This document shows positions 1 through 64,000 of a DNA stretch of 64,000 nucleotides, piece after piece. Position numbers and translations under genes: made by a program. The stretch comes from a virus. Position 1 is the first letter of the stretch, and each line of letters starts with the position of its first letter. The notes under the pieces were generated by a model that made no database searches, had not been told where the DNA came from, and was given only the letters and a program-made list of their open reading frames with translations. Location: IMG/VR virus record IMGVR_UViG_2599185311_000001, positions 1,978 to 65,977 of that record; one strand, written 5' to 3'.

Positions 1-547
1 ACTCCGCTGTTTCACCCCGCCCCAGATCGATCGGTCCCAATGCCGCACTTGACGAACCTATCGTATCGACAGCCGAGGCCGTCGAAACGGTCACCACGCC
101 GGTTCCCACATTGATAAGGTTGAGCGTCGCCCCATGCATGACTCCGGCTGTATCGGGCAACGTGGCGCTGATCGGTGTCGCACTAGCGAAACTGACGACC
201 CCGCCGATGTGAGCCACTGTCAACGCGGTATTGGTCGCGTATGCAGTAAAGCCGGAATACTGGAGCCCGCTGCGTCTCACGAACTCCGTAGTCGCCACGG
301 ATCTGTCGTTGTCGAACTGTGGAGCGGTGGTGAATAACCCGCTGCCTCGCAATGCTGTCAATAACTGATTGTTCAGTTGTTCCGACGGTGTCAACCCGGC
401 GGCTTGAATGACATTAAGCACCTCTTGCGTGACGCCATTCCCCCAACTGGCGGGGATCAATGATCCCGGCGTACCTGCCAGTGGATCCTCATCCACGAAC
501 CGACCATTCTCCAGGCCCGCACTGGGCACACTTTTGGGATAATCCAA
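1..547 (-). CDS. Tail fibre 3 of the Mu-like module (3' end outside window; TTG start, missing from the ORF track)
   Basis: Manual translation: AGGAG RBS, then TTG-DYPKSVPSAGLENGRFVDEDPLAGTPGSLIPASWGN, the same N-terminus as the fibres at 2329 and 4012; frame open to base 1. Confidence 0.88.
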   Translation of the reverse strand, partial: MDYPKSVPSAGLENGRFVDEDPLAGTPGSLIPASWGNGVTQEVLNVIQAAGLTPSEQLNNQLLTALRGSGLFTTAPQFDNDRSVATTEFVRRSGLQYSGFTAYATNTALTVAHIGGVVSFASATPISATLPDTAGVMHGATLNLINVGTGVVTVSTASAVDTIGSSSAALGPIDLGRGETAE

Positions 548-666
548 GTTCCTCTCCTTTAAATTTCAAACGGTCGAAAACGGCAATAGAAGGCCTCGCC
601 TGTTGACTCGCACCAACAGCGCCTGGGAAAAATGAGCGTTTTTTAGCCGTCCAACCTGTATTGGGT

Positions 667-1233
667 TTAAACAGCGGACTCAGGCACGACCGGCCAGGTG
701 ATGTCGGTTGGGAAACCGGTTTGATGCTGGATGCGGTTCAATTCGACGCTGTAAAGCTTCCATTCCATCAGCGCCAGTTGCTCCTGATCGCTCGCATCGC
801 CGATGTCCTCGGCGTATTGCAGGGGAGCGATACGCAGAACTGCGTCGCGAAGAAGAGCATCCCGTTCGGCCAGGACCCGAGTCTTGACGTCGTTCAGCTG
901 TGACTCAACATCAAACTGCCAGGACTGGTTTGCCCAAATGTGGTAATTACCCGGCCAGGGCTCCCTTGTGAACGCAGCCGGCAACTCTCCAAGTTCGCTC
1001 CAGACCTGCTGGCCTCCATCTTCTATGCGATAAACCAGACCGCGATGATCAATCACCTCTCGAGGAACATTATTCACCAGCGCCCACGTACGGCCGCTTT
1101 CAGGCGGGGGGAGCTCAAAGGAAATTTCAACAGCATTGCTGGGAATCTGAACGCCAATACCCGGCGTTACGGAAAACTCCACGGGCCCGGACAATGCGCC
1201 GGACTTATCGAATAGATAATAAAACACAGACAC
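667..1233 (-). CDS. Tail fibre assembly chaperone (Tfa-like)
   Basis: C-terminal ERDALLR..LRIAPLQYAEDIG..EWKLYSVELNRI..GFP..ITWP motif; follows a fibre gene. Confidence 0.85.
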   Translation of the reverse strand: MSVFYYLFDKSGALSGPVEFSVTPGIGVQIPSNAVEISFELPPPESGRTWALVNNVPREVIDHRGLVYRIEDGGQQVWSELGELPAAFTREPWPGNYHIWANQSWQFDVESQLNDVKTRVLAERDALLRDAVLRIAPLQYAEDIGDASDQEQLALMEWKLYSVELNRIQHQTGFPTDITWPVVPESAV

Positions 1234-1234
1234 C

Positions 1235-2329
1235 TCAGATTAGTTTCATACGCGCAGGATAGGCGACGTTACGCGGGCGAGACTTGAACGAGTAGAGCAG
1301 CGTATTGGCCGGATCCATCTGGTAGGAGGTCCCAGCAGGGAAAGTCGGGCCGCCGTTTACCAAATCTCCGATGATTTTGATTTCCTCGCGGGTATTGGCA
1401 CCGAAACCGGTAAGACTATCGGACCATCTTGATCCAACCGCACCAGCCCCTTGCGCCCCTAGCGCATGAGAGTGGACAGTGCCGGGTTGAAAGGTCCCCA
1501 TCGCCCGTCCCGTGTCCACAGAACGCCCTTCGTCCAGAATTCGCAGAAACTCACCCCGTCCTTCCGGCGCACGGAAAGTAAGTGCCCCGTCACCGGAGCT
1601 CCATTTACCTTCGTTCCCCTCCCGAGTGGCTTCGGTGCCGAGCATTCCGGACTGTTGGGCGTGATCCCAGAGCCATGGCCATTCAGCACGCTTCATGACT
1701 GTGCCATTTAGCGCTCCGTAACCTCCCGGGCTCAGTTGGATAGTCGTTTCAAAAAACGGGCGTCCCAAGGGAGTGTTGTCAAAGCGCCCCATGGGCCACC
1801 AGTTCCCGGCACCGTCACTGCGCAAATGCCACCAGTCTCCACTGCCCATCAATACGATAAATGGATAACCGACAGCCGAAAGGTGGGTGTGGAACTTGAC
1901 TCGGTCCGCGCCGGCGGCCTGAACCACGAGACGATTACCGCTGTTGTCCAGGCGACGAATGATGACATCTCGAACACCCAGCCCGACGTTGGACGAGGGC
2001 AACCCGATGGTAGTGGCGCCAGCATTGGCGTCAATCAATACGAGACCCAGCTCACTTGCCGTCAGCGCCTTCGACAGGGCCAGACGTGTAATCACCGAAC
2101 GCGTAGGGGTGGTCGTACCGATGATCTTCTGAACGGCTTTAAAAAGCTGCTGGGTGTCTGCTTCGGATGGCGCCATATCGGCGCCAGAAATCACCCCCAG
2201 GATTTCCTGTGTGACGCTGTTGCCCCACACGGCGGGGATCAGGGATCCCGGCGAGCCTTCGACGGGGTTTTCATCCACGAACCGACCGTTCACCAGCCCG
2301 ACGCTGGGAACACTTTTTGGATAATCCAT
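1235..2329 (-). CDS. Tail fibre 2 of the Mu-like module, with tail-collar-like domain
   Basis: MDYPKSVPS N-terminus; collar-type motif FRAPEGRGEFLRILDEGRSVD. Confidence 0.88.
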   Translation of the reverse strand: MDYPKSVPSVGLVNGRFVDENPVEGSPGSLIPAVWGNSVTQEILGVISGADMAPSEADTQQLFKAVQKIIGTTTPTRSVITRLALSKALTASELGLVLIDANAGATTIGLPSSNVGLGVRDVIIRRLDNSGNRLVVQAAGADRVKFHTHLSAVGYPFIVLMGSGDWWHLRSDGAGNWWPMGRFDNTPLGRPFFETTIQLSPGGYGALNGTVMKRAEWPWLWDHAQQSGMLGTEATREGNEGKWSSGDGALTFRAPEGRGEFLRILDEGRSVDTGRAMGTFQPGTVHSHALGAQGAGAVGSRWSDSLTGFGANTREEIKIIGDLVNGGPTFPAGTSYQMDPANTLLYSFKSRPRNVAYPARMKLI

Positions 2330-2354
2330 GTTTTATTGCTCTCTATGGATGGGT

Positions 2355-2864
2355 TCAAGCGCGAAGAGGTAGCGCTCGGATAGTCGCAAGCACCTCATCA
2401 GCCACTTGGCTGGCAAGATCCGCCTTGCCTTTGGCCATGTGTGCGCGAATCTGTGCCTTGGCCTTGAGGCGCAGTTCGCGAAGCGCCAGCAGGTTCGCTT
2501 CAAATTCAGCGGCCTTGGCGAGAATCTGATCCGCCGCCTGCCTGGCTGTGCGCCCTTTTACGACCCAGGCAGAAACCGACAACGGAACGGTTTTTTTCGG
2601 GTAGCCCTGATCCTTGAAGGCCTGCGCTTCAAGGGCCGCTTGTTGATATTCCAGGGCGCGTAGGGGATCACCGGCCAACGCGCGACGGGCGCTGTCGGCA
2701 GCGGAATCGATCTTGTCGCACAGGCGTTCGCCTTCCTGTTGTATAAGCACACCCGCTTTCTCAACATCCAGCACCCAACTGTCACCGTTCCAGTCATGGG
2801 CTGGAGAAGGCCGCGCGGGACGCAGCCCTTCCTCGAACTGATGCAATTCTTGAATGACGTTCAT
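2355..2864 (-). CDS. Putative tail fibre chaperone
   Basis: Coupled to the fibre 1 stop; PSPAHDWNG..W motif. Confidence 0.7.
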   Translation of the reverse strand: MNVIQELHQFEEGLRPARPSPAHDWNGDSWVLDVEKAGVLIQQEGERLCDKIDSAADSARRALAGDPLRALEYQQAALEAQAFKDQGYPKKTVPLSVSAWVVKGRTARQAADQILAKAAEFEANLLALRELRLKAKAQIRAHMAKGKADLASQVADEVLATIRALPLRA

Positions 2865-4012
2865 CGAATCAACTCCCAGGAAAAATTAACGTTAACAGCA
2901 GCGGAAAAGTTGATTGCAATGCCGTTGGAATAGTCCGATTGCGCAAAGGTCTTGATGCCCATGCTGAATAGCAACTCGTCACTAGCAGCATTTGCGGCCC
3001 CAAGGGTATGTTCGGCTTGGTATACCTGCCACAGCGAACGTAGTTCGGAGTGATCAAAACTGGCCGTCAAAGTCGAAACGGTAGTATCGCCAACGACATT
3101 GCTGGAAAAAATCAAGGCCGGCGCACCGGCGGAGGACCAACCATCCCAATTACTGGATGTCCCCACCGTGGGATTCAACGAGCAGTAGTTACCACCGAGC
3201 CATCCGCCCGGAGCAAAACCAACACTTGTAAGGCCAGTGGGGTGTGGCGTCGGATTACCCACTATCAAACGTGCCGCCCGGGCGTGAGGATCAAGCGGTA
3301 GTGAAACCACGCCGCTGCCATTGACGGTCTGTGTCCACAGTAACCGGGCACGGTTGTAGATCAGCCTGACGACAGGTACCGATCCGGGTCCAGCTGTCAC
3401 TATCCAGGCAATGCAAATGTCTAGCGGGGTCGACTGAAAGCCCCCGCCCGCAGCGCCATTGGCGATACCCTTCAGCCCCTCGGGGGCCGAGTCATGAGGG
3501 GCTCCGCGCTGCGTGTAGAAGGTCAGCGTTCCACCGCTCACCTGCGCTCGCAAGAAGTAGCTAGAGGTCGGCAATAGATCGCCGCTGCTCCATGCCTGAG
3601 TGGTAAAGGTACGCACTCTGCCCAGCTGTCCCGGCACCACTTCCTGTCCCAGGCCAATCAATACGCCCGCGGGAATCGAAACGCGTCCGCCGCTGGTTGA
3701 AACCGCAGAGGGAGTCACCACCAGACGTCCGTCAGTACTGGCCACGGTCGGCATGGGCAGCGAACTTATCGGCAAAGCAGAATCAAGCGTCCATCCCCTG
3801 GCCGACACACTGCGAATTGCTTGCAGCAACTGATCATATTTCTGCTCGTCCGGCGTCAGCTCACCCGCCTTGATGACGTTCAGAATTTCCTCCGTCACCC
3901 CATTTCCCCAATCCGCCGGAATCAACGACCCCGGCGTCCCGGTCAGCGGGTTTTCATCCACGAACTTCCCATTCACCAGCCCGGCGCTGGGCACACTCTT
4001 CGGATAATCCAT
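2861..4012 (-). CDS. Tail fibre 1 of the Mu-like module
   Basis: MDYPKSVPSAGLVNGKF N-terminus directly after the gp48-like gene. Confidence 0.88.
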   Translation of the reverse strand: MDYPKSVPSAGLVNGKFVDENPLTGTPGSLIPADWGNGVTEEILNVIKAGELTPDEQKYDQLLQAIRSVSARGWTLDSALPISSLPMPTVASTDGRLVVTPSAVSTSGGRVSIPAGVLIGLGQEVVPGQLGRVRTFTTQAWSSGDLLPTSSYFLRAQVSGGTLTFYTQRGAPHDSAPEGLKGIANGAAGGGFQSTPLDICIAWIVTAGPGSVPVVRLIYNRARLLWTQTVNGSGVVSLPLDPHARAARLIVGNPTPHPTGLTSVGFAPGGWLGGNYCSLNPTVGTSSNWDGWSSAGAPALIFSSNVVGDTTVSTLTASFDHSELRSLWQVYQAEHTLGAANAASDELLFSMGIKTFAQSDYSNGIAINFSAAVNVNFSWELIR

Positions 4013-4022
4013 CTTCTATTCC

Positions 4023-4622
4023 TTAGTCATAATTGATGTGAACCTTGGTATGCGCCGGTGCACTGCGATGAATCAGGCACTCCAGGGCCGAGCCCGGATT
4101 AACGCCAAAACGCTCGCCCCAATAGCTCGCACCAAAACGCCGCCCCAGCAGCAGCCGGCCACCGGTATTGAGGGTCCACATGAACTGCGCCTGCCAGGTG
4201 CCAAAATGCGCTTCGCCGAACCGGGCGCGGCCCATGCGCGGCGCCTTCAGTTCAGTGATGGTGGCGTTGGGGTAACCCTGGCTCTTGGCGATTTCCACGT
4301 AGTAGGCAATGGCTTGGCTGCCCACCGCCAACAACCGTCGGCGCACCGCCAGACGGCGATCGTCATACAACGGCGTGGCCCCGAGGCACGGATCCGGCAG
4401 GTTCATCACCCGCTCCCAGTCCGGCACCAGCTCACTCACGCCCGCCGGATCCATCTCGTTGAGCAGGTCGGCGGCACGGGCGTCGAGGCGGGCCAATTCC
4501 TGGGCGATGCCTTGCAGCACGTCGTCCAGCTCCGGTACGTGCTCCGGATCCCATGCCGGGCCGCTGGGCAGCAGGCTGCGCAGTTGGGCCTGGTACTGTT
4601 CGGCGGTTCTTATTCCAGCCAT
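4023..4622 (-). CDS. Baseplate protein, Mu gp48/YmfQ-like
   Basis: LRSLLPSGPAW..ELVPDWERVMNLPD motif; synteny. Confidence 0.85.
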   Translation of the reverse strand: MAGIRTAEQYQAQLRSLLPSGPAWDPEHVPELDDVLQGIAQELARLDARAADLLNEMDPAGVSELVPDWERVMNLPDPCLGATPLYDDRRLAVRRRLLAVGSQAIAYYVEIAKSQGYPNATITELKAPRMGRARFGEAHFGTWQAQFMWTLNTGGRLLLGRRFGASYWGERFGVNPGSALECLIHRSAPAHTKVHINYD

Positions 4623-5650
4623 GTGCAGCCTCCGAACGTCAGCAACTGATTGCTGGCGGCGACGACATCGGCGACTGGCGCGCTGAGTTTGTGGTCGGTT
4701 TCGCCGGTGGCGCTGCTGATGGCTTCAGCGATATGACTGAGCAACAGCGTTTCGCCGAGGCCGGCTTCACGGTTATGCAAGTCGCGCAGTTGGGCCTCGA
4801 TGGCGGCCCGCACGGCGCTGGTGTCCGGCGTGATGCGCAGCCTGTAGTTCACCGGTACCTGCGTCGGCGCCAGCACGTGCAGCTCAGCGGTCACCGGGCG
4901 CAAGGGCTCGATGTAGGCCCGCACGTCTTCCAATTGCTCGGCGTTGGGGATCGGTTGCGGATCGTCGTCCCGCATCACGAACAGGCCGACGGTGCCTGGC
5001 CCCAGGTAGCTGCCCCGGCACCACGCACGGGTGATGCCGGGGCACTCCAGGGCCCAGGTTTCATAGTCCTGGGCCGAACCGCCGTGGGGAATCACGCGAT
5101 AGGAACGGATCACCCTGGCGCGCAGGGACTCAAGGCTTTCCCGGGCAACACCGCCGGTTAGCCCCGGCGCCAGCACGGTGAAGCGATTGTCGATGCCCAG
5201 AAGCGGCTGCACCGGTGTCAGCACCAGGCCGGCATCGGCATTGCCCAGGCTACCGGCTTCCAGCGCCGCGACGGTGGCGGTGTTCAGGCCATTGCTGGTG
5301 GTGCGGGCGGTGGTCACTTTATAAATGCGGCCATCGGTGGATTGCAGCAGCGTATCGACATCCAGCACGGCACCTGCCGCAGCGCTGAAGCTGACATTGC
5401 CGCTGGCTACTTGGGCCGCTTTGCGCGCCTGGTTCAGGCGCAGGGCGGCGATGCGTTCCAGGGTGGACTCATCGGCCTTGTCCGGCAGGATCTGCTCGGC
5501 GATCCAGTCCAGGTAGCCATACAGGCCGTAGGCGGCGCCGCCAAGGGTGCGGGCCAACACTTGGGCATCGGACTGGCGCAGCGAATCGCTGGCCAGGTCG
5601 CTTTGGGCGCGTTTGATCAGCACCGGCAGCGAAGGGGTTTCAAACGGCAT
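4610..5650 (-). CDS. Baseplate J-like protein (Mu gp47-like)
   Basis: GG..QDYETWALECPGITRAW motif; synteny. Confidence 0.9.
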   Translation of the reverse strand: MPFETPSLPVLIKRAQSDLASDSLRQSDAQVLARTLGGAAYGLYGYLDWIAEQILPDKADESTLERIAALRLNQARKAAQVASGNVSFSAAAGAVLDVDTLLQSTDGRIYKVTTARTTSNGLNTATVAALEAGSLGNADAGLVLTPVQPLLGIDNRFTVLAPGLTGGVARESLESLRARVIRSYRVIPHGGSAQDYETWALECPGITRAWCRGSYLGPGTVGLFVMRDDDPQPIPNAEQLEDVRAYIEPLRPVTAELHVLAPTQVPVNYRLRITPDTSAVRAAIEAQLRDLHNREAGLGETLLLSHIAEAISSATGETDHKLSAPVADVVAASNQLLTFGGCTWLE

Positions 5651-6041
5651 AGGTCACCTGCCAACTGTTATCGGGGTTGATGTCCAGGCGCTCGCCGTCG
5701 GCCAGGGTCAGGACCGTGCGCAGGTTCAGGCGCTGGGCGTCGAGGCGTTCGCTGATGATGTCGATGGCACTGCAGTGGCCGTCATCGATCAGCCATTGCA
5801 AGGCCTCGCGGGCATAGAATTCGGCGTCGAGCTGGGTCTGGCGGGTCAGCTTGACCCGGCGCAACAGCCACAGCCGCGAGCCGATGCGGTCGTCGGCAAC
5901 GGTGGGAAAGGTGTCGCCCCACCAGCCGAAACGTTCGTCATCGTCGACGGCATCGTCATCGGCGGCGCGGCGCCAAGTGAACAGGCTGATCAGCACCGAA
6001 CGGGTCAGCGCGGCGTGCAGGTTCTGGCTGATGAACATCAT
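5640..6041 (-). CDS. Baseplate protein, Mu gp46-like
   Basis: SVLISLFTWRRA..GWWGDT..IGSRLWLL motif. Confidence 0.88.
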   Translation of the reverse strand: MMFISQNLHAALTRSVLISLFTWRRAADDDAVDDDERFGWWGDTFPTVADDRIGSRLWLLRRVKLTRQTQLDAEFYAREALQWLIDDGHCSAIDIISERLDAQRLNLRTVLTLADGERLDINPDNSWQVTYAV

Positions 6042-6547
6042 TGACCTCCCGCCGGCGCGCCGGTCTGGCCGTTGCCGGCCTGTACGCCGACATGCACATG
6101 TTTGATCTGGCTGATGCCGCCGGCGATCTGGTCGCCTTGGGAGACGATCTTGCCGGTGTGGTTGATGACCGGGCTGTCGATGTTCACCGCGCTACTGGCG
6201 CGGATGTTCAGGGTTGCAGTCTCGATGTCGATGACACGACCGCGCTTGAAGTGGAGCTTGTCGCCTTCGTCGGTGTAGAGCGCCACTTCGCCGGGGGCCA
6301 GGGCCTGGAGACGGAAGCGGCGATCGGCGACCACCAGGACCACGGCATGGGAACGATCGCCCCCCAGGAACGTGGCAATGCCCTCGGCACCGGCCAGCGG
6401 GTTGCTGGTGAAGCCGTAGGGTTCGAAGTGCTCCATGTCGTCGTTCACTTCGCCGGCGGTGAGGCGCATTTGCAGCGACTGCAACTTGGTGGCCGAATTG
6501 GCGAGCACGACAGTGCCGCGCGCCAGGAGGCGGGTCAGTAGGCTCAT
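6038..6547 (-). CDS. Baseplate spike assembly protein, Mu gp45-like
   Basis: EHFEPYGFTSNP motif; start placed at MSLLTRLL because the longer track ORF runs through a REP. Confidence 0.88.
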   Translation of the reverse strand: MSLLTRLLARGTVVLANSATKLQSLQMRLTAGEVNDDMEHFEPYGFTSNPLAGAEGIATFLGGDRSHAVVLVVADRRFRLQALAPGEVALYTDEGDKLHFKRGRVIDIETATLNIRASSAVNIDSPVINHTGKIVSQGDQIAGGISQIKHVHVGVQAGNGQTGAPAGGQ

Positions 6548-6674
6548 TGAGGTTTCCTTGAGAATCGGGGACTTGAACGCGGTGTTCGGATCAACGTCTC
6601 CATCGGCTAAACTGCCGCCATCGCGAGCAAGGGATCTGTAGTGGGCGGACACTTTGGAGGCGGTCTCGAAGTAC

Positions 6675-6764
6675 TGTGGGAGCGGGCTTGCTCGCGAAGG
6701 CGTCGGGACAGCCAATATCGATGCAAGCTGGCCCACCGCTTTCGCGAGCAAGCCCGCTCCCACA
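6675..6764. repeat. REP doublet
   Basis: Inverted pair TGTGGGAGCGGGCTTGCTCGCGA ... TCGCGAGCAAGCCCGCTCCCACA. Confidence 0.9.
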
Positions 6765-6782
6765 AGGAGTTTTGCATTGGGC

Positions 6783-7823
6783 TCAGGATTTGGGCGGCAC
6801 CGGGTTGGCGTCGAAGGTATGCGGCGGTGCGACTTGCAGGGTGGTGACGGAGCCTTGGGCCGACAGCGAATACGTCACTTTGGAAATCAACATGTCACCG
6901 TCGAATCCCAGCACCGGGTCGATCACCCGTACCAAGGTGTTGTGCCGCCACAAGTCACCATTGGCCTGGCGCCAGCCTTGCACGCGGTAGGTGGTGGTCA
7001 GGGCCTTGCCGCTGCGGATGGCGCTTTCCCAATCGGCCCGTTGCTGGGCCAGTTCGAAGGTCAATTGCGCGCTCTCGCTGATCACCGTCACCCGCTTGCG
7101 CTTGAAGCCTAGATCGGTGGCGGTGCCAGAGACTTCACTTACCGCCGCCCCGCTCTGCTGATCATTGCCCTTGTGCTGGCCGATGACCCGGTATTCGGAG
7201 AACACCTGGCTATAGTCCATCGGTGCGTTGCCCGACAGAATGTTCTTGCCCAGTTCCAATACATCATTGGCCCGCCCACCGCTGCCGGGTTTGGCCAGCA
7301 ACACACGCCCTTGCGCGTCATCGGTGGAAAACACTCGGAACAACGTCAGTAAACGGTCGATGGATTGGAAGACCGTTTCCCCCGGCACGATGCTGTGTTC
7401 GCTCAACCGCGCGGTTTCAGGGATCTCGCTGACAACCCCCACGCCGTATTGCGATGCCAGGGCCTGGACGATGCTCAGCAGCGTTTGCCCGCGCCATTGA
7501 GTCGGACGGTTGATCGCCGCGCAGTCCACCAGGTCCTGGGTTTTGGAACCGCCTTCAATGCTCAGGCTGATCTGCCGGCCGTCATAGCTGACCGGTGCCT
7601 TGAACACATAACCGCTGAGGACTAGGTCGGCACCAATGCGCACCTGGCATTCATCGCCCGGACGGATCGGCACCGCTTGGGTCTGCCCCGGCCATTGCCA
7701 GGTGATATCGAGTTTGAAGGTGCGGAACTGGCGCTCCAGGTCCGCACTGATTTCCACGCTTTTCCAGCCGCCGTAATCCAATCCGCCGACGGTAAGCGAG
7801 ACAGCGTTGTCGAGCTCGTTCAT
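6783..7823 (-). CDS. Baseplate hub/tail protein, Mu gp44-like
   Basis: YGGWKSVEISADLE N-terminus; synteny. Confidence 0.88.
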   Translation of the reverse strand: MNELDNAVSLTVGGLDYGGWKSVEISADLERQFRTFKLDITWQWPGQTQAVPIRPGDECQVRIGADLVLSGYVFKAPVSYDGRQISLSIEGGSKTQDLVDCAAINRPTQWRGQTLLSIVQALASQYGVGVVSEIPETARLSEHSIVPGETVFQSIDRLLTLFRVFSTDDAQGRVLLAKPGSGGRANDVLELGKNILSGNAPMDYSQVFSEYRVIGQHKGNDQQSGAAVSEVSGTATDLGFKRKRVTVISESAQLTFELAQQRADWESAIRSGKALTTTYRVQGWRQANGDLWRHNTLVRVIDPVLGFDGDMLISKVTYSLSAQGSVTTLQVAPPHTFDANPVPPKS

Positions 7824-7826
7824 GGC

Positions 7827-9065
7827 TTACTCCCCCGAGACTTTCAGGTCATTGGGCGGCAGGAAACCAGGATGGGCGACGCCGTTACGCTGGGTCACTT
7901 CCGTCACCCGGGTGGCATCGGCGAATTGCTGATACGCCACTACCAGCGCCGGCAGGCTTTGCTTGAACGACAGGTTGATCAGCCTGACGCCTGAAGACGC
8001 CACCGCCGTCAGGTGCGCGGCCATTTGCTGGCGCAGGTTGTTCATCGCCTGGTAGTGCTCCGGATCAGCCTTGAGGGAGGCCTGCCAGATCGCATCGTTA
8101 AGGCCATCGCGCAGGGCCAGCACATCGTCGGCCACCGGCACGTCCCGGCGCCGGACCGGTTGCACGGCCTGTTGCGCCACCGACGGCGTGGCGCCCAACT
8201 TGACCGCAGGCGCTGCTACCGGCATCGCCGCAATCCATTGCGCGGCTTGCACCAGCAGCGTGTCCTGCACCAGGTCGGCCACGGCCTGGGCCGCCGCCGT
8301 GGTGTCCTTGCCCGTCGTGAGTTTGGGCGCGTCGGCCTTGCGAATGGCCTCCACCTGTTGCGACACGCTGGCGATCACGCCGCGATAGCCGTCACGGGCA
8401 AAGTCCTTCAGTTCCCGAATATCGCCCAGCAACCCTTTGAACTCGGCCACCACCTCCTTAGGCAACGTTTTCACCGCCTTGACCAGATCGCTGAGTTGCC
8501 GATAGGTCTCGATCAACGGCTTGAGCTCCTGCTCGATCACGCCGTAGATTTCCTTGAGGCTGTTGCGCAGGTCAGCGATGCCGATCCGTGCGGCCTTGAT
8601 CAAGGTCATGGCGTCTTCGAAGCGCCGCACCGCCGAACCGAGGAAGCTGTCGGCCGAAACCAGCAGCAGTTTCTGGCTATTGATCGTGGCCGAAGGGAAT
8701 TGCAGCGGCTGGTCGGGGTAAAACTTCAGGGCGAACGTCACCAGCCCGCCGTCCTGACGGGTCTGGGTCATGTCGCACTCGCCGACCTTGACCTGCAGGC
8801 GCCCCAGCCACGGATGCACCAGTTCACCGCTGCCCTGCTCCAAGGCCTTGAGCAGCTTGTCGCGCTGCTCCAGGCAATCGGGGCCGACGATGAACGCAGT
8901 CAGCTCATGAGTCTTCGCCTGCTGGCCGAGCCCCTCGAAAAACGGCTGGTCACGCTGTGGATATTCATGCAACTGGCCTTTGTGGCCGACCGGGGTTTTC
9001 GCCTGGTCGACCCAGAACCCGACGCCTCGAAACGACGCCGGCAACAAACGATCACGCCAGCTCAT
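7827..9065 (-). CDS. DNA circularisation-type tail protein, Mu gp43-like
   Basis: MSWRDRLLPASFRGVGFWV..HEYPQRD motif. Confidence 0.9.
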   Translation of the reverse strand: MSWRDRLLPASFRGVGFWVDQAKTPVGHKGQLHEYPQRDQPFFEGLGQQAKTHELTAFIVGPDCLEQRDKLLKALEQGSGELVHPWLGRLQVKVGECDMTQTRQDGGLVTFALKFYPDQPLQFPSATINSQKLLLVSADSFLGSAVRRFEDAMTLIKAARIGIADLRNSLKEIYGVIEQELKPLIETYRQLSDLVKAVKTLPKEVVAEFKGLLGDIRELKDFARDGYRGVIASVSQQVEAIRKADAPKLTTGKDTTAAAQAVADLVQDTLLVQAAQWIAAMPVAAPAVKLGATPSVAQQAVQPVRRRDVPVADDVLALRDGLNDAIWQASLKADPEHYQAMNNLRQQMAAHLTAVASSGVRLINLSFKQSLPALVVAYQQFADATRVTEVTQRNGVAHPGFLPPNDLKVSGE

Positions 9066-10626
9066 TGGAGCCTCCTGTGGACAGTGAGCGATAGCCGATG
9101 CGCGAACTCACCGCCAGGGCCGGTTGATTGGTCTGTGGTGGGTCGGCGCGCAACCCGGCCGGCGCATTTTCGAAGCGCACGGTCAGGCCGCCTTCGAGTT
9201 GCGTACGATTGTTCGCCGCGCTTTGTTGCACCAGGGCGCTGGAGGTTTGTGGCAAGGTACCCGGCGCCAGCGAGGTCTTCGCCGGAACGTTGGCGGATGC
9301 TGGCGCCAGGCTGGACGACAGGCCCGGAGGCTGCTCGTTGGACGCGCCAAAAAACGCCGGCGCCAGCTCACCTTTGCCTTCGGCGTTGGTGGCGCGCTGC
9401 GCCTCGGTCAAGCCCTCGACCTTGCCGGTGAACGAGGTGATCATCTCGCCGAAGCCGCCGTTGAAAAACGCCTTGATCGGCGCGATCACCGCCTGCAACT
9501 CGTTCCACCACTGGCTGAACCACTCGCCCACCGGCCCCCACTGCTTGACGAGACCCTCGATGGGTGACCAGTCGAACAGGCCGCTGAACACCGCCAGCAT
9601 GATTGACACCTGGTTGCGCACGCCCTCCCAGATCCCGGCGAAGACTTCACCGATCGTGCCCCAGTTGGCCATGATCAGTCCCAACGGCGTCCAGTCGAAC
9701 AGGCCTTTCAAGGCGTCCATCACCGGCACGGTCAAGGCCTTGAGCAGGTCCCAGATCGCCGCGAACAACCCGGTCAGGGGCGCCCAATTGGCAACGATCA
9801 AGCCCAAGGGTGACCAGGCGAACAACGTCTGCATGAAACCGATGACCGGCGTTGCCGCCGCCACGATCACATTCCAGAGTGCGCCAAAAAAGCTGCTGAT
9901 CGGCCCCCAGTTGCTGATCACCTGCCCCATCGGGGTAAAGGCGAACATCGTCTTGAAGAACTCGACCATCGGCAGGACGATCGGCGCAAGCCTCTGCCAG
10001 AGTCCGGCGAAGAACGCTGAAATCGGCTCCCAATGGGCGATGATCATCCCGGCCGCCAAGGCGATGCCCATGGCAATCAAGCCGATGGGGTTCATCTTCA
10101 AGGCCAGGTTCACCACTTCGAACGCCTGGCTCGCGCCGCTGACCGCCATCTGAATCGCGTTGAACGCCACGACGCCATTCGCCAGGCCCTGTACCAGTTG
10201 CGGGTTGTCCTGCAGCACCTGGGCCACGCCGCTGACCATGGGCTGTAAACTGACCGCCACTGCGTTGACCGCTGGCCCCAAGGCCGAGCCGAACTGCACC
10301 GACACGTTACTGATGGAAGTCTTCAATCCATCCAGGTTCTGTGCCGCTACACGGGACGCTTCAGGGGCCTGGACGGCGCTGGCCGCCGCGCTCGCGGCGC
10401 CCGCTTCGTCCTTGAAGGCCAGCGCCGACTTGAGCCCGTCCATAAAGGGCTGGGCCAGGCCGCCGCTGGGCAACAGACCGGAAATATCCAGGCTGCCCAG
10501 ACCCGTGGCGTCGAGGTTCTGCTTGAAACTCGCGACCTTCGCACGAAGGCCGGCGAGCTTGGGTGACAGCTCGTCGATGCCCGTCAGCAGCACCGCTTTT
10601 CTCTCTACCTTTTGTGTGTCTGCCAT
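9052..10626 (-). CDS. Tape measure protein of the Mu-like module (~524 aa)
   Basis: Ala/Leu-rich with W-periodic repeats (WSPLGLI..NW); downstream of the tail chaperone. Confidence 0.85.
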   Translation of the reverse strand: MADTQKVERKAVLLTGIDELSPKLAGLRAKVASFKQNLDATGLGSLDISGLLPSGGLAQPFMDGLKSALAFKDEAGAASAAASAVQAPEASRVAAQNLDGLKTSISNVSVQFGSALGPAVNAVAVSLQPMVSGVAQVLQDNPQLVQGLANGVVAFNAIQMAVSGASQAFEVVNLALKMNPIGLIAMGIALAAGMIIAHWEPISAFFAGLWQRLAPIVLPMVEFFKTMFAFTPMGQVISNWGPISSFFGALWNVIVAAATPVIGFMQTLFAWSPLGLIVANWAPLTGLFAAIWDLLKALTVPVMDALKGLFDWTPLGLIMANWGTIGEVFAGIWEGVRNQVSIMLAVFSGLFDWSPIEGLVKQWGPVGEWFSQWWNELQAVIAPIKAFFNGGFGEMITSFTGKVEGLTEAQRATNAEGKGELAPAFFGASNEQPPGLSSSLAPASANVPAKTSLAPGTLPQTSSALVQQSAANNRTQLEGGLTVRFENAPAGLRADPPQTNQPALAVSSRIGYRSLSTGGSNELA

Positions 10627-10796
10627 CACTGCACCTGCTGCATCGCATTGATCCGTTGCGCGTGCTCCAGAGATTCGCGGAGCACATCCAGTGGCCTGGC
10701 CATCATCTGTTCGGGGTCAACCTTCCAGAACCAAGCCAGGTCATAGGCGGCGGCGATCAGGTCGCCGATGGCTGCGACGCCGCACTCATGAAAAAA
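10626..10796 (-). CDS. -1 frameshift extension of the tail assembly chaperone (GT/E'-like)
   Basis: G TTT TTT at 10791-10797; the -1 frame reads HECGVAAIGDLIAAAYDLAWFWKVDPEQMM...QVQ* and ends on the tape-measure start. Confidence 0.7.
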   Translation of the reverse strand, partial: FFHECGVAAIGDLIAAAYDLAWFWKVDPEQMMARPLDVLRESLEHAQRINAMQQVQ

Positions 10797-11053
10797 CTCG
10801 CGACGGCCCAGCTCAGGGCGTTGAGGTCAGCCAGGTCCAACTGGTTGACCGACGACGGTGGGATGCCGGCGCACACCGCGATGTATTTGGCCGCGACGTC
10901 CATGTCCAGGCTCACCTCCTCGCTCTTGTCGATCTTGTAGGGCAGCGCCTTGATCGCCCGGACCTCTTGCACCGTCGGACGGCGCAGGGTGAGTTCGCTC
11001 AGCGGCTCGCCGTGGGCCTCGATGGCCACGCGCAGCGTCACGACATCGGTCAT
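10757..11053 (-). CDS. Tail assembly chaperone
   Basis: Between tube and tape measure; LTLRRPTVQEVR..LDLADL motif. Confidence 0.85.
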   Translation of the reverse strand: MTDVVTLRVAIEAHGEPLSELTLRRPTVQEVRAIKALPYKIDKSEEVSLDMDVAAKYIAVCAGIPPSSVNQLDLADLNALSWAVASFFMSAASQPSAT

Positions 11054-11397
11054 TGCCAAGTCCCCTTGATGCCTTCGAATTTCAGCTCGATGGTGGCGTC
11101 GTCACCCTTGGACACCGGCTCTTCCACCAGGTAGGCGCCGGCCAACACATAGACCTTGCCGTTGTTGAATTCGCAGGTGACGGTCATGTCGGTGCCGGCG
11201 ACCAGCTGCTTGAGCGGGAAGTCCGCGGTGTGCAGGGCCGTCACCTTGAAGGACGGGGCGATGTCGGTTTCCTTGTAGAAACCCGGTACGACGGTTTCGC
11301 GTTTGGTGAACATCAGTGGCGCTTCGCAGCCGCCATTGATGGTCAATTGAGCGCCGTCCACTTTGACGTAGCAGGTGCCCGCAATCAGTTGACCCAT
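11050..11397 (-). CDS. Tail tube protein (Mu-like)
   Basis: MGQLIAGTCYVKVDG; follows the sheath gene. Confidence 0.88.
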   Translation of the reverse strand: MGQLIAGTCYVKVDGAQLTINGGCEAPLMFTKRETVVPGFYKETDIAPSFKVTALHTADFPLKQLVAGTDMTVTCEFNNGKVYVLAGAYLVEEPVSKGDDATIELKFEGIKGTWQ

Positions 11398-11464
11398 GGT
11401 GTTTCTCCCTTCAAATAAAAAGCCCACGCAAGATGGGCTGAATGCATGCGACTGAGTGCTACCG

Positions 11465-12961
11465 TCAGGCGGCGTCGTCGTATTGCAGGCGGAATTGGTT
11501 GAGTAGCGCGAACACCCGCAGGCCGTTGATGTAGTCCGGTGGGAACAGCACATTGACCCGGCTCGGGTCCTGGCTGTCACGCTCGACGACCAGGTGTTCG
11601 GCGAACAGTTCGGCGTTTTCCACGTGGCCTTCCAGTTCGAGCTTGGCGTATTGCGCGATCAGTTCGCCGCGGATGGTGCTCGGGGTCACGATGGGCTGGC
11701 CGGCGCCGAAACGGGTACCGTCGGAGGCCAGTTTGTGGCGGCCGTACTTGCTGGTGATCACGCTTTGCAGACGGCGCACGATGAACGCCGACTGGTGCAT
11801 GGTTTCGCTGTCCAGGTAGGAGTTGTCAGCCTGGCCGAAGGCATTCTTCTGATACGTGGTGATGGAGCGCTGGATGCGTACGTAGCCACCTTCGTAATAT
11901 GCCGTGGCGATGCCATAGTTGAGCAGCGACTGGCGCTCGGTCAGGGTGAAACGCTCGCTGGCCGGTGCCGGGTCCAGGCCTGGCAGGCTGCCGCTTTGGG
12001 TCGGACGGCTGGCGTCGGCGGAGATGAACACCGCCGTGCGAGCCGCCAAGGCAGCGGCCTGGACCCAGAACGGTTGCGGTACGCCCAGCTCCAGGGCCTG
12101 GAGGGTCATGTGCTGGTCGTTGCGCGCCTGTCCGGCGGCAACCAGGGTACCAATGGTGCCGCGCTTGGCGCTGTAGACATGGCCGAACAACTGCTTGGCC
12201 CAGGACCAGCGGCCGGTGTTGTCGTCCATGACCGCTTGCCAGGTGTTGAGGCTCGCCACGTCGGACCAGGGCATGGCGATGAATTCGAAAGGCTCGTCGC
12301 CCAGGGCCGCGACGGCAGCGGTCTGGTCCGGCACACCGGCGCCCCCGGTCATCGCGTTGATGGCAGTGGTCAGCCCCGCCGGGGTGTCTTCGCCATTGCT
12401 CTTGCCCAGGCGATTGAACTGCAGGCTGATGTCGTTGCCGCTGTCGCCGGTCCATTTGGCGCTGAGCGTCACGACGCCTTCGGCGGCCACAGCGGTCACC
12501 GGCAGGTCGGCGGCGGCGTTGATTTTCAAGGCCAGCGCAGTGGCGGCCTGGGCCGCCGTGGCACCGTTGACGATGGCGGCCTGGACGCGCACACCGCCGA
12601 CGTACAGGTTGAGCACACCGCTTTCAGTCGCGGTGCCGGTGAAGGTCAGCACGCCCTTGGCGATGGCGCCTTCGACGTTGTGCAGCGGCAGGCACCAGAT
12701 TTCACCGAGCGGGTCGGTCTTGCGCCAGGTTTCGTACATCGAGGCAAGCATCGAGCCTTGCCCGCCGATGTTCTTGGCCAGCGCGACGCTGGACACCAGC
12801 ACCAGTTTGCCGACATCGGCCGGGGCGACATTGTCGTTGACCTGGGCGACGATCAACCGGCGCATGGCCGATGACGCACTATTGGCCGCCGAGTTGTCCA
12901 TTTCGGCGTAGAACAGCGGAACACGAATGTCCGCGGGAATGTTGCTGAATCCGATCGCCAT
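11465..12961 (-). CDS. Tail sheath protein (Mu gpL-like)
   Basis: MAIGFSNIPADIRVPLFYAE.. and C-terminal RVNVLFPPDYINGLRVFA. Confidence 0.92.
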   Translation of the reverse strand: MAIGFSNIPADIRVPLFYAEMDNSAANSASSAMRRLIVAQVNDNVAPADVGKLVLVSSVALAKNIGGQGSMLASMYETWRKTDPLGEIWCLPLHNVEGAIAKGVLTFTGTATESGVLNLYVGGVRVQAAIVNGATAAQAATALALKINAAADLPVTAVAAEGVVTLSAKWTGDSGNDISLQFNRLGKSNGEDTPAGLTTAINAMTGGAGVPDQTAAVAALGDEPFEFIAMPWSDVASLNTWQAVMDDNTGRWSWAKQLFGHVYSAKRGTIGTLVAAGQARNDQHMTLQALELGVPQPFWVQAAALAARTAVFISADASRPTQSGSLPGLDPAPASERFTLTERQSLLNYGIATAYYEGGYVRIQRSITTYQKNAFGQADNSYLDSETMHQSAFIVRRLQSVITSKYGRHKLASDGTRFGAGQPIVTPSTIRGELIAQYAKLELEGHVENAELFAEHLVVERDSQDPSRVNVLFPPDYINGLRVFALLNQFRLQYDDAA

Positions 12962-13143
12962 TATTTGGCTCCCTGTGGTTTGGCCGCTTTCACGGCTTTG
13001 GTAGTGATATCGCCATCGGCCAGACGTCGACGCCACCAGGCGTTGTCCGGCACTTCACGGCCCTCGAGGGGCAACAGATCGCCCGCTTCCGGGTCCGGTA
13101 CGGCACGGCCCGGGGCCGGCAGCACGGTGATGCGTTTGCTCAT
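12961..13143 (-). CDS. Small Mu-like tail protein (DUF2635-like)
   Basis: PAPGRAVPDPE..WWRRRLADGD motif immediately upstream of the sheath gene. Confidence 0.8.
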   Translation of the reverse strand: MSKRITVLPAPGRAVPDPEAGDLLPLEGREVPDNAWWRRRLADGDITTKAVKAAKPQGAK

Positions 13144-13724
13144 GGGGTTACGTCTCCAGAGAAAGTCAGTTCCACGCGCCCGTCGGGGCCGGGACGTTTC
13201 AGGTTGGGGTCCGCCGGGTCGATGGCATCGACCCGCACGGTGGCCCCGGTAAAGGACGACAAGCCGTCCAGTTCACGCTCGTGCCAGCTTTCGGCAGGCT
13301 GGCTCGCCAGATTGCGGCCCAGCTGGAACTCGGCGAAAAAACGCAGCCGGTACACCACACGGCTGCTGTTGAGGGAAACCAGCTCACCGCCGTCGTACTC
13401 GATGCCGGTGTACTCAGCGCCCGGCTTGAACCCCACCAGCGCCCGCCACAGTTCGGCCCGCAGGTCGTGCAACAGATCCAGCGCTTTTGTCGCGTCAGTG
13501 GCGTCGAGCACCAGCACGGCATCGAAGCGATCACGCACCGCTTGCAGCGTGACGTTCTGAGCCGCGCTCTTGCTGGCGATGTCGGCGGTGGGCAGGACAT
13601 AGGCGCAGGGGGTTTGCAGCGGGGTCTCGGCTTGCAGCGTGGCGAGGTCAAAACATGCGGCCACACGCTGGGCAAGCGTCGGACATTGCTCACGCAACTG
13701 CGTGAGGATCGGTGTGATCTTCAT
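13140..13724 (-). CDS. Tail terminator/completion protein (Mu gp37-like)
   Basis: First gene of the Mu-like module; ELWRALVGFKP motif; start placed downstream of the REP. Confidence 0.75.
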   Translation of the reverse strand: MKITPILTQLREQCPTLAQRVAACFDLATLQAETPLQTPCAYVLPTADIASKSAAQNVTLQAVRDRFDAVLVLDATDATKALDLLHDLRAELWRALVGFKPGAEYTGIEYDGGELVSLNSSRVVYRLRFFAEFQLGRNLASQPAESWHERELDGLSSFTGATVRVDAIDPADPNLKRPGPDGRVELTFSGDVTP

Positions 13725-13759
13725 GGGGGACTCCAGTATCTGAAGGTGCGAGTCTCCCC

Positions 13760-13986
13760 TGTGGGAGCGGGCTTGCTCGCGAAAGCGGTGGGTCAGGCAG
13801 CATTGATGTCGGATGTGCCGGCGTCTTCGCGAGCAAGCCCGCTCCCACAGGAGGACTCGGTTGGGCGCAAAGGTATGTGCAACGCTGAACAAAAACTGTG
13901 GGAGCGGGCTTGCTCGCGATGGCGGCGTGTCAGTCAGTGCAAATGTTGAATGTCAGAGCACAATCGCGAGCAGGCTCGCTCCCACA
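13760..13986. repeat. Two REP doublets at the junction of the two tailocin modules
   Basis: Inverted REP pairs at 13760-13849 and 13897-13986. Confidence 0.9.
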
Positions 13987-13998
13987 GGGACGATGAGG

Positions 13999-15015
13999 TC
14001 AGGCCCTGGCATCCAGGCAGGTCGCGTCAATCTTGCAGCGATAGCTGTTTGCACGGTCACCGGAGGCGGTGACTTTATCGATCGACCAGCGACCACGCAT
14101 GAAGTCCGGCCAGGAGGGGTCCAGCAGCACGATGCCTTCCGCCGACAGCCCCGGGTTGCCCGGGCATTCGATCTTCACCTTGAGTGCTTCGCGCATCATC
14201 CGACGCACCTCCCCTTCACCGGCGGCGCGGGCATCGTTGGCGCTCTGGAAACGTTGGCGCAGGGTCTTGAACGGCGCGATGCCGCTCTCCTCCACTCGCA
14301 ATGTGCCGGTTGCCGCGTCCCACCAACGGGTCTTGCAACCCTGGTATTTCGCCCGGGCGGTTTCATCAAGGACGGCCGAGATAAAAGCCTGGTCGCCTGG
14401 ACGATTATTCGTCGTCACCGACAGTTTGATTTGCGGCAGGACTTTGCCCGACAACGACTTCGCCTGACCGCGTCGCGCCAGTACATACAACTCGTTGACC
14501 GGCTTGGCGACCGCGTCATAACGGTGAGCCAGGCGCGTCAGGAACCCCATATCGGTTTCGTTGGACTGGTCGATGTGTTCGATCTTAATCAGCGACAAGT
14601 CCGGCGCCACACGGGGAGAAAAGCCATGCCTGGAGGTCAATTGACGAAACAGCGCGCCCAAGGTCGTCGGGCCATGGCTGACGGAGCGGCGCTGCTTGAA
14701 TCCGGTCTGGTCCGCCGCACTGAACGGCGCGGCCATGGCCACCAAGGTCAGGCGCAACGGGAACAGCGTCGGCGTGCGCCGGATAATGACGAACTCGCCC
14801 TTGTCCACCAACCCCGACTCCAGATAACCGACCCGCAGACCGATTTTCCCGCCCAGGCTGGGCAAGCCTTCAAGCCCCTCCAGGCTGATCGTCAACGTCA
14901 GTTGGTCGGACTCGATTCCCGCCGCATCGACGTGGCTCCAACTGAGCAATCGTTCGTTGAGCAGCGCGGCGTTCGCGCCATAAATTTCCACCGCAGGCGT
15001 GAAACCCAATGACAT
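13999..15015 (-). CDS. Late control D-like baseplate hub protein (P2 gpD-like)
   Basis: IEHIDQSNETDMGFLTRLA motif. Confidence 0.88.
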   Translation of the reverse strand: MSLGFTPAVEIYGANAALLNERLLSWSHVDAAGIESDQLTLTISLEGLEGLPSLGGKIGLRVGYLESGLVDKGEFVIIRRTPTLFPLRLTLVAMAAPFSAADQTGFKQRRSVSHGPTTLGALFRQLTSRHGFSPRVAPDLSLIKIEHIDQSNETDMGFLTRLAHRYDAVAKPVNELYVLARRGQAKSLSGKVLPQIKLSVTTNNRPGDQAFISAVLDETARAKYQGCKTRWWDAATGTLRVEESGIAPFKTLRQRFQSANDARAAGEGEVRRMMREALKVKIECPGNPGLSAEGIVLLDPSWPDFMRGRWSIDKVTASGDRANSYRCKIDATCLDARA

Positions 15016-15024
15016 GTCGCCTCC

Positions 15025-15237
15025 TTAATCCCAGGCCGAAACCGGTGGGGTTGCCACGGGTTTGAGGTCCACTTCCGGCAAGACAACCCATACGCCCGCC
15101 GACAATACCGGGCCCCATTCAGCCAACTCCGGATTGAGCAGCCAGAGCGCCTCCTCGACGATATCGTCACAACGCTCCAGCTCTCGGTACAGCAACAGAT
15201 TCACCGAGTCACCGGCGATACTTCGAACCCTACGCAT
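15025..15237 (-). CDS. Tail protein X (P2 gpX-like)
   Basis: SIAGDSVNLLLYR..LLNPELA..GVWVVLP; synteny U-X-D. Confidence 0.85.
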   Translation of the reverse strand: MRRVRSIAGDSVNLLLYRELERCDDIVEEALWLLNPELAEWGPVLSAGVWVVLPEVDLKPVATPPVSAWD

Positions 15238-15616
15238 TGGCGAACTCCATCAATTCAACCACCCAGCCGACCACCATCGCCGTGCCGTCATCGATGATTT
15301 CGGTCTGGGTTTCCGTGACCTTGTTGATCTGCCACAGACCCCAGTTGCGACCGATGCCATCGACCAGCGGCAGCGGGATGCGCTGCGCCTGCAATGCGCG
15401 CAGCTCATCGAGACGATCCATGGCAGTCGCGTACATCGACTTGCCCGTGATCGTCAGCCCTTGCAGGCCTTGGCCGATCTGGCTGGACTTGGGTTTACTG
15501 GTGAGAATGTCGATGCTTTTCCAGCCACCGTCCGACGTGTGTACCAACTGGTGGTACGCAAACTTTCTCGACAGCCCAAAGATGAAACTGCCGAGTGCCA
15601 TTTGTTGACGCATCAC
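15230..15616 (-). CDS. Tail protein U (P2 gpU-like)
   Basis: MALGSFIF..PLPLVDGIGRNWGLWQI motif. Confidence 0.88.
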   Translation of the reverse strand: MMRQQMALGSFIFGLSRKFAYHQLVHTSDGGWKSIDILTSKPKSSQIGQGLQGLTITGKSMYATAMDRLDELRALQAQRIPLPLVDGIGRNWGLWQINKVTETQTEIIDDGTAMVVGWVVELMEFANA

Positions 15617-17793
15617 GTACCTCCGTCGGTCAGGGCGGCGTCACTGCGCATGGCCAGTGGGCTGGGCATGGTCGTTAAGCCGAATTGGCCCGAGAGCTGC
15701 TGCACGACCAGGTTGGCCAACTGACTGGCACTGGCCTGATCCTGGCCGTTGATGTAGATGTTCGCGGTCATGGTGTTCTGCTGTGTGGTTGTCTGGGTGC
15801 TGGCCAGGTCTTTGCTGATCTGGTCTGGAGCGGCGAGCCTGTCGGCGGGGGCGACGAGTTTTTCACCCAGGGACGCGCCGACATCGCTCCCCAGCCAGCC
15901 GCCCAGCAGCCCGCCAATCACCCCCCCGATGGCAGTGCCGATCACCGGAACGACACTGCCCAAAGCGGCACCGGCCGCAGACCCCGCAGCAGCGCCTGCC
16001 CAGCCGCCACCCGCGGCTCCGAGGCCTGCGCCCATCATCCGTTTGTCGCCGGTCAGCACACCCTCGGCCACATCAGCGACGGCGCCGACGGCTTTCAATG
16101 GGCCGGGTGCGTTGCGCGTCATCGAGCGTAATGAGGCCGTGGGCCCGAATGAAAAACGCCCTGCGCCTCCCCGCGAGCCTCGTGTACTGACGCGTATTTT
16201 CGGCCCTCTCGTGGATTCGGGACGCTGGCTGGCATTGCTTGTATCCAGCTTGTCCCCAGGAGGATTTTTCCTGAAGTCCTCGGAGATCACCTCGCCCAGT
16301 CGGCCGGGAAGGTGCGGAGCGGCCTTGCCCAACACCCGCTTGGCCACCTGATTGGACATCTCATCCGCTACGGCCTTGAGCAGCGCCCCCACCAGCGGTT
16401 TGATCGCCGCCCCCAGCAGCACAATGGCCGCGGTGGCTTTAGGGGAGGACTCAGCCAACTCACTCAGGCCATCGGTCAGCGAGCCCAGCCACTGAAACGA
16501 GTTGTCCGCCACAGGCATCAGGGCGTTTCCCGTGGTCACCGACAAACGCTCGTTACGGGCATTGAGGATGTTCAACTGGCCTTGCCGGGTGTTCGACAGC
16601 GCCAACGCGTCCTGCCGCACCGAGCCGTCGTTGCCCAATTGCGACGTGGCGTATTGGCCTGGGTCTTTCACCTGCGAGAAGGCGGCGTTCACATCGGGCA
16701 GTTTCTGCGCCATGCGCAGCACCGCCTCATCGCCATTGCCGAATAGTGTGGCGGCAAGGGTCGAGCGCTTTTCGGCCGGTTGCGCGTTCAACGCCGCCAG
16801 CACCGTCATCACCGTGCCAGGCGCGGTGTCCTTATCACGCAAACCGCTCGCCACCGCCTTGGGCTCCAGGCCCAGCTGTTTCCAGGCCATTTGCTCGGTG
16901 GCGGAAGTCTGGTCAGCCTTGCCCAGGGCCGTCGTGAAACTATCCAGCGCCACACCGGCTTCAGCTTGTTGGGTACCGGTATTGAGCAACGCCGCCGTCA
17001 ACGCTGCGGCTTGTGCAGGGGCCAGGCCTGCCGCCGTCGCCGCCGCACCGTCACGCTGCAAGACCGCACCGATCTCAGCCGGTTTCGCCCCATCGGGTAG
17101 CTTGCCCAACTGGTTGGCGGCATCCGCCAAGTCAAAGGCTTCGGCACCGCTGAGCTTCATGGAAATGCGCCAGTCGGCCAGCATTTCGGCGGCCTTCATG
17201 GCCGGCATCTCGAACGCCGTTGCAGTGACGCCAGCGTCCGAGGCAAAACGCGACAGTGCCAACTGCCGCTCAGAGGCATCGTGCACATCGCTACCGATGC
17301 CTTTGCTGGCCGCCAGGCTTTGCATCCTCACCACTTCAACCGCCGTGGTGCCCCTGGCCGCCACCAGCGGTGCGGTGGCGATCTGCTGGGTTGACTCAGC
17401 CACCTGTTGAACCTGGCGCGGCCCGAATTGGGTGGCCTTTTTCAGATCGGCCATGGCCGAATCCATCGCTATCGCGGGTTTGAGCAACGCCGGTGGTTCG
17501 ATACCGCCACTCGGCTTGCCCTTTGGCTCACTGGCCGACTCGCCCTTGGCGTCGGCGCCCATCGTTTGGGAAAGCAATCGTTGCGCCGACAGCTTCACGG
17601 TCAGCGACTCGATTGCCGTGGTCAGCAGGCCGAGCTTGAGCCCGAGTGTTTCCAGCGCCAGATCGAGGCTTGCCAGTTGATCCCTGGCGAACGCGCCTTG
17701 CGCCGACACGCCACTGGTGAGGCTGGTATTACCGAACGCCAACCCACTCTCGTTGAAGGCTGCGTATTTGAGCGAATATCTATCGTCCGCCAT
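15613..17793 (-). CDS. Tape measure protein of the P2-like module (726 aa)
   Basis: Ala-rich; FASDAGVTATAFEM motif; Gly-rich hydrophobic C-terminal segment. Confidence 0.88.
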   Translation of the reverse strand: MADDRYSLKYAAFNESGLAFGNTSLTSGVSAQGAFARDQLASLDLALETLGLKLGLLTTAIESLTVKLSAQRLLSQTMGADAKGESASEPKGKPSGGIEPPALLKPAIAMDSAMADLKKATQFGPRQVQQVAESTQQIATAPLVAARGTTAVEVVRMQSLAASKGIGSDVHDASERQLALSRFASDAGVTATAFEMPAMKAAEMLADWRISMKLSGAEAFDLADAANQLGKLPDGAKPAEIGAVLQRDGAAATAAGLAPAQAAALTAALLNTGTQQAEAGVALDSFTTALGKADQTSATEQMAWKQLGLEPKAVASGLRDKDTAPGTVMTVLAALNAQPAEKRSTLAATLFGNGDEAVLRMAQKLPDVNAAFSQVKDPGQYATSQLGNDGSVRQDALALSNTRQGQLNILNARNERLSVTTGNALMPVADNSFQWLGSLTDGLSELAESSPKATAAIVLLGAAIKPLVGALLKAVADEMSNQVAKRVLGKAAPHLPGRLGEVISEDFRKNPPGDKLDTSNASQRPESTRGPKIRVSTRGSRGGAGRFSFGPTASLRSMTRNAPGPLKAVGAVADVAEGVLTGDKRMMGAGLGAAGGGWAGAAAGSAAGAALGSVVPVIGTAIGGVIGGLLGGWLGSDVGASLGEKLVAPADRLAAPDQISKDLASTQTTTQQNTMTANIYINGQDQASASQLANLVVQQLSGQFGLTTMPSPLAMRSDAALTDGGT

Positions 17794-17799
17794 CCCGCT

Positions 17800-17970
17800 C
17801 TACTCCTGTTTCACGCCAAGGCGAGTGATCGCGATGTCGTAGCGGCGCAAGGCCTTGCCGGCGTCCCACTCCAGGATTTCCGCCTCACTTACCGAGTAAA
17901 TGAGCGGCACCACATCGAGGATCACTTCGATGTCGCGCTCCGAAAGAAGTCCGCCGGTTTGTTTAAAAAA
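17800..17970 (-). CDS. -1 frameshift extension (E') of the tail chaperone
   Basis: GAT TTT TTA AAC slippery sequence at ~17961-17972; the -1 frame FFKQTGGLLSERDIEVILDVVP..KQE* ends just before the tape measure. Confidence 0.7.
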   Translation of the reverse strand, partial: FFKQTGGLLSERDIEVILDVVPLIYSVSEAEILEWDAGKALRRYDIAITRLGVKQE

Positions 17971-18497
17971 TCGTCGATGCGCACCTGCAACTGGGTCCAG
18001 TCGGGCACGGTCAGCCGGTCGAGATCGGGAATCATCAGGCCGGTGCAATGGGCGGTGATGAACTCGGCGCGTTCCTTGGCCGTCTTCAGTTTTTTCATCG
18101 CCTTGGTGGCCCGCAGCACCGGCATTTCCAGGGTCAGCGAAGTCATGCTGCGCCCCGCGACGTCGAGCGGTTGCAGCAGCTGTACCTGGTCAGGGTCGGC
18201 GGGTGCGCCGGCCACCTGTTCCAGGAAGTGGGACGTCGGAAGGGTGGACATTTCATGCACGTATTGCGCAATGCTCACGTAGTCCGGGCGCTTGAGCTGG
18301 TCGAGTTCCTTGACCGACAGCCCCGTGGCCAGTTTGGCCAACTCGAAGAACTGATCGTCTTCGTCATCGCCGGCACGGGCCAGGGCGTCTTTTTGCGCGG
18401 CGTAGTACAGCGGCTTGAGGGTGAGTTGCTCGATCTGTGTTTCGTCGTCACCGGTGATCGGCGACAGCAAGACGTGAACGGGAGGCGTCCAGGACAT
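17922..18497 (-). CDS. Tail assembly chaperone (P2 gpE-like)
   Basis: Two internal repeats (LDQLKRPDY / LDRLTVPDW); between tube and tape measure. Confidence 0.82.
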   Translation of the reverse strand: MSWTPPVHVLLSPITGDDETQIEQLTLKPLYYAAQKDALARAGDDEDDQFFELAKLATGLSVKELDQLKRPDYVSIAQYVHEMSTLPTSHFLEQVAGAPADPDQVQLLQPLDVAGRSMTSLTLEMPVLRATKAMKKLKTAKERAEFITAHCTGLMIPDLDRLTVPDWTQLQVRIDDFLNKPADFFRSATSK

Positions 18498-18575
18498 GGA
18501 ATCAGTTCCTTGATGAATACTGGGAAGGCGCAACACGGGGCAGTAATCGCAAATCTCTGGCTGGGCGGATTCCCC

Positions 18576-18665
18576 TGTGGGAGCGGGCTTGCTCGCGAAA
18601 GCGGTGGGTCAGGCAACATTAATGTTGGATGTGCTGGCGCATTCGCGAGCAAGCCCGCTCCCACA
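18576..18665. repeat. REP doublet
   Basis: Same inverted REP pair as at 6675. Confidence 0.9.
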
Positions 18666-18707
18666 GGGACTGCGTTTAACTGACCGGCATTGCGAGTACT
18701 GCGGTGT

Positions 18708-19214
18708 TTAAGGCAACAACACCGCACGGCGAGCATCGCCGAGGATGTCGACGCCGTTGAGCACGAACTTCTGGGTGCGTACGTCGATGTCGATCACCGG
18801 GACGCCGTTTTCCAGGCGGTTGTAGGTGCGGCAGGACAGATCGAGGATGGTCTTGGGCTTCTCGTTCATTTTCAGCGTCGTTTCCTCAAGGGACTTCAAC
18901 TTGCCGCCCACCGTGTGGTAGGTGAACCAGGTGTTGCCGTCCTGATCCTGGCCGGCTTCACGCACGTTTAGCAGAATGTCGTCGCCCACACTCACGCCCA
19001 GCGCCAGCATGACTTCCGGACCGAGGCCTTGCAGTGTCAGCTTGGCCGTCAGCGCTTTGCCGGCCTTGGCCATCTCCTCGCCAATGAAACGGCCGCCACG
19101 CATCTCTTCCATCTCGAATTCGATCTTCGGCGGGGTGAAGTCTTCCACGGTCGCCGACAACGGCAGGCCCTGCAGGGTGGCCGCGATGGCCTGTCTTACG
19201 CGGTTGGTAAACAT
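18708..19214 (-). CDS. Tail tube protein (P2 FII-like)
   Basis: EDFTPPKIEFEMEEMRGG motif; follows the sheath gene. Confidence 0.9.
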   Translation of the reverse strand: MFTNRVRQAIAATLQGLPLSATVEDFTPPKIEFEMEEMRGGRFIGEEMAKAGKALTAKLTLQGLGPEVMLALGVSVGDDILLNVREAGQDQDGNTWFTYHTVGGKLKSLEETTLKMNEKPKTILDLSCRTYNRLENGVPVIDIDVRTQKFVLNGVDILGDARRAVLLP

Positions 19215-20380
19215 TAGAGAACGTCCTCCAAGAACTGCTCGATGATTTCATCGCGGGCATTGAGTTGATAAATCATGTGTTCGTTCGGCGCGTAGCGGCC
19301 GTAGTCGATGACCACGTACCAGGTGCCGTTCTTGTATTTCTCGACGCTGTTCAATTCCGGGTGCAGGTACACGCTGCCGCCCGGGATGGTTTCGTCGGCG
19401 ACCAGGGTTTGCAGCCAGTCGTTGATGCGCTTGACCTCCTGGTCCATGAACGACTTGGTCAGGTTCTTGGCCATGGCTTTCTGGCCGGCCTTGACCAGCT
19501 TGCGGCTGATGGCATCTTCCAGGCCGACGTAGCTGATGAACTTGCCGGTGATGGAGCGGTTGCCCAGCAGCGAGAAGCCGCCGAGGATGGTCCGGGCGTA
19601 GTAGCTGACGCCGTAGCGGTTGAGCAAATCGCCTTCGGTGGAGGTGTCGAGGATGTTGTATTCGACGGTGCGGGAAACGTCTTCGGCGTAGGTGACCTGG
19701 TTGCCCGGGCTCTCCCATTGCTTGACCTTGGCGAGGGCCGCGATGGCCAGGCTCGACGGCGCCAGGAAGACGTTTTTCTTCGCGGCCTTGGAGTACACCG
19801 CCGGCATGTTGTGCACCACCAGGCAACGGTCGAAACCGAGGTCCGCGCCGCCCAGTTCCTGGCTGTAGGTCACCTGGTCGGCGACCGCGGCGTCCTTGCC
19901 ATCGAGCACCACACGGGCCTTGATGCGCTTGCCGAACGAGGCGAACTCGCTGGCCACAGCCTTGGTGCCGGTGAAGCCTGGCGCGCCGATGATGGTCAGG
20001 TCTTCAGCGACCCCACTCAACGCGGCCAAGCCCAGCTTGCGCCCGGTCTGCGCCTCGATACCGCCGATCACATTGTTCTGCGTGTCGGCCAGCGTGGCGC
20101 CCTCTTCGACGATGACCACGTACACCGGCACCTTGACCACCTTGAGGATCTGGTAGACGGCATGGAACAACGTCCCCGCTTCGGCACCGGTCGGGTCCAA
20201 CTGGGCCTGGGTGGTGAAGCTGTTGATGCGGAATGGGGTGTTTTTCGGAATCAGCGGGTTGGCATTCGGCGCGGTGCCGACCAGCCCGACGACGTTGTCA
20301 CCCAGGCCACCCATGGCCTCGGGAGATTCAGTGGCATTGACGGTAATGCCGTTGTGCTCGAAGTTCAAAACCTCAGCCAT
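19214..20380 (-). CDS. Tail sheath protein (P2 FI-like)
   Basis: NFEHNGITV.. and C-terminal IDYGRYAPNEHM. Confidence 0.92.
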   Translation of the reverse strand: MAEVLNFEHNGITVNATESPEAMGGLGDNVVGLVGTAPNANPLIPKNTPFRINSFTTQAQLDPTGAEAGTLFHAVYQILKVVKVPVYVVIVEEGATLADTQNNVIGGIEAQTGRKLGLAALSGVAEDLTIIGAPGFTGTKAVASEFASFGKRIKARVVLDGKDAAVADQVTYSQELGGADLGFDRCLVVHNMPAVYSKAAKKNVFLAPSSLAIAALAKVKQWESPGNQVTYAEDVSRTVEYNILDTSTEGDLLNRYGVSYYARTILGGFSLLGNRSITGKFISYVGLEDAISRKLVKAGQKAMAKNLTKSFMDQEVKRINDWLQTLVADETIPGGSVYLHPELNSVEKYKNGTWYVVIDYGRYAPNEHMIYQLNARDEIIEQFLEDVL

Positions 20381-20382
20381 GG

Positions 20383-20592
20383 TTATTCAGCCTTCTTGGT
20401 GGCGGCCTTTTTGGCCGGGGTGGATACGGAGACCGATTCGCCGGCCTCGGTTTTTTTCAGCTCCAGGCGACCGGCACTGCGCAAGGCGTTGGCCTCGACG
20501 TCGAGCAGGTCGAGTTCCTGGCCGGTGGTCGACCAGTGACCACCGCCGATGGGGAATGGGAGGAGCACGGTGTAGGTTTGGCGTGGTGCCAT
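20383..20592 (-). CDS. Small conserved tailocin protein
   Basis: 69 aa ORF tightly coupled to the sheath gene. Confidence 0.7.
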   Translation of the reverse strand: MAPRQTYTVLLPFPIGGGHWSTTGQELDLLDVEANALRSAGRLELKKTEAGESVSVSTPAKKAATKKAE

Positions 20593-20682
20593 TTTTTTGG
20601 TTCTCCAGATACGAAAAAGCCCCTTGAGAAGGGGCTGTTGGGTGTTGGACGGATAAGAAAACGCCCCGTCGGGGCGGGGCGT

Positions 20683-21120
20683 TTATTGGGGCTGTTTAAG
20701 CAGCCAGGACGGTGTTATCGGACGGTGATCGACCAACGGGAACTCTTTCCGCTCCGGCCAGTTGCGTAGCGTTCGTCGATACGTTTGAAGCTCCGAGTAC
20801 TGTTCGACAGAAAGAGTGGTCTCTCGCCCCTCCTCCAGCTCGTCTCGATGCCGGGCAACCATGCCATCGGTCACAACAAGCTGGCCGTCACGCCATACAC
20901 GCTCAATCGCTGCTAAAGACTCAGGCGACTGTTCAGGTGGATTGACAAGTATTGGATAACCATCTTCGCCACTTGAAATCCGCTTCCCTTTGGACTGTCC
21001 CTCAAGAAGCTCCATATGTCGCTCTTGGGTTATTTCGACTACATCTTCGGGGATCTGAGCAGCAGAGTGAATGGAGTCATCGTAGAAACCACCCGTTGTC
21101 TTGCTTGAAAAAAGAGTCAC
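20683..21120 (-). CDS. Tail fibre assembly chaperone
   Basis: FYDDSIH..IPEDVVEIT..ELQTYRRTLRNWPE..FP..RP motif. Confidence 0.85.
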   Translation of the reverse strand: MTLFSSKTTGGFYDDSIHSAAQIPEDVVEITQERHMELLEGQSKGKRISSGEDGYPILVNPPEQSPESLAAIERVWRDGQLVVTDGMVARHRDELEEGRETTLSVEQYSELQTYRRTLRNWPERKEFPLVDHRPITPSWLLKQPQ

Positions 21121-21201
21121 GTTCTCACCTCACACTCACAGTCCCTGTATCCAAGACTGATAAAGTAGTTTTATTTTGTTAGGAGTTCCTTATCCTGAAT
21201 G

Positions 21202-22749
21202 TCAGTAACCGATGGCAAACAGGAAGATGGCGTCGCCCCCAGTCGCCAACTGACTCGCGATGCTGGCTGATACTTTGGAACTTCCAGATGGATGAGCACC
21301 ACATGCGTACATGCTGCCACCAGAAGCCGTGGCGTCGTTACTGGCAAACACACGAAACACTGCGTTTGGGAATGCTATCGGGTAAGTCCATGTACCAAAT
21401 CCGTTTGTAGTCCCGGCAGTGCCCCACTGGATGATCAGACCGCTCGGGAGTCTCTGATAGCCATTGGCCGCGAGACTAGCGCCAAACTGGCTACTGTGTT
21501 TGTTAAGGTGAGAACCGCCAACCATTCGCCAGCCTGATCCGACGTTCACAAGAGTGATTGAATCAAGCGCCTCAATTGAAAACGAGGTGATGGTTGAACC
21601 CGTTGCCCCTACGTTCGGACCTATGATGTCGGACCCTGCTGCCGCAATAGTGGTATCAGCCACACCGGCAGAAAAATGAATCGTCGCGCCGGTTGGCAGC
21701 CCACTGATAGGTGGCAACGTAACAATTTTACCAAGAAGTCCAACGGACCCTACCAGTAGGAAGCCACAATGCGCAGCCGTCAGGCTGATCGTATCGGTAA
21801 TAGCTATAGCGGCACTAAGATTACCCAGAGCTCGTTGCACAAACAGGTTTGTAGCAAGCTTGTTCGTGTTATCAAACTGAGCCCCTGTTTGAGCTGTAGG
21901 CGCTCCTTGGAAAGCTGGGGAATTAATCGGCGCAAACCCTTGAGTGATGTTCTGAAAACTCAGCGCCGTAGTACCTAGCACGATCACACCATCGGTTATC
22001 AACTGCCAGATCGTATTAGCAAATGTCGTCCCTTCCTCAACCGAGACAATCAACCCCGAGGTAACCTCGGCACTTGCGTCGGCATCTTTCGCACGAATCC
22101 ATGCGCTGTTTGCAACCACATAGATTCCATTGTCTTTCGCCAACGTCTGGGCTTTAACAAGCACCCGATCCCCGGCGACGGCGGCCACTCCATCGATCAT
22201 TTGCGCGCCACTCAAGACAACATTGATGGTCGTCGCCACCCGCACAGACTGTTTCCTGTCGAGCTTGGCAAGCTCATCGGCAACGTAGCTTTGCACCCAG
22301 GCCCGCGTCGCCTTGACCACCGTATCGTCAATCAGCAACGTCACCGACTCAGCATTGCTGGTCTCGAAAATCGACCGAATGTAAAACTCTTTCCCTGAAC
22401 CGGAAGTCGCCAACACCGGTTTGAACGACTCCGGATACTTGACAATCGCATACAAAATCCCGGTATCGGTCCAGAGCCCGGCCTCTCGCACATACCAGCC
22501 GCCCACTTCCGGCGGGATGGTCACTTCAGCCAGCAACCAACTCGGGTTTTTCTCATCCTGGAACAGCGCATTGAGCGGCCCACGCCAGACTTCGCGCTTG
22601 AGTGCCGTCGCCGTTGCGGCCGGGTTGTATTCCGCGCCGCCGCCGTCACCGACGGAAATCTGCGACAGCTTGATCGGTGTGCCCGCCGCCTTGCAGGCGG
22701 TTTCGTAGGCGATCCCCGCATCGGTGAGCAGGGTGTAGTAGTCGGCCAT
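21202..22749 (-). CDS. Tail fibre of the P2-like module
   Basis: P2 gpH-type N-terminus (YTLLTDAGIA..VWRGPLN); C-terminal GYQRLPSGLIIQWG..YPIAFPNA domain. Confidence 0.92.
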   Translation of the reverse strand: MADYYTLLTDAGIAYETACKAAGTPIKLSQISVGDGGGAEYNPAATATALKREVWRGPLNALFQDEKNPSWLLAEVTIPPEVGGWYVREAGLWTDTGILYAIVKYPESFKPVLATSGSGKEFYIRSIFETSNAESVTLLIDDTVVKATRAWVQSYVADELAKLDRKQSVRVATTINVVLSGAQMIDGVAAVAGDRVLVKAQTLAKDNGIYVVANSAWIRAKDADASAEVTSGLIVSVEEGTTFANTIWQLITDGVIVLGTTALSFQNITQGFAPINSPAFQGAPTAQTGAQFDNTNKLATNLFVQRALGNLSAAIAITDTISLTAAHCGFLLVGSVGLLGKIVTLPPISGLPTGATIHFSAGVADTTIAAAGSDIIGPNVGATGSTITSFSIEALDSITLVNVGSGWRMVGGSHLNKHSSQFGASLAANGYQRLPSGLIIQWGTAGTTNGFGTWTYPIAFPNAVFRVFASNDATASGGSMYACGAHPSGSSKVSASIASQLATGGDAIFLFAIGY

Positions 22750-23385
22750 TTAGGACCCCTGTGGATAAATTGTGGAGGTTTCGACGGTGTAGAGCCCGGC
22801 GGCCATGAAGGCCTGGCCCGAGGCTTCGAGCCCTTCGATGACAACTGGATAAACCGTGGTCAGTTCGCCGCACAGCGTGGCAGCGCCTATGACGTGGCGG
22901 CCAAAGGCCCTCAAGCCGACAGACACCGTCAAGGTGTCGCGCTCGCTCTTGGCATCGGCCAGGCGACGGTCGAGACGGGCGTCGATGGCTTCGCTGTAGG
23001 GTTGCTCGGTAAACGCCCTGACGGAAAAACTGTAGGGCGGGCCCGGTGGCGTTTGCTCATACCAGGCGCGTACTTCAGGCATCAGTTGCAAACCCTTGGC
23101 GGCATTTTCCAGCGCCTTTCGCGTTCCGGCCTGCCGTGCGGTGGGCCAGGCGAGTTCAACGGTCAGGCGCTTTTCAGTTGCGGGCGCCGCAGAACTCCAT
23201 TCACTGACCCCACGGTCCGCCGCGAGATACGGCAGGAATGCGAGGGGCGTGGCCGCCGGGTTCATCAGCTCGGGAAACGGCGGATCGATGCGTTCGAGCA
23301 ACCGGGCGAAACCAAGATCCAGGGCCCGTTCCAGTGGCGAACTGTTGATCGGCAGCAGGCTCAGGCGGGGTGTGTCGTCAGTCAT
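22750..23385 (-). CDS. Baseplate/tail protein I (P2 gpI-like)
   Basis: LLPINSSPLERAL..FLPYLA..GT..AL motif. Confidence 0.88.
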   Translation of the reverse strand: MTDDTPRLSLLPINSSPLERALDLGFARLLERIDPPFPELMNPAATPLAFLPYLAADRGVSEWSSAAPATEKRLTVELAWPTARQAGTRKALENAAKGLQLMPEVRAWYEQTPPGPPYSFSVRAFTEQPYSEAIDARLDRRLADAKSERDTLTVSVGLRAFGRHVIGAATLCGELTTVYPVVIEGLEASGQAFMAAGLYTVETSTIYPQGS

Positions 23386-24377
23386 AACGTCTCCACCTCG
23401 ACCTCGACGCCCGCGCAGTACGGGGCTTGAAAAGCCGTCGTCACGATCGGCTGGAGCGGTTCGAGAATCTCCAGTTGAACCGCGCCGGCACTGTGCAACG
23501 TGTAGTCGATCCAGCTCGGGTCCACCCGACCTTCCAGTCGATGACACGCCTCGGCGTATTCCCGCAACTGCTGTTCGGCGGCAACCTGGGTCAAGCCCGA
23601 ATCCGGGCCGGCATTGATCTTCGCCACGACGCGGATTTTGTAAGGTTTGATCTGCGCGGCCTGCACCATGACCAGATCGGTTTCCGGTCGTACATCAGGC
23701 CGAGCGAAGTGCTGGCGAACACCGTTCAGCAGCGCTTCGGACGGTGTGCCATCGCCCTCGCGGGAAAGCACCGTGACCGTGACTTCACCCGGTGCTGTCC
23801 GGCGTCCGTTGCCGTCCTTGACTTGCGCGGCGAGACCATCCGGATCGAACGTGTAGGTCACGTTCACGACACCGCCTGCGGTACTCTCCACCTTCACCGT
23901 TGGCCGTTCGCCGAGGGTGAAAATCTCCCGCCGATACTGCATGCGCGAGCCGGCTGCCGGGGCGTGGGGCGCCAGGTAGTAACGCAACCGCGCATCGTCA
24001 TCGCTCTCGTAGACCGGGGGGATAGGCGGGAACGCCGCCGGGTCGCCCGGGTCGAGCAACTGCCGCTCCAAGCCCATGTCCGCGAGGCGGGCATCGAGGT
24101 TGGTCCCGGTGGCCCACCACGCTAGCATCTGCTTGATGCGAGCGTTGTATTTGCGTTCGTGGGTTTGCAGCCGGACACAGAACGCCTCGAGGGCCAGGGT
24201 CAGCAGTTCGCTTTCGTTTTCGAGGCTGTCCACCAGCTTCGCCGCGCTGGCGGGAGAACGTGCGGCGACGTACTCAACCACGAAGGTTTTGAACTCTGCG
24301 AGAAGGTCCTCGAATGCGTCGACGGTGACGATGGCCGGTTCGGCCAGTTGGTTCTGGCCGGGTATCAACATGCTCAT
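23382..24377 (-). CDS. Baseplate J (P2 gpJ-like)
   Basis: MLAWWATGTNLD..ESDDDARLR motif. Confidence 0.9.
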   Translation of the reverse strand: MSMLIPGQNQLAEPAIVTVDAFEDLLAEFKTFVVEYVAARSPASAAKLVDSLENESELLTLALEAFCVRLQTHERKYNARIKQMLAWWATGTNLDARLADMGLERQLLDPGDPAAFPPIPPVYESDDDARLRYYLAPHAPAAGSRMQYRREIFTLGERPTVKVESTAGGVVNVTYTFDPDGLAAQVKDGNGRRTAPGEVTVTVLSREGDGTPSEALLNGVRQHFARPDVRPETDLVMVQAAQIKPYKIRVVAKINAGPDSGLTQVAAEQQLREYAEACHRLEGRVDPSWIDYTLHSAGAVQLEILEPLQPIVTTAFQAPYCAGVEVEVETL

Positions 24378-24706
24378 GTCACCACCTCGAAAGTCTGTTT
24401 GCGGTTTTTCCAGGTGCCGGCAAAACGCAGCAGCAATCCGGCACCGTGCCGGCTGGCGACAATGACCTGCGGCTCGAAATCATCGATGCCATTGTCCGGG
24501 TTGTAGAACGCTTGGGCCGCGTGGCTCTGGGCGAGGATCAGCAGGTCGTCGCCGAGGTTCTGCCCCAGCAACTGAGTGAGTGCGCAGCCATACAACGGGC
24601 GCTTCTGGCGAGTGCCCAACGGCGTGGTCAATGCACGGGTGGCGCGCTGCACGAACTGCAGCCAGTCGTCGACCGTGGCGCCGGTATTTCGATCGATTCC
24701 AATCAT
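24374..24706 (-). CDS. Baseplate W (P2 gpW/gp25-like)
   Basis: MIGIDRNTG..LTTPLGTRQKRPLYG motif. Confidence 0.9.
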   Translation of the reverse strand: MIGIDRNTGATVDDWLQFVQRATRALTTPLGTRQKRPLYGCALTQLLGQNLGDDLLILAQSHAAQAFYNPDNGIDDFEPQVIVASRHGAGLLLRFAGTWKNRKQTFEVVT

Positions 24707-24716
24707 GAGGAAATCT

Positions 24717-25328
24717 CTATGCGGTACTGATGACGCGTCCCTGGTGATCCACCACCGGGCCGCTCAGGTGCACACCGGAAGCGTCGAGCCGAATGCCGAC
24801 GGCGCCGACTTGCAATTCGATGGCTTCGGCTGTCATCGCCAACCGCGACGGGCCGATGCTCAGTTGGAGGGCTTCACGGGAACCGCTGAATGCCGCCGGG
24901 CCGTTTTTCCAATGCAGGACATGGCTGGCGTGGTCATAGCCGTTTTCCGTACCGTCCTGATAGAGGCGCCGCGTCAGCGAAGCCTGCGTCGAGACGGGCG
25001 GGAACTGACCGCCGTTGAGGCCGAACAACGCCACCGCCTGCCCGCCGCTCTCGCCGCCGCCATGGTTCAGCAACAGGCACTGCTCGCCCACGGACGGAAT
25101 CCGCGACTCGCTCTGGGCGCCGGCGCTCGGATTGAAAAAGCGGATCGCCGGTGTCAGCAACCCGCCATGGCTGACCTTGCAGGTGTTGCTGGCCGCATCG
25201 ACTTCCTGGCAAACGCCGATGCGGCAGAAACTCTCCGCACGCCGATGCAGGTCTTCCAGCTCGGTTTCCATCTGTGCCAGACGCTCGATGATCGGCCCCA
25301 GATGCATCTGTAACAGCCCATCGAACAT
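24717..25328 (-). CDS. Baseplate spike V (P2 gpV-like)
   Basis: PSVGEQCLLL..YQDGTENGYDH motif. Confidence 0.9.
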   Translation of the reverse strand: MFDGLLQMHLGPIIERLAQMETELEDLHRRAESFCRIGVCQEVDAASNTCKVSHGGLLTPAIRFFNPSAGAQSESRIPSVGEQCLLLNHGGGESGGQAVALFGLNGGQFPPVSTQASLTRRLYQDGTENGYDHASHVLHWKNGPAAFSGSREALQLSIGPSRLAMTAEAIELQVGAVGIRLDASGVHLSGPVVDHQGRVISTA

Positions 25329-25331
25329 GGC

Positions 25332-25844
25332 TCAGCCCTCGAGTGCGGTGTATTGATCCGGGTCGTCGATGTTCGACACTTCCCAGGTACGGGCAAATTT
25401 CGGGATGCCCAACGGGTCCTCCAGCAGCGTCGGGCCGAGGTACAGGGTTTGGTTGAAGGAAAGGCTCCAGGCGCTGTACACCCGTGCTTCGTGGATGAAC
25501 GTGGATGCGATGCCATCGATTTCCGTAGGCAGATCGCATTGATCACCGGACAGGCCCCAGCGGTTATCCACGACCAAGTGCTTCAATTCACCGGCCAGAT
25601 CGCAGGCCTCCCAGCCTGGAACGGCCATGACCACTTGCAGGGAAACCGTCAGGACATGGGCGATACGCCCGTCATTGGCGCGGTTGCCTGACGCATCGCG
25701 CTCAATGGCAATCAGCACCCAGGGTTGGTCATCGGTGCCATCGAATTCCTGAGGGCTACCGACTTTCAAGGTGGGGTAAGTGATGCGCAGCGTCTGGGCG
25801 ATGGCGGCGAACAGCTGCGACGGTTTTTCGATGAGGGCGGGCAT
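25332..25844 (-). CDS. Tail completion/terminator-like protein
   Basis: Position between holin and V, as in R-pyocin loci. Confidence 0.65.
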   Translation of the reverse strand: MPALIEKPSQLFAAIAQTLRITYPTLKVGSPQEFDGTDDQPWVLIAIERDASGNRANDGRIAHVLTVSLQVVMAVPGWEACDLAGELKHLVVDNRWGLSGDQCDLPTEIDGIASTFIHEARVYSAWSLSFNQTLYLGPTLLEDPLGIPKFARTWEVSNIDDPDQYTALEG

Positions 25845-25880
25845 TGATCGCCTCCTGGTGTATGGATCAGCGGTGTGGGT

Positions 25881-26231
25881 TCACGGCTGGTCGGGAGGAA
25901 GGTCCCGCGGTGGCACTTCGCAAACGCCGATCCGCTTGGCGACCCAGCGCTCGTAAAGACCGATCGCCACATCGGCACCGGCCATGGCGGTCAGGCAACC
26001 CAGGGCGCAAGCGCTCCAGATCGACATGCCGAGGGCATACAACAGCATGGTTGCCGAAACCCCGCAGACCACGCAGGCACCGGAGCGCAGCACCACGCGG
26101 CGCAGCAACGGCCAGCCACGGGCGCCCTCCTTGTCAGCGCGCCACATCTCGCCGGACACCCCGCCCACCAGGGCGAGCACGATGACCAGCCAGATCGGCA
26201 TGTCCAGCAACGCTTGTTGCTCGTTTGTCAT
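25881..26231 (-). CDS. Holin (pyocin-type)
   Basis: 116 aa with hydrophobic segments; LVGGVSGEMWRADK motif. Confidence 0.88.
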   Translation of the reverse strand: MTNEQQALLDMPIWLVIVLALVGGVSGEMWRADKEGARGWPLLRRVVLRSGACVVCGVSATMLLYALGMSIWSACALGCLTAMAGADVAIGLYERWVAKRIGVCEVPPRDLPPDQP

Positions 26232-26281
26232 GTCTCGTTTCCTGGGGAGTAAGGGTTTGAAGTTAAGGGGCCCAATCGCGC

Positions 26282-26926
26282 TTATCGAGTGATGAGCATG
26301 TCGATGCTGGTCGCGTCGCAGGAGTTGTTGGCCTTCCGGTCGATGACCAGATAAAGCGAAGACGTCGGCGTAACCGCTACGCTATTCAACATAAACGTAG
26401 TGCTGCCGCCGTTTGCCAGGCTTCCGGACTGGAGCACGGTGTCGCCCAGGTTGAGCGACCAGCCAATCCCATCCCCGCAGGCGTTATGCAGGTCGTTGAC
26501 CCGACCCAGCACGTTGATGTTGCCGGTGACAGGACTGGCCCAGCGAAAGATGCTCTGGCTGTTGGTGCCGGGATGTGTGGCTACGTCGCCCTGCTTGAAT
26601 ACGAAACTGGTGCCTGAACCCGTGAAGGTGAAATTTGCGTTGGGAATGGAAATCCAGGCTCCCGTAGCATCGTCCCGCCAGCAGGTGGTCGGCTTGCCAT
26701 TACATGTCCCCGCCTGGAACGCAGGGAAGAGCGTGTAGTTTGCCGAGGCATTCACGCCCGATTTGTTTTGCATGAAGGACCAGGGCGAACCGGCCGGTGC
26801 GGCTTCGGTCATCAGGTACATGTCCCGGGCCAGGTTCCACGACATGGCCGTATCAGCCCAGGTGTTCAGAGATACGAAGGACGATAGAAACGCAGTCGCC
26901 AGGAGGATTTTTTTGAGCATTTTCAT
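26282..26926 (-). CDS. Secreted cargo protein of unknown function (214 aa, Sec signal peptide)
   Basis: GAGG RBS; MKMLKKILLATAFLSSFVSLNTWA|DTA signal; four Cys; beta-rich. Confidence 0.8.
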   Translation of the reverse strand: MKMLKKILLATAFLSSFVSLNTWADTAMSWNLARDMYLMTEAAPAGSPWSFMQNKSGVNASANYTLFPAFQAGTCNGKPTTCWRDDATGAWISIPNANFTFTGSGTSFVFKQGDVATHPGTNSQSIFRWASPVTGNINVLGRVNDLHNACGDGIGWSLNLGDTVLQSGSLANGGSTTFMLNSVAVTPTSSLYLVIDRKANNSCDATSIDMLITR

Positions 26927-26946
26927 TTTTCTTACCTCGATGAATG

Positions 26947-27129
26947 TCATTGGGTACGGAGTGCTGGGTCTCTTCCGCACGCTGTTCGCTCGTCGGCGTT
27001 CACTCGAGGCGCAACGGCCTTCACATGATTCAACGTCCCACACCGGGAACATTTGATCTGGAGTTCGGTGTTCTCGCCCATGCGAGCCAGAAGTCGTTTG
27101 CAGTGACCGCATCTGAAATCCTTCAGCAT
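26947..27129 (-). CDS. Com-family zinc-ribbon regulator
   Basis: FRCGHCKRLLA..IKCSRCGTLN is the Mu Com-type CxxC..CxxC pattern. Confidence 0.85.
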   Translation of the reverse strand: MLKDFRCGHCKRLLARMGENTELQIKCSRCGTLNHVKAVAPRVNADERTACGRDPALRTQ

Positions 27130-27189
27130 TGAAAGCCCTCCATTGGCGGCGGTGATGTGTTTGAACGCACCTCACGGTGCAGGCATTCC

Positions 27190-27214
27190 AAAAAGCCCGG
27201 TCGCCCAGGCTTTT
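27190..27214 (-). terminator. Intrinsic terminator in the tailocin leader, upstream of the first gene
   Basis: Minus strand AAAAGCCTGG-GCGA-CCGGGCTTTTT: stem, GNRA loop, U-tract. Confidence 0.75.
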
Positions 27215-27432
27215 CAGTAATGCGCTTGATCTTTCGGCGCGACTGGCGCGGTACGGATCCATTCAAATTGTTCCTCCGGCCGCGGTCCCTGCCCGCCGGA
27301 TAACTGCTTCTGGTGCTTTACGCTGCACACCCGGGTCAGTTGCCAACCCTCTGAACCGTTAAGGCCGGTTCATCGCTGCCTGTTGGTGGAACTAAAGAGC
27401 TTTGTTGCCAGCCGCTTTGTCGAGCGGCTTGG
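27215..27432 (-). ncRNA. Candidate structured leader RNA of the tailocin operon
   Basis: Consecutive hairpins at 27410-27429, 27352-27372, 27333-27349 and ~27275-27300 between promoter and terminator. Confidence 0.5.
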
Positions 27433-27436
27433 ACAC

Positions 27437-27509
27437 AGAATATGCATGGATGCATATACAGTCAATGCGTAAATGCATTTATTTATGCACGAGGAATGCG
27501 TAGACGCAT
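27437..27509 (-). promoter_or_regulatory. Sigma70 promoter (TTGACT-17-TATTCT) with three 14-bp operator-like palindromes
   Basis: -35 at 27460-27465, -10 at 27437-27442; ATGC(A/G)T-NN-A(T/C)GCAT at 27442, 27465 and 27496. Confidence 0.72.
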
Positions 27510-27551
27510 AAAACCTCGTAAATACGGGGGGTAGTGGGTTTTCTGGAGGCG

Positions 27552-27578
27552 AAAAAAACCCGCACGACGGCGGGTTTT
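27552..27578 (-). terminator. Terminator after the repressor gene
   Basis: AAAACCCGC..GCGGGTTTT hairpin with T-tract. Confidence 0.75.
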
Positions 27579-27595
27579 ATCTGACAGCGGAGGGG

Positions 27596-28330
27596 TTAAC
27601 GGGCGTACATGCCCCACCAGAAGACGTGGCCGAGGATGACGATTTGCTCATCCTGCATTTCCTGGAAGGTGTAGTCCTCATCCGGATGTTCGTCGCGGTT
27701 GAAGCTGCGCAGGCGGATACCGGTGGGCAGGCGATAAAGCTGCTTCACCCGCAGTTGGCCGTTGTGGTTGATGGCGTAGAGGTCACCGTCGACGATGTCG
27801 CCGATCCCGCATTTGCCTGCGTTCACCCCAACCGTGGCACCGTCGCGCAGCACCGGCAACATGCTGTTGCCGCGCACCGTCACGCACTTGGCCTGGTCGA
27901 ACTGCACGCCGTTATGCCGCAGGCTGCGCTTGCCGAAGCGCAGGCTGGAGCGCTCGCTTTCCTCGATGACGAATCTTCCTGATCCAGCAGCCAATTCAAC
28001 CTCGCGCAGAAAAGGGACCGACACTTCGTCTTCTTCGACGGGTGTCTCGTCGTCCCACAGGCTTATGTCCTTGAGTTCGGAATGCGGCTCATCGCGGCGG
28101 GCATTGCCGGCGGGCGCAACGTCCGCGCGCCCGCGCAACTGATCGGTACTCACGGCGAAGTACTCGGCGATCTTCGAGATGTGTTTATCCGAAGGATCGA
28201 CGATCTTGCCGCTGAGGATCCGCGAGAGGGTGGACTGAGGCACGCCGGTACGCCGGTGAAGCTCCGTGGGGGAGATCCCGTGCTGATCGAGCAATGCTCT
28301 TAATACGGTAGAAACGTTGCGTTTTTGCAT
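27596..28330 (-). CDS. prtR: PrtR-like cI repressor (HTH + S24 autopeptidase)
   Basis: N-terminal HTH (ISPTELHRRTGVPQSTLSRIL); S24 motifs VRGNSMLP and LRVKQL; Ala-Gly site in LAAGSG. Confidence 0.9.
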   Translation of the reverse strand: MQKRNVSTVLRALLDQHGISPTELHRRTGVPQSTLSRILSGKIVDPSDKHISKIAEYFAVSTDQLRGRADVAPAGNARRDEPHSELKDISLWDDETPVEEDEVSVPFLREVELAAGSGRFVIEESERSSLRFGKRSLRHNGVQFDQAKCVTVRGNSMLPVLRDGATVGVNAGKCGIGDIVDGDLYAINHNGQLRVKQLYRLPTGIRLRSFNRDEHPDEDYTFQEMQDEQIVILGHVFWWGMYAR

Positions 28331-28412
28331 AACGCGCATAGTGCTTGTTCTTTTCGCAGAAGACAAATGCTGTTTTGCATAAATATGCAATTTCAAGCCT
28401 TTTGAATTCATT

Positions 28413-28501
28413 GTGGCGAGGGAGCTTGCTCCCGCTTGGGTGCGCAGCGCCCACAAAAAGGGTCTGCTGCGCAGCCCAGCGGGAGCAAGCTCCCTCGCCA
28501 C
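28413..28501. repeat. REP doublet of a second family
   Basis: GTGGCGAGGGAGCTTGCTCCCGC ... GCGGGAGCAAGCTCCCTCGCCAC. Confidence 0.88.
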
Positions 28502-28740
28502 GGAATCGCCCTACACTCCCTTAGGAAAAGGCTCCGCCCCCGTCCTTCAAATGTGCGACCAGGCTACATCGCCTTGCGCCTCTGCCTACAACTGCGCCAG
28601 AATCCGCCGGCTTGTCCACCTTGGATCCCATCGGTACTTTGATTCTCGTCACTGCCCATCAGTGATCGGGTTTAGTCGCTCGGTATTCCAAGGTGCTTAT
28701 TGCTCCATTCAGTCAGGTACTTCTATTCCTGCACTTGATG

Positions 28741-28813
28741 GTAGCTGTGCGCAGGGCGCCCTCGGGCGCGCCGGTTTCTTGGATCCCCGGTCGACTAACC
28801 TGCGTACAGCTGC
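28741..28813 (+). ncRNA. Multi-stem RNA element resembling C4/ash-type leaders
   Basis: Closing stem GTAGCTGTGCGCAGG/CCTGCGTACAGCTGC with two internal hairpins, upstream of the ORF at 28867. Confidence 0.45.
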
Positions 28814-28866
28814 CGCCCCTCGTTTAGTCGCGAGTGAGTGGTGGCTCAACTTCAAGGATCCATAGA

Positions 28867-29220
28867 ATGCCGAAGAACACTCCAAATCCCCCAGACGATC
28901 ACGTCTCCCGCAGCCAGTCGGCCAACGCCAAGAAACTCGATGACGCGGCCACCCGCGCCCTGGACTATTACCTCAAGCCGAAAGCCGACAAAAACACCTG
29001 CGACACACCCGACACCCTTTTCATCATCGCCCCCGACATCGACGCCGAATGCCTGCTCGCCAACCTCAGCGAAACCCTGGCCTCGGCCAATGCCATGGTC
29101 AGCGACCTGGCATTCGACCTGGAGGGCTCGCGACGACATATCGGGTTGGGGGTCCAGCAGATGATTGAGTTGGGCCAGTTGCTGGCGAATCGGGCGTTGG
29201 ATGTGGTTGAAGTGAGGTAG
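28867..29220 (+). CDS. DUF6124/DUF3077-like hypothetical protein
   Basis: AATRALDYYL..LLANLSETLASANAMVSDLAFDLEGSRRH..GVQQMIELGQLLANRALD motif. Confidence 0.75.
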   Translation: MPKNTPNPPDDHVSRSQSANAKKLDDAATRALDYYLKPKADKNTCDTPDTLFIIAPDIDAECLLANLSETLASANAMVSDLAFDLEGSRRHIGLGVQQMIELGQLLANRALDVVEVR

Positions 29221-29248
29221 GCCTTCTAAGAGAAGCCCGAGTAATCAT

Positions 29249-29408
29249 TGTGGGAGCGAGCTTGCTCGCGATAGCGGTAGTCCAATTACAACTAAGTAGT
29301 ATTGGCAGCCGTCATCGCGAGCAAGCTCGCTCCCACAGTTGGATCGGGGTACAACCGGAAAAACAGGTCGGCTGTCAGGCCGCCTTCGCGAGCAAGCCCG
29401 CTCCCACA
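29249..29408. repeat. REP doublet plus one solo REP
   Basis: Inverted pair at 29249-29337; single arm at 29385-29408. Confidence 0.88.
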
Positions 29409-29641
29409 GGGGAAACGCAGTCCCACCAAGCATCAGGTCGGCTATCAGGCCGCCTCGACCCGCCGTCAGGGCGGAACCCTAAGCAGCCGTTACCGCAACA
29501 ACGGATATGCACACGTTCCCAAAACCACTCACATATGGGTCCCACCAGACCACCCATGTTAACCTTGCGCCCATCGCGGAAAAGCCGGGCCAATGCCCCT
29601 CCTTTTGCCCCACACCTTTCAACGAGCTTGCCTGACACCCC

Positions 29642-29752
29642 ATGAATACAGCCGTGAACGACCTGTCCTCCCACACGCCGATGATGCAGCAGTATGAGCT
29701 TCAGAGTGGCTTAGGCGGTGCACTACAAGGGCTGCAGACATTTTTCGTCTAA
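29642..29752 (+). pseudogene. mutS: 5' fragment of mutS (18 codons), fused to 18 prophage-derived codons and stopped
   Basis: MNTAVNDLSSHTPMMQQY carries the hallmark MutS N-terminal HTPMMQQY; homology ends after QQY (then ELQSGLGG..V*). Confidence 0.88.
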
Positions 29753-29820
29753 AACTCTTGGCTTAATTCGCGTGTGTTTCGGCCAATAAAACCAAGATAG
29801 ATTGAGGTAGTTTTAGACAC
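29670..29820. other. attL region of the prophage
   Basis: mutS break at ~29694; inverted 9-mers GTCTAAAAC (29747) and GTTTTAGAC (29810) as candidate integrase arm sites. Confidence 0.65.
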
Positions 29821-30102
29821 GCGTCGGCGCCCCTACCCATCTCAATATCCCCCGAAAAACCATAACGACGGAGCCTAGGCTTGGTCCGTGCGCTATCAAC
29901 TCATTTCAGCGACGAGACACTGTTGATTCGTCCAGATCGCCGCTCTTCCGACTGATCGTCATACCAGCCAGCATTCGCGAAGCATGTTGTCGCCTGCTAC
30001 TCTCAAGCAAAGGTACGGCCCCTATTTGTTTAATCGGATTGGCGCTCGCTGCGCAGCAAGAGGCGGCCGTACCCTCCCATAAAGCGTGAAAGCGTGCGCC
30101 CC

Positions 30103-30471
30103 ATGACCAAACCACTTGTTCAACCCCGAATCCTTAGGGCCTCTCAAGCGCCATCCTACCTGGGTATGTGCCGGGACGAGTTCAACAGGACGGTACGGCC
30201 CAACGTTCAGGAGTTCCCAATCGGAAAGCTGGGTATCGGCTTCGATCGCCTAGAGCTAGATGCCTGGGCTGATGCGTATATTGCCGCCAACGCTATCGAA
30301 AAACATCCGCCGATATGCGCGCCCACGCAACAGTTGGGCTCCGCCGTACGGCCAATGTCGCGCGCGCAGCCCGGAACGGCCACTAGGAAAACGGCGCCCG
30401 CTCACGCAACAAAGGAAGAATTTGAAAGATTGATAGAAACGATCTTGGGCAAACGAAAACGGAAGCTCTAA
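30103..30471 (+). CDS. Excisionase-like winged-helix protein 1
   Basis: PRILRASQAPSYLGMCRDEFNRTVRP..EFPIGKLGIGFDRLELDAWA pattern, recalled from small genes that precede Pseudomonas prophage integrases; basic tail. Confidence 0.65.
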   Translation: MTKPLVQPRILRASQAPSYLGMCRDEFNRTVRPNVQEFPIGKLGIGFDRLELDAWADAYIAANAIEKHPPICAPTQQLGSAVRPMSRAQPGTATRKTAPAHATKEEFERLIETILGKRKRKL

Positions 30472-30507
30472 TCAGGATCCAAGCATGCGTTGCCGGGGAG
30501 GTTCCCT

Positions 30508-30759
30508 ATGGATGATGAGTGTGAGGTCGTATACGTAGCAGGCCTAGGAAAAATGCTCGGGCGAACTGAAGCCTCGGTAAGAGAAGGGATTCGCCGCGGC
30601 GTGGATTGGCTGCCGAAGGGATTTAAGATGGGCGCCAGGCATTGCTGGCTCAAGGATGATGTGAAGGAGTTCCTGCGCGCTTGCCGGGATGGCGAGAACA
30701 AGACGCCGAAAGTGGGCAGGAAGCGCCGGCCGCAGCCGACGCTCGTAACTCTTCGCTGA
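30508..30759 (+). CDS. Excisionase-like winged-helix protein 2
   Basis: GGAGG RBS; VVYVAGLGKMLGRTEASVREGIRRG..LPKGFKMG..HCWLKDDVKEFL. Confidence 0.65.
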   Translation: MDDECEVVYVAGLGKMLGRTEASVREGIRRGVDWLPKGFKMGARHCWLKDDVKEFLRACRDGENKTPKVGRKRRPQPTLVTLR

Positions 30760-30773
30760 AGGGAGAGCAGCCC

Positions 30774-30992
30774 GTGCCAAGCAGAGCCGAAACAAACAGC
30801 ATTGATCGCTTCATGCGCCTCGACGAGGTACTTCACGTCACTGGCCTTGGCCGTAACACGGTTTATCGCCGCATCAGGGAAGGCACATTTCCAAAGCAAG
30901 TCAGGATAGGCCCCAATTCAGTTGCTTGGCGTCAGTCGGCAATCGTTGAATGGATGGGTTCGTTCACGCCGAACAAAGATCAGCCCTGGTGA
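30774..30992 (+). CDS. AlpA-family regulator/excisionase (domain 3)
   Basis: FMRLDEVLHVTGLGRNTVYRRIREGTFPKQVRIGPNSVAWRQSAIVEWM is a textbook AlpA pattern; GTG start after a GGGAG RBS. Confidence 0.88.
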   Translation: MPSRAETNSIDRFMRLDEVLHVTGLGRNTVYRRIREGTFPKQVRIGPNSVAWRQSAIVEWMGSFTPNKDQPW

Positions 30993-30996
30993 AAAT

Positions 30997-31593
30997 ATGC
31001 GCTATTTGACCATCAGAAAATTTGCTAACGAGGTCGGATACACTGAGGCGGCAATACGATCGAAGATCGCTGATGGAACGTGGATTGAAGATCAAGTGTG
31101 GAGACGAGCTCCTGACAATCGGATTTTGATCGACGTGCACGGATTTGAAGAGTGGGTGGTAAACGGGAAAAGTCGCGAAGTATTAAAGCAGCCCCTCCTG
31201 CGGTCGCCCTCTTCCAAGATAAGCAAATCTTCACTCAGCCCGCCCCCTTTAGTCCAAACCTCGCAGGGGGTGCCTGAGCTCACCGGCGACAAGATTCATG
31301 AGAAGAGGCTAGCCGAGCTGATCGGAACCACCCCCAAAGCGCTGGAGCACAAGCGGCGAGAAGGAATTATTCCGGAAGGAGTCTGGCTCAAGGAGCGCGG
31401 ACGGATCATGTACAGCCTGGCGAGATATAACGAATGGGCAGAAAAACAATGGGTTTCACGAATACAGGCGAGCCCGGGTGCCAAAGCGTGGGAATCGATT
31501 TCACCTAGATCGGTGCACGCCCAAGCAAAACGAGTTCCGATAAAGCCTCCTCGCAAGGGATCGCAACGGCCGGTGATCACTATGCTCGAGTGA
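30997..31593 (+). CDS. Tandem double excisionase-like protein (domains 4 and 5)
   Basis: Domain A YLTIRKFANEVGYTEAAIRSKIADGTW..RILIDVHGFEEWV; domain B KIHEKRLAELIGTTPKALEHKRREG..RIMYSLARYNEWA; internal in-frame GTG at 31270. Confidence 0.72.
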   Translation: MRYLTIRKFANEVGYTEAAIRSKIADGTWIEDQVWRRAPDNRILIDVHGFEEWVVNGKSREVLKQPLLRSPSSKISKSSLSPPPLVQTSQGVPELTGDKIHEKRLAELIGTTPKALEHKRREGIIPEGVWLKERGRIMYSLARYNEWAEKQWVSRIQASPGAKAWESISPRSVHAQAKRVPIKPPRKGSQRPVITMLE

Positions 31594-31718
31594 AAGAGAA
31601 TTCGGCGCGTAGCTATGACGAATGCCCCCTACCCCAATCGGCATGCAGCCTGAACCGCGAGACGCCGACCTTAGGTTGGCTTGCCAGGGCCGCCTACGGG
31701 ACAACGAGAAGTCCATAA

Positions 31719-31928
31719 ATGTCCAATTCTGACCTTCTTCCCTCCCTCCTATTCAGGATCAACGAAAATCAGCTCGCCCTGGAAGCTGCCATCATGGAAC
31801 TGACCAACTGGGCCGAGCGGCAAGGATCTGCCGAGGTTGCTGAGAACGTACGTGGCGCCTTGGCAACGATCAGCCTGAATGAAGAGTTCGTCAAAATGAG
31901 CCTGGCAATCATGATGTCTCCCGACTGA
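31719..31928 (+). CDS. Small helical hypothetical protein typical of Pseudomonas prophage ends
   Basis: SDLLPSLLFRINENQLALEAAIMEL motif. Confidence 0.75.
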   Translation: MSNSDLLPSLLFRINENQLALEAAIMELTNWAERQGSAEVAENVRGALATISLNEEFVKMSLAIMMSPD

Positions 31929-31976
31929 CGGCTAGCAACTCGTCGCTCAGTCCTCGCCGCACTATTGCGCCTCGAT

Positions 31977-31996
31977 TACTGTACATCCAAACAGTA
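31977..31996. promoter_or_regulatory. LexA (SOS) box
   Basis: TACTGTACATCCAAACAGTA = TACTGT-N8-ACAGTA, 20 bp upstream of the ATG at 32017. Confidence 0.85.
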
Positions 31997-32016
31997 GTCA
32001 GCCAGCGATCCTAACC

Positions 32017-32754
32017 ATGAACTTTGACCAAGCCAAAGCGCTGAGACTTCAGCTTTGGCGAACGACCCTTGATGACCACGAATTCCGAATGGAAAACCCT
32101 GAGGCTCACAGATCAAGCCTGCATGAAACCAGCGCCAGGCTCGCCGAGGAAGGCTTGATTGACCGCATGCAGCAGTTGGAAATGGATGAAATGGCGGATT
32201 CCGCTTACTGGCACGCCGTAGAGGAGCTGCAGTCAAACCCAGTCATGTACCGCGGCGCATGTGGATATGACGTGGTGCCCCGGGATGGCGGCCCAAGGAT
32301 CGGGACGATATTTCATTCAGTCCTTCGCCTGGAAGAAAGCTGCGGCGACAAGCCGCGTCCCTATGATGGAAAAGTCTACCGGGACAAATCGGGGCTGGTA
32401 CTCAATTACAGCTTCGCCACAGCCACCGGGCGCATAGTAGGCCTCATCCTGACGATGGATGACGGTCGACAGTTCGACCTGATTGAGACGAAACGAATGG
32501 TCTCGGGCAAGGTGTACGAAGCGATTGATGACCCAGATGTCTATCGATGGATGGTCGATGTTGTCCAGGTCGCGACAGAGAACCGGGATGTTGAAATCGT
32601 GCAGAGGCTCAGGCCTTTGCTGGAACTGGCAAGGTTTGTCCAATGCTCGAAGTGCCTGGATCAGTTCGGCGTACGCGAGGACTGCGAGCCTTGTAGCGGC
32701 TTGGGCTTCGTCGAAAAGCCTCGATGCTCAAGCAAACTTCCTGTGAATGGCTAG
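32017..32754 (+). CDS. SOS-linked hypothetical protein with C-terminal CxxC..CxxC zinc finger
   Basis: CSKC..CEPC; preceded by the LexA box. Confidence 0.78.
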   Translation: MNFDQAKALRLQLWRTTLDDHEFRMENPEAHRSSLHETSARLAEEGLIDRMQQLEMDEMADSAYWHAVEELQSNPVMYRGACGYDVVPRDGGPRIGTIFHSVLRLEESCGDKPRPYDGKVYRDKSGLVLNYSFATATGRIVGLILTMDDGRQFDLIETKRMVSGKVYEAIDDPDVYRWMVDVVQVATENRDVEIVQRLRPLLELARFVQCSKCLDQFGVREDCEPCSGLGFVEKPRCSSKLPVNG

Positions 32755-32788
32755 GGTCCACTGAGAAATGCAGAATCAGGGGATCGTA

Positions 32789-33241
32789 ATGTGCGGCGGA
32801 GTTGAGGCGGCGGACAAAAACAGAGCGTATGAACGGGTGAAGGTGTACTTCCCGAACCCCAAGGCTGCGTTTCCCGTGGTGCTTGAAGACGGGACCGACC
32901 TTGGATGGGTGCGATGGGGCCGGCGCCGTGAGGAGAAAGGCACCGGCCCATCAGGAGGATGGGCGAAGCTGGAGACGGTGGAGCGTGGCGGGTGGGAGAA
33001 GTATCACCCGCAACGGGCCCTGGGGCTCGTGCAGCGCTACATGGAGAAGGATGGGGAGCGGGTTTCGCACTGGTTCGACATGAACGAAGGCTTCGGACTG
33101 GAATGCCTGGTGCTGGGCGAGGACGAGAACCGACGGGTCTACGTCGTCACCACCTCGCCGCCTGATGAGTACGCCTGGATTCACGACCGGTGGCCGATGA
33201 TAGGACGGATTCCCACGCCTATCGTGGGATCAGCTCCCTGA
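32789..33241 (+). CDS. Short SRAP/HMCES-like protein (Cys2)
   Basis: Starts MCGG; has WG..R, RYMEK and HDRWPM motifs resembling SRAP (MCGR..E..HDRMP). Confidence 0.6.
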   Translation: MCGGVEAADKNRAYERVKVYFPNPKAAFPVVLEDGTDLGWVRWGRRREEKGTGPSGGWAKLETVERGGWEKYHPQRALGLVQRYMEKDGERVSHWFDMNEGFGLECLVLGEDENRRVYVVTTSPPDEYAWIHDRWPMIGRIPTPIVGSAP

Positions 33242-33272
33242 CATACGCCTGGCATGCCTTCAGCGCGATCAG
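33219..33272 (-). pseudogene. Relic 3' end of an Rz-type i-spanin gene
   Basis: LIALKACQAYVRELIPR* matches the LIAL.ACQAYVR C-terminus recalled for Pseudomonas Rz proteins. Confidence 0.55.
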
Positions 33273-33374
33273 CTCGATATTCGTCATAGACGGCGGGAAT
33301 AGATTGCTATCCCTCGCTACGATAAAATAATATTCCGGAACTAGTTCCGACGAGCCTGGACGCAGATGAATTAA

Positions 33375-33941
33375 TTACTTTTCAAGCACACCACGCACTG
33401 CGTCGTAAGAGTCAGTGCACGCGTTGCCAGCGATCGTTGCCCGATCAAGAGCCCCTGCAAGCTCGACGTTCTGTTGTATTGATTTATCAAGTATATCCTG
33501 AAGTACCTTAATTGCCTCATCTCCTTTTTTACTAGCTAAATCCTTTTGCCAGCCATCATACTTTCTCATCATTGCCGCACTGCACCCTTCAGCACAGATA
33601 GCACCAAGGTCTACCTGTCTGGCGACCTCTGGAAGGGGCGGAATGTATGGCTCTAAGGAAATTGCTGCTCCTAATCGATTTTGTGCTTCTGGCGTGAAAG
33701 GCACAGGTGAATATTTAGACACTACTGTCGTAGCCCAAACTTTCAGTGATGGATCAAGTTTGTCTCCTCCTTCCCTGAGCATATTCATCGCCATTGTAAG
33801 GTAATCTTTTTTTATGCCATCTTCTGCAATGCTTTGTTGCACCGTATATCCAACTAAGCCCAGCACAGCCGGGATAGCTATCGCGGACAAGATGGTCGCA
33901 ATGGAGCGCGTTTTCTCAAGAACTGAATTTAAATCTGACAC
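33375..33941 (-). CDS. Single-pass membrane moron with spanin-like C-terminal segments
   Basis: TM segment IATILSAIAIPAVLGLVGY; AGGAG RBS; AT-richer than flanks. Confidence 0.75.
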   Translation of the reverse strand: MSDLNSVLEKTRSIATILSAIAIPAVLGLVGYTVQQSIAEDGIKKDYLTMAMNMLREGGDKLDPSLKVWATTVVSKYSPVPFTPEAQNRLGAAISLEPYIPPLPEVARQVDLGAICAEGCSAAMMRKYDGWQKDLASKKGDEAIKVLQDILDKSIQQNVELAGALDRATIAGNACTDSYDAVRGVLEK

Positions 33942-33965
33942 GGTATATCTCCTGAATAGTCAATC

Positions 33966-34223
33966 CTATTGACATGCTCTCGTTGCTGCTAGGAGCTCAC
34001 GCTCATAACCTATCCTTTGTCGACGCTCAGCCAACAATGCCCGGATTTTGACTTCAAGAGGATCAGACTTCTGAATCCCTGAAGCAGCCCAAGCAGGGCT
34101 TACAACCTCTTCGGTTTTGCATGGAACCAGCATGGGAACTTCAACCCTAACTGTCCGCACCTCAGGCGGATTGCCGGCGCACCCGGCTAAAGCCAGCGTC
34201 ATGGCCAGCAGTAACCTTTTCAT
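33966..34223 (-). CDS. o-spanin lipoprotein (Rz1-like)
   Basis: Lipobox LAGC; overlaps the i-spanin stop. Confidence 0.85.
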   Translation of the reverse strand: MKRLLLAMTLALAGCAGNPPEVRTVRVEVPMLVPCKTEEVVSPAWAASGIQKSDPLEVKIRALLAERRQRIGYERELLAATRACQ

Positions 34224-34594
34224 AAGCCAAGCTCCTGATCAATTACTGTTTCGGCAGCAGAGCATTGATCGCCTCCGCTCCGCTCGCGCAGGATTCTGTT
34301 CGCCGCGGCGTAGTCTGGCCGGGCTTCATCCCGTGCTTTCTCTTGGGCCAAAGCGGCAGCTCGCTCTCGCAACTCACCAGCCTGGACCAGCTCCCCTAGC
34401 TTGCGGCCCTGCTCGGCAGCCAAGCCCTCGAGGTTATCCCGGGCACTAGTGACTTGGGCCAGGTCCCGGTTAGCCGCATCCAACAGAGGTCGATAATGAC
34501 CGGCGACTAGCCAGCCACCAAACCCCGCCCCCACAGCAGTCAGTAGCAATGCCAGGACGCCAGCCACCTGCGCCTTGAGCGCTGCGGGGCTCAC
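34220..34594 (-). CDS. i-spanin (Rz-like)
   Basis: GTG start overlapping the endolysin stop; N-terminal TM followed by coiled coil. Confidence 0.8.
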   Translation of the reverse strand: MSPAALKAQVAGVLALLLTAVGAGFGGWLVAGHYRPLLDAANRDLAQVTSARDNLEGLAAEQGRKLGELVQAGELRERAAALAQEKARDEARPDYAAANRILRERSGGDQCSAAETVIDQELGL

Positions 34595-35124
34595 TCCAAT
34601 ACCTCCAGCGCTCGTGCGTACAGCTCCCGACGCTCCTCCGCGCCGTTCTGTCCGCCATTTATCCTGCGGGTGATTTTGTCGAAGGCGCCGGCGTCCGCCA
34701 GCGTGTTCAGGCCCTTGGTCGACCAGAACCACGCGGCAGACATCGCCGCATGCTGCGGCAACTCAAGAAGCTCAGGGTTGCCGATGAGGTCCAGGCCCAG
34801 CGCCTCGCCACAGGCCGCGTAGTTTGCACGACCGGTGATCTGGATCAGGCCCCGGCCACGGTACTTGAAGCCGTCCCCCTTTACGGTGTTGCCCAGGTCG
34901 GCGCGGCCTTCGTACCCGGCCTGCTGCGCCGTGGGGCCCCAGATCTCGCGCACCCAACGCAACTGGCCGGACTCGTGCCCGACCTGGGCAATGAATGCCG
35001 CCACGCGCGCTGTACCCACGATGCCGTAGCGGTTCATGGCCGTATTCAGTGCAGAAACAAAAACGCCAGCATTACGGCCGGCGCTCGGAAGGATCTGCAG
35101 CAACTGCTGCTCGGTGATCGGCAT
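34591..35124 (-). CDS. Endolysin, glycoside hydrolase family 19
   Basis: AAFIAQVGHESG..YRGRGLIQITGRANY..RRINGGQNG. Confidence 0.95.
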   Translation of the reverse strand: MPITEQQLLQILPSAGRNAGVFVSALNTAMNRYGIVGTARVAAFIAQVGHESGQLRWVREIWGPTAQQAGYEGRADLGNTVKGDGFKYRGRGLIQITGRANYAACGEALGLDLIGNPELLELPQHAAMSAAWFWSTKGLNTLADAGAFDKITRRINGGQNGAEERRELYARALEVLE

Positions 35125-35181
35125 ACTTTTCTCCAGACAAAAAAATCCCGCTCGATGGCGGGTTGCAGTGCGCAGCGCGGG

Positions 35182-35892
35182 TCAGATCGATTCGGCGGCG
35201 GCCAACATCGGCGCAGCGATGATTTCAGGGATGGGCGGCTCCGCCGGCCAGATTGGGGATTCAAACCATCCGGGTTGCGTGGTGACCTTGCCCAAGGCGT
35301 ACTTGTAGACCTTCCAGGCTTTCAGCGGCGCGGCCAGGGCGGCCTGCTCAGCTTCGTCCTCGGGAGTCGCTTCACCGATGTCGATGCCAAAACCGATGGT
35401 GTCGACGCGATCTTGAATTCGTTCGATTTGGGCCAGGGCTTTTGCGTTCCTAGCTGATAGCTCGGTTTTCGCGGCAGACAGTTGTGCGGCCGCTGTCGCT
35501 GCATCCTTCATGGCCCTGGTGATCAGCTTGGTCCAGTCGATCACACCGGTCGCGATCGGAGCACTGGGATCGGGTTGCGGTGGGACGTATTCCGCTTGGT
35601 CCGGACCAGGGAAAACCACCACTCCATCGGGCACATCCAGCAGTGGCAAAGGAAAAGCCTGCGCCTGACTGTAATTTATAGGGTTGGGAAACAGCAGCGT
35701 TAGAATTAACTCACCGTTATTCCGCTCTATGTTGCCAGGAAACCAATGAGATTCGATTGCATTGAATGGCAGTGTGTCACCCTCATCAATTGGAGAAAAG
35801 TCAAAACGAACGTTGTTCAGAATCAACACATCACCCGTTTTTACAGCAACCAAATTATCGTCACGTCGCTGAGGACTCAGTATGATTTTCAT
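35182..35892 (-). CDS. Tail fibre assembly protein (two-part; C-terminal Tfa-like)
   Basis: MKIILSPQRRDD N-terminal domain plus AWKVYKYALGKV..WPAEP. Confidence 0.75.
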   Translation of the reverse strand: MKIILSPQRRDDNLVAVKTGDVLILNNVRFDFSPIDEGDTLPFNAIESHWFPGNIERNNGELILTLLFPNPINYSQAQAFPLPLLDVPDGVVVFPGPDQAEYVPPQPDPSAPIATGVIDWTKLITRAMKDAATAAAQLSAAKTELSARNAKALAQIERIQDRVDTIGFGIDIGEATPEDEAEQAALAAPLKAWKVYKYALGKVTTQPGWFESPIWPAEPPIPEIIAAPMLAAAESI

Positions 35893-36983
35893 CAAAACCA
35901 CCTCCCGATTGCTATCCATTTTATGTTTCTGTCCGCGCTCGCCTGAGATGAGACGGACAAAAAATTGGATGTAAAAATGCTGCCGGTAGCGCTGTATGGA
36001 AGCACTCCGAAACACGTGGCGGTCGTAGCTTGAACGACAGGAGCTTCGGAGAACTGGGTAGGGAAGCTAATGTTTATATCTGCGCTTCTGAACCCCCCAA
36101 AGAACGCTGTAGAGATGGCAACAGCTGATATCGCCCTGTTGTACTGCCAACAGATCATCGTTCCATCGGCATACTTCACATACTCCCCATTCCCGTTGCT
36201 ATTACGCTCGATTACCGCGCCGGTTGGAATGCCTCCGGACTGGGAAACCGGTCCAACCAAATTAACGGTGTCGTAGACTTTTCTCCAAGGCGCCCAGGTG
36301 CTGATGTCCGTCTTTAGCCGGAATCCCAGAGCCCCCTGAGCGCCCCAACCCAGAACAAGTTGAGACTCGACGATACTGGATCTACGTAGATGCATTCCCA
36401 TGGGGTAGGTGCCCAGCAGCGGCTGGTTGTGTCCTGGCGGCGTGGCGATGGACGAAGTGAACATCTGATTGGCCGTGAAGAAGGTGTCCATGCTGGTGGC
36501 ACCGTCGTAACTTGAGCCGGTGGAGCCGAGCCCAAAGTCTGCGACCTTCAACATCCTGCCCGCCGTGGTGTCGTAGGCATTGGCCGTTTTCACCAATCCC
36601 AGCGCTGTCTGTGCGTCCGCCTGGGTGGCGCCACCGGTGCCGCCCTTGGTCACTGGCAAAATGTCGTAATTGCCCGTGGTCCCCAGCGCGGCGAGCTTGG
36701 CGCCATAGGTGTTCACAATTGCACGCAGTGCGTCAGCAGAATCTTTTACATAGCCCTGCATCGGTGCCAGTGCGTAGGCGCCAGCGGCGGCGGTTGTGCC
36801 TTGGTACGCCGGATCGATCGACATAGCCGTATTGCTGGCCACGTTGGTGACTTCATACCACCGGCCATCCGGGCCGCGAAATGCATCACCGACCCGACAA
36901 TTCACGATGAAGGCCGTGCCTGTACCTGTTACAGCGTTGGAATTCAGGGTGACGGAAACCGTCCCCGTTTTGTACCAGGGCAT
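35892..36983 (-). CDS. Prophage side tail fibre
   Basis: MPWYKTGTVSV..VTGTGTAF N-terminus; C-terminal ERNSNGNGEYVKYADGTMIC. Confidence 0.88.
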   Translation of the reverse strand: MPWYKTGTVSVTLNSNAVTGTGTAFIVNCRVGDAFRGPDGRWYEVTNVASNTAMSIDPAYQGTTAAAGAYALAPMQGYVKDSADALRAIVNTYGAKLAALGTTGNYDILPVTKGGTGGATQADAQTALGLVKTANAYDTTAGRMLKVADFGLGSTGSSYDGATSMDTFFTANQMFTSSIATPPGHNQPLLGTYPMGMHLRRSSIVESQLVLGWGAQGALGFRLKTDISTWAPWRKVYDTVNLVGPVSQSGGIPTGAVIERNSNGNGEYVKYADGTMICWQYNRAISAVAISTAFFGGFRSADINISFPTQFSEAPVVQATTATCFGVLPYSATGSIFTSNFLSVSSQASADRNIKWIAIGRWF

Positions 36984-36996
36984 AGGAAGTTGTCCT

Positions 36997-37671
36997 TTAG
37001 AGTTTTGCGAATACTGCAGTAAGGAAGAAAGCGAATGGGTTGCCAGAGCCAACTGTCAGCGCGTATAGATTCCCGCCTGAGAAATCCCACCAACAATAAA
37101 GAGCCCGATTAAATGGTGCATCGTTTAACATCGGCATGCTGAATGTATTTATCAGCATGTACTCACCGGCTGGAAAATTGAAATTCACTCGATAATAGTT
37201 TCGGGGCTGGCCCTGGCCCGCGGTATCTGTTTTTACGTACGTCCAATTTTGGTATGATCGGGTGAACCTCGCATAGGGGGTATCGCTGTCGAATAACAGC
37301 TTTGAGTTACCATCCCATATGCGCATTCCGTAATCGGCAAGCGCCGTAGCAGCGAAGCCACAAGCAAAGTAAGCCCCGTTGGGCTGCAGTGTGTTTTCGT
37401 CATATGCACGGACGTAGAACCCGGTCCACGCCCCTGGCGACCCGATAACGCGCATCAGGCACAGGCCGGCAATGCCAGTGCTGCCAGCAGGCCTGATAAA
37501 AACAAGCGGTGGTTCCTGGCTCGTGATTGTTCGAGGAAAGGAAGTGACCGACCCAAGTCCAGATTCTTGCGTTGGCTGGTATGTTCCTTTTGCCAGAACA
37601 ACAAGACGAGTGAACTCTGAATCAACCGTCACGACGTTGCTGTCGTTTGTGAACTCTAATCCAAATGCCAT
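36997..37671 (-). CDS. Tail tip-associated protein
   Basis: Synteny after J; DYGMRIWDGNSKLLFDS motif. Confidence 0.7.
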   Translation of the reverse strand: MAFGLEFTNDSNVVTVDSEFTRLVVLAKGTYQPTQESGLGSVTSFPRTITSQEPPLVFIRPAGSTGIAGLCLMRVIGSPGAWTGFYVRAYDENTLQPNGAYFACGFAATALADYGMRIWDGNSKLLFDSDTPYARFTRSYQNWTYVKTDTAGQGQPRNYYRVNFNFPAGEYMLINTFSMPMLNDAPFNRALYCWWDFSGGNLYALTVGSGNPFAFFLTAVFAKL

Positions 37672-37994
37672 CAGGAGAACCTTATTACAATTAGGCGCAT
37701 CGTTGAGCTGGTCGTGCTGCTGTATTGCTCCCTCCCTCGAATGTAGCTATAGACACGTACTGCACCGGCTACAACTTCGGTCTCCAGTTGCATATCGGTA
37801 CTTACGTTATAGTTGCCAATCGGAACAACAAACGCCGCGCAGTTGCTTGTAGTTATCCCGGGGATGGATATGGTCTGGAAGTTAGCGGAGTTGGTTCCTG
37901 TAACAACTCCGCTATAGACAACCCGCATGGTGAACGACGACGGATCAAGGGTGACGTTGCCATTCTCATCTCGAATTTCCAGCCCATAACTCAT
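37671..37994 (-). CDS. Tail tip-associated protein
   Basis: MSYGLEIRDENGNVTLD; coupled to J. Confidence 0.7.
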   Translation of the reverse strand: MSYGLEIRDENGNVTLDPSSFTMRVVYSGVVTGTNSANFQTISIPGITTSNCAAFVVPIGNYNVSTDMQLETEVVAGAVRVYSYIRGREQYSSTTSSTMRLIVIRFS

Positions 37995-40900
37995 GCTGCG
38001 AGATCTCCGAGCTGTACCCGCTTGACACCGTTCTGGTCGTAGACCTTGATGGCGCGGTTGGTCATGGTCAGGCGACCACCGCCCGGGGCCGGTCCGTTGA
38101 ACTCAAGATTGCCGGCTTTATCCAGGCGCCAGCCCTGCGAGCCCGCGACGTAGTTGTCGGATTGAAGGGCTTGGCCGATCTTCAGCATCGTGATGCTGCC
38201 GTCCTGGATGAAGGCCGAGTTCATGAACACCTGTCCTCCCTGGACCGCGAACGGAACCGAGATTGCGCCGCCGGCAATGGTATTGACGATGGCGAAACGG
38301 TCGGCACTCACCAGGAACTGGCTTTGCAGGCCGGCGGCGGTGTTCTCGATGCCAAGGCCAATGCCTGCGGCAACGTACTGCCCGCTGGCAGTCAGCTGCA
38401 TCTTCACAGACCACATCGTATTCAGCTTGCCGCTGGTATCCGCGTAGGCCGTGGCCGTCTGCTGAATGGCTGCGGTGTTCGAGCCGACCGTTGCAGTAAG
38501 CTGGTCGATCTTCGTCGAGGTCGCCGACTCGTTCGTGGCTACCACCTGCTCGAGCGTGGTCAGGTTCGCCGCGTTCTGGCCGATCTGGGCATCAAAGGTT
38601 GTCAGCCTGGTGGCCGTCGCCTCATTCTCAGAAGCCCGAACGCTGGTTTCCTGAGCGATTGCCGCAGTGCTGGTCCAGCCCTTGAGGGCATCGGCCAGCT
38701 CCCCTTCCCCGTTGTCATCGCGGTACGACGCCCGCAACGCTTCAAAGGCTGTGGCCTGGGCCGTGACAACACCGTCGATCTCGGTGATATCAGCGGTATT
38801 GGTTGCAACCTGCTGTGCCAGCCCGTTGGCCGTTTCTACCGACTGACCTACATCCAGCCAGTAGGTGGTGTTCGGCGGTGCCGTGTTGATCGGCACCGGC
38901 CCCAGCGCCTGGTACAAGCGCTGACCCTGGCGAACAATGTCGTTTTTCACATAGGTCTTGGCGGGATCGTAGAGCAGGATGTCATCGAGCGCATCGATCT
39001 GGGCCTGGAGGCCTGGGATCTTCTCGATTTCACCCCTCAGCTCTTCGCTGAGTTCGGTCTCGCCAATCTGCCCGGCGATCAGGTCGAGGATTGGTCCAGC
39101 CTCCGAACTGGCCTGGCCCAGCACACCGTTGCCGACTGGGTACCAAGGGCCAATGTTCCCGGTGCGATCCACAAGGCGCGCCCAGAAGAAGAACAACGCA
39201 CCCGCCAGCAAGCTCTGCATGCTGTAGTCGCTCTGGGGATAAGCCAGATCTGCCAGCTTGGTGGCGTTCTCCAGGGCGTTGGTTGGGCCGTACCAGATCT
39301 CTGTCCGCTGGGTATCCTCGGCGCCAGCAGGGAAGCCCCACTTGAGGCCGATGCCGAACAGCAGCGAAGTTGCCGTCAGGTGGGTGACCGCCGGCGGCAG
39401 CCCGGTCTTCCCAGTCAGCACGACCTCGGCGCTGGTGCCCCAGATCGAAGCCACATCCATGGCATTGACCGAACTAACCCGGGCCAGATATCGCCCGCTG
39501 TAGATTCCCTCTACCTCTGCACCCAGGCTGCCCGTGCGAGGTAGGCGAATCCAATTCCCGCTGTCCTTGCGCCACTCGACGTTGTAGGCGATGGCGCCGG
39601 GCACCGCGTCCCAGGTGATGCGCATCGTGCTGACTGCAATCCCCTGCGACACTACGCTGCGAGACTCCAGCGTGATGTTGGACGGCGGGTTCATCACGCC
39701 CGGCGGGATAACGCTGGTCGGCTGCGGATCGATCCGAGCGCCGGTGTCAATGGCCGCGTATTTCTGGGGCTCATGCTGGGTCGCGGAAATTTTGAACTGA
39801 TGCAGGCCCTGCGGCTCGATGGTCTGCACTCGATAGCGCATCACTGCAAGATCCGCGCTTTCGACCGACCAACTGCACTCCGGCTGCGGCAGTTCCGAGT
39901 AATCGGCCATGACGGTAACCAGGCGCCCTGATACAGATTTGACGATACGTCCTTCTGACTTGCCGCTGGGCAGGTTCAGAATCAGCCGGTCCTCCTCGTG
40001 AATTTCCGCATCAATGTCGAGTGTTATAACCCGCTTCGTTGCCGCCGCTATGCGCCCTCCGTTTGGCCGACCAGAAAACAACTCGTCGGCCACGCAGATG
40101 ATCTGACCGGGCTCGACGTTCCGCCCTTCCATGCCGGTGGTGAAGCTGACAGACCACTCCTCATACTGTTCGGATTTCAGCGCCCAAATGCCGTGGCGGA
40201 TCGCCTCGCCCTCAACGGTGCACCCGAAACGCGAGATATCCAGCATCCGGTGGCCAAGAGCACCGATCAGCTCATCGTTGGTTACAGGAGCGGGCTGGGT
40301 CTTGAATTCGTTCTCGGGATTGTCCCAGGCGACCTTCGCCCGGGTGTGACGATCAGGAAAGGCGGCCGCCACATATTCGAACTCACCGATGATGTTCGAG
40401 CGCGTGAAGACGTAGCCGTCCTCGTTACCCGGTATGTCGGCAACCATGGTTACCTGCGAACCGTTCCAGCAGCTGCTGCCCCGGAACACGCTGGCCAGGT
40501 CCGACAGGAGTGCATACCCCTCGACGGAGTCCTGGATGTAGACGTTGGTGGTCATTCGTGGCTGGAGCCCACCCTTCCCGTCGGGCACCATCACATCGCA
40601 ATAGCGGCCGATCTCATAAAGCGTCCAGTGGTCGACCATATCTGCGGTGATACGGCGTCCCAGGCCGTAGCGCCGATGGAGCAGCAAGTCGCGCCACACC
40701 CACACCGGATTGTTGGAGTAGGCCAGCTTAAACGTGCCATTCCAGTCGCCGGCGTAGGTGCGCGTCTGGGGATCGTAATTGGTGGGAACTTGAACGATCC
40801 GACCGCGCATCAAGAAACTGGCTTTCGGCGTGTCCTGAAACTGCTTGGCGTCGAACCGCAAGCCGCCCAGCGCCAAGTTGGGATAGCGCAGCTTTTTGTC

Positions 40901-41599
40901 GATGACCTCGGTGAGGCCTTTGATCCTCATCAGATCCGCGTAGTTCGAGTCGTTGCGGTTCGGGGTAAGGCGACGAACGCGCACCAGGGCGCTGGAAAAA
41001 CCCTCAGGGAGGTCAATCCGGTGGGTGCGCTCGTACTCGGTGGTCCCTTTGTCATCCAGCGTGGCGGACAGAACGGTTTGGTAACTGCCACCATCCACCG
41101 ACAGATCGATTGCATAGTCGATCCGATAGCCGACTTGGTCCCCATTGGTCTTCAGTTGCCAAATTTGTGGCCAGGATAGGCGCACACGCACCGCCGACAA
41201 CTGCTGGTCAGTGATGGCATGAGTCCAGGCGTTGTCAGATTTGAGCTCTACCGGCAACCCCTGAGAAGCTTCGTTTTCAATCGACGGGAAGCCCGGGATA
41301 TGCTCCTGATCCACTGTTCCTGGGCGAAAATCCCAGACCGTGCCTGGAAAGTTTTCGCTGCCGTCAGGCGATAGGAGCGGCGTACCATTGAGTTTTACCG
41401 ATCGCAAGCCGTCCACTGGACCGACAATGGGACCTTCGCTCAGGGCGTAGAGCAGCTTAACCGTGGCGATCGACAGCGCGGTGTCCGGAGCTTTATAGGG
41501 GGTGTGCGGTTTCTGTTCGCCACCCTTCGCGCCAGAAACGCGGGCAGCAGTAAGCCGGCGCCGACGCTTGGTAGCGGGCGCTGTTGCAAGACTGGGCAT
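37991..41599 (-). CDS. Host-specificity/central tail fibre protein J
   Basis: 1202 aa; ALSEGPIVG, YSNNPVWV, FLVSADRFA and RVQLGDL motifs. Confidence 0.95.
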   Translation of the reverse strand: MPSLATAPATKRRRRLTAARVSGAKGGEQKPHTPYKAPDTALSIATVKLLYALSEGPIVGPVDGLRSVKLNGTPLLSPDGSENFPGTVWDFRPGTVDQEHIPGFPSIENEASQGLPVELKSDNAWTHAITDQQLSAVRVRLSWPQIWQLKTNGDQVGYRIDYAIDLSVDGGSYQTVLSATLDDKGTTEYERTHRIDLPEGFSSALVRVRRLTPNRNDSNYADLMRIKGLTEVIDKKLRYPNLALGGLRFDAKQFQDTPKASFLMRGRIVQVPTNYDPQTRTYAGDWNGTFKLAYSNNPVWVWRDLLLHRRYGLGRRITADMVDHWTLYEIGRYCDVMVPDGKGGLQPRMTTNVYIQDSVEGYALLSDLASVFRGSSCWNGSQVTMVADIPGNEDGYVFTRSNIIGEFEYVAAAFPDRHTRAKVAWDNPENEFKTQPAPVTNDELIGALGHRMLDISRFGCTVEGEAIRHGIWALKSEQYEEWSVSFTTGMEGRNVEPGQIICVADELFSGRPNGGRIAAATKRVITLDIDAEIHEEDRLILNLPSGKSEGRIVKSVSGRLVTVMADYSELPQPECSWSVESADLAVMRYRVQTIEPQGLHQFKISATQHEPQKYAAIDTGARIDPQPTSVIPPGVMNPPSNITLESRSVVSQGIAVSTMRITWDAVPGAIAYNVEWRKDSGNWIRLPRTGSLGAEVEGIYSGRYLARVSSVNAMDVASIWGTSAEVVLTGKTGLPPAVTHLTATSLLFGIGLKWGFPAGAEDTQRTEIWYGPTNALENATKLADLAYPQSDYSMQSLLAGALFFFWARLVDRTGNIGPWYPVGNGVLGQASSEAGPILDLIAGQIGETELSEELRGEIEKIPGLQAQIDALDDILLYDPAKTYVKNDIVRQGQRLYQALGPVPINTAPPNTTYWLDVGQSVETANGLAQQVATNTADITEIDGVVTAQATAFEALRASYRDDNGEGELADALKGWTSTAAIAQETSVRASENEATATRLTTFDAQIGQNAANLTTLEQVVATNESATSTKIDQLTATVGSNTAAIQQTATAYADTSGKLNTMWSVKMQLTASGQYVAAGIGLGIENTAAGLQSQFLVSADRFAIVNTIAGGAISVPFAVQGGQVFMNSAFIQDGSITMLKIGQALQSDNYVAGSQGWRLDKAGNLEFNGPAPGGGRLTMTNRAIKVYDQNGVKRVQLGDLAA

Positions 41600-41608
41600 G
41601 GTTTTTCC

Positions 41609-42205
41609 TTACTGCTGGTCTTCCGAAAAAACGCCGGCGGAAATGAGTGCTCCGCCAATATCTCGCTCGCCGTAGAGCAATGGTTTGCATCGCCCCTGGG
41701 CCGTTGTGGTCACAGCACCACCGAATGCGTAAGAGGGTCGGTTGCCGTCGGACTCCTTGTCCAGAATGCCGAGCGGGGACGGCGACATACTCATCGCGAT
41801 CCCGCCGATCATCAGGCCGGCGCCCGCCGCCGACAGGTAATACTGGCCAGTCACCGCACCCACCACGATCAGTGCCAGTCCCGCTATGGTCGCGAACAAA
41901 CCACCGCCCTTGCTCCCGATGACGATAGGTGCGATGCGGATCGGCTCCACGGTGTCCTGGCGCATCTGGATCTCGCTTTCACTGAGGTTCCGTTTTCCGC
42001 GAAACACCGCATAGGTCAACCCGCGCTCCTCGGAAAATCTGAGGAAACGCTTGAACCCTGGCACCTTCACACACAGGGCGTGGACAGCCTCGGCACCAGA
42101 CGCGACAGCCAGATGATGGATGCGGCCAAACCTGGCGCCCAACACGCCATAAAGCATCACCAGCACCACCAGGGGCTGGGGGCGAATTACTGTTCTCATG
42201 GCCAT
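41609..42205 (-). CDS. Tail assembly protein I
   Basis: SYAFGGAVTTTAQG..PLLYGE..GGALISAG. Confidence 0.9.
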   Translation of the reverse strand: MAMRTVIRPQPLVVLVMLYGVLGARFGRIHHLAVASGAEAVHALCVKVPGFKRFLRFSEERGLTYAVFRGKRNLSESEIQMRQDTVEPIRIAPIVIGSKGGGLFATIAGLALIVVGAVTGQYYLSAAGAGLMIGGIAMSMSPSPLGILDKESDGNRPSYAFGGAVTTTAQGRCKPLLYGERDIGGALISAGVFSEDQQ

Positions 42206-42957
42206 CAGTCGACCTCTGTTACTCGTTGATGCCGAAGAATCAGCACGGTGTAATCAGCCCACATGCCGCCGTATACATCGCGGGTGGATTTCTTGTTGTA
42301 CCGGTGATGGAGGAAGGTACCCGGCGCCGGGTGCAGATCAGGGACGCTGGACAGCAGCCCGTCGCCGAGGTAGATACCGGCGTGGTTAGGGGCGGCGGCG
42401 TTAATCTGCATAACGATCATGTCGCCTTTCTTGGGCATGGACACCGGGTAGAACCCCGCCGCCTCGTAATATTGCTCGTACAGGCTTTCGCCAGAGTTCC
42501 ACCAGCCGTCACGGCGCGGGTAGTTCGGCAGTTCAATGCCGTGCTCACGCTTGTAGTAATCGCGGCACAGCGCGTAGCAGTCCAGCAGGCCATGGCCGAA
42601 ATCTCGGCCAATCAATGGCGCCTGGTAGCCGTCTGGCTTGAATTCGAAGTACTCCCCGGACGGCCAGCTCACAATGCCCCATGGTTTTTCATGGATTTCG
42701 CAGCTCACCCGGTCGGCCATGCTCGGTACCGGTGGGACGTCCGGGTGGCTGTGGATAATCATGACCACTTCACCACGATCTTCTGCGTCGCACTTGTCGC
42801 TGGGGTTGATGATGAAATGCTCGCTGGGAGTCTTCGCGTCGTTGCCGCACGGCACATACTTGAGCCGCCCCGCTTCGCGAATCACCACGCCACAGCTTTC
42901 CTTTGGATACTCCCGGGCGGCATGGGTCTGAATCTGTTTCAGCATCGTCTTGTTCAT
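42205..42957 (-). CDS. Tail assembly protein K (JAB + NlpC/P60)
   Basis: ESCG..IHSHPD..D and DCYALCRDYY..NHAGIY. Confidence 0.92.
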   Translation of the reverse strand: MNKTMLKQIQTHAAREYPKESCGVVIREAGRLKYVPCGNDAKTPSEHFIINPSDKCDAEDRGEVVMIIHSHPDVPPVPSMADRVSCEIHEKPWGIVSWPSGEYFEFKPDGYQAPLIGRDFGHGLLDCYALCRDYYKREHGIELPNYPRRDGWWNSGESLYEQYYEAAGFYPVSMPKKGDMIVMQINAAAPNHAGIYLGDGLLSSVPDLHPAPGTFLHHRYNKKSTRDVYGGMWADYTVLILRHQRVTEVD

Positions 42958-42961
42958 GGGT

Positions 42962-43648
42962 TTATCCAATCAGGGCAGCGCCAGGGGCGCCACCGAACGG
43001 CAGCGGATTGCCCTTGCCGAAACGTATCTCGCAGTCGCTTGGACGCCCACCGCAGCGATCCAGGGCCGGGTCATCCACGGGGTTGCCGTCGAGGTCAAAC
43101 ATCTTGACGCCGGTGTAATTGCAGTCGGGCCCACGGTATTCACCCCACAGGCACCATTCACACCGGTTCATGATCAGCCCGGCCGGCAACATCTGACCCT
43201 TCACCGCCGTCGGCGGCGCCAGCGAGAACACAACCTCTTCGCGGCCCAGGCTGGTCACCTGGTTGATGTAGGAGATATCGATCTTTTCCAGCGGGCTTGC
43301 CTCGGGATTGCCGCCCGGGAAGTTCGCTGCATCCAGGTACTTGGCGTAGGTCTGGCGGACCGTCAGCTTCACACCGCTTAACCCCTGGAAAATCCGACAT
43401 AGAGCCGTGATGGTCCCATCGATGTTGCTGATTTTCAGCATCGGAGTGGAGCTGTTGCCCTCCACACTTCGGCCAAAGCCTCCGGTTTCGTATGGCCTTG
43501 GCGCGTAGACATCGCCCTTCCAGATGATGGGCGACGACTGCAAGTGAGCGTGGAACCGGAAAATGCCCATCCCGCGCGCCTCACCGTCCAGCTCTATCAA
43601 TTGGATCAGCGCTCCGGGCTCGAGCTTCTGGTTGTCCAGTGTGATCAT
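42962..43648 (-). CDS. Minor tail protein L
   Basis: CEWCLWGEYRGPDCNY..C..C..RFG..LPFGGAPG. Confidence 0.92.
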   Translation of the reverse strand: MITLDNQKLEPGALIQLIELDGEARGMGIFRFHAHLQSSPIIWKGDVYAPRPYETGGFGRSVEGNSSTPMLKISNIDGTITALCRIFQGLSGVKLTVRQTYAKYLDAANFPGGNPEASPLEKIDISYINQVTSLGREEVVFSLAPPTAVKGQMLPAGLIMNRCEWCLWGEYRGPDCNYTGVKMFDLDGNPVDDPALDRCGGRPSDCEIRFGKGNPLPFGGAPGAALIG

Positions 43649-43983
43649 GGGTTGAATACCTGCTGAAAGGTGGTGCTGAGTGTGTATTTCTTGTTGCCGT
43701 GAGTCTGTAGTTGCCAGCCACCGGTGGTGATGTATGCGCCCTGCACCTCCAGAGGCGGCGTCCACAGGAAATGATTCGCCCCCTTGTGCCGGATGAAGAA
43801 CTCCTTGATCGGCAGGATGTAGGCTTCGTTGCCGGTGAACGACACGGTGTAGGTGCCGGCGACGTTGTTGATGCCGACCGACAGGCGCTGGCTATAACCA
43901 TTCCCGAATTTCGATTCCAGGATGGCGGCCTGGTCATCGCCAGACGAGCCGACCCGTGGCGACCAGGTGAATACCTCTGCCAT
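43645..43983 (-). CDS. Minor tail protein M
   Basis: FTWSP..KFGNGYSQR..GINN. Confidence 0.92.
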   Translation of the reverse strand: MAEVFTWSPRVGSSGDDQAAILESKFGNGYSQRLSVGINNVAGTYTVSFTGNEAYILPIKEFFIRHKGANHFLWTPPLEVQGAYITTGGWQLQTHGNKKYTLSTTFQQVFNP

Positions 43984-46900
43984 CAGCCATATCTCCGATT
44001 ATTGGGATCAAGAAGACCGTTCTGACCCTTTTCCTGAATGATCACCGCTCGGGCGATCTTCGGCATTTCCGAGCGCGCGGTAGCCAGCAGCGCCAGGCCC
44101 ATCTGCTCGTAACCCTCCGGCGAATTGACGGTGCCACCAGAGCCGTCACCGCTGATGTGCAAATGGATCTCCGGCGCACCTGCTGCCCCGCTGGCGCTGA
44201 TTGTTGGAGCAGTGAACGCCGGGCGAGCCCCGCTGGGCCAACAAAACCACCGCTGGCATAGCCTGGCTTGCCGGTCCGGTTTAGCCCAATCAGGTAGTCC
44301 TTCATACCTGGCTGATCCACGACTTCCTTGCGAATCACCACCTCGCCACCGTGCACCACACCTTTCGGCTCGAACTTACCGCCTGGGCCGGTGTAGCCGC
44401 CCCCGGAAAACCCGGCCAGGGCCATGCCGGCGACCATGCCGGCATTGGCGTACCCAGCAGCGAGCAATGCAGCGCCTACCGGGATGCCGCCGAGAATGGT
44501 CAGTTCGGCGGGCGCCTTGGCTGCCGCGATCTGCGCGTTCATGATGATCGAGGCGACAGCGAAGGCTTTCTGAGCGACAAACAGCGCCTTATAGGCGCCC
44601 GACTGCTCGCCGGCGATCTTCCCGACCATGTCTGCGGCTTGGCCCGATAGCTCACTGAAGGTGCCCATCACCGCGACTTTATAGGCGCCCTGGATATCCG
44701 ACAGCCGTGCCTGGTTCGTCTGGTTGATTTCCACCACGCGATCCAGGTACTGCTGCTCGGCCGCCAGCTTCTGCTCGTTGGTGCTCTTCTGGTCTGCCAG
44801 GATCTGGTCGCGAAGGTCAGCCTGCATGGAGAGCTGCTTGTCGTGCCACTTCTTCAGCGCGGCTTCTGCCTCGGCGATCTTCACCAGTTCCCCAGATGGA
44901 CCGCCCACCGAGGAGTCGATGCCGGAGAATTCCGGCGCCTCGGTGACCGTGGCCTTGGAGATTGCATCAGCGCCAGCACGATAGTCATCCGAGCTCAGCT
45001 TCCCGGCACGGTTGGCTGTCTCTAGGACCTTCATCCGCTCCCTGGTGGTTGCCAGCAGCGACTCTTCCTTGGTTTGCAGGCCAGCCATCAGCCCGTCGTA
45101 GGCCTTCCTGGCGTTGAGTGCGTCCAGCTCAATCGCCTTACCCTCAAGGCGTGTTTTGTTCACCTGGCTGAGTTTCGCCAGCTCGCCGTTGGCCAAGTCG
45201 TAGCGCAGACGCCCGAGTTCCGTCGTCTCATCAAAGAGCGCGACCTGCTGGGTCAGGTTGGATAAGGTTTGCTTATAGGCGTTGTTGAGCTGCTCGGCCT
45301 GGCGCTGGATGTCCTCAGCTGCCTTTTTTGCCTTCTGCTGTGCCTCTTCGGAAGCTTTTGCGGCCGCTTCAGACCCTTTGATCGCGCCCGCCAGGATACG
45401 CCAGCCTTCAGCAGTAGATGGGTCGACGCCTTCGCGCTCGATACGACGATTGACCTCACCGACCAAATCCCCACCATCGCGCACGGAGTTGAGCCGCTCG
45501 ACGAGGGTTTTCGAATAGCTTGTCCAGCCATCAATGGTTTTCTGGTCCGGGCCTTTGATCGTTTTGAGCCCAGCGCCTGCCGCCCCAGCCGCAACAGCCA
45601 CGTCCTGCAGACGAGCCTGGAGCATGCTGGCGACATCACCATAATCACCGGAAGCCTTGATCGCTTCGCCGTACGCAGCCGACGAGGCGTTGATGGCTTT
45701 CGTCATCTCCTCGTTCGGGCCGATCGCGGCAATCAGCTCCTGGCTTGCGGAGTCGATGCTCTGTCCGCTGGCGACACGGCGGTTAAAGTCAGTGACGGCC
45801 CGATCCCGCTGGAAGGGATTCGCCGTGAACGTGTCTCCCCACTTATCGTTCGCCTGGGCAGACGCGCGGATGTCCCGAAGCGCCTTTTGTGCAGCGACCT
45901 GGGCGTCGGCCTGCTGCTGGATAACTCCGTCGAGCTTATAGCGCGCCTGCTCTGCACCCAGTTTGGCGAACTCTTTGCGCAGCTCCTCGACTGGGCGCTT
46001 CAAGTCGACAGTCGCCTGGCGGGCCTTATCGCTATTGTCGCTGAACAGGAGGTAGCTGGCAGCAACCGCGCCAGCAGTTACCGCTAGCCCGACTGGCCCG
46101 CCCAGCACACCCAGAAGCGCCGACCCGGCGCGACCGGCCAACGATGTTGCAGCCGTTTGAGCAGCTTGTGCGGCGGTCTGCGCTGCTGTCGCCTGGGCGT
46201 CCGCAAGCCTAGCCAGGCGCAAGCGACTCAGCGCGGCAGCATGAGCATCGGTGAACCTCGTAGCAGCAACTTGTGACTCGGCGGCTGCAACTTCGGCAGC
46301 CGCACGGCGCACGGCCACTGTTGTAGCGTCAAGCTGCGCGGTGGTGCGTCCGATTTCGGCGGATCGCGCCTCTCTCAGTACGACTACCTGGTCCTTTAAC
46401 CACTTGAGTGCATCGCCTCCCTTTAGGCCAGCATATGCTGCGCCTGCTGTAAGCGCAGAGGCGGCGAGCGCGTCCATGTTTTTCGCTACAAACTCGATTG
46501 CCCCTGAGAGCACTCCTGCACTGCCCGTCGCCGCATCAGCACCGCCGATCCAGGCCTGGAAAGCGTTTGTGAGCGAGGTCGTCGACCTGCTCACCGATGG
46601 CGGCATTGCGTTGAACTCCTTGTTCAACACACCCAGTTGGCTAATGAGTGCTGGGACAAGTTTGTCTATCGTAATAAGCCCGTCATCTGCCATGGCCTTG
46701 AGATCTTTGCGAGCAACACCCATTCCCGCAGCAAGGGCTCGCAGAACACGGTCACCGCTATCGGCGATGGAATTGAATTCCTCACCCCGGAGCACTCCTT
46801 GAGCAAGCGCTTGAGAGAACTGTGTGATGGCTGCGGAAGCGCCCTCCGAACTGGCACCGGATACCTGCAACCCGAGAGACAGGGCCTCTGTCACGCCAAG

Positions 46901-47356
46901 CACGTCAGATGTGGAATACCCAAACTCACGCATTGAGGAAGCGGAGCGGCTGAAAAGCCCAGCGTTATCGGAAAAGGAAGTCCCTGTCCGCTGACTCAGC
47001 TCGAACAACGACTTTTGACTGACCGCGAAATCCTCAGTGCTGGTGGTAGCTTGTTTGAGTCTGGCGTTGACTTGATTCCAGGCATCAGCCTGATGAATAA
47101 CGTTGCCGACGGCCAAGGCCCCAGCCATAGCTGCCGCGTAGCTTCCCACCGTCGACGTTAGAGCTTGCATGGCGGAGCCCTGCGCCTTTACAGCGGCTTC
47201 CTGAGACCTCCAAGACGTGGTGGCATCGCGGTTGCCAGAAGTAATGGTGCGCAGGTAGTTCTGCCCCATTCGGCCAGCCCTGGCCATCTCTCGCTGATAG
47301 GCGCTTGTCTCCGCTGAAACACTGACAATGAGGGATCGAAGCGTTTGACCTGCCAT
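43983..47356 (-). CDS. Lambda-type tape measure protein with apparent 1-bp frameshift near the 3' end
   Basis: TMP motifs (QFSQALAQGVLRGEEFNS); the native-looking C-terminus APEIHLHI..QEKGQNGLL..YG* is in another frame after ~44222. Confidence 0.88.
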
Positions 47357-47399
47357 GTGTTTCTCCGGGCATTAAAAAACCCGCCGGGGCGGGTTTTGG

Positions 47400-47867
47400 T
47401 TACTGCTGAATTGTTAGCTCAGGCGCTCGCCATATAGCGGATGACCGGTCGTAGGTCATCGTGGCTCTGTAATAGGCCCTGATCTTCGCACCGAATCCAT
47501 TTTGCGAATCGACGTAGGCAGAGACGTAAAATGTGCATTGATGGTCCGGAACGGACACGACATCAGTACCGTTCAGATATGGAAACTCGGCTGACCCCGG
47601 CGACTTTAACTGCTGCTTGACGAAATTTTGGGACATCACGTAGGCCATTGTGGCGTCATCGCACTCCCTCTGCGCTCCCTCCACTTCCCTGGCGGGGTTG
47701 CCGGCCCATGATAGATAGGCCCACCACATGAAACCAATTACGACCGCGCCAATCCCGAGGGTCCAGCGAAGCAAACGCTCAGATCCGCGAGTTTTCGCGA
47801 ACTCCCTGCACAGTCCAACAACGAACACGACGACCAACGCCGTCACAATCCATAAAATCAGTTTCAC
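47400..47867 (-). CDS. Membrane-anchored moron between tail chaperone and tape measure (superinfection-exclusion candidate)
   Basis: GGAGG RBS and GTG start; two N-terminal TM segments; LKSP.SAEF..YVDSQNGFGA domain; own terminator at 47373-47398. Confidence 0.75.
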   Translation of the reverse strand: MKLILWIVTALVVVFVVGLCREFAKTRGSERLLRWTLGIGAVVIGFMWWAYLSWAGNPAREVEGAQRECDDATMAYVMSQNFVKQQLKSPGSAEFPYLNGTDVVSVPDHQCTFYVSAYVDSQNGFGAKIRAYYRATMTYDRSSAIWRAPELTIQQ

Positions 47868-47928
47868 CGACCACCTCCTTTTTGATCGATGACTTTATCA
47901 TTCGAAGCTGCCCCCCAGAGAGATGGAT

Positions 47929-48270
47929 CTAACCTTCACCAGCCTTGACCATCAAGAAGGCCTTGAACATCTCAGCGCCCTCCTCGGCCTGGGTGATCTC
48001 ATCGACGACCAGCGCCGGCTCATCCTTCCACTTCGGCAGTAGATCCACCGCCGATACCTTGGCTCCTTGGGCCTGGAACACGGACGCGGCGATAATTGAA
48101 GCCTGGATGTCGCCCCGAGTGTCACTGAGTGGTGACTCCTGATTGTATGCCATCCACAGGAACAGCTCTTCAGCACTCATGCTTTGCCGGAGATCCCGGA
48201 GGGTCATGCCCAGCCGGAGGGCCAGAGTCAGCATGAAAGCCAACTCCGGCTCCTCCTTTAGTCGTTTCCC
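47929..48270 (-). CDS. gpT-like -1 frameshift extension of the tail chaperone
   Basis: G GGA AAC slippery heptamer at 48264-48270; the -1 frame reads KRLKEEPELAFMLTLALRLG. Confidence 0.8.
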   Translation of the reverse strand, partial: GKRLKEEPELAFMLTLALRLGMTLRDLRQSMSAEELFLWMAYNQESPLSDTRGDIQASIIAASVFQAQGAKVSAVDLLPKWKDEPALVVDEITQAEEGAEMFKAFLMVKAGEG

Positions 48271-48731
48271 GCTGCGTCCACCGGGTCATCCGCGCCAGCC
48301 CCAGCGGCAACGCCGCTCAACTCGAACACCTTCCCAACCAGACGGTCATGGACTGGGCTGAAGGCCTCGGCAACCGCCGGCACGTCATCGTCGGAAAACA
48401 CGCGGGCGTTGCTCTCATCCAGCAGCGAGCGCACCAGGACGAATGCGTAGAGCGGCGAGGATCTGATCTCTACTCGGGACTCTGCCGTGACGCCCTCGTC
48501 GTCCTGATCTTCCGGAGACTGAGCGGGCAGACCCGCCTCCAGGCGGGCCTCTGCAACGGCCTGCGCGGCGCGACGGCGGTATTCCACCCAATCCCCCGCG
48601 CTCAACGCCCGAACGACAACCTGCGCGCCGTCCCATTCGTCAATGGTCAGTCGTTCGTGCTTGAAATTGCGCATGGGGTCCAGCGCCATGGCGCGCAGAT
48701 CCGCGCCGGCGCCAATCTTTGTGCGGGCCAT
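48258..48731 (-). CDS. Tail assembly chaperone G
   Basis: After the major tail gene; VVVRALSAGD motif. Confidence 0.85.
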   Translation of the reverse strand: MARTKIGAGADLRAMALDPMRNFKHERLTIDEWDGAQVVVRALSAGDWVEYRRRAAQAVAEARLEAGLPAQSPEDQDDEGVTAESRVEIRSSPLYAFVLVRSLLDESNARVFSDDDVPAVAEAFSPVHDRLVGKVFELSGVAAGAGADDPVDAAGND

Positions 48732-49198
48732 TACGGCACCACCGGAACGTCGAAGGACACGGCGCCGGTGATCCGGACGTTGAACGTACCGTTAACGGTG
48801 CCATTCGGCGCAGCATCCCAGGTGAACTGGGTGACCAGACCGAGGAAGCTCGAGGACGACCCGTCCTTGAACACCGTCTTGAAGGCTCGTGGCTCACCGT
48901 CATCACGAGCGGTGCGCAGAACGGTCTGGGCCTCGTCGTCAGCTTTCCAGTTTCCGGACATGCTGAAGGTGCCATTGTCCGCCAGGCCCACGGTAAACTC
49001 TTTGGCCTCGCTGGCCAGCACCGTTACCTCGATCTCATCCGACTGGCCGCCCTGGAACTGGGGCTGTTTGATCGTCACCGAGAGGTCCGCCCAGGTGTTG
49101 GCCGGGTCAGTTGGGTCCAGGGTGGTGAGTTTGGAAACGCTGAGAGCGGTGCCCTGCGTTTTGACGAACTTCGCTTTCGTTGGGGTTTGAACGGCCAT
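48731..49198 (-). CDS. Major tail tube protein
   Basis: GGQSDEIEVT..GLADNG..FNVRITG. Confidence 0.9.
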   Translation of the reverse strand: MAVQTPTKAKFVKTQGTALSVSKLTTLDPTDPANTWADLSVTIKQPQFQGGQSDEIEVTVLASEAKEFTVGLADNGTFSMSGNWKADDEAQTVLRTARDDGEPRAFKTVFKDGSSSSFLGLVTQFTWDAAPNGTVNGTFNVRITGAVSFDVPVVP

Positions 49199-49206
49199 GT
49201 GGCCTC

Positions 49207-49554
49207 CTATGGTTGCAGGGTGTATTCCCAGCTCACGCTGTGAAGTTTGGTGTCGCTTTCAAATGAGTCAGGCAGCCGGTCCGCAGCGCCAACCGTGAAG
49301 TCTTCACCGTCGGTGGTCATGACGGTGAACGCCTCGTCCGCCAGCGTCAGCGCCTGGAGAAAGCTCTCTCCCCACGCGTCGATCTGGATGGTCAGGTCAC
49401 TGGAGCCATCCCATCCGGCAAGCGTGAAACCGGTGATGCTGCTGACGGTTTGGATGACCAGGCGGGGCTGTTCGGCGCCCTCAGGGGCAACGCCGAAGTA
49501 CACGCGCCCGTCGACCAGAGGCGTCAGCCTGTCGATGAGAGATTTCTCGATCAT
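49207..49554 (-). CDS. Tail terminator (DUF3168-like)
   Basis: GRVYFGVAP..QIDAW. Confidence 0.85.
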   Translation of the reverse strand: MIEKSLIDRLTPLVDGRVYFGVAPEGAEQPRLVIQTVSSITGFTLAGWDGSSDLTIQIDAWGESFLQALTLADEAFTVMTTDGEDFTVGAADRLPDSFESDTKLHSVSWEYTLQP

Positions 49555-49559
49555 GGGTT

Positions 49560-50030
49560 TTACCGGGTGATGGCGGCGTCGATGCCTTCGGCCAGCTTCT
49601 CCGCGACGGCCTTCTCGATCTGAGGCAAGCTGCCGTCCCAGGCCGGGCGGATGAACGGGTGGCCCCGCATCTGTGACGTGCCCAGCTCCAGAAATTTCCA
49701 GTAGAAAGGCGCGTCGTAGTCGGCGCTGGAGGATCGGCCTTTCTTACCTTGGCGCTTGAGAGCCTTGGACTGCTTGCCCGCGGGCTTTTTAACGCGGATC
49801 CCCGCCGTTGCACCGCCAGGGGTGTCGGATTGGTTGAGGCGCACAGCGATGATGTTCTTCTTCAGCTTGCCCGTGCGCACCGGAACCTTGCTCTTCGCTT
49901 CATCCCTGGCGATACGCGCCCCGGCAAGCACCGCGTCCCGAACGATCTTGTTGCCGACGGACTTCGCCAGCTTTTCGAAGTCTGACTCAAGCTCTCCAAA
50001 CCCCAGCACAGTCAATGATCCGTTGCTCAT
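49560..50030 (-). CDS. HK97 gp10-like tail component
   Basis: FYWKFLELGTSQM..HPFIRPA. Confidence 0.9.
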   Translation of the reverse strand: MSNGSLTVLGFGELESDFEKLAKSVGNKIVRDAVLAGARIARDEAKSKVPVRTGKLKKNIIAVRLNQSDTPGGATAGIRVKKPAGKQSKALKRQGKKGRSSSADYDAPFYWKFLELGTSQMRGHPFIRPAWDGSLPQIEKAVAEKLAEGIDAAITR

Positions 50031-50347
50031 TTGAGTTTCACCGTTTTGCACATGAGCTTCAGCATGTCCCGCTGGTTGGTTGGCAGCGGCGCAATGATTT
50101 CGTAGGCGATTCCGTCATGCACCAGGTGCTGTCCTGCAACCACATCCTTGCGGTAGCGAATGTTGATTTCAGCACTGACCGTGACCTGCATCTGTGATGC
50201 CGCCTCATACATTCGCCCGGAAGGAATGTTGATTTCCGCCCAGAGTTTGCCGAGGTCACTCCATACCTTGGTCGGCTGTCCCAGCGCGTCCTTGCCCTCG
50301 ATATAGCCACGGCGCATGCAGCGATGACGCATAGGACCGGCTCTCAT
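50027..50347 (-). CDS. Head closure/head-tail adaptor
   Basis: MRAGPMRHR..WAEI..IRYR. Confidence 0.88.
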   Translation of the reverse strand: MRAGPMRHRCMRRGYIEGKDALGQPTKVWSDLGKLWAEINIPSGRMYEAASQMQVTVSAEINIRYRKDVVAGQHLVHDGIAYEIIAPLPTNQRDMLKLMCKTVKLK

Positions 50348-50646
50348 CAGTAGCGCTTCCTGTACATGAGCAGCCGCTCAACAGCCAGCGGCACAGTGGT
50401 TGAGATTGACCCCAGCGCCACGCCTTCGCGGTTGGCAAACCAGTGGCCCACCAGCAGCAGGATGGCCTGTTCAACATCCGGTGTAAGCCCCATTTGCTCG
50501 GGCTCCACCGGCATGCCTTCTACCAGTTCTCGGTCGCAGTGCATGGCCACGTGGGACTTGGCCGCCTCAATGTAGCCGCCGATGAGGGAGTCCTCTTCAT
50601 CGTCGTCCACTCGAAGGTGCAGCTTCACCCGCGCCAGGTCGATCAT
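50347..50646 (-). CDS. Head-tail connector (HK97 gp6-like)
   Basis: VKLHLRVD..ED.LI..QAILLLVGHWFANRE. Confidence 0.92.
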   Translation of the reverse strand: MIDLARVKLHLRVDDDEEDSLIGGYIEAAKSHVAMHCDRELVEGMPVEPEQMGLTPDVEQAILLLVGHWFANREGVALGSISTTVPLAVERLLMYRKRY

Positions 50647-50864
50647 TATTTATTCTCTTTCGGGGCCGTGGACTTGGATTGCTTGGGCGCGGACACCTTC
50701 GCCTTGCCGTCATCGCCCACTTCCTCGGCCAGACCCTTGCCGATCAGGGTGTGGGCATATTCCTCGTCGACACCTTCGAACACCTGGCCGGCCTTCACCG
50801 ATGACGAGTCGGCGCCCAATAGAGCGGCGCTGCCTACAAAACCCCACAATGCTTTGATTTTCAT
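50646..50864 (-). CDS. Small head-associated protein with basic tail
   Basis: 72 aa after the capsid gene; ends APKENK. Confidence 0.7.
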   Translation of the reverse strand: MKIKALWGFVGSAALLGADSSSVKAGQVFEGVDEEYAHTLIGKGLAEEVGDDGKAKVSAPKQSKSTAPKENK

Positions 50865-50921
50865 GTTGCCTCCTGAAAAGAAAATGGCCGGCACACGGCC
50901 GGCCATTGCAAGGTGGTGGAA

Positions 50922-52127
50922 TTACGCAGGTACAGCAAAGCGGCCTTTGACCAGGCCTTCACGGCGGCGGACGCCAAGGCCGAGACGCTCTTCCACCAGC
51001 AGCGCACGCTCGTTCTTGATGAACTGATCGTTGATCAGGCCCATCTTGAACAGGAACGACATGCGGTCGAACAGCACCGAAGAGCGTGCGAAGTTCGCCA
51101 CCAGGAACTCGCCGCCCGTGTCGGCATCACCCTCGTCGACACTGTCGGAGGTGACTACCGGCCGCCCCCAGAGGACTGGGGTTACCAGGCCTTGCAGATT
51201 CGCAAACAGGTAGCGGTTTTCGCCATCCTTCTGCAGCTCGATGTTCATCCAGTCGAGCTCGGTCATCACAATGCCGTCAGCGGACAGCATCGACTGCTTA
51301 CGCACCTGGTAGATCGCACGGCGCACGAGATCGATGGCGGTATCGCCTGCCTTCGTCAGTGTTGCGTCGTAAACGGTGGCCTGGGTCATCAGGCCGTTCA
51401 GGTTTTCGCCGGTACCGTCACCCTTCAGGATCTGGCGCTCTTCCTCGAGCTTGAGGTCGTAGCGCAGGAGCTCCTGCAGGTAGGCCATCAGTTGTGGTAC
51501 GTCGTCCAGCGCCTCGTCAGTCACGGGCATCCAGACGGCGATCTTCTTGACCCGATCGGTTTGGGTCGTGAAGGTTACGTTGCTGGTCGGCTTCAAGCCA
51601 CCTTCCGCCACTGGAGCCGCGCCGCGGGTGTGCAGGTTCTCTTTGAAAAAAGTGTACTGTTGGCCCGTTACCGGAACGGTAGTGAGCAGGTCGCGGATCC
51701 GCAGCTCTTGGCGGATACCTGGCTGGATGACCGGGTCATAGTTCGGCGCAACGATACCGGCGCTGGTGACCTTCATTTCCTTCATGCTGGCCATGTCGGA
51801 CTTGGTCACTTCGATATCGGCCAGGGAAACGCTTTTCGCCTGCAGCGATTTGTAGGCATCGTCGTTTTTGACCAGGTCGATAAAGCTCTTGGCCTCGCCC
51901 GGCTGGCTGCGCAGCTTGATGCCCTTTTCTTCCAGCTTCTGGACCTGCTCAATGACGCGCTCGATCTCGCCTTTCTGGTTTTCGATCTGCGTTTTCATCT
52001 CGCTGGTGACGGTGTTGCCCTTCTGCAGCTCATCGGCGACAGCGTCGTACTTTTTCTGCAAACCAGCGAAACCTTCCTTCAGCTGGGTTTCGAGCGTGGA
52101 TTTTACTTCTTGGATTGGATCGGTCAT
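50922..52127 (-). CDS. Major capsid protein (HK97 fold)
   Basis: N-terminal coiled-coil delta domain; AAPVAEGGLKP, ILKGDGTGENLNG. Confidence 0.95.
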   Translation of the reverse strand: MTDPIQEVKSTLETQLKEGFAGLQKKYDAVADELQKGNTVTSEMKTQIENQKGEIERVIEQVQKLEEKGIKLRSQPGEAKSFIDLVKNDDAYKSLQAKSVSLADIEVTKSDMASMKEMKVTSAGIVAPNYDPVIQPGIRQELRIRDLLTTVPVTGQQYTFFKENLHTRGAAPVAEGGLKPTSNVTFTTQTDRVKKIAVWMPVTDEALDDVPQLMAYLQELLRYDLKLEEERQILKGDGTGENLNGLMTQATVYDATLTKAGDTAIDLVRRAIYQVRKQSMLSADGIVMTELDWMNIELQKDGENRYLFANLQGLVTPVLWGRPVVTSDSVDEGDADTGGEFLVANFARSSVLFDRMSFLFKMGLINDQFIKNERALLVEERLGLGVRRREGLVKGRFAVPA

Positions 52128-52765
52128 GGCGACACCTTAAAAAAATTGTCAAAAGTGGTGGAGAGTGATTTCAGCCCTTCCACGATCGCCGTGGCCTCGC
52201 TGCCGCCGTCACGGCGTAGCGCGGGATAGCCGAGTGAGGCGACTGCTGCCGCCTCTTTCTGAGAAAGCCCCATGCGCTCGCGCAGGGCGTTCTCGAAAAG
52301 TCGTATATCGGATTTAACTGTCAGGATCTGAGCCTCGGGGTTCATGCCGAAAGGCACAAACGACGCTTCCCACAGCTCAGCCTCCTTGATGATCCGGACC
52401 CGCCGGCCGGCGCGCTCCTCGAAGTCGGCCTTGATGGTGTTGAAACCGATCGACATGCTGTCGAGGATCTCGGCCTTCATTAATTCGTATGCGTCGCGGG
52501 CATAGCTCACCGCTAAATTCACACGCCCCTTCAAGAACAGCCCGTGGTCGTCTTGGGTGTAATCAGCAGAACCAACCAACCGGGTGAGGTCGTGGTATAG
52601 GGCGAGCTTCAATTTGCCACCCCGGGTTGCCTTCACTCGGGTGAACGCGCCAGGCAGAATTACGTCGTCGCCTAGGTCGACGTTGTTGAACACGGCGGCG
52701 TAGCCTTCGAAGTTACCGGCCTCGTCCACCGATTTGAGTTCAAACGGGACTTCAAGCTTTGACAT
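52124..52765 (-). CDS. Prohead protease (HK97 family)
   Basis: FEGYAAVFNNVD..LYHD..SMSIGF..LWEASFV. Confidence 0.95.
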   Translation of the reverse strand: MSKLEVPFELKSVDEAGNFEGYAAVFNNVDLGDDVILPGAFTRVKATRGGKLKLALYHDLTRLVGSADYTQDDHGLFLKGRVNLAVSYARDAYELMKAEILDSMSIGFNTIKADFEERAGRRVRIIKEAELWEASFVPFGMNPEAQILTVKSDIRLFENALRERMGLSQKEAAAVASLGYPALRRDGGSEATAIVEGLKSLSTTFDNFFKVSP

Positions 52766-53963
52766 TGGTCTGCATCTCCCACCGGGTGACCCGGTCGTAT
52801 TCTTCGCCCGGCATCCGGGTTTCGTTTTCCTTCTCGCGGACCTCGTTGATCGTCAACCAACCAGAACCGCCCGAGCCTCCGAGCGCCGCCTGGTAGTAAG
52901 CCGCCCGGCCGGCGCTGTCGGCGCGCAGCAGCCCCTCCACGACGAACTCCACGAACTGGGGTTTGTCCCGGAAAAGCTTGTCGTTGATTTCGTCCTCGAT
53001 CGCGTCGAGGTAGGGTTTAAGGCCGAACGTTACGTAGCCGCTGGTTTGCTGCTCCAGGTTCGATCCCATGATCGAGGTCTTGCCAGCGCGGTTGGCCAGG
53101 TACAGGGGCACGCCGTAACAACCGGCAATGGCCTCTTCCTGGAATTGCTGGGACTCTATGAACTGGCTGTCCTTCTGACTCAGCCCTGCGGGTACGATCT
53201 TCGGACCACCTTGCAAGATCCCCATCGAGCCGATGTCGTTGATGTCGCCTTTCCGCACATCAGGGAACTTCTCCATGATCTGCGCTTGCTGAACCTTCGT
53301 CAGGAACTGGTCGTAGATGACGTAGCCGCCGGTAAAGCCGCCCTTGCGCATGAACATCGCCGACCAGTTTTGTGCGGTCTTGGCGAGCCCCATCGTTTCC
53401 GCTTGATACTCAACAGGCGACAGCCCGTTAATGCCGTCCATGCTGAACAGTTTGAAGTGCAGCATGTTCTCCGGCGATACAGGGAAGCGCTTTCCTCCTA
53501 CCGTGACCCAGTAGATCAAATCATCAGTGGTGTCGACTTGAACGTTGTCAGCGCTCACTGGGATGAAGCCGATCCAGTCCCCGTTATCGGCGCGCTCAAT
53601 GATGCTGTACGCATTCCCTCGCAGCGCCATGTTCACCACGGCACACTTTAGGAAGTTGAGCTTGGTCATGTACGGGTTTGGCTTTCTCAGAATCCTGGCC
53701 TGACGTGACTTGGGGTCAGCCAAGATGCGGCCCGCAGCGGTGTCTTCGAATATCTTGAGCGGCAAACCTGCAGCCGACTCGCTCAGGATCTTCACGCACG
53801 CCCAGACGATCGGGATTGTTATCGCCGTCTGCGCAGTAATTTTCACACCGGACTTCGTACGCTTGCCGCCGGCAACCATGTCAACCTCAACATAGTTGCC
53901 GGTGGCCGGATCGGTGTAGCCGAACATGCGCCATGACAGCGGGTTATACCAACGAGATGCCAT
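52752..53963 (-). CDS. Portal protein (HK97 family)
   Basis: VWACVKILSE..LRGNAY..GLSPV..LTINEVRE. Confidence 0.95.
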   Translation of the reverse strand: MASRWYNPLSWRMFGYTDPATGNYVEVDMVAGGKRTKSGVKITAQTAITIPIVWACVKILSESAAGLPLKIFEDTAAGRILADPKSRQARILRKPNPYMTKLNFLKCAVVNMALRGNAYSIIERADNGDWIGFIPVSADNVQVDTTDDLIYWVTVGGKRFPVSPENMLHFKLFSMDGINGLSPVEYQAETMGLAKTAQNWSAMFMRKGGFTGGYVIYDQFLTKVQQAQIMEKFPDVRKGDINDIGSMGILQGGPKIVPAGLSQKDSQFIESQQFQEEAIAGCYGVPLYLANRAGKTSIMGSNLEQQTSGYVTFGLKPYLDAIEDEINDKLFRDKPQFVEFVVEGLLRADSAGRAAYYQAALGGSGGSGWLTINEVREKENETRMPGEEYDRVTRWEMQTNVKA

Positions 53964-53970
53964 ATTCAGC

Positions 53971-55665
53971 CTATGAGTTCGAGCCAATGAGTCCGAAAAA
54001 CCCATCAGCCAAGTAATTGTCGAGGCCGCTCTGGGCCTGGGGGTTTAGCGAGAGCAGCGAGATCGCGTTGAAGGCAGCCATCAATGGGTCGATCTTCGCC
54101 AAGCCGGACGCCTGCTTGGTGATCAGGATCGCGTTACCGGCCGGCACAACCCGGGCATTGCCGCAGCACCATGCCATCATCGGCTGGCCGCCATGAACCA
54201 GACCACCTTCGGCAAGCTTCCGCTCGGTGGTCTTGATTGCTCCGTTCAGTTTCCAGCCCTGGCTGATGCCGATAATCTTCTCCTCGGGGATCCCGGCCTC
54301 GGCCAGGGCGTCGAGAATGGCGCCGATCCCTGAAGGGTCGAGCCCAACCTTATCCAGCAGGCCGGCCGCTTCGACTCTGGCCACCAGCTCGGCGACCTCC
54401 TGCACGTCGTCGCCGATGGTCTCTACCAAGGTCAAATCGCCATTGCCGGCAAAATCCCGAAAACGCGGCGCCTCGCTTTTGCGGCGCTCCAACACTGAAG
54501 GATGAGCCCAGGCGTGCGTCCACAAGAGCCACTGCCGTGTGAGCTTGTCGCGGCCAGCGACAGCAAATCCCAGCAAGTCGTCCAAGCCGCCGCCGTCTAC
54601 ACCGACATCAACAACCTCGCAGCGATCGAGCAGTTGTTCGAAAGTCAGCCCGTCTGATAGGGCCTGGGCTTCCCAAAACTCGGCACCTGCCCAGCGATCA
54701 GACTTGAGCGACAGCCCGATCTCGACGTTTAGGTGTTTCGCAAGGAAGCCGCGGAATGACTCCTCGCCGTCCAGCTGTGCCTGCGCGTAGCCGCGCTCGA
54801 GGAACGGCTCATCAACCGAAAGCCCCAAGTTCGGGTTGGTGACATAAGCATTCGCGAAGTCGCGGTGCGCGCCAGCGTCTAGCATCGCCTTAGGAAACTC
54901 GTACAGCACCGGCAGAAATGACCGATCTTCTATCTCACCGTCGCGGACTTTCCGGGCATAGAGCAGCTTCTGCCGGAAGATGCCCGCGGGCGGGTCGTCC
55001 GACTGAGTGGTGGCATAAATCACGAAGCCTTCAGGCCGAGAGGCCAGGCCGCCGGTCGCCTCTCTGAGCATGGCTTCGGCACCATTACGCTTGCCGAACA
55101 CCCAAAGTTCATCAATGAAAATCCCGATGGCCTTTTTGCCTGACACGGTGTCATTGTCAGCCGCCACGACCTTCAGAGTGGCGCCGGTCTGGCGGTGGGT
55201 CACCGTACGGGTGTGGTTCTGTACCTGAATCAGCGCAGAAAGCTCAGGGTCTGCACCGATCATGTCCCTGATTGGCAGGTAGGAGTTGTCGGCAATTTCC
55301 TTGGTTGGGGCCAGAATTATGAATTCGCCCGACACCCTCCAATTGAGGATCAGCGCGGTCAGCATGATCCCGGCCGCGATAGTCGACTTGCCGTTTTTTT
55401 TGCTGATCAGCAGCATGAACTCGCTGATCAATCGACGCCCCTCGTCTGGGTCGTAGGCACCAAAGATAGCCGCCACAAAGTCGTTAACCCAGGCCCGAAC
55501 GGTTTCGCACATCAGCGGGCTGCCCGCGGCATCGACCATCCGAAGCGAGCCGAACACCTCGAGAGCCTCGGCGGCCTGATCCACAAACAGGGGCCCCTGG
55601 GGGATCAGTGACTCACGCGCGACGATCCGGCGCTCCCAATCGGGGCAGGCAGTAGTCCATTCCAT
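53971..55665 (-). CDS. terL: Terminase large subunit
   Basis: Walker A ISKKNGKST; Walker B IFIDELW; KIDPLMA. Confidence 0.95.
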   Translation of the reverse strand: MEWTTACPDWERRIVARESLIPQGPLFVDQAAEALEVFGSLRMVDAAGSPLMCETVRAWVNDFVAAIFGAYDPDEGRRLISEFMLLISKKNGKSTIAAGIMLTALILNWRVSGEFIILAPTKEIADNSYLPIRDMIGADPELSALIQVQNHTRTVTHRQTGATLKVVAADNDTVSGKKAIGIFIDELWVFGKRNGAEAMLREATGGLASRPEGFVIYATTQSDDPPAGIFRQKLLYARKVRDGEIEDRSFLPVLYEFPKAMLDAGAHRDFANAYVTNPNLGLSVDEPFLERGYAQAQLDGEESFRGFLAKHLNVEIGLSLKSDRWAGAEFWEAQALSDGLTFEQLLDRCEVVDVGVDGGGLDDLLGFAVAGRDKLTRQWLLWTHAWAHPSVLERRKSEAPRFRDFAGNGDLTLVETIGDDVQEVAELVARVEAAGLLDKVGLDPSGIGAILDALAEAGIPEEKIIGISQGWKLNGAIKTTERKLAEGGLVHGGQPMMAWCCGNARVVPAGNAILITKQASGLAKIDPLMAAFNAISLLSLNPQAQSGLDNYLADGFFGLIGSNS

Positions 55666-56162
55666 TATTTACCGCCTTTGACTGCTGTGAGTTTGGGCGG
55701 CTGACGGACACCGAAGCGGCCGGCCGCCGCCTTATCGGCTGCTTCCTTGGCGGCATCCTTCTTGCCGCCCTCGCCCTTGCGAGAATGAATGAAAGGCATC
55801 AACGCCTTTGCGGCATCCACTCTCAGCTTCGCCTCGCTACCTAAGTCATTCATGACCGCAAGAAGAAAGTCCTTCGGGTCGGAATGTCGAAGCGCCTGGG
55901 CCAAATCAAAGCCAGCCTCGACCGGGTCCGCAGGCTGCTCGTCCGGCTCTCCAGTCGCCGCAGCCTTCTGCACCGGAGCTTTAACAACTTTGTTAACGCC
56001 TGCTTGGGCAAGAGCCGCCACAACATTTGGGTGTTTTGCCAGCCTGGAACCGGCTACCGATGCGCTGGAAGCAGCGTAACCAGCGGCTATCGCTGCGTCT
56101 TTGTTCGACGCGCCACCCTGCACGGCAACGACAAAGGCGCGCTGTTTGGGTGTTAACGCCAT
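55665..56162 (-). CDS. terS: Terminase small subunit
   Basis: LTPKQRAFV..AAIAAGY HTH; coupled to terL. Confidence 0.92.
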   Translation of the reverse strand: MALTPKQRAFVVAVQGGASNKDAAIAAGYAASSASVAGSRLAKHPNVVAALAQAGVNKVVKAPVQKAAATGEPDEQPADPVEAGFDLAQALRHSDPKDFLLAVMNDLGSEAKLRVDAAKALMPFIHSRKGEGGKKDAAKEAADKAAAGRFGVRQPPKLTAVKGGK

Positions 56163-56169
56163 TAACAAA

Positions 56170-56290
56170 AAACCTCAAAAGGGGAAAAAATCTGCGCGTG
56201 AGAGGGGGAGTGGTCTGGAACAAAATGCCTCCCCACATTTTGACCGCCCCCGGGGTCTCGGCGCGGGGAGTTGGCGTGCTGCAATGGGCG
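56170..56290. other. Probable cos/packaging region
   Basis: Non-coding stretch upstream of terS with GGGGGCGGTCAAAA and G/C-run motifs; inferred from HK97-type gene order. Confidence 0.5.
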
Positions 56291-56311
56291 TGTGACGTGC
56301 TACAGATCGAC

Positions 56312-56956
56312 TCAGGCGTCATTCCTCAGCCACGGCGCCACTGTCGCTGGATCGACCTTGCGGCTCGGTGGACCTGACCGTCCCTTCCTTGGCGAGAAGA
56401 CATCGTCAAGTTTCCATCCCGCATCAAGCCTGTACTCAATGGCATTGCGTGACAGGTTGAGGTGTCGGCTCCACTCATTCAGGCACATCGTCTTGCCGTG
56501 GGCTGTGTAGCGCCTGCTCGACATCTGCTGATGCGTCTTCGTCATCTTGCGAAAGCCGCGCTTCTGATTGCATGCGGCACAGCTTGCGACCAGGTTTGTT
56601 GGACTGTTGTCGTCCTTCTGGTCGTTGAGGTGATCGACGTGCATGTCATCCCAGCACACGACAGCCGAGCACCAGTGGCATGCGAAAGGGCCAGCGCCGT
56701 GGTGCGCGTGGTAGACCGCTCGGTGCTCATAGACTCGGTTGCTGGTGCGTCGGAGTGCATGATTGGGGGCGTGTATCAGTTTGTACCCATGGCTATGAGT
56801 CAGGGCACCTGGCTTGACCACGTCCAGCTTATTGGTTGTTCCGTTGCGGCGGTGGCGCATGTAGTGCTTCTCGCACATCTGGGCGCCCTTACGGTTGGCC
56901 ACGCTTGCGCAGCCAGGCACTCGGCAGATCGCCGGCTGGTTGGGTTGAGTGAGCAT
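56312..56956 (-). CDS. Free-standing HNH homing-endonuclease-like protein
   Basis: CRVPGC..CEKHY Zn motif; VYEHRAVY; CHWC..MHVDHLN..NLVASCAACN; C-terminal HTH-like domain. Confidence 0.82.
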   Translation of the reverse strand: MLTQPNQPAICRVPGCASVANRKGAQMCEKHYMRHRRNGTTNKLDVVKPGALTHSHGYKLIHAPNHALRRTSNRVYEHRAVYHAHHGAGPFACHWCSAVVCWDDMHVDHLNDQKDDNSPTNLVASCAACNQKRGFRKMTKTHQQMSSRRYTAHGKTMCLNEWSRHLNLSRNAIEYRLDAGWKLDDVFSPRKGRSGPPSRKVDPATVAPWLRNDA

Positions 56957-56965
56957 GGGGTTCCT

Positions 56966-57304
56966 CTAAGGACGATGGTTGCGCTGTTCTTCTTGTTGCT
57001 TGACGGACGAGTGGCAGTGAGTGCAGAGCGAGACCCACTGGCTTTTGTCCCAGAAGATATCCATGTCGCCGCGATGCGGAACGCGGTGGTCGACAACAGA
57101 TGCTGCAGTGACCCTTCCCTCTCGCTGGCAGTACACGCAGAGCGGGTTGTCGTTGAGGTGGACCAGTCGGGCCTTCTGCCATTCGTAGTTGTAACCACGC
57201 TGACTTGATGTGGTCTTGCCTGTACGCCATGAGCCAGGCGCGGCAGTCGCGAGTCTGCTGCCCTGGGTGGTGACTCTGTTGCCCAAGGTCTGGATGCGGG
57301 CCAT
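56966..57304 (-). CDS. Packaging-associated HNH endonuclease (HK97 gp74-like)
   Basis: PLCVYC..VVDHRVPHRG..LCTHCHS. Confidence 0.9.
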   Translation of the reverse strand: MARIQTLGNRVTTQGSRLATAAPGSWRTGKTTSSQRGYNYEWQKARLVHLNDNPLCVYCQREGRVTAASVVDHRVPHRGDMDIFWDKSQWVSLCTHCHSSVKQQEEQRNHRP

Positions 57305-57480
57305 CACTCCTCCAGCGACAGCTTGATCGAGGCCAGGATCACACCGAGCGCGGCAGCTTTGGACGACCTGGCCAGTTCCACCACCAGGGCTTCAACCCGG
57401 GCAACTTCTGCCTGCTCGTCCACTGGCATCTCACTGACCATGCCTTTGATCTGGTAGTACTCGGCGCTCACTGCGCTCAT
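57304..57480 (-). CDS. Small hypothetical protein
   Basis: 58 aa, coupled to the HNH gene. Confidence 0.65.
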   Translation of the reverse strand: MSAVSAEYYQIKGMVSEMPVDEQAEVARVEALVVELARSSKAAALGVILASIKLSLEE

Positions 57481-57568
57481 TGGATTTTTACGCCTCGCTT
57501 GGGCAGTACTTGAAATAGTGGCGGGTTGCCGGTATTGGTTAAGCCTCGATAACAGCAAGGAGCGAACC

Positions 57569-57883
57569 ATGTCCAATCCAAAGGCGACTATTACCATTCA
57601 TACAACTGTGGGAGACCCAGAGGTGATCTATGGGGCTGAGTACAACCACAATCCTGGAGAGAGAACTTTCTCCCAGGGGGTGAATGACCCTGGCACCCTG
57701 ATAACGCGGCACGGCTGGCTCGCAGTGAAGACCACGGCCTTCCCTGGATGGAATGCCGCATACAGCGTCGATGTTTCGGATGAGCAAACAGGGGAAGACC
57801 TTACATTCGAAATAACCCGCTCCTTCAGCTATCCGGTCGAGAAAGAAGAATGGTTGTGGTTCCCCGTTAAGTCTCCACATTAA
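57569..57883 (+). CDS. Counter-oriented moron, unknown function (104 aa)
   Basis: AAGGAG RBS; opposite strand to the late operon. Confidence 0.7.
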   Translation: MSNPKATITIHTTVGDPEVIYGAEYNHNPGERTFSQGVNDPGTLITRHGWLAVKTTAFPGWNAAYSVDVSDEQTGEDLTFEITRSFSYPVEKEEWLWFPVKSPH

Positions 57884-57931
57884 AACGTTTGCCCGCGACA
57901 CAATTTGCTGCTGCGTGAAACGTGTCGCGGA

Positions 57932-58252
57932 TTACTGACTTACCCGGTCCACGGCTTCGATAGCCTTGTCCGCTGCCTGAGTGGCGGTTGTTGCTGCCTT
58001 GGTGGCCTTTTCGGCTGCCGTGCTGGTCTTGCGGGTCAGCTCATCCAGACGCTTGTCTCGCTCTACCATTGCAGTGGCATAGGCGCTGCGGATGTCTTCG
58101 ACCTGCTTGGACTGGCTCTCAGCGAGCGACCAGTAGCAGGCTTGATACCCGAGCACCGCCCCACCACCAACCAGGACAATCGCAATCGCCCAGACCTCGG
58201 CCCGGCGCCACCAGCGGCGAGCGATAAATTCCATCGCGCATCTCTCCATCAC
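57932..58252 (-). CDS. Membrane protein of the holin cassette
   Basis: One TM segment plus coiled coil; coupled to the upstream holin-like gene. Confidence 0.65.
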   Translation of the reverse strand: MMERCAMEFIARRWWRRAEVWAIAIVLVGGGAVLGYQACYWSLAESQSKQVEDIRSAYATAMVERDKRLDELTRKTSTAAEKATKAATTATQAADKAIEAVDRVSQ

Positions 58253-58620
58253 ACGACTCCTCCAAGCTTGGTGCGCAGGCGGTTGATTTCATCGCTCTGC
58301 AGAGTCACCCGTTCTGTAAGCTGGGCAACCTGACTGGTCAGCGCTTCGATCTTCCCTTCCATGCGGCCCACAGCGGCGGCCAGGTCGTTTCGCTCCTTCG
58401 CAAATTGATCGGCGCGGGCTTCGGCTTCCTTTCGGGCGGTGCGCTCGGAGTCGAGCAGCTCATTCAAACGGCGGACGGTGCCGATGTCGGCGTTATCCAT
58501 TGCCCGGTCGGCAGCGTCCTTAGAAAGAAACTTGCGCAACCAAAGCAGACCGCCCAGCACGACAGTGGCACTACCGCCAAGCCAGGTGGCTGTGCCTGGG
58601 CCGAGGTCGGTAGGATCCAT
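58249..58620 (-). CDS. Holin-like protein (first late gene)
   Basis: MDPTDLGPGTATWLGG TM segment plus coiled coil; first gene after the Q-like region. Confidence 0.6.
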   Translation of the reverse strand: MDPTDLGPGTATWLGGSATVVLGGLLWLRKFLSKDAADRAMDNADIGTVRRLNELLDSERTARKEAEARADQFAKERNDLAAAVGRMEGKIEALTSQVAQLTERVTLQSDEINRLRTKLGGVV

Positions 58621-58746
58621 CGCTACTCCAAAATGAAAATGGCCTGAGTTGGCCTTGGCTAATTCCCGGAAACAAAAAAGCCCCAGTATCAACTGAGGCT
58701 ATTGAAGTTTTTTTTCAGTTTTTTATTCAGCCGCCCTGCTGAGCGT

Positions 58747-59220
58747 CTACCTACTGATCGATCTCACGATGCCGAAGAAAAAGCCATCTACCGATGAGAT
58801 TTTTCCTCGCCAAAGCGTGCCGTCTCCTGGGATTGGGACGTTCCCACCGTTGTAAACCTTTGCGTCCTTTAAATGCAGATATTGCGAGGGCACTGAACTG
58901 CCTCCTGGGGGCCGTCTGGCGGTCAACAACTGGGTCATGGTATCGACACCAGAGTTAACTCCGCCTTCAGCTGCGCCAGCAAACCCAGCGATTACCTGAT
59001 CAAAATAGGTGTTTACTGAAATCAGAATACCGGTAACTAAACTTCCGCCAATTGTGAGGCTGATGGATGCTTCGATGCCGAAATCATTAGCAATGTGCAC
59101 AATACTTTGAAGCGTGTCATCTATACCACGCCCCTCCCAGGATCCTTTTAGAATCACAAGGTCGCTCAGGTCTTCTCTTAACTCTTCAACAGCCTCTAAA
59201 CCCTCGGCATTCTCACTCAT
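58747..59220 (-). CDS. Moron resembling the GvpU-like family
   Basis: D.TLQSIV..N..SLTIGGSLVTGILIS..YF..YLHLKDA..LWRGKISSVDGFFFG; flanked by terminator hairpins. Confidence 0.6.
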   Translation of the reverse strand: MSENAEGLEAVEELREDLSDLVILKGSWEGRGIDDTLQSIVHIANDFGIEASISLTIGGSLVTGILISVNTYFDQVIAGFAGAAEGGVNSGVDTMTQLLTARRPPGGSSVPSQYLHLKDAKVYNGGNVPIPGDGTLWRGKISSVDGFFFGIVRSISR

Positions 59221-59384
59221 CTTCATGGCTCCCAGCCTTTTATGTCGAGCGCCACCTATACTCCGAGAGTTTTAATTGCGCAACGAAAAAGCCCGACTCA
59301 ATGGCCGGGTTTTTCTTTGCTTGGTTGTCATCCTGTGATGCACCAAACCGCAGGTTCGAAATCTACGCGGTCACTCGGCCACTG

Positions 59385-59930
59385 TCAAGCGGCTTGCTGG
59401 TGCAGCAGACCACACTCCTCCAGCAGCGCCTCAACCGTCAGGTGGGCAGCGGCAACCTGGTCATCCAGCCACCGCTTGGTGATCGACCGCCAGCGCCGCA
59501 AGGTCCTGTCGGGCGTGCCGTCAGCATCCCAGCTGTGCAGCACGTAGAACGAGGCGGGAAGCCCATTGCGCCGCTCAGGAACCATCCATGCCATCACGCA
59601 CTTGGTCTTGAACAACTGGTGCGCCGGACTGACCACCCTCGGCGTGAGGTAGGCAGCCGCCGCCCTCACCTCGTTCTGATTGATCGAGTACTTGCCCACC
59701 AGGGCCTGCCACTGAATCTCTGGCAGCGCCCGCTTGAGGGTTGCCCGGGTCATCGAGTCCTGGGTCAGCCTTTCCTCCGGGGACAAGTCATCGCTCAGCG
59801 ATTGCCCGGGAAGCTCATCATCGAAGCTCGCCTTGTAATGGCGCTGCCAGGACGCCTTCTTGGTGCCGTCGTGGATCTCGATAGACATCACTCGGCTGAT
59901 GCAATGCGCAGCATCGCGGTAGACGGTCAT
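59385..59930 (-). CDS. Late-gene regulator, antiterminator Q-like
   Basis: Last early gene before the terminator and late operon; C-terminal TPDRTLRRWR HTH-like motif. Confidence 0.6.
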   Translation of the reverse strand: MTVYRDAAHCISRVMSIEIHDGTKKASWQRHYKASFDDELPGQSLSDDLSPEERLTQDSMTRATLKRALPEIQWQALVGKYSINQNEVRAAAAYLTPRVVSPAHQLFKTKCVMAWMVPERRNGLPASFYVLHSWDADGTPDRTLRRWRSITKRWLDDQVAAAHLTVEALLEECGLLHQQAA

Positions 59931-60229
59931 CAGGCAGCCCTCCGGATGCGACGCGGCGGCGGGTTGTCATCCAGCCCCAGCAGGTTGCGCAGCAGCTTGT
60001 CGGCCGCTGGGTTCTTGCTGTTGTTCTCCTGCACCCAGCGCTTGCAGTAATCCCCGAACTCGATATCAGTCCGGAGCGAGTGCCAACTGGCGACCATGTC
60101 CAACAAATCCGACAATGCCGCCGGGCCGCCGATCTTTTCCTGGGCCAGGGCCGCACCGGCGATCTTCAAGAATTTGCGTTCGTGTTCCAGCAGGCTTTTG
60201 CGCGGCAGCGCCGCTCTGACGTTACTCAT
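59930..60229 (-). CDS. Phage hypothetical protein (nin-type region)
   Basis: Coupled ORF of 99 aa. Confidence 0.7.
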   Translation of the reverse strand: MSNVRAALPRKSLLEHERKFLKIAGAALAQEKIGGPAALSDLLDMVASWHSLRTDIEFGDYCKRWVQENNSKNPAADKLLRNLLGLDDNPPPRRIRRAA

Positions 60230-60816
60230 AGGGTGGCACTCCGAACTTGCAGATATTCGTTTGGTTTCATGTCGCTGCGGGCTTGGGATGAAATGGCATG
60301 ACGCCAGGCGCGATACGCCTCCTCAGGCGATTCGCCTACCCCGGCCCATGGATGCTCCTTGGCGTAGCACCAGAAGGTGCCGCTGCGGCCGGTGATCCGT
60401 GCCTTCGGCAGTCGCCCGGTGAAACCAACCTTGCGGTGCCCAAGCCAATCGGCCACTGCCGGCCAGATAATCGCCTGCTCTGGCTTTGAGAAGTCCGTCT
60501 TGCCGTTGTTGTCGTGCACTTCGGCAAGGCCGTAGTCATCGTTCGCCACCCAGAGCCGGAAACCGCTGGGAACGTGCTGGATGTCGTACCCCTTCCGCGC
60601 CCACTTCCAATCATCCGGATACTCTCGAATCGACTCGGCGATGCGCTCAGCCTCGGGGTGCTTGGACGCCGGAACAAGGACGGCTCCTTTTGGCAAAACG
60701 CTGGACTTGCCGGCATCAAGGGAACCTTGCAAGGCGGCCAGGGCTTCCCCAGCAACGAAAGGCGCGGGGGCGGCGCTACGCCCCAGCAGCCGGGCCAGCA
60801 GATTAAAACTTCTCAT
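60226..60816 (-). CDS. Phage hypothetical protein
   Basis: Coupled to dnaB; 196 aa. Confidence 0.7.
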   Translation of the reverse strand: MRSFNLLARLLGRSAAPAPFVAGEALAALQGSLDAGKSSVLPKGAVLVPASKHPEAERIAESIREYPDDWKWARKGYDIQHVPSGFRLWVANDDYGLAEVHDNNGKTDFSKPEQAIIWPAVADWLGHRKVGFTGRLPKARITGRSGTFWCYAKEHPWAGVGESPEEAYRAWRHAISSQARSDMKPNEYLQVRSATL

Positions 60817-62185
60817 GGGTTTTCCTCCCCTTGAATCGGTCGGCAAGGGGGCGGTTCATTTCCACCTCCTCGTTGCTCGGCTCGCGACCGGCGAAATTGA
60901 CGAAGCGGGCGAACTTTCCTTGCTGCTGGACCATGCACGAGCCAACCGGCGCGTGCCTGCACTTAGGCATAAGCAGCTCAGTTGCACCGTTCTGCCCCTC
61001 CTCGCTGTCCATGTCGCGGTGAACCAAAATGATGCAGTGAGCGTCAGCCTCGATCTGCCCGGAATCCCGCAAGTCGGAGGCGATGGGCTTTTTGCCTGGA
61101 CGTTTTGTCGAGTCTCGGTTCAGTTGCGCCAGCAGAATCACCGGCACATCAAGCTCCTTGGCAATGTTCACGATGCCAGTGGAAATCTTCCCCAGCTCGG
61201 CGGTGCGGTTGAATGCCTTCCCGTCCGACCCGATCAGCCCGATGTAGTCGATCACCACCACGTCAAGCCCGTGCTTGCTCTTGACCTGGCGGCAGATGCT
61301 GCGAATGCGCGGCACCGTCAGGCCCGACTTGTCACAGACGTAGAGCGGTTTATCCAAGATTTTTTGGACTGCCGAAGTCAGGCGCGGCCAGTCATCGTCC
61401 TGCAACTGCCCATTGTCCAGCACCTGCAGGTCGACACTTCCAAGGGACGCCAGTGCGCGGTTGCCAAGCTCCTCCTCGGGCATCTCCAGAGAGAACACCA
61501 TGCCGACGCCGAGGCCGGTGCAGGCGATGTGTTGGGCGATCTGCAGGCCAAGCGTCGTTTTGCCGCTGCCCGGGAGGCCTGCAACGATGGTCACGGTCTT
61601 CTTGCGCAACCCGCGAATCAGCTTGTCCAGGTCTGCCAGGCCTGTAGAAAGTCCAGTCTTAAGCGTTTTGTTGAACTTGGAGTCGATGATGTCGACGTTT
61701 CTGGCCACCACCTCATCCATGCGCTTGTAATCCGGCTCGCCGGTGTCGAGATCGCGTAGGTCAGCCATGGCTTGCTGGGCACTGGCAATGATCTCTGCCA
61801 CCGGCTTGTTTTCGCTGGCCGATTCGCGCACAGCATCAGCGGCCTCAACCAGCCGGCGCAGCACCGCCCGCTCAGCCACGGTTCTCGCGTATGCACGCCA
61901 GTTCGCTGTGCTTGGCGTGTTCTTCGCCAACTCACCCGCATAGGCAATGGTTGACCCGCCACTGGGTAGATATGGCTTGTAATCGTGAAGCGTGACCGGG
62001 TCCACAGGCGCCCCAGTCGCGTGCAGATCTACCATCACCTGGAACAGCGCTGCGTTTTCCGGATCATGGAAGTCAGCAACCGTGACGCTGGCGGTGATCG
62101 GATCGAACAGATCGCCATCCAACATCAGGGCACCGAGAAGAGCGTGTTCTGCCTCGTCGCTGTAAAGCTCGCGATAGTCGTTCAT
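60803..62185 (-). CDS. dnaB: Replicative helicase (phage DnaB-like)
   Basis: AEHALLGALM; Walker A AGLPGSGKT; VIDYIGL; LAQLNR; SDLRDSGQIEADA. Confidence 0.95.
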   Translation of the reverse strand: MNDYRELYSDEAEHALLGALMLDGDLFDPITASVTVADFHDPENAALFQVMVDLHATGAPVDPVTLHDYKPYLPSGGSTIAYAGELAKNTPSTANWRAYARTVAERAVLRRLVEAADAVRESASENKPVAEIIASAQQAMADLRDLDTGEPDYKRMDEVVARNVDIIDSKFNKTLKTGLSTGLADLDKLIRGLRKKTVTIVAGLPGSGKTTLGLQIAQHIACTGLGVGMVFSLEMPEEELGNRALASLGSVDLQVLDNGQLQDDDWPRLTSAVQKILDKPLYVCDKSGLTVPRIRSICRQVKSKHGLDVVVIDYIGLIGSDGKAFNRTAELGKISTGIVNIAKELDVPVILLAQLNRDSTKRPGKKPIASDLRDSGQIEADAHCIILVHRDMDSEEGQNGATELLMPKCRHAPVGSCMVQQQGKFARFVNFAGREPSNEEVEMNRPLADRFKGRKTHEKF

Positions 62186-63012
62186 GCGCGCCCCCTTGCC
62201 GAGGCCCAGGTGAAGCCGACCAGGAGAGCACCGTTTTCCCGCAGCCGATCCAGGGCACGGGCGCCGATGTATTGCTCAAGACTTGGTGTGGCGTTCCCCG
62301 CTGCGTCCTGCTTCGATCTGGCAGGGAGGTTGGAGACCACCACCGTCGGACGCACCAGGTTATACCGGCGATCAAACACCTCATGCAGGACGCCCAGTTC
62401 GTACTGGGTGCCTGCCTGGGCGCCGACCTCGTCGATCACCAACAAGTCGAAACTCGCCAGTTCATTGATCACGTCGCCCTCGGTGTACCCGGCGTCCCTG
62501 ACCATTGATCGCTTGAACACGCGGATGATCTCGGCGGCGGTAGTGATCACCGCCACGGCCAGGTGTTGGCGAATGACGTGCTGGACGATGCCGCTGGCCA
62601 AGTGAGTCTTGCCGTTGCCGACGTTGCCACATAGCAGCAGGTTTCGACCGGCCTGGAAGTGCTCCCCGAAGTTGTCGGCGTAGCCCTGGCATGTTTCCAG
62701 TGCCTGGTCCATAGCCGGCGTGGTGGCACGGTAGGTGGTGAGAGTGCTCTCGGCAAACCGAGGCGTGATGCCAGAGCCCACAAGCGCGCTGTTGACGCTT
62801 TCGGCCCGTAGGTTCGCCAGCGCCTGTGAATGCTCGTCGCTGCCCTGAGGCGCAACGCGCAGGCCGTGGTACTGGCATTGCTTGCAAGGGCGTACAGCCA
62901 TCGAGCCGTCGAACTGCTCAACCTCCGAACGATCAACCTCGCCGTGGACGGGGCACTCACCGGTGAAGGTGCGCTGGTCAGGTTGGCGACGGAAATTAGA
63001 ACGCTGGGCCAT
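62182..63012 (-). CDS. DnaC/IstB-like helicase loader ATPase
   Basis: CPVH..CKQC; GNVGNGKTHLA; LLVIDEVG; RALDRL. Confidence 0.92.
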   Translation of the reverse strand: MAQRSNFRRQPDQRTFTGECPVHGEVDRSEVEQFDGSMAVRPCKQCQYHGLRVAPQGSDEHSQALANLRAESVNSALVGSGITPRFAESTLTTYRATTPAMDQALETCQGYADNFGEHFQAGRNLLLCGNVGNGKTHLASGIVQHVIRQHLAVAVITTAAEIIRVFKRSMVRDAGYTEGDVINELASFDLLVIDEVGAQAGTQYELGVLHEVFDRRYNLVRPTVVVSNLPARSKQDAAGNATPSLEQYIGARALDRLRENGALLVGFTWASARGRA

Positions 63013-63799
63013 TGCCGCCTCCTTGGTACATGTCGTCGGTGTGTTCGGGCAGGTTCGTGTAGGCCTGCGCTTTACCGTTCTTGGCGCCAGCACCCGGCAG
63101 CACCGAGTCGGGATAAATGTCCGACCAGCTGCTGGTGGTGGACTTATCCAGGACGGCGTCGGGGTCTGGATGGTTGGCCAGCTTCTTGGCGATCAGCTCA
63201 CAGGCTCTCAGGGTCAACGGTGCCCGCTTTGCCTTTCGCATTTCACAGAAGTCTGCCCAAGCATTGACGGATGCGTTGGCTGGTTTGGCTGTGAGGGGAT
63301 CGAACTTTTGAGCCTTCCCCTTTCCGACCTTCTGAGGTGCCTTGGCGCCTTCTTTTTGGTTAAGGATGGTTAATGGGTGGTTAAGGGATGGATTGGGTGC
63401 ACCCGGTGCACCCCGTTCGGTCGTGGCGTGCACCCCGTTCTGTTCTGGCGTGCACCCCGTTGCGTCTTCAGGTGCACCCCGTTCGGAGCGGGGTGCATCC
63501 TGTGCACCCCGTGAAAGGTCGAGGTCGTAGCAGACCGGAACACGATCCCGTTGCGTGATATAGGCGGCGGCAACCGCCTGATTTCCGCGCTTTATCAACC
63601 CAATCGACTCCAACTCACGGAGCCGATATTGAACGGTGCGGGGTGCCAGGCCGGTATCAAGCGCAAGGCTGGAAACGGCAGGGAATGCAGCACGACCGGA
63701 CTGGTCGGCATAGTTGGCCAGGCACAACAGCACATGCCGTGTGTGCGAGTCAGTGACAACCTGCTGGGTAAGCGCCCAGGACATAGCTTGAACACTCAT
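62996..63799 (-). CDS. Replication initiator (lambda O-like, N-terminal HTH)
   Basis: MSVQAMSWAL..VLLCLANYAD..FPAVSSLA..GL..RTVQ; internal iterons. Confidence 0.88.
   Translation of the reverse strand: MSVQAMSWALTQQVVTDSHTRHVLLCLANYADQSGRAAFPAVSSLALDTGLAPRTVQYRLRELESIGLIKRGNQAVAAAYITQRDRVPVCYDLDLSRGAQDAPRSERGAPEDATGCTPEQNGVHATTERGAPGAPNPSLNHPLTILNQKEGAKAPQKVGKGKAQKFDPLTAKPANASVNAWADFCEMRKAKRAPLTLRACELIAKKLANHPDPDAVLDKSTTSSWSDIYPDSVLPGAGAKNGKAQAYTNLPEHTDDMYQGGGNGPAF
63397..63511. repeat. Iterons (replication origin) inside the initiator gene
   Basis: GTGCACCCCG at 63406, 63428, 63450 and 63472 (22-bp period) and at 63502; degenerate copies at 63397 and 63493. Confidence 0.85.
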
Positions 63800-64000
63800 A
63801 TGTCCAGCTCCCGCGTTACCCGGCGAACGAAGTCGTCATAGGCCTCGGCCATGGCAACGCCACGGTCCTCCAGCGCAGCTCGGGAAGCCTTCGCCATGCT
63901 GTAGATCTCCCACCGATCGCGCTCAGGCAGATGACGGCAGTTGGAATAGCTAGGCCAGGGGCCGGCGATCACTTCGGAGGTGTTGAACGTAACTACCGGA
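63796..64000 (-). CDS. 3' part of a phage hypothetical gene (5' end outside window)
   Basis: Open frame ..GPWPSYSNCRHLPERDRWEIY..DDFVRRVTRELDI* with stop overlapping the initiator ATG. Confidence 0.7.
   Translation of the reverse strand, partial: PVVTFNTSEVIAGPWPSYSNCRHLPERDRWEIYSMAKASRAALEDRGVAMAEAYDDFVRRVTRELDI

Follow-up and report, generated by a model that had tools for sequence, protein, structure and literature searches.

A Pseudomonas prophage carries, at the end opposite its integrase, a tandem array of four plus-strand genes (30103-31593) whose products contain five mutually dissimilar domains of the excisionase type. Our tentative reading, drawn from sequence comparisons and structure models, is that the array is an accretion of orphaned excisionase (recombination directionality factor, RDF) genes that may be used against rival temperate phages. 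Coordinates refer to the window, i.e. the whole stretch of 64,000 nucleotides that was analysed, unless stated otherwise.

The array lies at a prophage end

The features discussed below are as follows:

29642..29697, plus strand: host side of attL, the first 18 codons of mutS (MNTAVNDLSSHTPMMQQY), interrupted by the prophage
29995..30102, plus strand: conserved region upstream of ORF1 that travels with ORF1, candidate promoter or operator
30103..30471, plus strand: ORF1, 122 aa, family D1; alternative GTG start at 30094
30508..30759, plus strand: ORF2, 83 aa, family D2; Xis/MerR-fold winged helix with a basic tail
30774..30992, plus strand: ORF3, family D3, AlpA-type; 72 aa from a GTG, 59 aa from an alternative ATG at 30813
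30997..31593, plus strand: ORF4, 198 aa, fusion of two Xis families, D4N (about residues 1-66) and D4C (about residues 90-165)
31434..31676, plus strand: relic of a PS-1-type integrase gene (5' end), which overlaps the 3' part of ORF4 in another frame and runs on for about 80 bp past it
31719..31928, plus strand: orf5, 69 aa, array companion matching phrog_12397 (6e-33)
71530-72725 of the viral record, outside the window, at the far prophage end: DUF4224-type xis and tyrosine integrase

The first-pass annotation had described four closely packed plus-strand ORFs just inside attL. The ORF map bears out the packing, with intergenic gaps of 4-50 bp, and the truncated 5' end of mutS at 29642-29697 places the array beside attL. 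Translation of the window showed that MNTAVNDLSSHTPMMQQY is followed by unrelated sequence and then a stop codon. The same mutS fragment is found at the end opposite the integrase in three further prophages (G014, G015 and G020), while in L071, which has an integrase of the same lineage, mutS runs uninterrupted downstream of int. No plus-strand terminator was predicted in 29500-33500, including the interval between the mutS fragment and the array. We also considered that the genes derive from tandem prophages with att remnants between them, which was ruled out because the gaps are just 4-50 bp.

The region upstream of ORF1 (29995-30102) is 75-83% identical in L036, L037, L004, L153, L137 and L056. 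Its alignment contains invariant blocks that form an inverted repeat, GGTACGGCC / GGCCGTACC, flanking the palindrome GCTGCGCAGC, and a direct repeat, two copies of AAAGCGTG, touches the ORF1 start codon. An RNA structure in this element was not supported (fold z = -1.5), a promoter scan upstream of ORF1 gave no sigma-70 consensus match, and a motif search found no enrichment of the AAAGCGTG repeat near the att sites of ORF1-type phages.

On the other side, orf5 immediately precedes or follows the array in G014, G015, G020, G022, L036, L056, L137 and L138, and it also adjoins the array in L140, L141, L143, L146-148 and L153. It falls only into unnamed clusters of the protein atlas.

Five domains of excisionase-type families

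Tyrosine-integrase RDFs bind phased repeats in the att arms, stimulate excision, inhibit integration and contact the N-terminal domain of the integrase. That the array encodes five winged-helix domains of the Xis/AlpA type, as first proposed, was confirmed by Pfam for ORF3, by PHROG for ORF4 and by AF2 models with Foldseek for ORF1 and ORF2. The domains are indeed dissimilar (17-29% pairwise identity), D4N and D4C being the only detectable relatives among them (profile E about 1e-8), and the basic tails that had been pointed out are visible in the translations.

The AF2 model of ORF1 has an Xis-fold winged helix at residues 10-63 (core pLDDT 82-91; strand-helix-helix-hairpin-helix), followed by a tail that is basic and disordered, with a helix at the C-terminus; its best Foldseek matches are Pukovnik Xis and RdfS. 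ORF2 is modelled with the same topology and matches NmlR, RdfS, BldC, GIsul2 Xis and P2 Cox. For the two models, the best PDB matches had Foldseek probabilities of 0.95-1.0 at E-values of only 0.03-0.3; matches to Xis, RdfS and GIsul2 Xis had target-normalized TM scores of 0.54-0.69 and probabilities of 0.82-1.0, again with weak E-values. In profile searches ORF1 matched phrog_13517 (3e-34) and, weakly, phrog_66, and ORF2 matched phrog_6355; neither had a Pfam match. PDB searches with the ORF1, ORF2 and ORF4 sequences and with the ORF1 and ORF2 family profiles returned nothing meaningful.

ORF3 matches the Pfam family Phage_AlpA (PF05930) over the full length of the model (positions 1-51; 1e-18, 67.4 bits, cut-off 21). 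Among solved sequences, the GIsul2 excisionase (8c3t) comes closest to it (E = 2e-4); the only other PDB sequence match at E <= 1 was TorI (0.7), and the solved AlpA antiterminator chain was not matched at that threshold. In ORF4, a Ser/Pro-rich linker joins D4N, which matches the 'excisionase' family phrog_539 (3e-9), to D4C, which matches phrog_9668 of the same annotation (8e-48); a basic tail forms the C-terminus. The protein atlas assigns ORF4 to DUF1233, Excisionase and HTH_17. A search of 1.84 billion representatives listed one further protein (P0241) that aligns with ORF4 over its full length; of the other matches listed, two cover two stretches and the rest a single domain. Searches of NCBIfam and PADLOC with the cassette yielded nothing beyond weak, generic HTH (MADS1) matches. 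A separate idea, that the cassette encodes a PrtN-like activator of the neighbouring tailocin, was dropped, as no cassette protein matched a pyocin-activator (PrtN) Pfam family at E <= 0.1.

A neighbourhood check called for in the first-pass annotation revealed that single-copy homologues of ORF1, ORF2, D4N and D4C each adjoin an integrase. In phiPSA1 and six further loci, the ORF1 homologue overlaps the start of an integrase of 392 aa; homologues of ORF2 adjoin a convergent integrase in Shamal, in about 25 prophage loci and in YA3, where the gene is annotated 'excisionase'. D4N also exists as a gene on its own (86-95 aa) in L060 and in several further loci, and it overlaps the integrase start in CF60a and G050. 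D4C does so in PS-1 and in about 30 loci of IMG/VR. Any two of the four integrase lineages that were compared share at most 28% identity. ORF2 is 81% identical to an integrase-adjacent canonical copy in L139, and the helix-turn-helix region is identical between the two.

The prophage has an excisionase-integrase pair of its own

In this prophage, none of the five domains adjoins a cognate integrase. Its only integrase lies about 38 kb from the array, at the other prophage end, and would therefore be the neighbour of the array across attP in the excised circle. Directly upstream of it, ending 12 bp before the int start, is a 64-aa gene that matches Pfam DUF4224 (PF13986; 1.7e-11, 44.3 bits, cut-off 22) and the 'excisionase' family phrog_4764 (7e-23). 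Among 63 loci whose integrase belongs to this lineage (identity down to 45%), 62 have a DUF4224 gene directly before int, whereas genes of the ORF1, ORF2 and ORF3 families are present in 4/46 records with the lineage and an ORF4-like gene in 3/46. The G031 genome, which is complete, has terminal repeats and shares this integrase, shows DUF4224, int and attP followed directly by tail and lysis genes, and no array.

Judged by gene order and family assignment, DUF4224 and Int are the prophage's own excision pair. Given that pairing in 62/63 relatives, all five array domains are supernumerary, in agreement with the initial view that they are surplus: the Xis in the cognate position is a sixth gene.

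Integrase remnants accompany some arrays

The statement that neither an integrase gene nor a relic lies near the array holds for intact genes, of which there is none within about 38 kb, but not for relics. Overlapping the 3' end of ORF4, another reading frame (31434-31676) corresponds to the 5' end of a PS-1-type integrase gene. Its ATG at 31434 lies 160 bp before the ORF4 stop, as in the xis/int overlap of phage PS-1, and the frame is broken by a stop at codon 25. The relic matched residues 1-86 of the PS-1 integrase in local tblastn (32% identity, E = 0.002) and an integrase N-terminus profile (E = 7e-6), evidence that is partly not independent of ORF4, because the first 53 codons of the relic lie inside that gene. 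Only these local and profile searches recovered it; plain tblastn of the whole window with integrase N-termini did not, because the stop at codon 25 splits the relic. The L004 orthologue is an open frame of 54 codons with 46% identity to PS-1-type integrases (E = 1e-9).

Remnants were also found in other arrays. The P. gingeri array contains a DUF4224 gene with 75% identity to the one described here, after which come 42 codons of an integrase from the present prophage's own lineage (67% identity, E = 7e-17); an ORF2-type gene follows this stub directly. In L153, a fragmented CF60a-type integrase lies 2 kb downstream of the array. Because such stubs remain beside array members, we propose that xis-int modules were repeatedly joined to this genome end, with the integrase lost each time and the xis retained. 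The domains had been called a collected arsenal; active gathering is not supported, as the stubs indicate passive accretion from modules that lost their integrases.

Similar arrays recur in related prophages and are under purifying selection

A survey for similar variable arrays, suggested in the first-pass annotation, found arrays of 2-6 genes from at least seven families in 12 of the 28 species-level Pseudomonas loci that hold an ORF2 homologue. Arrays of the form ORF1-ORF2-[variable slot]-orf5, and reshuffled forms of it, occur in many Pseudomonas prophages beside convergent lysis genes, and those in IMG/VR differ in gene order. The slot varies between conserved flanks: homology between the window and its relatives stops at the slot and returns at orf5. 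The L004 array is collinear with the window except that ORF3 is missing.

Orthologues were compared between arrays sharing synteny and non-coding flanks, so that their divergence arose within arrays. Across array orthologues, dN/dS was 0.09-0.23 at dS 0.35-1.6, with 0.20-0.22 for ORF1, 0.09-0.20 for ORF2, 0.11-0.18 for ORF3 and 0.23 for ORF4; orf5 gave 0.16-0.18. The array genes are intact and, by these ratios, under purifying selection.

We noticed that several arrays lack the Xis type of their own prophage. This was the case in the DUF4224 setting (the window, G014, G015 and G022; in G020 a divergent DUF4224::D4C ORF lies close to the array but outside it), in G001, whose own Xis is of the ORF1 type, and in G050, whose own Xis is of the D4N type. 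In prophages with a tRNA-side P4-like integrase and alpA about 1.2 kb downstream, however, the arrays also hold AlpA-type genes, and self-type exclusion is therefore not general. Seen in three settings and by rough estimate not significant, it was rejected as a rule.

Possible functions of the array

That variable arrays recur in related prophages suggests that surplus excision factors have a use not described so far. Since there is no partner integrase in cis, the array proteins would be limited to free sequence-specific DNA binding and bending. The use towards which we lean is against other temperate phages that bear matching int, att or promoter modules: the proteins may bind the att arm or the switch promoters of the rival, which could block integration, provoke untimely excision or disturb the lysis-lysogeny switch. 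Purifying selection and the variable composition of the arrays are compatible with such action in trans. The resident prophage would be spared, because its own DUF4224/Int pair belongs to another type. The captured mutS promoter, as well as the conserved region upstream of ORF1, could drive transcription of the array in this lysogen; a search for RNA sequencing runs that would reveal expression found none. Potential targets exist, as the helix-turn-helix region shared by ORF2 and a canonical integrase-adjacent Xis shows.

That variable heterologous excisionase arrays form a system of inter-phage conflict, in which the resident prophage expresses the RDFs of rival lineages, is conceivable but doubtful. 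A rival whose integration is blocked is still left with lytic growth, so the benefit of interference would be modest, and the Xis fold also serves ordinary regulators such as BldC and MerR. In Pseudomonas sp. RGM2987, one array includes an ORF2-type gene and a canonical prophage of that genome has an Xis of this type next to its integrase, a coexistence that argues against simple eviction; the array copy has a 4-residue deletion in the recognition helix. In the literature searched, we found neither a phage that turns heterologous RDFs on its rivals nor a published description of orphan excisionase arrays.

Alternatively, the orphaned Xis proteins may have been kept as ordinary transcription regulators of the genes of their own phage or host (repressors, activators or antiterminators), with no role against other elements, which we regard as the main rival reading, though less likely than not. 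Dual-function RDFs are established in Apl of phage 186 (PMC7498355), XisF4 of Pf4 (PMC7379572) and TorI of KplE1, which is located opposite int (PMC3509656), and P. aeruginosa AlpA is an antiterminator (PMC7969949, PMC9371919). The fold matches include BldC, RacA and MerR/NmlR, the conserved repeats beside the ORF1 start could be an autoregulatory site, and purifying selection fits regulators equally well. A regulatory circuit should, however, retain its members, yet the slot of 2-6 genes and the gene order differ between close relatives, and regulators displaced from their original phage lose their operator sites. The closest solved sequence to ORF3 is an excisionase, and the regions searched showed no enrichment of the AAAGCGTG repeat. 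Apl, XisF4, P. aeruginosa AlpA and BldC are likewise Xis-fold proteins that act on transcription, instead of or besides recombination, but they are single genes with a defined target, whereas the arrays are variable and draw on several families.

It is improbable that the array is mostly inert leftover, i.e. xis genes stranded by module exchange that are short, harmless and renewed by recombination with incoming phages. The integrase stubs show modules that arrived and partly decayed, the integrase near the L153 array is broken, the RGM2987 array copy has lost part of its recognition helix and the region is a mosaic hotspot. Against this, all four array genes have stayed intact, whereas the frame of the adjoining integrase is interrupted, the tight operon spacing has been kept, and the low dN/dS reflects divergence within arrays.

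Finally, one of the five domains might be the real excisionase and DUF4224 something else, given that in the excised circle the array comes after int across attP and is read in the same direction, that the KplE1 RDF also lies at the prophage end opposite int (PMC3509656) and that our literature search found no experimental characterization or documented RDF activity of DUF4224, but the rarity of the array families beside this integrase (4/46 and 3/46 records, against 62/63 loci for DUF4224) and the array-free G031 make this highly improbable.

Comparison with known systems

RDFs are usually viewed as one per element and tied to their own integrase, and this locus is a recurrent Pseudomonas exception. 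The array domains share the strand-helix-helix-wing-helix fold and the basic tails with classical RDFs (lambda Xis, Pukovnik Xis, RdfS, GIsul2 Xis, P2 Cox and AlpA/Vis), and each of their families includes members at the canonical site next to an integrase. They differ in that five stand in tandem without a partner integrase, while the prophage's own Xis is of a sixth, unrelated family. In the TorI-IntS pair of KplE1/HK620, an RDF-type gene likewise lies by att, opposite int, and the two become adjacent only when the prophage circularizes on excision; TorI, however, is the single cognate RDF, whereas the occurrence of array members does not track that of the integrase. Several RDFs on one element are also described for the tripartite ICE of Mesorhizobium, where three site-specific recombinases carry out three coordinated recombinations and three RDFs are induced in sequence (PMC5882170). 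There, three recombinases are accompanied by three RDFs, whereas here one integrase is accompanied by at least five surplus RDF-type domains.

The locus thus presents surplus RDF genes of several integrase lineages that appear to have been stranded, kept intact by selection and reshuffled among close relatives. If the proposed action in trans on matching modules is true, it would add a new layer of competition between temperate phages, at the integration step, and provide a source of natural orthogonal excision factors and integration inhibitors. If the proteins are regulators instead, the locus documents the recycling of recombination factors into transcription factors. Either way, the stubs are a rare direct record of xis-int module turnover.

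Accessory-gene ('moron') hotspots at prophage ends are mosaic, fast-changing slots. The array resembles them in occupying a mosaic slot between att and the lysis genes, beside a LexA-box operon; where moron hotspots have defence enzymes or toxins as cargo, this one has RDF-family DNA-binding genes.

Prophage boundary and position of the array

The IMG/VR record is a 72.7-kb 'provirus' from a Pseudomonas, of which the window is a part. The left 27 kb of the window corresponds to the well-known tailocin cluster next to mutS. This cluster is chromosomal and holds a prtR-like repressor and a DUF6124 gene (window 1-29000), and the IMG/VR call fuses it with the true prophage; because the two are merged, the 94% completeness estimate of the record applies to a composite. 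Rightwards from a broken-off mutS start, the true prophage carries minus-strand genes for lysis, tail, head, terminase and replication; its far end lies outside the window. Directly inside its left end lie four plus-strand genes separated by gaps of 4-50 bp, which form the array:

27596-28501: PrtR-like repressor of the tailocin cluster
29642-29697: mutS 5' fragment (first 18 codons, then break-off), start of the true prophage
30103-30471, plus strand: ORF1
30508-30759, plus strand: ORF2
30774-30992, plus strand: ORF3
30997-31593, plus strand: ORF4
31719-31928, plus strand: orf5, array companion
Record 71736-72725: sole integrase of the record, at the far right end, pointing outward and cut by the record end

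The orf5 product (69 aa, phrog_12397) is encoded before or after most Xis arrays, and its dN/dS of 0.16-0.18 shows purifying selection. The insertion site is the 5' end of mutS, whose host promoter and first 18 codons remain at the array-side end (window 29642-29760). At a related locus with the same integrase (L071 8994-12586), a 285-aa gene on the minus strand comes next after int, and behind it stands an intact mutS whose N-terminus differs (MTDLSS...), so the new mutS start comes from the phage side, as presumably does the promoter.

Five excisionase-type domains

The first-pass annotation had read five mutually dissimilar Xis-type domains in these genes, and Pfam, PHROG and AlphaFold2/Foldseek bore this out. 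ORF3 is a clear Phage_AlpA member in Pfam. The N- and C-terminal halves of ORF4 (D4N and D4C) match two different PHROG excisionase families, and a language-model and structure look-up placed ORF4 in the clusters DUF1233, Excisionase, HTH_17 and Cox. ORF1 and ORF2 had no Pfam match; in their AlphaFold2 models, built from homologue alignments, a strand and two helices lead into a beta hairpin, which a last helix follows. Top Foldseek ranks for these models were Pukovnik Xis, RdfS, GIsul2 excisionase, BldC, MerR-type DNA-binding domains and P2 Cox, with weak E-values, as expected for domains of only 55 residues. Since non-RDF regulators also use the Xis fold, function as recombination directionality factors (RDFs) is not proven by fold alone. 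Pairwise identity among the five domains is 17-29%, and only the ORF4 halves are related at profile level.

ORF4 is a fusion of two neighbouring array genes. D4N occurs as a separate gene of 86-95 aa in several arrays, and a single other protein among 1.84 billion representative proteins matched ORF4 over its whole length. A second case of two fused Xis families lies near the mutS end of another prophage (G020, L133 9264-9770), where one ORF holds a DUF4224-like and an ORF4 C-type domain.

Homologues adjoin integrases of different lineages

Integrase adjacency of the homologues, a check proposed in the first pass, proved positive for each family tested. In phage phiPSA1, SC_8_H2H8 and five P. 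putida-group prophages, an ORF1-type gene overlaps a 392-aa integrase at its start. In about 25 prophage loci, and also in YA3 and Shamal, both P. aeruginosa phages, the ORF2-type gene adjoins a convergent integrase, and the YA3 copy is annotated excisionase; ORF2 homologues are also carried by Ab31 and PAJU2. Overlap with the integrase start was likewise found for D4C-type genes in PS-1 and about 30 IMG/VR loci, and D4C matches in MD8 and JBD44 fall on annotated integrase genes. D4N-type genes overlap the integrase start in CF60a, where the integrase gene is annotated 'transposase' but has the Pfam domains Arm-DNA-bind_2 and Phage_integrase; the situation in Pseudomonas sp. D1-36 is the same. 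Integrases from three of these lineages share at most 28% identity, and none of the three is close to the prophage's own.

With its integrase at the far end pointing outward, the excised circle would carry int, attP and the array on one strand. A 64-aa DUF4224 gene lies 12 bases upstream of int (Pfam 1.7e-11; phrog_4764 'excisionase' 7e-23), and among 63 IMG/VR loci with an integrase of this lineage (down to 45% identity), 62 have such a gene directly before int. One of these, a complete genome with terminal repeats, passes from DUF4224-int-attP at once to tail and lysis genes, with no array. Among 46 records with this lineage, genes of the ORF1, ORF2 and ORF3 families occur in four and ORF4-like genes in three. 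The cognate-position Xis is therefore the DUF4224 gene, and all five array domains are surplus, in keeping with the original claim that they exceed the one RDF needed. The lysogeny module (L002 7404-9273; record 69403-71272, outside the window) starts with a CI-like S24 repressor, followed by a GerE/LuxR-type protein (phrog_3282, 'sigma factor'); a small membrane protein and an Arc-like protein come next, and then DUF4224 and int, with all genes on one strand.

Integrase stubs in and behind arrays

The first-pass annotation had placed no integrase or integrase relic near the array. The sole integrase is indeed at the far prophage end, but a relic is present: an ATG at 31434, 160 bp before the ORF4 stop, begins a frame that encodes the N-terminus of a PS-1-type integrase, and this overlap is exactly that of xis and int in PS-1. 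Codon 25 of this frame is a stop, and similarity, though weak, extends to about 31676; the orthologous frame in a related locus (L004) is open for 54 codons and matches PS-1-type integrases (E = 1e-9). The part of the relic within ORF4 is not independent of ORF4, and the real point is that the rest of the integrase gene is absent.

The P. gingeri A8002 array (L138 5291-7557) has six tandem Xis-like genes (HTH_17, DUF4224, ORF2-type, AlpA, AlpA, DUF4224), followed by orf5, and is the longest seen. Its first DUF4224 gene shares 75% identity with that of the window prophage and has behind it a 42-codon stub, the very start of an integrase of that prophage's lineage (67% identity, E = 7e-17), after which the next Xis gene comes directly. 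The pair that is functional in the window prophage is therefore an orphan and a stub there. In Pseudomonas sp. RGM2987, a CF60a-type integrase lies in fragments 2 kb behind the array. These stubs point to an origin of the array from xis-int modules that lost their integrase.

By fold and homologue position, each array gene belongs to an ordinary RDF-type family; none is paired with an integrase in its own element, the defining property of an RDF. Elements with several RDFs are known, but in the one described in PMC5882170 three recombinases carry out its three recombination events, whereas the array has no integrase partner of its own. An RDF across att from int, as here, is also known, there as a single cognate factor (PMC3509656). 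We found no description in the literature of multi-family arrays of orphaned xis genes.

Recurrence and possible function

ORF2 homologues were present at 28 species-representative loci in Pseudomonas. Of these, 12 carry an array, with 2-6 Xis-like genes each and at least seven families between them; at 15 the gene is single and in the canonical place beside an integrase, and one locus is too near a contig end to class. Gene order differs in IMG/VR relatives (for example orf5-D2-D2'-D1-D3, with D1-D3 denoting the ORF1-ORF3 families). Between the window and close relatives, homology covers the upstream region and ORF1-ORF2(-ORF3), breaks, and restarts at orf5; the intervening slot holds ORF4 in the window, an HTH_17 gene in D1-36 and P. 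corrugata, and no additional gene in other relatives. Whenever the fetched flank includes a late-gene marker, arrays point towards convergent lysis genes. In several P. fluorescens-group genomes (L168, L171, L172, L173), an integrase is followed 9-17 kb downstream by an array in the same orientation; such arrays are thus internal to the prophage, where the transcription unit on the integrase side ends, rather than at an att end. That integrase adjoins tRNA-like sequence, with open frames of 418-437 aa and an alpA gene about 1.2 kb downstream.

Having no partner integrase in the element, the array proteins can, we infer, act solely as free DNA-binding proteins. We tentatively favour interference with other temperate phages carrying matching modules, because such phages are common in the genus, the ORF2 helix-turn-helix region is identical to that of one canonical integrase-adjacent Xis, array composition varies as in conflict loci, and arrays lack the Xis type of their own integrase in three settings. 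However, the benefit would be modest, we found no precedent in the literature for interference by heterologous RDFs, and prophages with P4-like integrases do not exclude the self type where AlpA-type genes are concerned. Furthermore, RGM2987 holds both an array copy (L153) and a canonical prophage (L139) with the same ORF2 Xis type; the ORF2-type gene of that array has four recognition-helix residues deleted. The main rival, somewhat less probable than interference, is that the array proteins are recycled regulators, as many RDFs already double as regulators. That the array is largely inert debris is improbable, as ORF1-ORF4 are all intact while the integrase frame is broken, dN/dS is 0.09-0.23 (dS 0.35-1.6) between arrays sharing gene order and non-coding flanks, and arrays recur among Pseudomonas loci.

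Flanking elements

The array is co-oriented with the cut-off mutS, and no terminator was predicted between the two. The 107 bp upstream of the array are conserved in relatives. This region (29995-30102) contains an inverted repeat, GGTACGGCC/GGCCGTACC, which is invariant and flanks the palindrome GCTGCGCAGC, and the ORF1 start codon is touched by a pair of AAAGCGTG repeats; the region showed neither a consensus promoter nor a significant RNA fold. Just after the array, a perfect LexA-type box (TACTGT-N8-ACAGTA, 31978-31997) precedes two genes (32017-33241), one of 245 aa (phrog_19595) and one short and SRAP-like, which together look like a separate SOS-controlled accessory operon. The SRAP-like product has 157 aa in the window, compared with 229-230 aa for its homologues in two related loci (L004, L036).
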